From: a virus
Taxonomy: Duplodnaviria; Caudoviricetes
IMG/VR virus record: IMGVR_UViG_3300025502_000082
Location: 1 to 34,796 of that record
Length of the DNA: 34,796 nucleotides
Strand: one strand, 5' to 3'
The position numbers and the translations under genes are program-made. The stretch's first letter is position 1. Each line of letters begins with the position of its first letter. Below the pieces are notes generated by a model that was not told the origin of the DNA, did no database searches, and worked only from the letters and a program-made list of their open reading frames with translations. Positions 1 to 34,796 of this stretch are shown in pieces.

Positions 1-186
1 TCATTCGCCGATGCAGAGGCTTCCGAGTACATCCGACTAGGCTGGGCAAAAGACCCAGAGACCGGAGAGACCGGCGATCGCACACCAGGGTCCCAAAGGC
101 TGCGGGTTGACCCTGTGGTTCAGCAGGCCAAGTAAATGAGCGGCGTGCTGTATCTGGATAACTCCAGCGTCATTGAGCTGGTTGGG
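1..186. repeat. Terminal direct repeat copy 1 (circular-assembly overlap)
   Basis: 1-186 is identical to 34611-34796 except position 60 (G) versus 34670 (T). Confidence 0.97.
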
Positions 187-453
187 CTGAAGAACTCGGT
201 TACTGGCACGGCTGATGTTGGGGCTAGTGTATCGGTGACATTGCTGGATTCTTCCGGTGCGCAGGTATCGGGCGAAACATGGCCTTTAACTATGGCGCAC
301 GTTGCCGATGGGCTTTATCGAGCAACAATGTCATCCGCTATCAATCTATCCGCGCTCACCAAGTACACAGCTATGGTAGACGTGGTTGGATCTGGTGGTG
401 AGGTAGGTAACTGGCAGTGCAAGGTATTAGCTAGAGCGCGAGGCTGTTGCTGA
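136..453 (+). CDS. Putative virion accessory protein, beta-rich Ig-like; last gene of the fibre module that wraps the origin
   Basis: ATG immediately follows the TAA of the wrapped 34542 ORF; beta-strand-rich 105 aa. Confidence 0.6.
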   Translation: MSGVLYLDNSSVIELVGLKNSVTGTADVGASVSVTLLDSSGAQVSGETWPLTMAHVADGLYRATMSSAINLSALTKYTAMVDVVGSGGEVGNWQCKVLARARGCC

Positions 454-454
454 T

Positions 455-607
455 ATGGCTTGTAGTGGATGCGCCAAGCGCCGTGAAGCAATGAGGAAAT
501 GGGCCAGTGAACGAGCAGAGCGAATCAAGGCAATCCATAGAGCACGCAAGGCTGATAGCAAAACTCGATTCTTTGGCAGAAGCGATACTAAGGCTAGCGA
601 TAAGTAA
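455..607 (+). CDS. Small basic protein MACSGCAKRR... (50 aa)
   Basis: Read manually; CxxC-RR N-terminus is typical of tiny phage ORFs before HNH/terS. Confidence 0.45.
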   Translation: MACSGCAKRREAMRKWASERAERIKAIHRARKADSKTRFFGRSDTKASDK

Positions 608-686
608 TGAACGGCTTGTGGCTGCTATGGCTGAGAGTGAGGACGAAGATTACGACTCACCTGTGTATCTAGACGGATCAAGGTAG
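507..686 (+). CDS. Small acidic protein (59 aa, ends YLDGSR)
   Basis: Read manually; GTG start, and its stop overlaps the HNH start; C-terminal YLDG motif is seen in phage ORFs preceding HNH. Confidence 0.55.
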   Translation: MNEQSESRQSIEHARLIAKLDSLAEAILRLAISNERLVAAMAESEDEDYDSPVYLDGSR

Positions 687-976
687 TGCCACAGTACGAC
701 AACTCCCCAAGGATACGGGGCAGAGCACTACAAGCTAGACGCCTGAGAGTATGGGCAGATGATCCTACCTGTAATCGATGCGGGCGAATCACCAAATACC
801 CTGATGGGTTCGAGCTAGATCACGTCATTCCACTGTGCAAGAAGGGTGACGATACTGACGACAACTGTCAGGTGCTCTGTACGGGCGTCAATGGATGCCA
901 CGCACGCAAGACAGCTGAGGATATAGGTTACACGTTCAAGCCCACCACAGGGGCAGATGGGTGGCCTGTGGAGTGA
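686..976 (+). CDS. Terminase-associated HNH endonuclease (HK97 gp74-like)
   Basis: CxxC...DHVIPL..G.D..DNCQVLC...CH..KT motif; directly upstream of terS. Confidence 0.9.
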   Translation: MPQYDNSPRIRGRALQARRLRVWADDPTCNRCGRITKYPDGFELDHVIPLCKKGDDTDDNCQVLCTGVNGCHARKTAEDIGYTFKPTTGADGWPVE

Positions 977-979
977 CTT

Positions 980-1050
980 AAAGGGGGAGGGGTGGGTAAA
1001 TCTTCAAACCCAATCCAAGCGGAAACCGCGTCCAAAACTCTTTTTTTATT
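980..1050 (+). other. Probable cos packaging region
   Basis: G-rich tract, ACCG motif and T-tract between HNH and terS, the usual cos position in HK97-like phages; exact cut site not determinable. Confidence 0.55.
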
Positions 1051-1074
1051 AAATTGTAGATTTAAGGTGAACAC

Positions 1075-1497
1075 ATGGCAGAAAGAGGGAAGCGATCAGC
1101 GGCCTCTCTGGCCATAGCTACGCCTACTGGAATTGATCGAAGGCTGGCCCCGCCGCCTGTTTTAACTGATGTCCAGAAGGCTGAATGGGTGGCTGTTATC
1201 AACTCACGGCCTGCGGATTGGTTTGACGATCACAACGCATCTAGCTTGATTCAGTATTGCCGACACAAAGTCCAGGCTGACGTTATCGCTCAGCAGATTG
1301 ATGCGTTTAACCCGGCATGGCTTGCGGATGAAGATGGGCTAAAGCGGTATGACAAGCTGACGCAGTTGCAGGAGCGTGAGACGCGCACCATCAACGCTTT
1401 GTTACGATCCATGCGGCTTACTCAGCAAAGCCTGGTGCGAGCTGAGAAGGTGCCGACAAGCAGTAGGGGGCGCAAACCGTGGGAGTCAAACGGTTGA
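1075..1497 (+). CDS. terS: Terminase small subunit
   Basis: Position; RGxRS N-terminus, PP..L...Q...W, and MRLT motif of P27-family TerS. Confidence 0.85.
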   Translation: MAERGKRSAASLAIATPTGIDRRLAPPPVLTDVQKAEWVAVINSRPADWFDDHNASSLIQYCRHKVQADVIAQQIDAFNPAWLADEDGLKRYDKLTQLQERETRTINALLRSMRLTQQSLVRAEKVPTSSRGRKPWESNG

Positions 1498-3002
1498 CGC
1501 GAGGCGAGACTAACATTCAGTGGATTGAAGAGCATTGCCTGATCCCTGAAGGCAAGATGGTTGGGCAGAGAGTCAAGCTTACCAAGCATCAGCGGAGATG
1601 GATTAAGCGCATTTACGACAGTCCTACGCGCACATTCATTCTTTCGATGGCGCGTAAGAACGCCAAGACTGCTTTGTCAGCGTTCATTGTCCTGCTGCAT
1701 TTATGTGGCCCTGAAGCTAGGGCGAACAGCCAGCTATACAGCGCGGCACAGTCCAGAGATCAGGCGGCTATTCTGTTTGAGCTAGCTGCCAAGGTTGTTC
1801 GGATGAGCAGAGACTTGTCCGAGTATGTGAATATCCGAGACACGGCAAAAGAGTTGCTGTGCGCTGAGCTGGGCACGTTCTTCAAGGCGCTGTCTGCTGA
1901 TGCGTCCACCAAGTTCGGCTTGTCTCCTGCGCTGGTTATTCATGACGAGCTTGGGCAGGTGGTTGGCCCTAGATCGCAGCTTTATGAAGCCTTAGAGACG
2001 GCATCCGCAGCCCAAGAGAATCCACTATCAATCATTATCAGCACGCAGGCACCCACTGACGCCGATCTGCTGAGCCTTTTGATTGATGATGCGCTGACAG
2101 GGGCCGACCCGCGCAACAAGGTAGAGCTTTGTACTGCTCCGCTCGACTTAGATCCGTTCAGTGTGAAGGCAATCAAGAAGGCCAACCCGCACTTTGGCGA
2201 CTTCATGAACCAAGAAGAAGTGCTGAGACAGGCGTCTGACGCCAAGCGGCTACCCAGTAGGGAGCCGGCATACCGCAACCTGATACTTAATCAGCGGGTT
2301 GAAGCCAGATCACCGTTCGTTAGCAGAACGATCTGGAAGGAAAGCGGCGGTGAGCCACGCTCGTTGGTGGGTAAGGCGGTATACGGCGGGCTTGATCTGT
2401 CTAGCGTGAGCGACTTAACAGCCTTGGTTCTGGTTGGGGAAGATGGAGACGTTGAATCTACCTTCTGGCTTCCAGAAGAAGGGCTTGCGGAGAAGTCCCG
2501 CAATGATCGCGTGCCATACGATCAGTGGGCCAAAGAAGGCTATCTGCAAACATGTCCAGGCAGGGCCATAGAATATGAGTTCGTTGCAGAGCATCTTCGC
2601 GTTGTGTTTGATCGCTACGATGTCAGAAAGCTTAATTTTGACCGCTACAACATGCGCTTCCTTATGCCTTGGTTGGAGCGTGTCGGGTTCAGCGAAGATG
2701 AATTGTCGCGGTTCAGCGAGTTTGGGCAAGGATTTATATCCATGTCCCCCGCCCTGCGTGAACTGGAATCACGATTGTTAAGCAAGAAGCTGCGGCACGG
2801 CAACCATCCTGTGCTGACAATGTGCGCGTCTAACGCTGTAGCTGTGAGTGATCCAGCAGGCGGCAGGAAATTCACCAAAGCCAAAACAACAGGCCGCATC
2901 GATGGGATGGTATCCCTAGCGATGGCAGTGGCGGCTATCGGCCAGGATGAGATGAACATGATAGATATTGACGCATTCCTTAACGATCCACTGGTGCTGT
3001 AA
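1479..3002 (+). CDS. terL: Terminase large subunit
   Basis: Walker A ARKNAKT, Walker B IHDELG, nuclease GGLDLS..DLTA, RIDGMVS. Confidence 0.97.
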   Translation: MGVKRLTRGETNIQWIEEHCLIPEGKMVGQRVKLTKHQRRWIKRIYDSPTRTFILSMARKNAKTALSAFIVLLHLCGPEARANSQLYSAAQSRDQAAILFELAAKVVRMSRDLSEYVNIRDTAKELLCAELGTFFKALSADASTKFGLSPALVIHDELGQVVGPRSQLYEALETASAAQENPLSIIISTQAPTDADLLSLLIDDALTGADPRNKVELCTAPLDLDPFSVKAIKKANPHFGDFMNQEEVLRQASDAKRLPSREPAYRNLILNQRVEARSPFVSRTIWKESGGEPRSLVGKAVYGGLDLSSVSDLTALVLVGEDGDVESTFWLPEEGLAEKSRNDRVPYDQWAKEGYLQTCPGRAIEYEFVAEHLRVVFDRYDVRKLNFDRYNMRFLMPWLERVGFSEDELSRFSEFGQGFISMSPALRELESRLLSKKLRHGNHPVLTMCASNAVAVSDPAGGRKFTKAKTTGRIDGMVSLAMAVAAIGQDEMNMIDIDAFLNDPLVL

Positions 3003-3004
3003 GC

Positions 3005-4231
3005 ATGGGCCTATTTTACGCAATGCGCGGTTTGTTTAGATCGCCGGGTGCGCCGCCTAGAGATGAAGGCATTCAGTCTGGACAGCCGAGCGCATATGGC
3101 TCTGTGTCTGCTGCTGATGTGAACTTTGATTCAGCGATGCAGATTAGCGCGGTATGGGCTGCGGTGAAGCTGATCTCTGAGTCGGTTGGCTCGATGCCGT
3201 TCAATATCTACGAAGTGAGTGACGCAGGCAGAAAGCTGGCGATCAACCACCCGCTGCAAAGGGTGCTCACCCGAAAGCCAAACCAGTACCAGACTGATGT
3301 TGAGTTTTGGGAGAGCATGGCGCTCAACCTGGCCGTTAGCGGTAACGCTTACGCGATCATTAAGCGAACAGGAAGAGAAATACTGGCGCTGATGCCGGTC
3401 TCATCGTCTCAAGTAGAGACTTCACTGCTATCTGACGGGAAGGTAATACACACCTACACGTCAGGCGCGAACGTGAATGTGTACACCAACGAGACAATGT
3501 GGCACGTCAAAATGCTTGGAAATGGCATTGTTGGCCTGTCTCCGCTGAGTTATGCGCGCAACAGTATTGGCATTGCTATCGCGGCAGATAATCGCGTCAG
3601 CAAGATATACAGCAATGGCGCAAAACCTTCTGGCATCTTGACGATAGACAAGACGCTGACACCAGAGCAAAGAGCGCAGATACGTTCGTCATTTTCAGGG
3701 CTGGAAGAGGGCAACGAGGACAGGTTGTTTGTCCTTGAGGCGAGCATGAACTACACGCCAGTCAGCATGACGCCGCAAGATATCCAGTTGCTGGACTCCA
3801 GGCGGTTCCAGATCGAGGATATTGGCCGCTTCTTTGGCGTGCCTTCTGTGCTACTCAACCAGACTTTCGGCCAGTCTACGCTTGGATCAAACGTCTACGA
3901 GATTTTGTCAGCGTTTTACAAGCTGAACCTGCGGCCATATCTGGAAAAATTCGAGGCATCAGTGCCCCGCTGGCTTATGACTGCCGAGGAAGGGTTGCGG
4001 TATGAATGCGAGTTTGATTTTGACGCGGCATTGTTGCGTGCCGATCTGCTGACAAGGATGCAGGCCCACAGGGAAGCGATCAACTCAGGGCAAAGCACGC
4101 CAAACGAAGCAAGACTAAGTGAGGGCAAACCGGCCCTGCCAGGGGGAGATCAGTTGCTTATTCAGGGCGCGATGATCCCCATTCAGCAAGCTGGGCAGAA
4201 GCCCGTAGAGGTGTCTAATGAACAGGAATGA
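3005..4231 (+). CDS. HK97-family portal protein
   Basis: SAVWAAV.LISES, PN.YQT..EFWE, GNAYA, GLSPL, FGVP, TPNEAR motifs. Confidence 0.96.
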   Translation: MGLFYAMRGLFRSPGAPPRDEGIQSGQPSAYGSVSAADVNFDSAMQISAVWAAVKLISESVGSMPFNIYEVSDAGRKLAINHPLQRVLTRKPNQYQTDVEFWESMALNLAVSGNAYAIIKRTGREILALMPVSSSQVETSLLSDGKVIHTYTSGANVNVYTNETMWHVKMLGNGIVGLSPLSYARNSIGIAIAADNRVSKIYSNGAKPSGILTIDKTLTPEQRAQIRSSFSGLEEGNEDRLFVLEASMNYTPVSMTPQDIQLLDSRRFQIEDIGRFFGVPSVLLNQTFGQSTLGSNVYEILSAFYKLNLRPYLEKFEASVPRWLMTAEEGLRYECEFDFDAALLRADLLTRMQAHREAINSGQSTPNEARLSEGKPALPGGDQLLIQGAMIPIQQAGQKPVEVSNEQE

Positions 4232-4955
4232 GCTGAAAGCTATATCAAAGACAGACGATGAGCTGCGAGTTGCCAACTATATCGTGTTATTTGGCGGCAG
4301 AGACTTAACTGGAGAGTTCTTTACCCCGCAAACCAAGCTGGATAGCTCCTATACAAAGTCTGGAATGCTCCACGTTGACTTCGAGCACGGCCTTGATCCT
4401 GACGGTATTGGCATGACGGCGCACGATATTCTGGGGTTTGTGGACTGGAAAACAGCGGTGTTGGATGAGACCGGCGTGTTTGTTGAGCGTGTCCTCAACC
4501 GTCATGGCCGTTATATGGCGATGCTTGAGACGTTGATAGACGAAGGCATGGTTGGCAACTCCAGTGAGGCGATACGGGGCAAGACGAACCGCACAGAAGG
4601 TGGAGAGATCGTTGATTGGCCTTTGATGCGAGACACGCTGACGTTTACGCCTGCGGAGCCAAGAATGTTGAAAGGTAACGCGCTGAAAGCAGCGAGAGAG
4701 TTATACGCCGAGATGCCTAACAGCAAATCATTGGCGATTCTTGACGATACGCCGTCAATCAAGACAGTAATTGAAGAAGCGGAAACGCTTAAAGACATTG
4801 AAGCCCTGCTGCGAGATGCCGCAGGCTTTAGTCGGACAGATGCGACTGCGCTGGTATCGCGCATCAAGTCCTTGTGCCGTGGCGACCACGATGCAGAACG
4901 CCAAGCCGCAGAGATTGCGGGGCTTTTCCAGCGATATAGCAACCCGCAACCCTAA
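4218..4955 (+). CDS. Prohead maturation protease
   Basis: Between portal and capsid; DLTGEFF, FEHG, TPAEPR; C-terminal LRDAAGFSR..A. Confidence 0.8.
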   Translation: MNRNELKAISKTDDELRVANYIVLFGGRDLTGEFFTPQTKLDSSYTKSGMLHVDFEHGLDPDGIGMTAHDILGFVDWKTAVLDETGVFVERVLNRHGRYMAMLETLIDEGMVGNSSEAIRGKTNRTEGGEIVDWPLMRDTLTFTPAEPRMLKGNALKAARELYAEMPNSKSLAILDDTPSIKTVIEEAETLKDIEALLRDAAGFSRTDATALVSRIKSLCRGDHDAERQAAEIAGLFQRYSNPQP

Positions 4956-4972
4956 CGGCCAACAGGCCATCA

Positions 4973-4996
4973 AGCCCGCCAAGTGCGGGTTTTTTT
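4973..4996 (+). terminator. Intrinsic terminator-like hairpin
   Basis: AGCCCGC-caagt-GCGGGTT followed by a T-tract. Confidence 0.7.
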
Positions 4997-5020
4997 ATGC
5001 CAAAACGGCAAGGAACTATT

Positions 5021-6175
5021 ATGGAAGACATCAAGAGTGTTGTTGAGAGCGGATTAGCTCAGGTTAAGTCTGTTCAAGATCAACTGAAAACCGCTCTGGA
5101 CGATCACACCGCCCAGATTGAAACCCACGGCAAAGCATCCACTGAGCTGACCGGCAAGATTGACGAACTGTCAGATCAATACAAGACGCTGAAAGAGCAG
5201 TTGATTGATCTGGCCCAAAGCCAAGTCACCGGCAGCATGGATCAGTCAGCAAAGAGCGCGGGTGATGAGTTCATTAACTCTGAAGCCTATAAGGCGATGG
5301 CTTCAGGCCAGCGTGAAAAGGCTCGCATTGAACTGAAAAACACCGTGGTGACTGGCTCAAACATGCCGTTTGAAGTACAGCGACCTGGCGTTATCCCCGG
5401 CAGCTTTGCTCCGCTGACTGTTCGCAGCCAGATTCCCACCATTGCGGTGGCGAGTAATGCGGTGGGTTCATTGCGTGAGCTGTTGTGGACTAATGACGCG
5501 GTTGAAGTTGCGGAAGGCGCAGCTAAGCCTGAGTCTGATATCACGTTTGAAGCTTATAACGTGCAGATTGAGACTGTGGCGCACTGGATCAAGGTGTCAA
5601 ACCAGCTTCTGGCTGATGCGCCTGCGGTTTCTGCGTACATTGATACACGCCTGCGTGACGGCCTTGAACAGCGCATCGATCGTCAGTTGCTCCTTGGTAA
5701 CGGCACAACTCCTAACCTGTCTGGCTTTACAGACTCCGGTAACTTTGTTGCCTTCACTCCCACCGCTGGTGCCAACCTGGTTGAGTCTATCAACAAGGCC
5801 AAGTACAACCGTTGGGCCTTGGGTGAGGTGGTAGACACCGTCATTGTGAACCCTGCTGATTGGGCCGCAATGGAAGTCCTACGCGAAGGCTCCGGCATAG
5901 GCCAGTACCTGTATGGCGCTCCCGGTACTAACGCAGGTGGCCAGCCATTCGGTGTGAACGTGGTGATGTCTCAGTACATGACTGCGGGCAGCTTCCTGAT
6001 TGGCGCGCTGCGATCTTCTGCCATTATCTACCAGCGTCAAGGTGCGGTGGTTGAGATGGGCTACGCTGGCGATGACTTCACCAAGAACCTGGTGACGATT
6101 CGCGCAGAAGAGCGTCTTGGCCTTGGTGTAGACCGTCCTGCGGGCATCATGTTTGGCCTGATTACCCCAGCGTAA
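5021..6175 (+). CDS. HK97-fold major capsid protein
   Basis: Coiled-coil delta domain, VAEGAAKPES, VAHWIKVS.QLL.D, FTKNLVTIRAEERL; AGGA RBS before ATG 5021. Confidence 0.97.
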   Translation: MEDIKSVVESGLAQVKSVQDQLKTALDDHTAQIETHGKASTELTGKIDELSDQYKTLKEQLIDLAQSQVTGSMDQSAKSAGDEFINSEAYKAMASGQREKARIELKNTVVTGSNMPFEVQRPGVIPGSFAPLTVRSQIPTIAVASNAVGSLRELLWTNDAVEVAEGAAKPESDITFEAYNVQIETVAHWIKVSNQLLADAPAVSAYIDTRLRDGLEQRIDRQLLLGNGTTPNLSGFTDSGNFVAFTPTAGANLVESINKAKYNRWALGEVVDTVIVNPADWAAMEVLREGSGIGQYLYGAPGTNAGGQPFGVNVVMSQYMTAGSFLIGALRSSAIIYQRQGAVVEMGYAGDDFTKNLVTIRAEERLGLGVDRPAGIMFGLITPA

Positions 6176-6187
6176 GCTGACCTGAAC

Positions 6188-6220
6188 GGGGCCGGGTTCA
6201 CGCTCGGCCCCATTCTTTTT
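6188..6220 (+). terminator. Terminator-like hairpin after capsid gene
   Basis: GGGGCCGGG...CTCGGCCCC followed by attctttt. Confidence 0.55.
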
Positions 6221-6230
6221 GGAGCAGCAA

Positions 6231-6422
6231 ATGTATAGAGCAATTAAGACGTTCAACCATGACGAATTAGGCCGAGTCATTAAAGGCCAAGAATTTGAAG
6301 CCACTGCCGCACAGTTAGGTGGTGTAAAGGCGTTTGTCGAGAAGCTGCCAGAGGCTGCTGTTGATAAGCCTGAAGTTCAGGAAAAACCCACACTCAAGCG
6401 CAGAGTCAAAAAGGCTGATTAG
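6231..6422 (+). CDS. Hypothetical protein following capsid gene
   Basis: GGAG RBS before ATG 6231; common small post-capsid ORF. Confidence 0.65.
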   Translation: MYRAIKTFNHDELGRVIKGQEFEATAAQLGGVKAFVEKLPEAAVDKPEVQEKPTLKRRVKKAD

Positions 6423-6423
6423 T

Positions 6424-6900
6424 ATGTCAGTGATCGATATATGTGCAGCGATGGAGCATACATACGCTGAGCCAGAGGACACATTTCTGGTTAAGCGGTG
6501 CCTGGATGCAGCGGAGGATAGCGCGCAGGACTTTCTCAACCGCAATTTTTACGCCGATGAGACTGCATTAGCTGCTGCTAGGGCCACCGTTCCTGCACTA
6601 CGGACTGCCGCGAGATCGGCATACGCTGCCGCAATTATCGCTGCCCATGCCATCTCAGACGATGAGCTGCGAGAAGAAGCCGAGTTGGACGCGCAAAGGG
6701 CGCTAGATGACGCGCTACTGGTAGTGGCAAAGATTCAGCAGGGCATTGTTATCAAGCCTGCCATTGTCGCCGCCTGCCTGCTGATAACGGGCCACCTGTA
6801 CGCACATCGTGAGGATGTAGTTGCTGGGGTGTCGGTTGCCGCTTTGCCTAATGGCGCTGAGTCTCTGTTATGGCCTTCTCGCGTAGGGTTGGGCATCTGA
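6424..6900 (+). CDS. Head-tail connector (HK97 gp6-like)
   Basis: AAE..AQDFLNR...AACLLITGHLYAHRE.V...LP.GAESLLWP.R. Confidence 0.9.
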   Translation: MSVIDICAAMEHTYAEPEDTFLVKRCLDAAEDSAQDFLNRNFYADETALAAARATVPALRTAARSAYAAAIIAAHAISDDELREEAELDAQRALDDALLVVAKIQQGIVIKPAIVAACLLITGHLYAHREDVVAGVSVAALPNGAESLLWPSRVGLGI

Positions 6901-7238
6901 TGCAGGCCGGTAAGCTACGCCACAGGGTCACATTCCAATCACCCGCCATCACTCAAGACTCGGTGACAGGTGAGGTTGTGGACAACTGGGATACTGTGTG
7001 GGAGTCCGTCCCTGCATCTGTTGAGCCATTGTCGATGAAAGACTTGCTAGCTTCTCAGGCTGTGCAGTCTGAACTGACTGCGCGCATTGTTATTCGGTAT
7101 CGAACTGGAGTGCTGTCCACTATGCGGATATTGCACCGGGGGAATATCTACAACATTGAAGGCCAGCCCATGCCAGACGCCAAAAGTGGGTTGGAATATC
7201 TCACTATTGGTGTATCTGCCGGGGTGAATGATGGCTGA
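6900..7238 (+). CDS. Head closure protein (SPP1 gp16-like)
   Basis: MQAGKLRHRVTFQ...IRYR.GV...MRI. Confidence 0.92.
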   Translation: MQAGKLRHRVTFQSPAITQDSVTGEVVDNWDTVWESVPASVEPLSMKDLLASQAVQSELTARIVIRYRTGVLSTMRILHRGNIYNIEGQPMPDAKSGLEYLTIGVSAGVNDG

Positions 7239-7719
7239 CGGGGTTAGCTTCAAGCTTGAAGGCGTAGAAGAACTATCAGCCAAACTGAAAGAACTACCTA
7301 TCGACATTCGCCGCAAGGGTGGGCGTACTGCTTTGCTTAAGGCCGCTCAGGTTGTGCGCGATGAAGCCAAGAAAAACGCTCTCAGCGTTGATGATCCACA
7401 GAGTTCAGACAAGATAGCCGACAACATTGTTGAGCGGTGGTCGAGCCGTTACTTCAAGAGCACTGGTGGCGACATGATGTTTCGCGTTGGAGTGATGGGC
7501 GGCGCTGGTGGCAAAGCTGAATCCGGGAGCCTTTCAGGTTTACCTGGCGGCGATACTCGCCACTGGAGACAGCTAGAGTTTGGCAATCAAAACCACGCTG
7601 CCAAGCCATTCATGCGTAAGGCTCTTGCACAGAATATCAGCAAGGTGACGGCCACGTTTATCACTGAGTACGGCAAGGCTCTGGACAGGGCCATTAAGCG
7701 CGCAAGCAAGGGCCGGTAA
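7231..7719 (+). CDS. HK97 gp10-family neck protein
   Basis: LEGVEEL..KL...WRQLEFG....AAKPFMRKAL. Confidence 0.9.
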   Translation: MADGVSFKLEGVEELSAKLKELPIDIRRKGGRTALLKAAQVVRDEAKKNALSVDDPQSSDKIADNIVERWSSRYFKSTGGDMMFRVGVMGGAGGKAESGSLSGLPGGDTRHWRQLEFGNQNHAAKPFMRKALAQNISKVTATFITEYGKALDRAIKRASKGR

Positions 7720-8087
7720 TGTACCCACCAATCTTTGAAATATGCAAAGCCGATAGCGGCGTGACTGCTGTGCTTGGCGCTAGCCCTGTGCGGCTGTACC
7801 CGTTTGGCGAGGCCCCGCAGCGAGCGGCTAAGCCCTACGCCGTCTGGCAGACGATCAGCGGTGGCCCAGAGAACTATCTAGGCAACCTGCCAGACATTGA
7901 CTCCTACAGCCTTCAGGTAGATTCCTATGCGCCCACAGCGTCATCTGCCAGAGCAATTGCCAAGGCAATCCGCGACGCCGTGGAGCTATACGCCCATGTG
8001 ACGTTCTGGGGCGGCGAATCGCACGACATTGAGACAAAGAATTACCGGGTAAACTTCACCATTGATTGGTGGGTTCCCAGACCCTAG
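7719..8087 (+). CDS. Tail completion/terminator protein (DUF3168-like)
   Basis: RLYPFGEAPQ...PYAVWQ.ISG.PENYL...QVD.YA. Confidence 0.88.
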   Translation: MYPPIFEICKADSGVTAVLGASPVRLYPFGEAPQRAAKPYAVWQTISGGPENYLGNLPDIDSYSLQVDSYAPTASSARAIAKAIRDAVELYAHVTFWGGESHDIETKNYRVNFTIDWWVPRP

Positions 8088-8102
8088 CAACCAAACCCCA
8101 CT

Positions 8103-8125
8103 AGCCCGCTTCTGCGGGTTTTTTT
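8103..8125 (+). terminator. Intrinsic terminator-like hairpin
   Basis: AGCCCGC-ttct-GCGGGTT plus T-tract. Confidence 0.7.
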
Positions 8126-8150
8126 ATACCTAAAGAAAGAGGAACTACCT

Positions 8151-8621
8151 ATGGCCAAGCTCGCGCAAGGCACTCAAATCTACTTTATTGACCCGACAGA
8201 CGACACCACGGTGGTCACTGTTGACTGTGCTACCACGTTCACGCCCGGTGGTGCGCCTGCTGACCAGATCGAAACTACCTGCCTTGAGGACTTTGATCGG
8301 GAATATCTCCCCGGTTTGCGTACTCCTGGACAGGCATCGATGACGATCAACGCTGACCCGACAAATACCAGTCATCTTTTGATGCATGAGCTGTCGGAGT
8401 CGAACCCTTCACCCACGATTAAGTGGGCGGTTGGTTGGTCAGACGGCACTTCGCCGCCGACTGTCACAACGGGTGACTTTGTGCTGCTCGATACGCGCAC
8501 ATGGTTCACGTTTCAAGGTTACATCTCAGACTTCCCGTTTGATTTCGCCATGAACACGGTTGTTACCAGCACGGTGACTATCCAGCGCTCAGGCGGGTCT
8601 GTTTGGGAACCCAAGGCATGA
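8151..8621 (+). CDS. Major tail tube protein
   Basis: QGTQIYFIDP, ADQIETTCL, GLRTPG, F.GYISDFPFDF..N.VV. Confidence 0.92.
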   Translation: MAKLAQGTQIYFIDPTDDTTVVTVDCATTFTPGGAPADQIETTCLEDFDREYLPGLRTPGQASMTINADPTNTSHLLMHELSESNPSPTIKWAVGWSDGTSPPTVTTGDFVLLDTRTWFTFQGYISDFPFDFAMNTVVTSTVTIQRSGGSVWEPKA

Positions 8622-8971
8622 GTCTGACGATTGACTCACTCCGTGAGATGGGGGCGTTTACGGGCGCTCCTGTCGAGCGAGAGATCACTTGGAAGCAGAA
8701 GGGTAAAGAGCTAACCGCCACGGTTTACGTTCGGTCACTGTCCTACAAGAGCGCGGTGTCTGACATACGCTCTGTGGGTATAGACGGTGATCCCGTTGCA
8801 GGGCGTATAGCGGCCTGTATCTGCGATGAGAACGGCAAAGCTGTGTTCACCCCTGCCGATATTACTGGCGATGCAGACCCCGAGAGAGGGCCGCTAGACG
8901 GCAATCTGACGGTGGCTCTGCTCACTGTGATTGGTGAGGTAACGGGCATGGGGGAGAACCAGGCGAGCTAA
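8618..8971 (+). CDS. Tail assembly chaperone (gpG-like)
   Basis: GAFTG.PVE.EI.W...AGRIAACICDE.G..VFT; position after tail tube. Confidence 0.88.
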   Translation: MSLTIDSLREMGAFTGAPVEREITWKQKGKELTATVYVRSLSYKSAVSDIRSVGIDGDPVAGRIAACICDENGKAVFTPADITGDADPERGPLDGNLTVALLTVIGEVTGMGENQAS

Positions 8972-9261
8972 GCGCAGAGGATGAGCTGTGGTGTGAGCTA
9001 GTGCTTAATGGCATTGGTGGCCGCACCATTGCAGAAGCGCAGAAGGCGATAGGCTACCGTGAGTATTTGACATGGATTGCCTTCCGCAAGCGGCGCGGGA
9101 CGCTTCACTCTGGAATGCGGATGGATAATGGATTCGCTTTGCTCGCCACTGTCCATGCCAACACTCACAGCAAAGATAAGAAGTTTACGGTGCGCGACTT
9201 TTCGCCGTACTTGGATGAGCCGGAGATTGATATGCAGACTGCAATGGAGACTTGGGTGTAA
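8950..9261 (+). CDS. Tail chaperone gpT segment, probably expressed by -1 frameshift as gpGT
   Basis: The -1 frame is open from 8938 and reads ...DELWCELVLNGIGGRTIAEA...; G-run at 8950-8954. Confidence 0.75.
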   Translation, partial: GGEPGELSAEDELWCELVLNGIGGRTIAEAQKAIGYREYLTWIAFRKRRGTLHSGMRMDNGFALLATVHANTHSKDKKFTVRDFSPYLDEPEIDMQTAMETWV

Positions 9262-11540
9262 TGGCGTCTAAATCACTCGGCACACTCACGCTCGATTTAG
9301 TGGCAAAAACGGGCGGCTTCGTTGCTGGCATGGATGCCGCTGAGCGCAAGTCAGCGAAGTGGCGCAAGCAGGTTAAGAAAGACGCGGAGGTGGTCGGTAA
9401 GGCTGTTGGCGTTGCTGCGGTTGCTGCGGGTGCGGCGCTGACTGCTCTGGTTGTCTCGCAGATCAATCAAGCGGATAGCGCGAGAAAGACTGCACAAGCT
9501 GTTGGCGTCAGCACTGAGGCGTTAACAGGGTTGACGTTCGCTGCCAGTCAGTCTGGTGTTAGCCAGGAGTCCCTTGCTGCAAGCCTGGGCAAGCTCAACC
9601 GCTCCATGCTTGAGGCCGCAACAGGCACTGAGCAGTATGAGCAAGCCTTTGCTGCGCTTGGCGTCTCCGTTATTGGTGCGTCTGGTGATTTGCGTAACAG
9701 CGAGGACGTGTTAAAGGACATTGCTGACAAGTTACAAAGCCTACCTGATGGGGCTGAGAAGTCTGCACTGGCGATGGACTTGCTTGGGCGTTCAGGCACA
9801 AAGCTGATTCCACTGCTGAACGGTGGCGCTGAAGGCATTGATGCGCTGACCAAACAAGCTGCGGCGCTGGGCCTTGTCATTAGTGATAAGACGGCAATGG
9901 AAGCGGAGTTGTTCAACGACTCGCTGGCGGTCATGGGTGCGCTATCTACGGGCCTTGGCCGTCAGATCGCGGCTGACTTGCTGCCAAATCTATCTGCGCT
10001 TGCTGACAACATGGCCAGATCGGCCACGGAAGGCGGCGCGCTGGCTGAAGTGTCAGGCAAGATCAGCAACGGTTTGCGCTGGATTGCCGCCTCTGCTGTG
10101 GGTGTTGTTGCTACCTTTGATCTGCTGGGCAAGTCTATCGGCGGGTTCGCCGCGACTATTGCCCCCATTTTTGACGGTGTGGGTTCCAGCCTGTTCACCT
10201 CTACCCCTGTCGGCGCTTTAGCTCAGATCGCACAGAACGTTTATAAGGGTACGGGTGACGTTCAGGCCGCATTTGATGTGGCGACCGCTGATGTTCAGGC
10301 GTCTGCGCTAGAATGGGCTGATCTGCTTGAAACCATCCTAAACCCTGACATAGACGCAAGTGAATCAGCCGCTGCTGTTAAGAGCCTGTCTGGGTTGCTA
10401 GAAGGTTTGCGCGGAGAAACAACAGCCACCAAGACGGAAGCCGAGAAGCTAGCCGATGCGGTCACGGCGCAGATTAAAGAGCTGCAATTCCAAGCGGAAG
10501 TGGTCGGTATGTCTGCCGATGCGGTCAGGCTGTACAAGCTGGAGACGGACGGTGCCACGGCTTCACAGTTGGCCGCAGCGCAGGCCGCACTAATGACCGT
10601 TTCTGCCTATGAGGCGCAAGCGGAAGCTGCCAAGAAAGCCGCAGAAGAGCAAGACAGCATCAATCAGCAGATGGCCTCAATCATTGACGGCTTGGCGACA
10701 GAAGAGGAACTGGTACGCCAGTCCTATGATCGTAGACGCCAGATTATCCTTGATAACACGCTTGTTACCGGCGAAGCGCAGCAGCAACTGCTTACCCGGC
10801 TGACAGAGCAGACGAACGAAAAGTTAGACGAATTGAACATGGGTTACTGGGAAAAATATCTCTCAGCCCTTGAAGAAAACTTTGCCAACATGGACACGCT
10901 AACCGCTGACATGCTGGAAAATGTCACGGGTAAATTCGGTGATGCCTTTGAGGCTATGGTGTTTGACGCAGAAAGCCTTGAGGACGCGGTTTATAAGCTA
11001 GCTGACGGTATGCTCCGCTCAGTAGTTAATGCGCTAGGGCAGATGGCAGGACAGTGGATAGCATACCAAGCCGTGCAGTTAGCCTTGGGTCAGTCCAGTC
11101 AGGCGGCAACCACTGCGGCTTCCGCAGCGTCTGGGACGGCAATTGCTGCGGCCTATGCTCCCGCTGCGGCTATGGCGTCTCTCGCTTCATTCGGTGCTAA
11201 CGCAGCACCGGCAATGGCGGGTATTACGGCTACTAGCGCGCTCGCCAAAGGCATGTCACTTGTGGGTATGGCTCACGAAGGTATGGATTCAATCCCAAAA
11301 ACAGGAACCTGGTTGTTAGAGAAGGGCGAGAGAGTCACCACCGCAGACACTTCTGCCAAGCTGGATAAAACGCTTTCATCTGTACAGCAGGGTATGGGCG
11401 GAGGTACAGGCAACGTCCGTATCGTCAACGCATGGGATACATCCATGATTGGTGAGTACATGGGTTCCGGTGCTGGTGAAGAAGTCATCATGAACGCTGT
11501 ACGGCGTAATCAGCGCACCATTCGGAGCATTGCACGATAA
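9261..11540 (+). CDS. Tape measure protein (759 aa)
   Basis: SLGTLTLDLVAKTGGFV.GM N-terminus, Ala-rich helical body, GMAHEG.DS.P..GTWLLEKGERV C-terminus. Confidence 0.95.
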   Translation: MASKSLGTLTLDLVAKTGGFVAGMDAAERKSAKWRKQVKKDAEVVGKAVGVAAVAAGAALTALVVSQINQADSARKTAQAVGVSTEALTGLTFAASQSGVSQESLAASLGKLNRSMLEAATGTEQYEQAFAALGVSVIGASGDLRNSEDVLKDIADKLQSLPDGAEKSALAMDLLGRSGTKLIPLLNGGAEGIDALTKQAAALGLVISDKTAMEAELFNDSLAVMGALSTGLGRQIAADLLPNLSALADNMARSATEGGALAEVSGKISNGLRWIAASAVGVVATFDLLGKSIGGFAATIAPIFDGVGSSLFTSTPVGALAQIAQNVYKGTGDVQAAFDVATADVQASALEWADLLETILNPDIDASESAAAVKSLSGLLEGLRGETTATKTEAEKLADAVTAQIKELQFQAEVVGMSADAVRLYKLETDGATASQLAAAQAALMTVSAYEAQAEAAKKAAEEQDSINQQMASIIDGLATEEELVRQSYDRRRQIILDNTLVTGEAQQQLLTRLTEQTNEKLDELNMGYWEKYLSALEENFANMDTLTADMLENVTGKFGDAFEAMVFDAESLEDAVYKLADGMLRSVVNALGQMAGQWIAYQAVQLALGQSSQAATTAASAASGTAIAAAYAPAAAMASLASFGANAAPAMAGITATSALAKGMSLVGMAHEGMDSIPKTGTWLLEKGERVTTADTSAKLDKTLSSVQQGMGGGTGNVRIVNAWDTSMIGEYMGSGAGEEVIMNAVRRNQRTIRSIAR

Positions 11541-12622
11541 TGGATCTGTGGCCGTTTAAGCCAAAATCTGAAGTGATCGAGTCGCTAGAGTGGTTGACTG
11601 ATTTATTTCGCGCAAAGGCCGGTGAGCAGCGCACAGCGATTAGGATAAACCCGCGCCGAAGCTTTAACCTGTCTCACGTCCTTAATGACTACGAATATGC
11701 GTCAGCCATTGCCTTGATGCGCGCAAATCAGGGTGACGGGTTCTATGTCCCTGAGTGGCCCGCGTCTACCAACGTGGGTTCTGTGTCTGGCACAGTGGCC
11801 GTTCCTGACGGGTTCCCAGATAAAGCTGTCGTATGGCAGTCTAACGCCAAGTATGAATTGGCTGATGTTGTTCGTGATCCCGGTGGCGATACTGTGGTGT
11901 TGGTGGGTTCCTATTCCAATGCTCGCTTAATTCCTGCACATATCGGCTACTGCCCAGATGGGCTAGAGAATGACAGGGGCGCGGCTGGTATTAACCAGTG
12001 CTCTCTGACATTCATTGTCTATGATACCCAAGACTTAGGATCGACAGTCTATACGCAGTACAGGGATCATGACGTTGTAGAGACGTGCCCGGTAATTGGG
12101 GCGGGTTCGTTCTCCGAGTCTGTCACATGGCCGTTATCGGCGTTTGATAACCAAGTCTCGATTGCCGAATATATCCGCGAGCGATCCACTCCTGACATGA
12201 AGTTTGATATGCGGTGGCATGAATTCACCGCTGAAGGTATTGCCGAGTTGGTGGCATGGCTGTACTCACTCAGGGGCAGGCAAAAAGCCTTTTGGCTATC
12301 GAGTCGCGGCAAAGACTTGGAGCCTGTTGGTTCTGTGTCAGGCGCTACGTTGACAGTTTACGCACGCCCAGGCTTAGCTGCGCTGACGAACGTAGACTTG
12401 GATATTGATGGCGAGTATCGGCAGGTGACTAACATCGTTGCAGGCACTCCGGTAGGCGGCAGAGATACACTGAACCTGACCATATCCACGCTCACGAATC
12501 CAACCATAAAGCGGATTAGCTTCTTACGCTGCGCCAGGTTTGACTCTGACAGAATCGAGCTACTGCACCGCGCGGCTGAAGGTACGGCTGTTCGCGTTCC
12601 TTGCATTGAGATCGCCCCATGA
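11540..12622 (+). CDS. Distal tail/baseplate-hub protein
   Basis: ESLEWLTD....GEQR...R..PRRSF; LRGRQKAFW; RFDSDRIEL.H; position. Confidence 0.75.
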   Translation: MDLWPFKPKSEVIESLEWLTDLFRAKAGEQRTAIRINPRRSFNLSHVLNDYEYASAIALMRANQGDGFYVPEWPASTNVGSVSGTVAVPDGFPDKAVVWQSNAKYELADVVRDPGGDTVVLVGSYSNARLIPAHIGYCPDGLENDRGAAGINQCSLTFIVYDTQDLGSTVYTQYRDHDVVETCPVIGAGSFSESVTWPLSAFDNQVSIAEYIRERSTPDMKFDMRWHEFTAEGIAELVAWLYSLRGRQKAFWLSSRGKDLEPVGSVSGATLTVYARPGLAALTNVDLDIDGEYRQVTNIVAGTPVGGRDTLNLTISTLTNPTIKRISFLRCARFDSDRIELLHRAAEGTAVRVPCIEIAP

Positions 12623-13428
12623 CGTACACGGCAAAGGATCAATCCACGCAAGACGGTGAGCCAGAACTGCGGTTCCTGTTTGTGCAGGGCGCTGCTGAAT
12701 ACCGCTACACCAACCGCCCGTACATCGTAGTTGGTGATGACACATGGCTGCCATCTTCGATTGATAACACTGAAGTCAACCAGTCTAACGAACTGGCGAA
12801 AGACCCGGTAAAGATCACCCTGCCAAGGGACAACCCACTAGCCCAGTCATTTCTTGCTGGATCACCTGAAGAAATAACCACTGTGACCATGTTCAGGTTG
12901 CACGAAGGCACTGACCCAGTGGCGTACTGGAAGGGCAGGGTTGCCGGATCTTCTATCAGCGGCGATGCGGTCACGCTCAACTGTGAGAATATCTTCACTT
13001 CCATGCGCCGGTCTGGATTGAGAGCGCGGTATCAGCGAGCGTGCAGGCACGCACTGTACAGCGTGGCGTGCGGGGTGGATATTGCCGCCAACGCTGAGTC
13101 AGATTCGGCAACTGCTGCGTCAGGCTACACGGTAACGATTGGCACAGCTTACACAGACGGTTTGTTCACTGGGGGCATCCTTGATGATGGATTTGGTAAG
13201 CGGTACATAACCAATCAGACAGGTAACACTCTGACGCTAATGAGTCCATCTCGCTATATACTCAGCGAAGTTGGAGGAGGGTCAGTCCCAATAACGCTAT
13301 ACCCAGGCTGCAATCACACAATGACAGACTGTGCTGATAAGTTTTCCAACATTAACAACTACGGCGGGTTCCCTTACATCCCGACCAAAAATCCATTTGC
13401 TAACGAAATCACAGGGAGCGTTGCCTGA
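12619..13428 (+). CDS. Tail-tip protein, DUF2163/BR0599 (GTA-like) family
   Basis: YQRACRHALY...CGV, LYPGCNHT...C..KF.N..NYGGFP.IP..NPF. Confidence 0.88.
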   Translation: MTYTAKDQSTQDGEPELRFLFVQGAAEYRYTNRPYIVVGDDTWLPSSIDNTEVNQSNELAKDPVKITLPRDNPLAQSFLAGSPEEITTVTMFRLHEGTDPVAYWKGRVAGSSISGDAVTLNCENIFTSMRRSGLRARYQRACRHALYSVACGVDIAANAESDSATAASGYTVTIGTAYTDGLFTGGILDDGFGKRYITNQTGNTLTLMSPSRYILSEVGGGSVPITLYPGCNHTMTDCADKFSNINNYGGFPYIPTKNPFANEITGSVA

Positions 13429-13658
13429 TGTGGATGTTTTTTGCCGGTATCGCTCTGGCTTTGGTTGCTGTTTACGCGCTTGCACCAAAGCCGCCAACCA
13501 CGCCACCGGCTGGATTAAATGAAATCAAAGCCCCCACAGCTACCGAGGGGCGCGAGATCCCAGTCTTGTTTGGTTGCCGAGAAATCATTAGCGCAAACGT
13601 AGTTTGGTATGGCGACTTAAAAACAACCCCAATCAAAAGCAGTGGTGGCAAGAAGTGA
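13428..13658 (+). CDS. Small tail assembly protein
   Basis: PTA.EGREIPVLFG......NVVWYGD...PIK..GGKK, as in D3112-like tails. Confidence 0.8.
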   Translation: MWMFFAGIALALVAVYALAPKPPTTPPAGLNEIKAPTATEGREIPVLFGCREIISANVVWYGDLKTTPIKSSGGKK

Positions 13659-13843
13659 TGATCACCATGAAAGACGTTCGGGCTGCTGGGATGTGCAGCC
13701 GAGGGGCGCGGGCATTTTTCATTCGCCATAAACTGGACTGGGTTGCTTTCGTGCAATCGGGTTTACCGGAAGATGTGATTGAAGCCACTGGAGATGCAAT
13801 GGCTATTCGGGTTGTGGAGGTAGCGCGTGAGCGGAGGGGGTAA
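13658..13843 (+). CDS. Small conserved tail-module protein
   Basis: C.RGARAFF.RH.LDW..F...G.....ATGDAMA. Confidence 0.75.
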   Translation: MITMKDVRAAGMCSRGARAFFIRHKLDWVAFVQSGLPEDVIEATGDAMAIRVVEVARERRG

Positions 13844-16829
13844 AGGTGGAGATGTAACCATTGGCTACAAATATAACCTTGGAATGCACATGGCGCTATG
13901 TCATGGGCCGATTGATAACGTCAACCAGATACGAGTTGATGGGCGCATTGCGTGGGAGGGCTTGGACACTGGCGGGAGGATTGATGTTGATGCCGGTGAG
14001 CTATTCGGCGGGGACAAGCGTGAGGGCGGTGTTTCTGGCCCTGTAGACATGGAATTTGGCGAGCCAGCGCAATTACCTAACGATTACCTGACATCGGTTT
14101 TGCCGGGTACAAACACCGCTTATCGCGGCGTGACATGTGCTGTTTTGCGTCAATGCTACATGGGAAATAATCCTTACCTGAAGGGGTGGTCATTCCGCGC
14201 ACAGCGAATTTCAGTCACTGAATACGGCGTGCTTCAGTGGTATGGAGAAAAAGCAGAAATATCTAGGGGCATTGGCTGCGTATACGATTGCAGCTCGTTG
14301 CGTGACACCATCCTGGCGATTGGTGGATGGCCGCTAGATGACCCGCAGCGTGGAACACCACCACTGAATCCCTACCAAGAAACCGCCATATATACGCTTA
14401 CGGCTCCAGGCTCTGGAGAGACCGACTGGGCAAGTGGTATCAACAGGGAGTGGGAGCCAACAGCGGACTTTTGTGAAGAAGACGATGATACAGGCAAGAG
14501 ATGGTATGCGAGGTATACCCCACCCGACCACTTCACGATAGGAATGACGACTGTTGAGCAGATGCAGACAACCTATACGCATGTGCTGAAGGCACCATCC
14601 AGCGCGTCAATCATAGATTTTCAGTACTCAATTGGAACGGGGCTTTCTAACCAGAGATTGTCTCCTCGATTATCTGTCACGATTTCAGGCGGCACAGCGT
14701 CATTTCAAAGCGCCTTTGTCACAGGCAACCCCTCTGTATCTGGCCCTACAGGTATTACTTGTGGCGACCTGCATGTGATCACAGTGCGGCTTCACCTAGA
14801 AGATTGGCTATATGATCGAGAGGGCACTGGTGGATATAGCATTTATACGCAAAGACTTGTTTGGACAATATGGGTTGACGATCAGCCGCAGCTTACACTT
14901 ACGCATGATTCTGGTGAGCGCGTCAGTATCGGCGCACCTGTTTACAGGCCGCTTGATGTGGCTAGGGTTTACAGGGATAGCGATGCTTACCTTGGAGGCT
15001 ATGCCATAGGGGTAGAGCATGAAACGGTTTATTTAGCCCTGCTTGAAAACTGCGCTGACTCAACTTCATGCAAGACTGACTGCGAGGACATGAACCCCGC
15101 TCACATTATCCGAGAGTGCCTTACTCAATCTTGGGGGCTTGGTTACACATCAGCAGATATTGACGGCACTTCATTTGAGTACGCCGCAGATATGCTTTTC
15201 GATGAAAGCATGGGCATGTCTATTTTGTGGGACAGAGAAATACCGATAGAGGATTTTATAGCGGAGATACTACGCCACATTGATGGTGTGGTGTATGTCT
15301 CCAGATCTACTGGAAAGTTTGTTTTGAAGTTAATCCGCAGCGACTACGAGGAAGCAGAGTTAGTTGTTATTGATGAAACGAACGCAAGAATGGCTAGCGA
15401 TGCGCGCCGCCCGGTTATAGGCGAGATGACCACTTCTGTCACTGTCAGCTTTACTGATTTCGAGCAAGATGAAGAGGATGGCAGCGTTACCGTTCACAAC
15501 GAGGCACTGATACAGCTTCAAGGCGCTGTGAGTAATGCCAAGGTTGACTACCCTGGCTTTATGCTGAGGTCTTTAGCTTCACGTATTGCGCTTCGTGATC
15601 TCAAGTCATTGTCAACGCCATTACTGTCTTGCGATGTGGATGCCGGAAGGGTGGCCGCAGATCTGAATATTGGCGATCCGTTTAAGCTTGATTTTCCCGA
15701 GCAAGGGATATCCAGTGTAGTGATGAGAGTGGAATCAATGTCTGTTGGTGATGGGCGGGATAACACTGTCAGAATATCTTGCCTTGAGGACGCCTTCAGC
15801 GTTCCAGACTTTGCGGCCATTGGTGATATTGGGCCTGGTTGGATTGATCCAGTTAAGACTTCTCCGCTGAAGTCAGAGCCACGGCTTATTGTTGAGTCAC
15901 CATATTATGAGCTGGTGAGAAGGGTAGGTGACAGAGAAGCTGGCTTGATTCTTGACGACGATCCTGATGCTGGGTTTTTATTCGCTAACGGTGGACGTCA
16001 GGGCAATGAGTTAAACGCCGACTTGATGGTTGATTCTGGCACGGGGTATGTTGACTCGGGTGTGTTGGATTTTGCGCCACACGCCTACTTGTCAGCTGAT
16101 GCGTGGTATTCAGACGGCAATCTGTACTATTCGGATGGCAAAGATTTGGATCAGGTTAGCGCTGGTGATCTGGCTCAGATTGGAGCCGAGGTTGTACGCT
16201 TTGACAGCTTCGGCTCTGACGTTGATGGTGACTTTATCGCAGTTGGGCGTGGCGTTCTGGATACGGTGCCGGCTGAGCACATCTACGATGTGGCGCAGCT
16301 TATCCCCATAGTGTTCTTCTCGCCTGCAACGGACAACGCGCAATATACAGCATCAGACTCTATCGATGTTAAGTTGCTCACCGCTCTTGGCAGTCAAAGG
16401 CTAACCATTGCACCGTCTGATGAAGTGGTGTTTGACTCCCGCGCTATTCGCCCATATCCCCCCGGCAATCTAACTGTGGATGCAGAGAGCTACCCGGTTG
16501 CCAAGGTATGGGATGGGACTCACACCTTAGCATGGGCTCATAGGGACAGGTTGCAGCAAACTTCAGGGGCTATATTCGATTACTCAGATGGAAATATTGG
16601 GCCTGAAGCTGGTACGACTTACACTGTTACTGTGGACGCAATATTAGATACCGGCGTCATATCGGCAGACTTTATTGATATAGACGCTGGCGCGGTGACG
16701 ACTCTGGATATTGATAGTGCTGTGGACGGCACGCCACCTGTTGATGCGGAATTCATACGATTCAAAGTTACGGCCAATCGTGGCGGGTACGATTCATGGC
16801 AGGCTGCGATGATTGTTGTATCTGTATGA
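13827..16829 (+). CDS. Central tail-tip/host-specificity protein with internal inserted domain
   Basis: GYKY.LGMHM.LCHGP.D, LFGG.KREGG, MNPAHIIRECLT, GKF.LKLIR.DY, RG.LDTVPA.H, R..RPYPPG, W.HRDRL.Q. Confidence 0.9.
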   Translation: MSGGGKGGDVTIGYKYNLGMHMALCHGPIDNVNQIRVDGRIAWEGLDTGGRIDVDAGELFGGDKREGGVSGPVDMEFGEPAQLPNDYLTSVLPGTNTAYRGVTCAVLRQCYMGNNPYLKGWSFRAQRISVTEYGVLQWYGEKAEISRGIGCVYDCSSLRDTILAIGGWPLDDPQRGTPPLNPYQETAIYTLTAPGSGETDWASGINREWEPTADFCEEDDDTGKRWYARYTPPDHFTIGMTTVEQMQTTYTHVLKAPSSASIIDFQYSIGTGLSNQRLSPRLSVTISGGTASFQSAFVTGNPSVSGPTGITCGDLHVITVRLHLEDWLYDREGTGGYSIYTQRLVWTIWVDDQPQLTLTHDSGERVSIGAPVYRPLDVARVYRDSDAYLGGYAIGVEHETVYLALLENCADSTSCKTDCEDMNPAHIIRECLTQSWGLGYTSADIDGTSFEYAADMLFDESMGMSILWDREIPIEDFIAEILRHIDGVVYVSRSTGKFVLKLIRSDYEEAELVVIDETNARMASDARRPVIGEMTTSVTVSFTDFEQDEEDGSVTVHNEALIQLQGAVSNAKVDYPGFMLRSLASRIALRDLKSLSTPLLSCDVDAGRVAADLNIGDPFKLDFPEQGISSVVMRVESMSVGDGRDNTVRISCLEDAFSVPDFAAIGDIGPGWIDPVKTSPLKSEPRLIVESPYYELVRRVGDREAGLILDDDPDAGFLFANGGRQGNELNADLMVDSGTGYVDSGVLDFAPHAYLSADAWYSDGNLYYSDGKDLDQVSAGDLAQIGAEVVRFDSFGSDVDGDFIAVGRGVLDTVPAEHIYDVAQLIPIVFFSPATDNAQYTASDSIDVKLLTALGSQRLTIAPSDEVVFDSRAIRPYPPGNLTVDAESYPVAKVWDGTHTLAWAHRDRLQQTSGAIFDYSDGNIGPEAGTTYTVTVDAILDTGVISADFIDIDAGAVTTLDIDSAVDGTPPVDAEFIRFKVTANRGGYDSWQAAMIVVSV

Positions 16830-17215
16830 AAACACTAATCCGCGCCTACCTGCCCCACCTGATCGCCCTGGCGCTCGCTGCCCTAGTCATTCTCGCAGGC
16901 TGGCAGTATGTGACGAGTCTCGGCTACAAAGCCCAAGCCAGCGCGCTCAAAGCCCAGCTAGCAACGGTGCAGGGTGATCTATCGGTATGCAAATCTAACT
17001 CAGCGTCAAGACTGGCCCAAATCGAAGCCCAGAGCAACGCTGTTGACGAAGCAAGGCGCTTGGGTGAGCTAAGGCGGGAAGCCGCTGTGAAGGCCCGTAA
17101 TGACGCCTTAAAGGCACTGGGAGAGACACAGGCACGTTACGCTAGGCTTCAGCGCGATTGGCCGCAGGACTGCGTTAGCGCCGTCGCCCGGGTGCGGCAG
17201 GAGTACGGTTTATGA
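16826..17215 (+). CDS. Inner-membrane spanin (Rz-like)
   Basis: N-terminal TM helix, coiled coil, C-terminal Cys; followed by a lipoprotein. Confidence 0.8.
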   Translation: MKTLIRAYLPHLIALALAALVILAGWQYVTSLGYKAQASALKAQLATVQGDLSVCKSNSASRLAQIEAQSNAVDEARRLGELRREAAVKARNDALKALGETQARYARLQRDWPQDCVSAVARVRQEYGL

Positions 17216-17478
17216 AGTGGCTAATTATTCCGCTTGTACTGCTCACCGGCTGCACCCGCACCCTGTACGTTGATCGGCCCATTGAGCACCGCGTAGAAGT
17301 CTCTCGCCCATGCCTTGAGTCCAGCGACATACCAGCCCAGCCAGCCTATGCCCTTGCACAGCTACAGCAGGGTGTGAGTGACGGCGATATAGTCCTAGCC
17401 ATGCGACAAGAGATTGCCGAGCGAACGGACTATACCGGGGTGCTGGTGGGCCTGCTTGGCGCTTGCACTCAGCGTTAA
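17212..17478 (+). CDS. Outer-membrane spanin lipoprotein (Rz1-like)
   Basis: Signal peptide with lipobox LLTGC; V.V..PC...P..P; C-terminal Cys. Confidence 0.82.
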   Translation: MKWLIIPLVLLTGCTRTLYVDRPIEHRVEVSRPCLESSDIPAQPAYALAQLQQGVSDGDIVLAMRQEIAERTDYTGVLVGLLGACTQR

Positions 17479-17669
17479 GAGGCTTTGGCTTTTGCCTCAA
17501 GCCAATCGTCGATGTCAGCTTTCCGCCAGCCAACACAGCGCGCAGAAAAACGGATTTTCCGGGGGAAGGTTGGGTCAGTTTCGTGCATGACGTGCAGCTT
17601 GGTGCGGCCTATTCCAATATATGCACAGGCATCTTTTGGTCGCATGATTGCCGGGGTGATCGCGCTCAT
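17475..17669 (-). CDS. alpA: AlpA-family excisionase/recombination directionality factor
   Basis: IMRPKDAC.YIGIGRT.L......FP..I.......GW...DID.WL; GAGG RBS. Confidence 0.88.
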   Translation of the reverse strand: MSAITPAIMRPKDACAYIGIGRTKLHVMHETDPTFPRKIRFSARCVGWRKADIDDWLEAKAKAS

Positions 17670-17729
17670 TGTTGGTGCCTCTTTCAAGTTGTTGTGTGCC
17701 AATAATACCAATAGCGTTCGTTGTTGTTA

Positions 17730-17755
17730 GAAACCTAATACGAATATTAAGTTTC
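17730..17755 (-). promoter_or_regulatory. UUCG-tetraloop hairpin upstream of alpA
   Basis: Minus strand GAAACTTAATA-TTCG-TATTAGGTTTC, 11-bp stem with one G-U pair. Confidence 0.6.
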
Positions 17756-17758
17756 GGG

Positions 17759-17778
17759 TTGTACCACGATTTGTGCCA
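17759..17778. promoter_or_regulatory. Putative integrase arm-type direct repeats
   Basis: TTGTACCA (17759) and TTGTGCCA (17771), about 100 bp from the att core. Confidence 0.55.
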
Positions 17779-17840
17779 GTGCTCGGGTTTCGCAGGGTAG
17801 TCAGTGCTAGATATTGGCTAGACAGCTTTTCAGGCCCACC

Positions 17841-17853
17841 CAAGTTATTGATA
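17841..17853 (-). promoter_or_regulatory. IHF-binding site
   Basis: TATCAATAACTTG is an exact match to WATCAANNNNTTR. Confidence 0.75.
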
Positions 17854-17877
17854 ATAAAAGCCTACTAGGATCGCCGC

Positions 17878-17898
17878 TCCAATCCATCATGGGGGCAA
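17878..17898 (-). other. attP core matching the 5' end of dusA
   Basis: TTGCCCCCATGATGGATTGGA encodes APMMDW, the conserved DusA N-terminal motif targeted by dusA-associated integrases. Confidence 0.8.
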
Positions 17899-17923
17899 GT
17901 ATCGCCTTCATCCAAGCCCATCA

Positions 17924-19084
17924 TCACTCGCCTCCCGCGCTGGTGGCGCTGTCGGGGGCTGCTGGTAGCGGCATCCAGTGGGTATACGGAGCAACGGCAG
18001 ACGGCCCCGTAACCGACACGTCATCTCCGCACATTCTGTAACCGCCTAACTCCATGAAGTGCTGGTAGTTGTCCTCGTGCCCGACCCAGACTCCATCTTC
18101 AATGAAGTCAAAATCAGTCCCGCCTTCTTCGCCGAGGGGGTGAACCAGAACGAGGTCATTGTCGGCTGGCAGTCTATCTTTCACGGAAACCCACCCAGCC
18201 GCCGCAAGCTGGGCCTCAAGCTCTGATATGCGGTGCTCCATTACAAGCATGGAGTCGTCCTTTGCGGCATCCTGCTCCAGAAGCTCTGCTATGCGCTCAC
18301 GCAGTGCGTCAATTTCACCGTCCAGCACATTCAGGTTCTCCCACCGGTCGCTGAGCGAAGCCTCAAGCTCGGCTATGCGATCTGCGGCGTCCAGTAAAAT
18401 TCTACTACCATTCGCGTACTGCGCGCTGATTGGGTGCGCTTCCCGCAACCTATTCACTATATCGTCCATCACTCTCTCCTGTTGGGTGGCGCTGTTGGGA
18501 GCTGCGGGTAGCAGCATCCATCGGTAAGGCGCACCATGTACCATGACGCAGCTCATATCGCCCCAGTTGTCGATTAGCTCGTACCACCCTTCTGGCCACC
18601 AGTGCCGATCGGTTACTTTGTCATAAACGGCATCCCCGTCGTATGGCTGATCGTCTACGTCACGGGTTGCCTCCGGTACGAATTCCGCTCGAATAGTGAG
18701 CCAAAAACCATATTCTGTTTTGTAGTGGAGCAGCACAGCTTTTTGGGGCGGTGCAGTCTCAATCGGCTGCCAGTCTTCGCGCTGGGCATTCAGCCCGTCA
18801 ATTCGCCGCAGCGCAGCGTCAAGCTCGTTCTGGAGCCATGCTCGCTGGCCTTCTTTGTCTGCAAGCTCGGCCTCAAGCCGCTGTGCATACGCAGAAAGCC
18901 ACTCGCAGTCGCATGCTTCAACCTGGGCTTCCAGCTGGGCCTCAAGCTCTGCTACTACTGCATCAACAATCTCGGCATCGTAGGCCATGACGAACCCCTG
19001 TTCAGGCTCGAACAGGTTTGGGCTGTTATCGTTGTTATGCCTGAATTGTCGAATTGCAGGCCATAGCTTTTCATTTGTCATCAC
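17924..19084 (-). CDS. Ea22-like coiled-coil/DUF551 protein; in-frame fusion of two modules
   Basis: WQPIETAP...WMLLPAAP and WVSVKDRLP...THWMPLPAAP; internal AGGAG-ATG at 18469. Confidence 0.8.
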   Translation of the reverse strand: MMTNEKLWPAIRQFRHNNDNSPNLFEPEQGFVMAYDAEIVDAVVAELEAQLEAQVEACDCEWLSAYAQRLEAELADKEGQRAWLQNELDAALRRIDGLNAQREDWQPIETAPPQKAVLLHYKTEYGFWLTIRAEFVPEATRDVDDQPYDGDAVYDKVTDRHWWPEGWYELIDNWGDMSCVMVHGAPYRWMLLPAAPNSATQQERVMDDIVNRLREAHPISAQYANGSRILLDAADRIAELEASLSDRWENLNVLDGEIDALRERIAELLEQDAAKDDSMLVMEHRISELEAQLAAAGWVSVKDRLPADNDLVLVHPLGEEGGTDFDFIEDGVWVGHEDNYQHFMELGGYRMCGDDVSVTGPSAVAPYTHWMPLPAAPDSATSAGGE

Positions 19085-19098
19085 TCTATCCTGTTAGG

Positions 19099-19244
19099 TG
19101 GCGGGGCAGGTGCTGATCTCCTGCATGTCATTAACACTGGTTTCAGGCAACCCATATGGGCCAGTCACCTCGTAGAGGGTCACACCTTCGAGCCAAAGCC
19201 CTATCCAGTAAGTCCAGCGCGTATCAGCCTACGCATTCCCGCCA
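19099..19244 (-). ncRNA. tRNA-like structured RNA with complementary loops (family not assigned)
   Basis: 7-bp closing stem TGGCGGG/CCCGCCA; hairpins GCGTA-GGCTGA-TACGC and GCAGG-AGATCAGCA-CCTGC; intergenic. Confidence 0.7.
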
Positions 19245-19305
19245 TAAACTTTAGGTAGCGCACAAGGCACGGCTTTGTCGGTATCCTCACCCTGCGCGCT
19301 GTAAA

Positions 19306-19683
19306 TCAAACCACAGAGCCTTTGCAGTAAGGGGCGAACGGGATGTCATCGTCCACAAGCCCACCGCCTGCTGGCATTTCCTGAGTGCGCTGCTGGCTTT
19401 GCTGCTGCCCACCTTGCTGATTCTGGTCGCGGTCAAACACGGAACACATAACAGCCTTGCCTGTGCGCGCCTTCTCGTTGCCCGCCTTCTTTTGCTCAAC
19501 TGCCAGCATGTCTGCCAGCATGTTCTGTTTTTGCAGCACGCCAGACAGGTTGATAGTCGGGTCAAGCAGGATGTACTCGCCGTTATCATTGGACATAAGT
19601 ACGCCAACCTTCGTCCACTCTGATTTCTTCTCGCCTTCCCGGTTTGTGTATTCGCCGGTCTTTGCCACTATGTCTTTGCTCAT
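19306..19683 (-). CDS. Putative single-stranded DNA-binding protein
   Basis: GEYTNREGEKK..W..VG, Q-rich linker, DDDIPF near the C-terminus; follows exonuclease and annealase. Confidence 0.75.
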   Translation of the reverse strand: MSKDIVAKTGEYTNREGEKKSEWTKVGVLMSNDNGEYILLDPTINLSGVLQKQNMLADMLAVEQKKAGNEKARTGKAVMCSVFDRDQNQQGGQQQSQQRTQEMPAGGGLVDDDIPFAPYCKGSVV

Positions 19684-21239
19684 GCTGCTATCTCCGAAAG
19701 ATCCATTTCTAAAATCCACTGCCGTACAGTTTGCGCGCTGACACCGTAGTGCTCACAAAGGGTGGCGACTATCTGCCGTGTAGTGGGCGGGAATGGTGGT
19801 GCCTTGGTTCTTGTCTGCGCCGACTGGACGATGGCGGCGGCCTGCTTTGGCTGCTCCGCTTCCACAGTCTCCCGCTGCGCCGAAACCTTGTGCGCGGCTG
19901 CTTCAGCCTTGGCCTTTTCCTCAACACGAATTCGATCGCGCTCCGCTTCCAGCCTGGCTTCCTCTGCCGCCTTGTGCGCGCTGATACGGCTGCTGATAGT
20001 CAGTTGCAGGTGATCGTTCTCTGCCATGACAAGCTGTTGGGAATCAGCAAACAGCGACTCATAACCAGCGGCATCGGCGCGGAGTGTTTCAAGGTTCAGC
20101 CGGATACGATCTGCAACCTCATTGAAAGCAATCTTGGCGCGTGCCAGCTCGGTATCAACGGCATCATGCAGGCTGCTAATCGTGCGCTTGTTCTTCATCG
20201 CACCGGCAAAGTCTGCCTTTACCATGCCTTCAGGGACGCGCACCTTGCCCAGTGACGTGTTGATCTGCTGGGCGTGAGCATCAAACAACCCTTTAGCTTT
20301 GGCGAGGATTTCAACGCGGATTGATTCTTTACGGGCCTTAACCATCTTGTCCAGCTCAAGGCGCTTGGCTCTGGCTTGCGCTTTGATTTCGTCAATGGCG
20401 CGGAACAGATCGTCAATGCTCGCTGTCTGCGCCAATGCCTGCTCTTTGGCTAGATCAAGTTTGTCCTCTACTGACTGGCACCACTTAACCGTTTTGTCGG
20501 CATCGGCAAAGTCTTGATCTGTTTGCAGGTTAGTGCTGATACCGTCAAACACTGCAAGGGCGTGTGTCTTGAATGCCGCCAGGTTGGACGCAGTGACTTC
20601 GCCGCGCACTTGTATCTGCAATGATGGAAGCGAATCAGGCGCAACACCAGAGGCTTGGGGAGCGTGTTCAACGTGCTCGTAGTTTGCCAAGTCCTTATCA
20701 AACTGACGCCAGCCTGCAATCAACTGCGCCCTACGTTCTGGCTGTGACTCATACCAGCAATGCGTTTCTTTCTCGCCGGCCGACACCATAAAAAGCACTT
20801 TCTCTGCGCCAGACACAAGCAACTGGTGCTCAAGTTGGGGCCAGTGGCTATCGGGCAAATCGGCGGCATCAACCAGTTTAGCCAGGCTGTCGCTCCAAAG
20901 TTTGTGCTCCCATAGAATTTCACCCAGCATGGTTGCCCCGTCAAAGGAAGCCAGAAGCCAGCCTTCATCATCAACGCCAGTACAGGGAAACAGATCCTCC
21001 CCAATGATTTCCTCTGCCGCTGGACGCGCCGCCGCCTCGGCAGCATGGCCCTTATCAAAAAGATACTGCTTTGCGGAATCAACATCCTCAACAATGCCGA
21101 GCGCCTTTTGCTTGAGCAGATCATTTCGGCTCATGTAGGGGCTAAACCCAAGCATGGCGGCGGCTTCGCTTGCCGTGTGGTATTTAGCGCGAGCGTCAAG
21201 CCACTCTTGGCTTCCCTGTACAACATTCAGTGTTTTCAT
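19680..21239 (-). CDS. YqaJ/lambda-exonuclease-family protein with long coiled-coil C-terminus
   Basis: QGSQEWL..R....TASEA, GH..E..AR, ASFDG, WEHK, QLEHQLLV. Confidence 0.92.
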   Translation of the reverse strand: MKTLNVVQGSQEWLDARAKYHTASEAAAMLGFSPYMSRNDLLKQKALGIVEDVDSAKQYLFDKGHAAEAAARPAAEEIIGEDLFPCTGVDDEGWLLASFDGATMLGEILWEHKLWSDSLAKLVDAADLPDSHWPQLEHQLLVSGAEKVLFMVSAGEKETHCWYESQPERRAQLIAGWRQFDKDLANYEHVEHAPQASGVAPDSLPSLQIQVRGEVTASNLAAFKTHALAVFDGISTNLQTDQDFADADKTVKWCQSVEDKLDLAKEQALAQTASIDDLFRAIDEIKAQARAKRLELDKMVKARKESIRVEILAKAKGLFDAHAQQINTSLGKVRVPEGMVKADFAGAMKNKRTISSLHDAVDTELARAKIAFNEVADRIRLNLETLRADAAGYESLFADSQQLVMAENDHLQLTISSRISAHKAAEEARLEAERDRIRVEEKAKAEAAAHKVSAQRETVEAEQPKQAAAIVQSAQTRTKAPPFPPTTRQIVATLCEHYGVSAQTVRQWILEMDLSEIAA

Positions 21240-21982
21240 TCGGCGTCCCCTTCAATCGGCGCGCAGTTATTGATAGCAGTTTTTTGGGCGTCAGTAAGAG
21301 GAGCGCGTGACTCCGCCCTGACAATCACCTCGGCTGGGGCGATCTTTCCTTGCTCAATGCCTGCCCGCCATTTCGGCAAGTTGGCTTTGAACATTTCTTC
21401 TTCGTAGAACTCGGGTTCAGCAGTTGATTGCGCGGCAACCTCGCGCTCCACCGGCATATCCTCAGCTTCCTCCCTAATCACAAGCCCAGCAAGCGCGTCT
21501 GCGAACTGACTGCGAACAGCGAAGCCTCTGGCGCGCATCTGTAGCATCCGTTTCGGGTACTGAGTCCACGGCCCGGCTTTCCCCCACAGCTTTGCAGTAG
21601 CCGCATCAGCTTGGCTGAACGTCTGCGTGTGCTTTTCGCCGTCCTTACGCCATACAGTGCAGGTAGCAACATTACCGGACTCGTTGAATGTCTCATTAAT
21701 GCCGCCGAACGCGGGATGGTTCTGCACCAGCGCCAGCAGCGCATCACCGTAGATGGACGGACGCCCGTTGATTACCGCAATGTTCTGCAATGCCTGGATG
21801 GGGTTAAGCCCAATCTCGCTGCCCATCATCATTGCCACCAAGGTGTCCTCTGGCTTGCCCTTGTAGCAGGTTGGCACCATGCCGCTGCGTGACAGCATAG
21901 CGGCCATATCCATCGCTTCTTTCATGTTCTGAGGCTGGAGTGCAAACCCCCCGCCTTGCTTGAGTGCTATTTGATTTGTCAT
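21236..21982 (-). CDS. RecT/Red-beta-like ssDNA annealing protein
   Basis: G.EIGL.PIQALQNIAVINGRPS, A.LWGK.GPWTQYPKRML..RA..FA.R..FAD.L.G. Confidence 0.88.
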   Translation of the reverse strand: MTNQIALKQGGGFALQPQNMKEAMDMAAMLSRSGMVPTCYKGKPEDTLVAMMMGSEIGLNPIQALQNIAVINGRPSIYGDALLALVQNHPAFGGINETFNESGNVATCTVWRKDGEKHTQTFSQADAATAKLWGKAGPWTQYPKRMLQMRARGFAVRSQFADALAGLVIREEAEDMPVEREVAAQSTAEPEFYEEEMFKANLPKWRAGIEQGKIAPAEVIVRAESRAPLTDAQKTAINNCAPIEGDAE

Positions 21983-22284
21983 CGTGCGTCCCTCGCCTTA
22001 CTAAAACCGTCACCCATCACCCTGGCCTGCTCTTGATCCGCAAATGCTCGCAAGTCGGCCTGCCTGTCATACACGTTCAATCGTGGTTCTTCGTGGCCCA
22101 GCGCCGCTTTCATAGCTTCTTCTGCGGCCTGAACATCGTTAAGCCCAAAGCGTTCGATCTTCACGTTCTTAAACTTCGCGTATCCAAGCCCGTCAATCTG
22201 GCCGCAGCCGTCACCGCATTCTCTGAAGTCGATAGCCTTCAAAGGCACTTCCAGTGTTATCGTTACCCATTGCTCTTTCATCAC
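21979..22284 (-). CDS. Hypothetical protein
   Basis: GGAG RBS; stop/start overlaps with neighbours. Confidence 0.7.
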   Translation of the reverse strand: MMKEQWVTITLEVPLKAIDFRECGDGCGQIDGLGYAKFKNVKIERFGLNDVQAAEEAMKAALGHEEPRLNVYDRQADLRAFADQEQARVMGDGFSKARDAR

Positions 22285-22541
22285 AGTCTCCTATTGGCCG
22301 TCTGGTAATCGAACTCAGCCCGATCCAGCGAGTTGTAGTAGCTGTCGCTGGCCTTGGAATCTTCCGCGTCACGCTTCAGCTCTTTCTCAATTTGCCAGCG
22401 CAGGCTGTCAATCTGTCCGTCTGTTAGCTCATGAGTGCAGTCGATGCCGTTCTTTGCTACGCCGTGGATAATCACGCCGAACTTTTCTAAATCCCATGAG
22501 ACTTGGTGTGTGCTCTCTACGTCCAATTCAGATATGTTCAC
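22281..22541 (-). CDS. Hypothetical protein
   Basis: Coupled within the leftward operon. Confidence 0.7.
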   Translation of the reverse strand: MNISELDVESTHQVSWDLEKFGVIIHGVAKNGIDCTHELTDGQIDSLRWQIEKELKRDAEDSKASDSYYNSLDRAEFDYQTANRRL

Positions 22542-22684
22542 AGCGCACCCCCAAGCCAGAAGTAGACAGTGATACCGCCCCAGGCGAATCCGATAGCGCA
22601 GACTGCAAAGCCTTTCCAGAACTCCACAGCGGGGCTTTGGTACGCTGGGCGGCGATCAGGGAACATGTACTTAACGTCATTCAT
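22538..22684 (-). CDS. 48-aa membrane peptide (MNDVKYMFPD...FWLGGAL)
   Basis: Read manually; 4-nt overlaps at both ends; C-terminal TM helix. Confidence 0.65.
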   Translation of the reverse strand: MNDVKYMFPDRRPAYQSPAVEFWKGFAVCAIGFAWGGITVYFWLGGAL

Positions 22685-22761
22685 GCGAATATCCCCACTA
22701 AGCTAATGAGCAGTGCCAGCCCGAAGGCCACGCCGATGATTATGTTTGCTAGTGAAATCAT
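22681..22761 (-). CDS. 26-aa hydrophobic peptide MISLANIIIGVAFGLALLISLVGIFA
   Basis: GGGAG RBS; first ORF after the leftward promoter. Confidence 0.6.
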   Translation of the reverse strand: MISLANIIIGVAFGLALLISLVGIFA

Positions 22762-22798
22762 GTTTTTTCTCCCGGCCCGTTGTTGTGGGCATGTAAGT

Positions 22799-22827
22799 AG
22801 ATTAGACCTGCAAGCAAACAGTGTCAA
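22799..22827 (-). promoter_or_regulatory. Leftward early sigma70 promoter (pL-like)
   Basis: TTGACA-17 nt-TAATCT. Confidence 0.75.
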
Positions 22828-22914
22828 GCCGTAGAATGATAAATAAAAATAGTTATTTAAACGTGTAGCATAATGATACATGTACATAGAAGCGCATAGA
22901 CACTGGCAAATAGT

Positions 22915-22943
22915 TTGCAAAAGGCGTTGACGGCAGCTATTAT
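22915..22943 (+). promoter_or_regulatory. Rightward early sigma70 promoter (pR-like)
   Basis: TTGCAA-17 nt-TATTAT; a second TTGACG at 22927. Confidence 0.6.
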
Positions 22944-22951
22944 ATTGATAA

Positions 22952-22964
22952 TGATGCGGTATCA
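22952..22964. promoter_or_regulatory. Candidate operator palindrome
   Basis: TGATGCGGTATCA, an imperfect palindrome between pR and the RBS of the Cro-like gene. Confidence 0.4.
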
Positions 22965-22980
22965 CTTAAAGGATAAACAT

Positions 22981-23157
22981 ATGTTAGATCGAGTAAGACG
23001 GATGCTAAACGAGCGCAAGGGGCAGTGGCGATTGATAGCCAAGCAATGCGATGTTAGCTATTCATGGCTGACCAAGCTTGCCCAGGGCGTAAACCAGAAT
23101 CCGACCATCAATAAGCTTGAGCGTCTGGATTCATACTTACGGGACACAGCGATATGA
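22981..23157 (+). CDS. Cro-like XRE HTH regulator
   Basis: W..IA.QCDVSYSWL.KLA.G...NPTI.KLE.L; AAGGA RBS. Confidence 0.85.
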   Translation: MLDRVRRMLNERKGQWRLIAKQCDVSYSWLTKLAQGVNQNPTINKLERLDSYLRDTAI

Positions 23158-23366
23158 GCCAAAAAGACAGAATACTCGCACACCTCAAGGCAGGCCGATC
23201 TATCACGCCAATCATGGCGCTGACTAAGTTTGGATGCTTTAGGCTTGCGGCGCGGATAGATGAAATACGACACCAAGGCTTTGATGTGGTTACTTCAATG
23301 GTGGCCGATGGTGATCGCAGGTATGCCAAGTACAAGCTGATTAGTGGAGCAAAGCCTAATGCGTAG
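23154..23366 (+). CDS. Winged-helix protein (HTH_39-like)
   Basis: SQ..RIL.HL..G.SIT...A...FGCFRLAARI.E.R..G. Confidence 0.85.
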   Translation: MSQKDRILAHLKAGRSITPIMALTKFGCFRLAARIDEIRHQGFDVVTSMVADGDRRYAKYKLISGAKPNA

Positions 23367-23368
23367 AC

Positions 23369-23452
23369 AAAAAAAAGCCCCTTCCGTTGCCGGTTGGGGC
23401 TTGCCTCTGGGCGAGGGCTTTAGTAGTCTTGCTGTGCGAGCAACAAGAACAG
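23369..23452 (-). ncRNA. Short antisense RNA (oop-like position)
   Basis: Minus-strand promoter TTGCGG(23486-81)-17-TAATAT(23463-58); terminator AAGCCCC..CCG-GCAA-CGG..GGGGCTT plus T-tract. Confidence 0.6.
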
Positions 23453-23750
23453 GAAGTATATTAGCGAAAGCTAACACCATCCGCAACCCTCCTGTTCTTA
23501 TTGCCGCCCAGTCGGGCCTGGCGAAATCGTGCTGTCTCATTGTGCAGCCGCCCTCGAAAGCAAGTAACTGCAATCCGACCTTTAAGGGACGGGATAAACA
23601 GCGTAATTGTGACCTAAGTGTTAGGGTGAGGTTTTGGCAGCCTGAATATAACTGTTTGCTGATTACTGGATTGCACGGGACATTGGATAAAGCCAGTAGG
23701 CTGACAGGGGTCACAAACAGTCCCTATATGTCACCTATTGTCTGAATAAA
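23370..23750 (+). ncRNA. Structured non-coding element upstream of mini-initiator (candidate origin/primer RNA)
   Basis: Multiple long complementary segments (see findings); no credible ORF. Confidence 0.5.
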
Positions 23751-23758
23751 GGGGATTT

Positions 23759-24043
23759 ATGGCAGAGCTAAAGCTAGTCCAGCAGCAAATAATAGGACTG
23801 AACCAAGACGCTGTAGACGAATGGTCAGAGTACAGGCAGGAAAAGAAAAAGCCGCTATCTGCTCTGGCTATGAAGAAGGTAATTAAGTTTTTACTAAAGT
23901 ACGATGAAGGGCATCAGCAGGCGCTAGTCGATGCGGCAATCATGAACGACTGGCAAGGCTTGCATGATATAGAGATAAAAAAGCAAACTAGCAGGGAATC
24001 CACTCTGCACGATGATCTAAACGATACTTCATGGGCGAGGTAG
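23759..24043 (+). CDS. Stand-alone C-terminal domain of a phage replication initiator
   Basis: EW.EYR...KKPLS....K.......Q..LVD.AI.N.WQGL and terminal D.SW; GGGGA RBS. Confidence 0.7.
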   Translation: MAELKLVQQQIIGLNQDAVDEWSEYRQEKKKPLSALAMKKVIKFLLKYDEGHQQALVDAAIMNDWQGLHDIEIKKQTSRESTLHDDLNDTSWAR

Positions 24044-24045
24044 TT

Positions 24046-24225
24046 ATGCGAACAAATCACGAAAGAGGCGAGGCTAGATACAACGCGAGACTGACCACAG
24101 AAAAGGTTATTGAGATCCGCGAGAACAGGTATGGGTGGTCAGCTAAGCGCCAGGCAGAGCACTACGGCGTACATCACAACACTATCCACAGGGTTAGGCA
24201 CTTTGAAGCATGGAGCCATGTATGA
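24046..24225 (+). CDS. Small HTH protein (HNH-endonuclease C-terminal-type DNA-binding domain)
   Basis: RGE....ARLT.EKV.EIR......A..YGV...TI..V....W.HV. Confidence 0.75.
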   Translation: MRTNHERGEARYNARLTTEKVIEIRENRYGWSAKRQAEHYGVHHNTIHRVRHFEAWSHV

Positions 24226-25589
24226 GTGCGTATCAAAAATTCCTACGAGATAAGCAGTTCATGACTCAAACAAGCGGCTTTGATGCTGATTTATCTGAGT
24301 ACCCTTTGTTCGATTACCAGATAGATATAGTCCGATGGTCCTGCCATCGAGGGAAGGCGGCTGTTTTTGCTGACACGGGCATGGGTAAAACGATCATGCA
24401 GCTTGCATGGGCCGACCAGGTTGCAAGGCATACCGGTAACCCTGTATTGATCTTGGCCCCACTGGCCGTATCAGACCAGACGATTGCAGAGGGCGCAAAG
24501 TTTGGCATCCATGTTGATAGATACCGTTTTGCTGACGTTTTTGGTCCTCATATTTATGTGACCAATTACGAGCAGCTGCACAACGTCAATGCAGACCAGT
24601 TCGATGGTGTTGTGTTGGACGAGTCCAGCATTTTGAAGGGAATGCAGGGCAAGGTTCGCAAGCAAGTCACAAGCATGTTTTCGGCTACGCCATACCGGCT
24701 TAGCTGCACGGCCACACCTTCTCCCAATGATTTCATGGAGCTTGGCACTCAGTCCGAGTTCTTGGGGATTATGTCTCAGGTTGAAATGCTGGCGATGTTT
24801 TTCATCCATGACGGTAGCGACACAAGCAAATGGAGATTGAAGGGCCACGGCAGGCGCAAGTTCTTCGAGTGGCTGGCGACTTGGGCGGTATTCATCAGCA
24901 AGCCTTCTGACCTTGGGTATTCCGATGATGGGCATGAATTGCCGGAGCTGATATTTCACGAGCACGTCATTGATTCAGGTATCACAGAAGGATTATTCGC
25001 GCCGGTTGCGACTGGGCTGCTAGACAGGAACCGAGCAAGAAAAGACACGGTTGATGCGCGTGTTGAGCAGGCTTCGATAATCGCCAATGGGATCAATGGG
25101 CAGGTTCTTGTCTGGTGTCACCTGAACAACGAAAGCGAGAAATTATCAGATGCGATTGATGGGGCTGTAGAGGTGACAGGTTCCGACCCCGCTGCACACA
25201 AGTCGGCAACCATGCTGGGCTTTGCGAGTGGTGATGTTCCGGTTCTTGTGAGCAAGCCAAAAATCGCAGGGTTTGGCATGAACTGGCAGAACTGCAATCA
25301 CGTTGTCTTTGTTGGCCTTTCCGACTCATGGGAGCAGTTCTATCAAGCGGTGCGTAGATGTTGGCGCTACGGGCAAACCAAGCCCGTACATGTTCACATT
25401 GTTAGCGCCGATGTTGAGGGTGGAGTGCTTGCGAACATTAAACGCAAAGAGTCGCAGCATAAAGAATTGAAGAAAGAAATGATCGCCATTATGCGCGACA
25501 AGACGCTGGCCCAGCTTGGCAGGGCACAACAAGAAAAAACCCAATACCAGCCAGAATTGAGCATGGAGATACCATCATGGATTCAGTAA
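24222..25589 (+). CDS. SNF2-like superfamily 2 helicase/ATPase
   Basis: LFDYQ, DTGMGKT, LDESS, TATPSPND, GFGMNWQ, QAVRRCWRYGQ. Confidence 0.9.
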   Translation: MSAYQKFLRDKQFMTQTSGFDADLSEYPLFDYQIDIVRWSCHRGKAAVFADTGMGKTIMQLAWADQVARHTGNPVLILAPLAVSDQTIAEGAKFGIHVDRYRFADVFGPHIYVTNYEQLHNVNADQFDGVVLDESSILKGMQGKVRKQVTSMFSATPYRLSCTATPSPNDFMELGTQSEFLGIMSQVEMLAMFFIHDGSDTSKWRLKGHGRRKFFEWLATWAVFISKPSDLGYSDDGHELPELIFHEHVIDSGITEGLFAPVATGLLDRNRARKDTVDARVEQASIIANGINGQVLVWCHLNNESEKLSDAIDGAVEVTGSDPAAHKSATMLGFASGDVPVLVSKPKIAGFGMNWQNCNHVVFVGLSDSWEQFYQAVRRCWRYGQTKPVHVHIVSADVEGGVLANIKRKESQHKELKKEMIAIMRDKTLAQLGRAQQEKTQYQPELSMEIPSWIQ

Positions 25590-26545
25590 TCGACCAAGTC
25601 ATCACCAACAACTACGCGATTTATAACGGAGACTCGGTTGAAGTTGTCGCAGGGCTTCCTGATAACAGCGTGGACTTCCAGATATATAGCCCACCATTCG
25701 CCAGCCTGTATACCTACAGCAACAGCGACAGGGACATGGGGAATGTCAAAGACGATAAAGAGTTCTTCGAGCATTTCAGGTTCTTGGTGGCAGATCTGTA
25801 TCGCAGCTTGAAGCCAGGGCGACTCATGGCTGTTCACTGTATGAATCTGCCGACAAGTAAACAGAATGACGGGTTTATCGGCATTAAAGATTTCAGGGGC
25901 GATTTAATCCGATCATTTCAGGACGCCGGTTTTATCTATCACTCAGAAGTCTGCATATGGAAAGACCCAGTGATCGCCATGCAGCGCACAAAAGCGCTCG
26001 GGTTGCTTCATAAGCAAGTGAAAAAAGACTCAACCATGAGCCGCCAGGGTATACCTGATTATTTGGTGGTGATGCGTAAGCCTGGGGATAATGAGAATCC
26101 CGTATCTGGCGAGTTCACGCATTACGTTGGCGACAACCCACCTATGGGGTTTAAAGGCCACCAATACAGCGATGGCCGGTGGTATTTCGTTCCCGGCGCT
26201 CAGGGAACAAGCATTGACGTTTGGCAGCAATACGCAAGCCCTATATGGGACGATATAAACCAGACCAACACCCTGAATTTTCGAGAAGGCAGGGACAGCG
26301 ATGATGAGCGCCACATTTGCCCGTTACAGCTTGACGTTATAGAGCGCGCCATGCAGCTCTGGACAAAGAAAGGCGATACAGTTCTGACGCCTTTCCTTGG
26401 AATAGGCAGCGAGGCTTACATGGCTGTAAAGATGGGGAGGAAGGCTATCGGTTGTGAGTTAAAGGCATCGTACTTTGACCTTGCCCGCAGAAACATGCTG
26501 AGCGCAGAGGAATCCCAATATGACATTTTTGGCGGTGCAGCATGA
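25577..26545 (+). CDS. Beta-class N4-C/N6-A DNA methyltransferase
   Basis: Motif IV-like YSPPF N-terminal; HICPLQ; motif I TPFLGIGSE; G.ELK.SY. Confidence 0.88.
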   Translation: MDSVIDQVITNNYAIYNGDSVEVVAGLPDNSVDFQIYSPPFASLYTYSNSDRDMGNVKDDKEFFEHFRFLVADLYRSLKPGRLMAVHCMNLPTSKQNDGFIGIKDFRGDLIRSFQDAGFIYHSEVCIWKDPVIAMQRTKALGLLHKQVKKDSTMSRQGIPDYLVVMRKPGDNENPVSGEFTHYVGDNPPMGFKGHQYSDGRWYFVPGAQGTSIDVWQQYASPIWDDINQTNTLNFREGRDSDDERHICPLQLDVIERAMQLWTKKGDTVLTPFLGIGSEAYMAVKMGRKAIGCELKASYFDLARRNMLSAEESQYDIFGGAA

Positions 26546-26607
26546 CTGATCTGCGCGGGGTATTCACCAAGCGCCGGTCTGCGGCCGATGTGGGGGTGGC
26601 AGCATGA
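26542..26607 (+). pseudogene. 21-codon coupled mini-ORF, possible internally deleted gene
   Basis: ATGA overlaps at both ends; contains the RBS for the next gene. Confidence 0.35.
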
Positions 26608-26900
26608 GCAAAAAAATACGCCAAGCTGTGCTGTCATCGCGCTACTACAATAGCGGCGACCCCTTCAAGGCATCTGACATCCACAACGGGCTGAAAATTA
26701 ACGGCAAAACACTCGCGCTCAACTCGATTAAAAAAGAAATCTCCGAGATGAAGACTGACGGCTATGTGGAGCTGATACCCCGCGAGTCACACGATGAGAG
26801 TGCCCGCTATGTGCGCAAGCACCGGCCCGAGGAAGTGTCGGTTAGCCACTCATGGCGCACGCGATGGGATATACCCGGCTGCTCTCCGGTGTGGTGCTGA
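26604..26900 (+). CDS. Hypothetical protein, possible winged helix
   Basis: Operon position; pattern F.ASDI...L......SI...ISEM...GYV. Confidence 0.65.
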   Translation: MSKKIRQAVLSSRYYNSGDPFKASDIHNGLKINGKTLALNSIKKEISEMKTDGYVELIPRESHDESARYVRKHRPEEVSVSHSWRTRWDIPGCSPVWC

Positions 26901-26901
26901 T

Positions 26902-27186
26902 ATGCGGAAACTCATCTACAGAGACGACATTGCATTGGCTATGGAGTTGAGAGTTTGGGGCGCGGAGTGGAAGCAAATCGGCAGGGGCTTGGGGTATCAC
27001 CATGAGTCAATCCGCAGGGCTGTTCAGCGCGCAGAGCGTTGCGGATACGCCGCCACGACAGTACGCGGCACAGATCAAGGCGCTATCGACACTGAAGGCG
27101 AGGCGGGAGGCGTTGGAGAGAGTCCCGTCGCATTTGCGTGGGCTGGTAGAGACATACTTGCGGCTTGCTTGGGAGCGCAGGCGTGA
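26902..27186 (+). CDS. Hypothetical HTH-like protein
   Basis: IALAMELR..G..WKQI.RGLG. Confidence 0.55.
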   Translation: MRKLIYRDDIALAMELRVWGAEWKQIGRGLGYHHESIRRAVQRAERCGYAATTVRGTDQGAIDTEGEAGGVGESPVAFAWAGRDILAACLGAQA

Positions 27187-27190
27187 CTAA
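27002..27190 (+). CDS. Hypothetical phage protein (PRQYAAQI...RREALERVP.HLR.LV)
   Basis: Resembles small proteins of Pseudomonas-type prophage nin regions. Confidence 0.55.
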   Translation: MSQSAGLFSAQSVADTPPRQYAAQIKALSTLKARREALERVPSHLRGLVETYLRLAWERRRD

Positions 27191-27629
27191 GTGGGACTTG
27201 AGCAACGAGACAATGGTGGAGCGCTTTCTGGCGCATGTGGGTACTTTGCGGCTATCGGGCAAGCGAGCCGTGGTTGAGTTCGTGCCGGAGTCTCGCAGTC
27301 TGGATCAGAACCAAATGATTCACGCGGTGTACAAGCAAGTGGCCAGCCAGAAAGCAGACGAATCGTTTAACGACATTCGGTGCCACTGCAAGCTCCACCA
27401 CGGTGTGCCGATCAAGCGCCGGGATGACGAAACCTTTTTGTATGTCTATGACACCGCAATCAAGCACCTGCCCTATGAGTTCAAGCTGAAATTTATTGAT
27501 GCCTACCCAGTGACCAGCGACATGAGCAAGAAGCAGGCAAGCGAATACATTGACGAGATTATCAGGGAATACAGCCAGCAAGGTCTGTGCCTGATACACC
27601 CAAGCGAGGCGCAATCATGGGCCGCATAA
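27183..27629 (+). CDS. NinB/YbcN-like protein
   Basis: RSLDQN..IH, CKL.HGVPI, TS.MSKKQ.SEY.D.I. Confidence 0.75.
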   Translation: MTKWDLSNETMVERFLAHVGTLRLSGKRAVVEFVPESRSLDQNQMIHAVYKQVASQKADESFNDIRCHCKLHHGVPIKRRDDETFLYVYDTAIKHLPYEFKLKFIDAYPVTSDMSKKQASEYIDEIIREYSQQGLCLIHPSEAQSWAA

Positions 27630-27811
27630 ACGTAGTGCCAGACACCAGCCCAGCGCCAAGCATAAGCGAGCGCAAGGCTAAGGACAGGGCAGACATTGAG
27701 CGCCAGACTGCTGAGTATCTGTCAAGCGGCAAGCACGTTCAGCTAGTTGGCTCGGAGTTAAACCGCTGCCCTGTGTACCTGACGAACACGACTCTGAGGC
27801 CGAATAAGTGA
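27617..27811 (+). CDS. SutA-like RNA-polymerase-binding small protein
   Basis: PSI..RK.KDR.DIE.Q..EYLS.GK.VQ.V resembles the SutA core KQKERDAL...EEFL.RGGKVQ. Confidence 0.55.
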   Translation: MGRINVVPDTSPAPSISERKAKDRADIERQTAEYLSSGKHVQLVGSELNRCPVYLTNTTLRPNK

Positions 27812-28365
27812 GCAAGGCCAAGGTGTGCAAGGTGTGCAAGGCTGACTTTAATCCCATGCGTTCGCTCCAATCCGTATGCGGCCCAAGGTGCGCCGTGAAG
27901 CACTCAGGCCTAACCAACGGCAAGGCCAGAGAGAAAGCCGCCCAGAAGGCACACAGGGCGCGCAAGGACGCTATCAAGACTCGGGCAGATTGGGCCAAGG
28001 AAGCGCAAAAGGAGTTTAACCTATTCATTCGGGCGCGTGACGCTCACCAGCCCTGCATATCGTGCGGGCAGTCACCCAATCAGGGCCAGCGCCATGCGAG
28101 CCATTACCGATCGGTTGCGGCTGCAAGCCACCTTCGCTTCAACGCATGGAACGTCCACGCAAGCTGCGCTCAGTGCAACAGTATGAAGTCGGGCAACGTG
28201 GTTGAGTACCGGATAGCACTGGTGCGGAAGATTGGGCAGGACAGGGTGGAAAGCCTTGAGTACAGCAATGATCCGCGCACCTTTGATATTGACGAACTGA
28301 AGCGAATCAAGCGGATCTTCACCCGCAGGGCGAAACACTACAAGAAACTCAGGGGAATCGCATGA
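27808..28365 (+). CDS. ninG: NinG/Rap junction endonuclease
   Basis: CKVC..F.P....Q.VCG..CA, AQK.FN.FIR.RD...PCISCG, HYRS....HLRF...N.H..C..CN...SGN..EYR..L..KIG. Confidence 0.93.
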   Translation: MSKAKVCKVCKADFNPMRSLQSVCGPRCAVKHSGLTNGKAREKAAQKAHRARKDAIKTRADWAKEAQKEFNLFIRARDAHQPCISCGQSPNQGQRHASHYRSVAAASHLRFNAWNVHASCAQCNSMKSGNVVEYRIALVRKIGQDRVESLEYSNDPRTFDIDELKRIKRIFTRRAKHYKKLRGIA

Positions 28366-28487
28366 GCTTATGGCAGTGGACTCTAGTAATCGTACTGACG
28401 CCGCCAGTGGTGGTGACAGCGTTCTACTTGATTCGAGCGGGGATTGTGTTGCTGGCTATGTGGATGGATGACAAATGGAAACAATAA
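28362..28487 (+). CDS. 41-aa membrane peptide
   Basis: Read manually; overlaps ninG stop; hydrophobic. Confidence 0.5.
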   Translation: MSLWQWTLVIVLTPPVVVTAFYLIRAGIVLLAMWMDDKWKQ

Positions 28488-28729
28488 GAATCGTATCTAC
28501 CGGCGGCGTGTCTATTGACACCCAAGTTTACGGTAGTGACGGGGTGGCGATTAAGGGGGTAACCAACCTGTGCCTTACTTTCCCAATTGATGGGCCGGTA
28601 TTGGCAAGAATCTCTATTGGTATGGCTGGCGTAGATGTTGAGGCGCACCCGCTGCTTTCAATCGAAACGTTAATGGAAGCGGCTGAGCACTACGGATTGG
28701 AGTTGGTGGATAAAAAATGGAAGCCATGA
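28475..28729 (+). CDS. Hypothetical protein
   Basis: ORF in operon orientation, overlaps neighbours. Confidence 0.65.
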   Translation: METIRIVSTGGVSIDTQVYGSDGVAIKGVTNLCLTFPIDGPVLARISIGMAGVDVEAHPLLSIETLMEAAEHYGLELVDKKWKP

Positions 28730-28875
28730 ACTGCCCGTATTGCGGCCATAAGGTGACGGCCTGCATCAATGCCCAGGCTGGTATGCAAGTCAGAGCTTGG
28801 TGGTGCCAGTCCTGCAACTGGACTGATAGGGCGATAGGGCGGGAGCGGCTGATGGGGGTGGAGAATGAGCAATGA
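28726..28875 (+). CDS. 49-aa zinc-ribbon protein
   Basis: Read manually: MNCPYCG...WWCQSCNW. Confidence 0.65.
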   Translation: MNCPYCGHKVTACINAQAGMQVRAWWCQSCNWTDRAIGRERLMGVENEQ

Positions 28876-29230
28876 CGTGCAGAGCGTACTGATACGATGG
28901 GGTAAGAGTCGAACAATCAATGACGCCAGCCACCTTGATTACTCGCACGAAACGCCATTCTCTCGGCTGAGCAAAAGCGGCGGTTGGGGCGTAAAGCTGC
29001 CAGCTCTGGATGATGAGACGCATGGGCAGGTTGACGTAGTGGTTTCTCAATTACACAAGGTAGATGAGTATCGTCACGCTGTGATCGTTATGTCTTACGT
29101 CCACTGCTGTAGTGACGCAGTGATTGCTAGAGCGCTCACCAGAGAAACCCATGTGCGCCACACTCGCCACCATGTGCGGGATATTCGGCATCGTGCAGAG
29201 GGCTGGATTGAGTCAAGATTGGGGGCTTGA
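28865..29230 (+). CDS. Q: Late antiterminator Q
   Basis: L.RWG, D.....VD..V..L, Y........IAR, AEGWI; last early gene, followed by promoter and terminators. Confidence 0.82.
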   Translation: MSNDVQSVLIRWGKSRTINDASHLDYSHETPFSRLSKSGGWGVKLPALDDETHGQVDVVVSQLHKVDEYRHAVIVMSYVHCCSDAVIARALTRETHVRHTRHHVRDIRHRAEGWIESRLGA

Positions 29231-29254
29231 CTGTCGCACCAAATAGGGCATACT
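29227..29254 (+). promoter_or_regulatory. Late promoter pR'-like
   Basis: TTGACT-16 nt-CATACT directly after Q. Confidence 0.6.
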
Positions 29255-29284
29255 TTGTCACAGTAGACTAATTGACACCCAAAG

Positions 29285-29308
29285 AACCCGCCGCGTGCGG
29301 GTTTTTTT
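29285..29308 (+). terminator. tR'-like terminator
   Basis: AACCCGC-cgcgt-GCGGGTT plus T-tract. Confidence 0.78.
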
Positions 29309-29349
29309 GTGCCTGAACCTTGATGGATGGGAGTCGCTACCTATCCCTT

Positions 29350-29372
29350 GCCCCTTAACTGGGGCTTTTTTC
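29350..29372 (+). terminator. Second late-leader terminator
   Basis: GCCCC-ttaact-GGGGC plus T-tract. Confidence 0.7.
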
Positions 29373-29480
29373 TTCTAATTCGCTTTGTGTCTGGAGACTC
29401 CGAGCGGATCACTCGCCACGTCTGATCACCAGGCTAACCACTGGGGCGTTGGCGGGTGCCTATTAATTGCAAGGAAGCCG

Positions 29481-29801
29481 ATGAGTATTAAACCAGAAAG
29501 ATCAGAGCAGCGTGAGGAATGGCACAAGGCCAAGATTTTCTCTGTCGCCCACCTGCTGGCAACGCTGGCAGCAATTTCTGGCGGCATTGGGTTTGTGTAT
29601 GTGTTCGGGCAAGAGTTCGGCGTGATGAAGTCGGACGTGGCGCGCAACAAGGTTGAGATTCGGTATCTGCAAGAGAGTCAGACAGAGCGTGAAAACCAGT
29701 TGAATGCGCACCTATCCAGTATGCGAGTCGAGCAAAAGCAGGACTTGCAGCGCATTGAGGACAAGGTTGATCGGCTGATTGATCGGGAGCTTAGGAAGTA
29801 G
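29481..29801 (+). CDS. Single-TM coiled-coil lysis-cassette protein (holin/antiholin candidate)
   Basis: One TM helix then coiled coil ending L.RIEDKVDRLI; precedes endolysin. Confidence 0.65.
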   Translation: MSIKPERSEQREEWHKAKIFSVAHLLATLAAISGGIGFVYVFGQEFGVMKSDVARNKVEIRYLQESQTERENQLNAHLSSMRVEQKQDLQRIEDKVDRLIDRELRK

Positions 29802-30265
29802 TGACACCCGATCACCTGCTAACGCTGGCGATCATACCGGCTCTGTCGATACTGCCAGAGCGCATGGATTCGACGCCTGCTAGGGCGATGCTGATAGCGA
29901 TTGCATTGCAGGAGTCTGGTTTACGCCATAGGGTTCAAGTTGGCGGGCCTGCTCGCGGGTTCTTTCAGTTTGAGCAGATCGGCGTTGCAGGTGTTCAGCG
30001 GCACCACAGTACGCAAGAGTTTGCGGCTGGGTTAAATCAGACGTTCCTATACAGCCCCAACGAAGTCTACAGGGCGATTGAACACAATGACGTACTAGCA
30101 TCGGCATACGCACGGCTGCTCCTGTGGAGTCTGCCAGACGCCTTACCGGGTGGGCGGGTGGATTCAGATTATGCGCTGGGCTTGTACCTAAAGGCATGGC
30201 GTCCAGGTAAGCCTCGTCCAGAGCACTGGGATAGTAATTGGCGGGCAGCATGGGCTGGATTGTAA
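29801..30265 (+). CDS. Endolysin (lysozyme-like fold)
   Basis: AML.AIALQESG...R.Q.GGPARGFFQFE, D.LA...ARLLLW..P..LP, Y...WRPGKP. Confidence 0.85.
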   Translation: MTPDHLLTLAIIPALSILPERMDSTPARAMLIAIALQESGLRHRVQVGGPARGFFQFEQIGVAGVQRHHSTQEFAAGLNQTFLYSPNEVYRAIEHNDVLASAYARLLLWSLPDALPGGRVDSDYALGLYLKAWRPGKPRPEHWDSNWRAAWAGL

Positions 30266-30492
30266 AAGCATGGCAATGGCTGGTGCTCACGCTGTCGTCA
30301 AAAATGCTGTTTCGCCGCGCAATCATGGTGTCGGCAGTCGTGTACTTCGGCGTGCTGGGCTGGCGAGTGATGGCCCCCGAGATTCTGCTAGTAATTCAAA
30401 CCCCTGGTGCAGTGTTGGCGGGTTCAGTGTTCGCTATGCTGTCCGTGATTGTCGGGCTTTATCAGTATTTACGGAGCAAAGATGGTGATTGA
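30250..30492 (+). CDS. Putative holin (two TM helices)
   Basis: Two hydrophobic segments, charged C-terminus, adjacent to endolysin. Confidence 0.65.
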   Translation: MGWIVKAWQWLVLTLSSKMLFRRAIMVSAVVYFGVLGWRVMAPEILLVIQTPGAVLAGSVFAMLSVIVGLYQYLRSKDGD

Positions 30493-30744
30493 CATTACCC
30501 AGCCCAACATGGCATCTCTGAGACAGAGTGCGAGGTTACAAAGGCACACGGTGATCTGTCTGACGCAATCAATGTCGAGATTGGTTTGCGGGCCAGATCA
30601 ATGGGCTATCACACAATGCGCTTTGCTGTGACTGCGGGCGGCTTTGTTAGCCGTTGGGCAGTGTACGAAGAAACGAGAAACGGCATGGACTACTACCGCG
30701 TGGATTTAGTGAAGGCGATTGCACTGTATGAGGGGCGGGTATGA
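30493..30744 (+). pseudogene. Start-less 83-codon open frame in frame with the holin stop
   Basis: HYPAQHGISETECEVTKAHG...YEGRV; its stop overlaps the next ATG. Confidence 0.45.
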
Positions 30745-30986
30745 AGGATTATTTGATCCGTATTTTTGATGCGCTTTCGCAGCTTGGAAATTGCATTATC
30801 TACCCATCAACCGGGACGCCAAACCACAGTATTAGTGGTGACGCATACCGCTACGGGCGAGTAAAAACCGAATATTTGATTGACTTGCTGTTCAGCCCAA
30901 TTGAGCGCGATCACTGCAAGGTCTCTCACGAAGCCGATATTAGTAGGGCAGCGAGACTGCTCAGCGAGACAGGACGAACACGATGA
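30741..30986 (+). CDS. Conserved small phage protein usually found next to fibre genes
   Basis: DA.SQL.N......PN.SIS...Y.......ID.LF......HC. Confidence 0.7.
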   Translation: MKDYLIRIFDALSQLGNCIIYPSTGTPNHSISGDAYRYGRVKTEYLIDLLFSPIERDHCKVSHEADISRAARLLSETGRTR

Positions 30987-31642
30987 CACTCAAAGAATTC
31001 CTCGCTACTGCGAACGAAGATCACGCCATAGCACTGACAGAGGCGCAAGCGTACACAGTGCAAGTCCCGAAGTTGTACACGGCCAACGTGATGACCCTCA
31101 TGCTCGTAGGCGCTGGGGTCTATGGCTTGCTTTCTGATACAGCACAGGACACTAACAGTCCTGTACGAGACATTTGCATGGCGTTGATGGATCGCTTGCG
31201 TAGCGAAGGTGAGTTCAACTTGGCTCCATCAGAGTCGATGGGCCAAGCCAATATTGCTATGCTAGATGGTTTGATCGCTGGCTTACCCGACTACGCGGCG
31301 CAGTTCAATGGCCTCAAGGCACAGCTGGTGGCCGGTGCTGAAGAAGATGCACGGTATCCTTTTACAGGAACGACTTTTTACACTGTGGTTACCGCCCGAG
31401 GCGTATGCCCCACTGTGGTTGTCACGTTTAATGAGCAAGGCTTTGTGCTGGTCACAGCGACTAACAACTGCCCGGAGCACTCACCTGCAATCCACGGAAT
31501 GAACCCACGCACTAATCGTAGTGAGCGTGTTGGCTTTCTGCGAAACGTATCAGCAGCAGGTATTTATGAGTGCCGCATTGCTCACGAGCATAGGGGTTGG
31601 GTATTGAGCCTAGATAATCCCTACGGCGTGTTTGGGGAATAA
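30983..31642 (+). CDS. Hypothetical protein of fibre module
   Basis: 219-aa ORF, AGGA RBS, coupled. Confidence 0.7.
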   Translation: MTLKEFLATANEDHAIALTEAQAYTVQVPKLYTANVMTLMLVGAGVYGLLSDTAQDTNSPVRDICMALMDRLRSEGEFNLAPSESMGQANIAMLDGLIAGLPDYAAQFNGLKAQLVAGAEEDARYPFTGTTFYTVVTARGVCPTVVVTFNEQGFVLVTATNNCPEHSPAIHGMNPRTNRSERVGFLRNVSAAGIYECRIAHEHRGWVLSLDNPYGVFGE

Positions 31643-31645
31643 GCT

Positions 31646-33025
31646 GTGGCTCAGTATTTTACTGATTACTCGCCAAACCCTGTCGGAGGGATAGACAATT
31701 ACCCTACTATAACGCAGTGGACGCCAAGAGTTTGGTATACAACCAGTGGTTGGAGCATCACCTTAAATGATGGGGGCCCAAGCCGCTATCTGTTAGTGAG
31801 CGCATCAGGTGCCCGCAAAGCGGCTACTTACAATGAAGTGCCTGACGTAGCAGACGTTGATCTGTATGCTAAAATACGGGTTAACTCAGATGCTCAAGCG
31901 AAATCCGCGTTCCTTTGCGCACGCTTAGACAGAGCGAAAAACTTAAGTAATAATGATTCAAGCACTCACTTTTATTATGCGGGCGTAAGTGAGGACACGC
32001 TGTACATAAATAAGTACGTGGACGGCGCGTTCGGTTCAATATCTACGCTTGGTATAACCGCTCTCTCCCTTACAAAAGCGTTTTGTATAAGGTTTTCTGT
32101 AGTTGGTAGCTCTTTATCCCTAAAAGTATGGGAGGCCGATATTACAGAACCTGCAGGCTGGGACTTAGTAGGTACTGACACAAGCATTCCCGAAGCGGGG
32201 GCAGTCGGTATTGTTATGAATGCTTTTAGTCCTGCTGAATCCCTTAGGCACTTAGAATATGGCGTAGGCACCGGGGGAAATCCAGCACCTAAGGCCACTG
32301 TACCCGCACAGTTCGCAGAACTGCGCTACGCTCAGACAAAAACTGAATTCCGGACGTCGAGCACTTCGATAGTAGTGCCTATAGACGCTAGGGTGCAGGC
32401 GGGAGATTTATTGCTTATTCCGTATTACGCGCGAGCCGATATTAGTGCTCCTGCTGGATATACTAAAACTGGGGAAGTAATTGGGGGATTTGTCAATCAG
32501 CGAACCGGGTTGATGTGGAAAATTGCTGATGGAAGTGAAGCTGGAACTTCTCTAACGCTGACACAGGCTTCTGCTGCAAGAATGGAGGCACTGGTTTTAG
32601 GTTATAAAACTGCCGCAACCCTTGAATTTGCTAATTCCGATTCGTCCTTAGGTACTAGTTTTTCTGCTGTTTTAGAACAGACTACTGCAAGTAGAGCATT
32701 GTCTATTGTGTTTGCTGTAAATGGGTACGCTAACAGTAACTCGTTTCCTTTTTCTCAACATTACTCATCAGATGATGAATATTTAGCAGTAAATACAGAC
32801 ACGCATTCAACCTCAGATAGCAACAGACTGCAGGTGTATCAGGGAGTTTTTTCCGCTGCGGACACTCAAAATATACAGTTAGATACTTCTGGTACTCGCA
32901 ACCGGATTGCGATCATGGTTAATTTCACCGAGATTGCAGGGGTACTGACACCCGCACTTTCCCTTGTCTTCGCTAACAGCATCACAGCCACCAGCGCGGT
33001 TCCTAACGTCACGGTGACCTTCTAA
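31646..33025 (+). CDS. Putative adhesin/receptor-binding protein with ConA-like beta-sandwich
   Basis: IRF.V.G..L..KVW....EP..W....TD.SI...G.VG motif; second beta domain GDLLL......P.G; visibly more AT-rich. Confidence 0.65.
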   Translation: MAQYFTDYSPNPVGGIDNYPTITQWTPRVWYTTSGWSITLNDGGPSRYLLVSASGARKAATYNEVPDVADVDLYAKIRVNSDAQAKSAFLCARLDRAKNLSNNDSSTHFYYAGVSEDTLYINKYVDGAFGSISTLGITALSLTKAFCIRFSVVGSSLSLKVWEADITEPAGWDLVGTDTSIPEAGAVGIVMNAFSPAESLRHLEYGVGTGGNPAPKATVPAQFAELRYAQTKTEFRTSSTSIVVPIDARVQAGDLLLIPYYARADISAPAGYTKTGEVIGGFVNQRTGLMWKIADGSEAGTSLTLTQASAARMEALVLGYKTAATLEFANSDSSLGTSFSAVLEQTTASRALSIVFAVNGYANSNSFPFSQHYSSDDEYLAVNTDTHSTSDSNRLQVYQGVFSAADTQNIQLDTSGTRNRIAIMVNFTEIAGVLTPALSLVFANSITATSAVPNVTVTF

Positions 33026-34161
33026 TGGCTGGCGTATTATATTGGGCCATTTACCCATCTGGGGATAGCGATCCGACTGATACACAGATCATCACTGAGA
33101 CTGTGCCAGATGGCATACATGGCAGCGACACGGCACCTACGACAACAGGTGCATTTGCAGGCACAGCTATATCCGGGTTAGCCGCGTCCACAAGCTACAA
33201 GCTGGCAGCAGTATGGGATGACGGTACAGACACGAGTAATGTGGTGGTTGGTAGTGCGTTTGTTACGGCTGCCGTAATCACCGCCTCGGGGGCGGTGCAG
33301 GGGCAGAGTATAGGCGGAGTCACACTGACGCAGGGCTATGATCTGGCTGTCGGCGGCTTGAGCCAGGGGCATTCACTTGGCCCTGTCACACTGACACAAT
33401 CCAGTAGTCTTGCGCCTAACCCAGTAGCCCAAGGGCATACGGTGGCTCAGGCGGGCATCACGCAGGCCAATGAGCTGGCATCCGGAGCCATAGCCCAAGG
33501 GCACGCAATAGGCGCGTCTGAGTTGACGCAGGCCAACATCATCGCCACGGCATCACTGGGTCAAGGCCAAAGCGTTGCAGTATCGGCGCTGACTCAGGCG
33601 AATGATCTAGGCCCTGATGCCGTCATCCAGGGGCAAACCACCACCAGCCCCTCGCTGACCGTAGCCGGGGACATGCTGGTTGACGCGCTTACGCAGGCTA
33701 CAGGTCTAAGCGTTGCACAGCTTACCCAGTCCCATGTGCTCAGTATTGAGCCTATCGGACAGGGCCACGCCATAGCGGCTGTGAGCGTGTCTCAGGCGGG
33801 TGGATTGCTGGCTGATGCGTTGTCTCAGGGTCAGTCGTTAGGTGGCTCAGGTATCACACAGGCAAACCAACTGGCCGTTACCGAATTAGTGCAAGCGCAG
33901 ACGGTAGAGCAGGCCACCACGGCCCTCGCTGACCTGCTGAACATCGATGCGCTAAGCCAGTCGCAATTCGCTGGGCAGGCCAGCCTGACGCAGTCACATA
34001 TCTTGAACGTCGATAGGCTGACACAAGCCCAACTCATTCAGGCCGTGAACTTCGGTGGGATGGTTGTCGGCACGCTCAAAGGCGAGATACGCATTTACGC
34101 GCTGGTAGACGGCGCAATCTCAATCGAACAAGCCCTCAAGGGCACCATTACCATCCACTGA
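33025..34161 (+). CDS. Fibre-like protein: FN3-like N-terminus plus about twelve 22-aa repeats
   Basis: ISGL.ASTSY motif; repeat xxxLxQG(H/Q)xLxxxxLTQxxxLx. Confidence 0.75.
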   Translation: MAGVLYWAIYPSGDSDPTDTQIITETVPDGIHGSDTAPTTTGAFAGTAISGLAASTSYKLAAVWDDGTDTSNVVVGSAFVTAAVITASGAVQGQSIGGVTLTQGYDLAVGGLSQGHSLGPVTLTQSSSLAPNPVAQGHTVAQAGITQANELASGAIAQGHAIGASELTQANIIATASLGQGQSVAVSALTQANDLGPDAVIQGQTTTSPSLTVAGDMLVDALTQATGLSVAQLTQSHVLSIEPIGQGHAIAAVSVSQAGGLLADALSQGQSLGGSGITQANQLAVTELVQAQTVEQATTALADLLNIDALSQSQFAGQASLTQSHILNVDRLTQAQLIQAVNFGGMVVGTLKGEIRIYALVDGAISIEQALKGTITIH

Positions 34162-34171
34162 GGACATCATC

Positions 34172-34531
34172 ATGGGTAAATTAGTACCTGACGCCATCAT
34201 TGATCTGATGCTGGTAGAAGCCGAGGGCACCAATATTCACATCTGTAGCGCAGAGCCCGCCAACTATGCGGGAATTTCTGCTGTAGAGCTGGCAACCGCA
34301 ACGATCAGCGGTAGCTATGCAAAGGCCAACGGTGATACCAGCGGCAGGAAGAACACCCTGCCTGCTCAGACCGATCTCGACATCGATGCGACCGGCACTG
34401 CCACTCATGTGGTGGTCAGTAACGGGTCTGACACGATGAGACTGGTCACCACCTGCACAAGCCAAGCCCTCACCTCCGGTGGCACCGTGTCCACCAGTGC
34501 GTTCGCGCATGAAATCCTCGACGCATCATAA
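34172..34531 (+). CDS. Putative virion structural protein
   Basis: CSAEP..Y...LA......ANGD.SGRK....AQ......GTATHV; GAGGA RBS. Confidence 0.7.
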   Translation: MGKLVPDAIIDLMLVEAEGTNIHICSAEPANYAGISAVELATATISGSYAKANGDTSGRKNTLPAQTDLDIDATGTATHVVVSNGSDTMRLVTTCTSQALTSGGTVSTSAFAHEILDAS

Positions 34532-34541
34532 GGAGATTGCT

Positions 34542-34745
34542 ATGCGCCGCATTGAGTTTACTGAAACCGTCAAGATAGGCCCCGATTCATATGAGGCCGG
34601 AGACCGCCGATCATTCGCCGATGCAGAGGCTTCCGAGTACATCCGACTAGGCTGGGCAAAAGACCCAGATACCGGAGAGACCGGCGATCGCACACCAGGG
34701 TCCCAAAGGCTGCGGGTTGACCCTGTGGTTCAGCAGGCCAAGTAA
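34542..34745 (+). CDS. Small hypothetical protein (67 aa), spans the circular junction
   Basis: AAGGAG RBS; Y..GD...F....A..YI..GWA.D. Confidence 0.75.
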   Translation: MRRIEFTETVKIGPDSYEAGDRRSFADAEASEYIRLGWAKDPDTGETGDRTPGSQRLRVDPVVQQAK

Positions 34746-34796
34746 ATGAGCGGCGTGCTGTATCTGGATAACTCCAGCGTCATTGAGCTGGTTGGG
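34611..34796. repeat. Terminal direct repeat copy 2
   Basis: Matches 1-186. Confidence 0.97.

Follow-up and report, generated by a model that had tools for sequence, protein, structure and literature searches.

A conserved, pseudoknotted non-coding element ahead of a truncated replication initiator in a tailed phage: a candidate RNA-primed origin

The window, i.e., the whole stretch of DNA that was analysed (34,796 nt), is an entire virus record of a tailed phage with siphovirus-type structural genes as identified in a PHROG scan. The genome is probably complete because the record carries a 186-nt terminal repeat with a single mismatch. The gene order around the locus is Cro-like repressor, winged helix-turn-helix (wHTH) gene, non-coding element, 94-aa ORF, HTH gene and SNF2-type helicase; a methyltransferase and then ninB, ninG and Q-like genes follow further 3' in the same region (Table 1). 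The helicase gene starts 180 nt 3' of the 94-aa ORF. The HTH_39 wHTH gene is also present 5' of many sister elements, and in loci L163-L182 it directly precedes the mini-initiator. When the 65 ORFs of the genome were compared with the PHROGs no P, DnaC, DnaB, full initiator, primase or polymerase was found, in line with the preliminary description of this DNA, which had recognised no P, DnaC, DnaB or primase gene. Its further claim that no iteron array is recognisable was confirmed as well: positions 22800-24300 hold only short repeat families of 2-3 copies. Integrase, CI and reverse transcriptase were equally absent from the 65 ORFs, and RecE-like and RecT-like proteins are encoded (PHROG/Pfam scan); neither their genes nor the SNF2-type helicase figure in the preliminary description. 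In this genome without integrase or CI an excisionase-like gene is located at 17478-17711 on the minus strand; possibly the phage descended from a temperate ancestor. GC skew was discarded as an origin marker, since its turn near 22-23 kb coincides with a switch of the coding strand and is uninformative.

Table 1. Features of the locus, with positions in the window
Feature	Position	Strand	Evidence or remark
Cro-like repressor gene, 58 aa	22981..23157	+	PHROG 9425, E 1.1e-10
Small wHTH gene (HTH_39), 70 aa	23154..23366	+	Pfam PF14090, E 1.3e-16
Predicted ~85-nt antisense RNA, oop/RNA I-like	23367..23451	-	inferred from promoter and terminator positions
Intrinsic-terminator-like hairpin and U-run, would end the predicted antisense RNA	23369..23402	-	sequence and fold
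Promoter predicted for the large RNA (sigma70 type, spacer of 17 nt)	23401..23429	+	positional conservation
Structured non-coding element as a whole (5' module and type-1 core); predicted RNA of ~310 nt	23435..23745	+	
P1, long 5' stem (23440-54 with 23490-504)	23440..23504	+	14/15 bp
Predicted antisense promoter, within the P1 loop	23458..23486	-	positional conservation
P2 hairpin (23531-35/23544-48) and pseudoknot 1 (loop 23540-43 with 23560-63)	23531..23563	+	two-sided change in 5/5 and 4/4 pairs; 88% of cells paired
P3, core-closing helix (23569-77 with 23667-75)	23569..23675	+	42 distinct helices in 51 sequences
Pseudoknot 2 (loop 23585-90 of hairpin 23579-81/23591-93 with 3' end 23720-25)	23585..23725	+	95.6% of cells paired; 4/6 pairs compensatory
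P4 (23599-602 with 23658-61); the internal loop next to it is conserved	23599..23661	+	invariant, partly an artefact of the search pattern
Pseudoknot 3 (23607-15 with 23708-16)	23607..23716	+	6/6 pairs compensatory; 29 distinct helices
P6 hairpin (23629-43) and pseudoknot 4 (loop 23637-39 with 23653-55)	23629..23655	+	high mutual-information pairs; 3/3 pairs compensatory, 72% paired
Conserved 3' motif, then A-rich stretch, abutting the RBS	23730..23747	+	candidate RNA-to-DNA transition site
94-aa ORF, the C-terminal domain of an O-like initiator as a stand-alone gene	23759..24043	+	PHROG 678
SNF2-type SF2 helicase gene	24222..25589	+	PHROG and Pfam matches
DNA methyltransferase gene	25577-26545		after the helicase gene

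The 94-aa ORF has its own RBS at 23748-55, and the frames upstream of it are closed. At E 1.5e-10 the protein aligns with positions 222-309 of PHROG 678 ('replication initiation O-like', 346 positions), i.e., it does resemble the C-terminal domain of an initiator, as had been noticed from the DNA alone. Homologues with a normal N-terminal wHTH had been named as an argument against the proposal. Close homologues have none: all 25 near-length homologues lack it in a search which admitted only proteins of 51-165 aa. Longer relatives such as P0026 and L008 possess N-terminal domains. A profile search free of length limits returned 1184 proteins at E 0.001, stand-alone and full-length both, with top matches mostly of 90-150 aa. 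HTH_36 is missing in all four mini-initiator records, a weak observation as the records are only 38-74% complete. AlphaFold predicts a three-helix bundle with a short acidic/Trp tail (pLDDT 75.8). Fold searches with this model gave no clear match; the weak ones were DnaT (E 5.7) and DnaD (Z 3.5, rmsd 3.5, 59 aligned). A Pfam match to AvrPtoB below the cut-off (E 2.4e-4) was treated as chance. A common short acidic/Trp tail, in the window encoded at 23990-24043, ends three unrelated initiator C-terminal domains, stand-alone as well as full-length. Locus L032 has a different tail, followed by a P-like loader gene. Possibly the acidic/Trp tail takes the place of a loader gene.

Does the DNA between the wHTH gene and this truncated initiator encode a protein? 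In the window a 133-aa ORF spans the region, and so does a 130-aa ORF in L005. However, the two are offset by a 1-nt frameshift within the conserved core, a stop-free plus-strand frame exists in only 2 of 51 cores, and the anchor spacings spread across all three frames (21/16/14). Neither Pfam nor the PHROGs match the ORF. Codon-type conservation of the ORF at 23344-23745, which the preliminary description had named as an argument against its own proposal, is not what the relatives display. The claim of a structured non-coding upstream region is borne out by these closed frames together with the covariation described below.

The helices which had been read from the letters are present in the window: the long 5' stem P1 (14 of 15 bp), the GAAA hairpin at 23461, a short hairpin at 23613, 23569-76 with 23668-75 (8/8) and 23607-14 with 23709-16 (8/8), which crosses the others. 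The last had been left as either a pseudoknot or an alternative fold; it coincides with the conserved pseudoknot 3. One helix fared differently. Pairing of 23595-601 with 23652-58 is possible in the window (7/7, including one T-G), yet this register is kept in only 10 of 51 members, and the family forms P4 and pseudoknot 4 instead. Altogether the type-1 core comprises four pseudoknots, in two of which an internal loop pairs with a strand in the last 40 nt. Taken by itself, the window sequence folds only weakly beyond chance (z -1.79 for a 392-nt region; 5 of 100 shuffles were as stable); the case rests on the relatives.

Relatives were assembled in several ways. Protein-driven scans yielded L005, L006 and 28 metagenome loci. 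A three-seed profile added seven new metagenome loci 5' of a homologue of the 94-aa protein without recourse to any DNA pattern. A pattern scan yielded 79 viral loci, of which four chance matches within genes were removed (L051, L061, L080, L106). The genome collection contributed two pattern matches; L123 is real (a phage-like contig in a bin, its host label being doubtful) and L124 is a chance match. Beyond the pattern scan the search for relatives relied on sequence profiles, which may overlook weak structural homologues. From 83 candidates five with cut ends were left out, and the remaining 78 gave 51 sequences at a limit of 95% identity; L081 was used in place of its twin L074 and the end of L057 was extended.

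In these 51 sequences 86.3% of 2136 cells are paired; shuffles reach 69.8%, and slid controls do not exceed 47.6%. Lack of covariation would have spoken against the structure; as a matter of fact 33 of 43 base pairs show two-sided, compensatory changes among the 51 non-redundant relatives. None of 500 shuffles reached any of the fold measures. As relatedness inflates the shuffle control, more weight belongs to the slid control and to a swap test that needs no alignment. In the swap test, a strand's own partner was the better one in 2411 of 2476 cases for P3, in 1834 of 2158 for pseudoknot 2, and in 2166 of 2303 for pseudoknot 3. Mutual information recovered the helices without a prior model; RNAalifold on a MAFFT alignment recovered only 12 pairs. 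Seven invariant pairs, which are partly set by the search pattern, count as no evidence. For P1, differing complementary sequences are visible by eye in L005, L021, L029, L031, L032, L035, L038 and L041.

A search of Rfam with the window and 20 related loci returned no match at gathering score and five weak ones below threshold; in particular, introns, ribozymes, ROOL/GOLLD and retron ncRNAs did not match. The element had no blastn match in 50,697 phage records, and two family members had none, or two short chance matches, in PLSDB. The window contains one copy according to an imperfect covariance model. No description of the type-1 RNA was found in the literature searched. It may sit among the unnamed candidates of PMC10690425; the motif is absent from the searchable part of the supplements of that paper. 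At the level of comparative sequence analysis the element is confirmed as a real, conserved, uncatalogued non-coding structure with four pseudoknots.

The 5' module which precedes the type-1 core carries two opposed promoter-like sites. In test windows picked post hoc, and in loci that are related to each other, a sense site was present at the expected place in 31 of 47 loci (shuffles: mean 13.7, maximum 18) and an antisense site in 39 of 47 (mean 11.7, maximum 17); the wrong-strand controls gave 9 and 13. The window's own sense site is weak and below the threshold of a simple promoter/terminator scanner, which detected no site of the element there. The minus-strand hairpin at the 5' edge has a weak Rfam match to ctRNA, far under threshold (E 0.19). 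The predicted antisense RNA would overlap the large RNA by about 16 nt in the window; in helicase-type loci the predicted overlap is longer. The 5' promoter module is absent in a few loci (L033, L034, L082), so that the core can also be part of an operon transcript. Directly 5' of the core, 9-mers which we take to be DnaA-box-like are seen twice each in L049 and L066, and such 9-mers are seen also in the upstream region of L145. GNRA/cUNCGg tetraloops number 47 on the sense strand and 9 on the antisense strand (shuffles: mean 25.6, maximum 35). The promoter-like sites and the sense-strand tetraloops favour an RNA over a single-stranded DNA as the acting molecule.

Type 1 is one of several bodies. 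A shorter sister RNA, type 2, has the same 5' module, a different body and apparent covariation by eye; it is located in L021 (600-920), L031 (105-450), L032 (175-500), L035 (195-560) and L122. In four loci it precedes a mini-initiator and in L122 a full O and P. L021 and L122 share a stretch of 1023 nt at 98.5% identity, within which the type-2 RNA lies, and then diverge; beyond the shared stretch L021 encodes a mini-initiator and L122 a complete initiator of 308 aa together with a P-like loader. Either the RNA acts independently of origin function, or L122 has recently regained a complete module. A third body, type 5, of about 420 nt is positioned 5' of a family of 122-150-aa mini-initiators (L166-L186, e.g., L177 1483-1951). 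The type-5 profile matches the 5' module of the window (E 5e-5), and the type-5 body ends in an AT-rich tract. A further RNA variant is seen in L163 (1080-1480). Long non-coding gaps are present 5' of related helicases (L145 2214-2998, L147 2714-2990, L128 3381-3995), including the cultured Pseudomonas phage PS-1. The type-1 RNA has no match in the gaps of L145, L147 and L128, which are candidates for further RNA types. L030 (300-385) and L035 (1650-1710) retain no more of the type-1 element than its final ~35 nt, as a local hairpin and RBS before a mini-initiator.

Which genes does the element travel with? Among the 75 type-1 copies found by pattern, the largest group, 48, is situated ahead of an SF2 helicase. 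Recombination genes follow 11 copies and mini-initiators 7, including 3 copies identical to the window; the other 9 stand before further genes or at contig ends. The gene after the SF2 helicase is usually primase-like in its zinc-finger region only. In cultured phages with a related helicase (L127, L129) the type-1 RNA has no match; a RepL-type gene is present there, as is a complete primase of 300-330 aa. Toprim_3 was found in both cultured controls (L127, L128) and in none of three RNA-bearing records. In helicase-type phages the type-1 RNA occupies the place which RepL and the full primase hold in cultured relatives. PS-1 has a 614-nt gap at the corresponding place and a full primase. Helicase loci without type-1 RNA and without an adjacent primase account for 9 of 25, with other non-coding gaps there. 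The type-1 core also precedes stand-alone C-terminal domains of three unrelated initiator families: the window type, the L043 type (PHROG 15768, positions 130-191 of 228), and the L055/L123 type (PHROG 1032, positions 191-252 of 281).

The association with truncated initiators was examined in a two-by-two comparison of loci from protein-driven scans with these three initiator families. From 112 loci 91 distinct ones were retained, 38 with stand-alone and 48 with full-length initiator genes; five cut or intermediate ones were set aside. A type-1, -2 or -5 RNA is located upstream of 27 of 38 stand-alone genes and of none of 48 full-length genes. With at least 1000 nt of upstream sequence the figure is 19 of 22 for stand-alone genes. 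The three without a profile match are L160, L178 and L163, the last of which has another variant by eye. A neutral promoter-plus-start pattern was present in 15 of 22 stand-alone and in 6 of 43 full-length loci. The comparison is partly circular as the profiles stem from stand-alone loci, and it is confounded by kinship as the full-length loci mostly derive from distant phages. Its informative parts are therefore the zero and the neutral pattern. The original proposal that a structured non-coding element replaces the DNA-binding half of the initiator gains from this comparison, because across relatives the element goes with the loss of that half (19/22 vs 0/48). Judged from the sequences, the comparisons show that the element exchanges with origin-binding and priming domains across phages, and it probably does duty for the part of phage initiators that binds the origin.

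We lean towards the view that the element is an RNA-primed phage origin similar to those of ColE1 and MRB plasmids and that the initiator has for this reason been reduced to its C-terminal domain. In favour are the covarying non-coding fold, its exchange with initiator halves and with RepL and primase, the opposed promoter-like sites, and a genome in which the scans found no other initiator, loader, primase or polymerase. Speaking against it are the full O and P beside the sister RNA of L122, the 20 of 75 type-1 copies ahead of neither helicase nor mini-initiator, the 9 of 25 helicase loci that have neither this RNA nor an adjacent primase, the gap and full primase of PS-1, the loci that lack the promoter module, the short predicted antisense overlap, the absence of sequence homology to ColE1, and the closeness of the element's end to an RBS, as in a translational leader. 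Host RNA polymerase would start at the predicted sense promoter, and a small antisense RNA from the opposed predicted promoter would tune the large RNA. The folded RNA would then keep its own 3' part on the template near the conserved 3' motif. Alternatively, the two pseudoknots with 3' strands in the last 40 nt might grip the displaced non-template DNA strand. The R-loop would open the DNA and supply a primer for a host polymerase, and the 94-aa protein would help to load the host helicase on the opened DNA, possibly via its conserved tail. The initiator would have kept only its C-terminal domain because the RNA serves as the origin. A wider picture is possible, if rather doubtful: in many aquatic phages origin recognition and priming could have passed to interchangeable pseudoknotted RNAs, whose loops grip the displaced strand or which cut themselves to yield the primer, and initiators and primases could have shrunk repeatedly to helicase-coupling stubs.

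We consider it unlikely, yet worth serious attention, that the element is a cis-regulatory leader, either a translational switch or a put-like antiterminator, of an early replication/recombination operon, with the origin elsewhere or replication started by recombination. In most loci the element ends 10-20 nt from the RBS and the next start codon is only ~10-30 nt away; nothing like a terminator is seen 3' of the core. Such a leader is also suggested by the differing operons which the element heads, recombination genes in 11 of 75 copies among them, by L122 with its sister RNA next to full O and P, and by the RecE- and RecT-like proteins and the SF2 helicase of the window. It leaves unexplained, however, why full-length initiators of the same C-terminal families have no such RNAs (0/48), and why RepL and the catalytic domain of the primase are lost where the RNA stands. 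Further, the stretch that separates RNA and initiator readily takes up unrelated genes (L005, L006, L033, L038, L041), and the RBS is outside the conserved helices.

The exact replacement of the DNA-binding half of O and of RepL would suit an origin-recognition scaffold, i.e., a ribonucleoprotein formed with the mini-initiator or the zinc-finger-only protein that marks the DNA in cis while host primase makes the primer; the invariant internal-loop residues could be a protein site. This appears quite improbable to us. One and the same core occurs together with no fewer than four small proteins of different origin, namely three initiator domains and a zinc finger, which speaks against a single interface between RNA and protein, and the loss of the primase catalytic domain suits a primer better. 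An independent element, a ribozyme or a phage-host conflict RNA which merely favours a position in the early operon, has even less in its favour. Four pseudoknots and invariant single-stranded residues are ribozyme-like, and a few divergent type-1 cores are situated among structural/terminase genes far from replication genes (L096, L109, L121). The strong association with truncated replication genes argues against it, as do the lack of an Rfam ribozyme or intron match and the single copy that the imperfect model finds in the window.

Covariation cannot separate RNA from single-stranded DNA (PMC5737381), and the structure might in principle act as the latter, as a primosome-assembly or primase site. 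G-T cells outnumber A-C cells only modestly outside three conserved G-U columns (95 vs 60). We regard this as highly improbable in view of the conserved promoter-like site at the 5' edge and the bias of the tetraloops to the sense strand. Finally, that the 133-aa ORF represents the 5' half of the initiator gene, decayed or not recognised as such, is refuted by the frameshift against L005, the covariation of the fold and the closed frames.

New in this work are three truncated-initiator families, the two-by-two test, the opposed predicted promoters and the interchangeable RNA bodies. If the element is an origin, it adds to the RNA-started replicons a phage family whose RNA is much more heavily knotted, and it would explain phage genomes which seemingly lack an initiator. 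Nature would then have carried out swap experiments, L021 versus L122, and RepL/primase versus RNA. A fragment of 700 bp is a directly testable mini-replicon candidate. Even if the element is regulatory, a large uncatalogued fold with four pseudoknots is suited to structure determination.

How does the element compare with known systems? The PAGEV motif is included in Rfam, and the element has no Rfam match. To ARRPOF and GEBRO it is similar as an orphan structured motif tied to replication regions (223-349 nt); those motifs, however, are from plasmids and other phyla (PMC5737381). With lambda O/P and oop it shares the gene place after a Cro-like gene, a self-terminating antisense RNA, here a predicted one, at a gene junction, similar in size to the 77 nt of lambda, and the C-terminal domain, which is homologous to O-like initiators (PMC3349717). 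It differs from lambda in that the N-terminal DNA-binding domain, iterons and P are lacking and that a predicted sense promoter and a large RNA are present (PMC3349717). T4 oriF and oriG are likewise phage origins primed by a promoter-driven transcript, and an SF2 helicase, UvsW, acts on the R-loop (PMC3016281). T4, in contrast, has its own replisome and MotA-dependent promoters, and the accessible text of that source describes no pseudoknotted RNA family (PMC3016281).

The closest resemblance is in the mode of action. In 2010 ColE1 and the MRB plasmids were, according to the accessible text of PMC3035462, the only described RNA-started replicons without a Rep protein, and the opposed promoter-like sites would mirror their RNA II and RNA I (PMC5043065, PMC3035462). 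MRB replicons (pB1067/pES213), which the element as predicted resembles in the following points, are aquatic and bacterial, have opposite-strand RNAs, no iterons, and a small RNA of two hairpins and ~70-85 nt which ends at an intrinsic terminator (PMC3035462). Unlike here, MRB RNA II covers the whole of RNA I, and the replicons are Vibrionaceae plasmids without any piece of a Rep protein, whereas the window is a tailed-phage genome (PMC3035462). For MRB and PAGEV no blastn match of useful length in PLSDB and no Rfam match were obtained; pB1067 was compared by its description only (PMC3035462, PMC5737381). ColE1 is alike in that a long, structured non-coding region behind a promoter takes the place of an iteron-binding initiator and in that a small antisense RNA opposes the large RNA as RNA I does, promoter and antisense RNA being predicted ones here (PMC5043065). 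ColE1 RNA I is complementary to the first ~110 nt of RNA II (PMC5043065), and the predicted overlap in the window is far below that. The short 3' motif with its A-run resembles L125 (ColE1) 1188-1198 by eye. Homology to ColE1 was nevertheless rejected, as these likenesses by eye are unsupported by the profile search: nhmmer with the 51-sequence profile gave no match to ColE1 at E 10. The element measures ~310 nt, with the predicted promoter ~310 nt from the 3' motif, versus ~550 nt in ColE1; it has four pseudoknots, belongs to a phage and not a plasmid, and is accompanied by a truncated initiator protein. What makes the polymerase form the hybrid in ColE1 was still called speculative in 2016 (PMC5043065). 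The element would work in the manner of ColE1 and MRB plasmids and yet be a member of neither family, as homology, size or replicon type fail; if this function holds, plasmid-style RNA-primed origins would be extended to phages.
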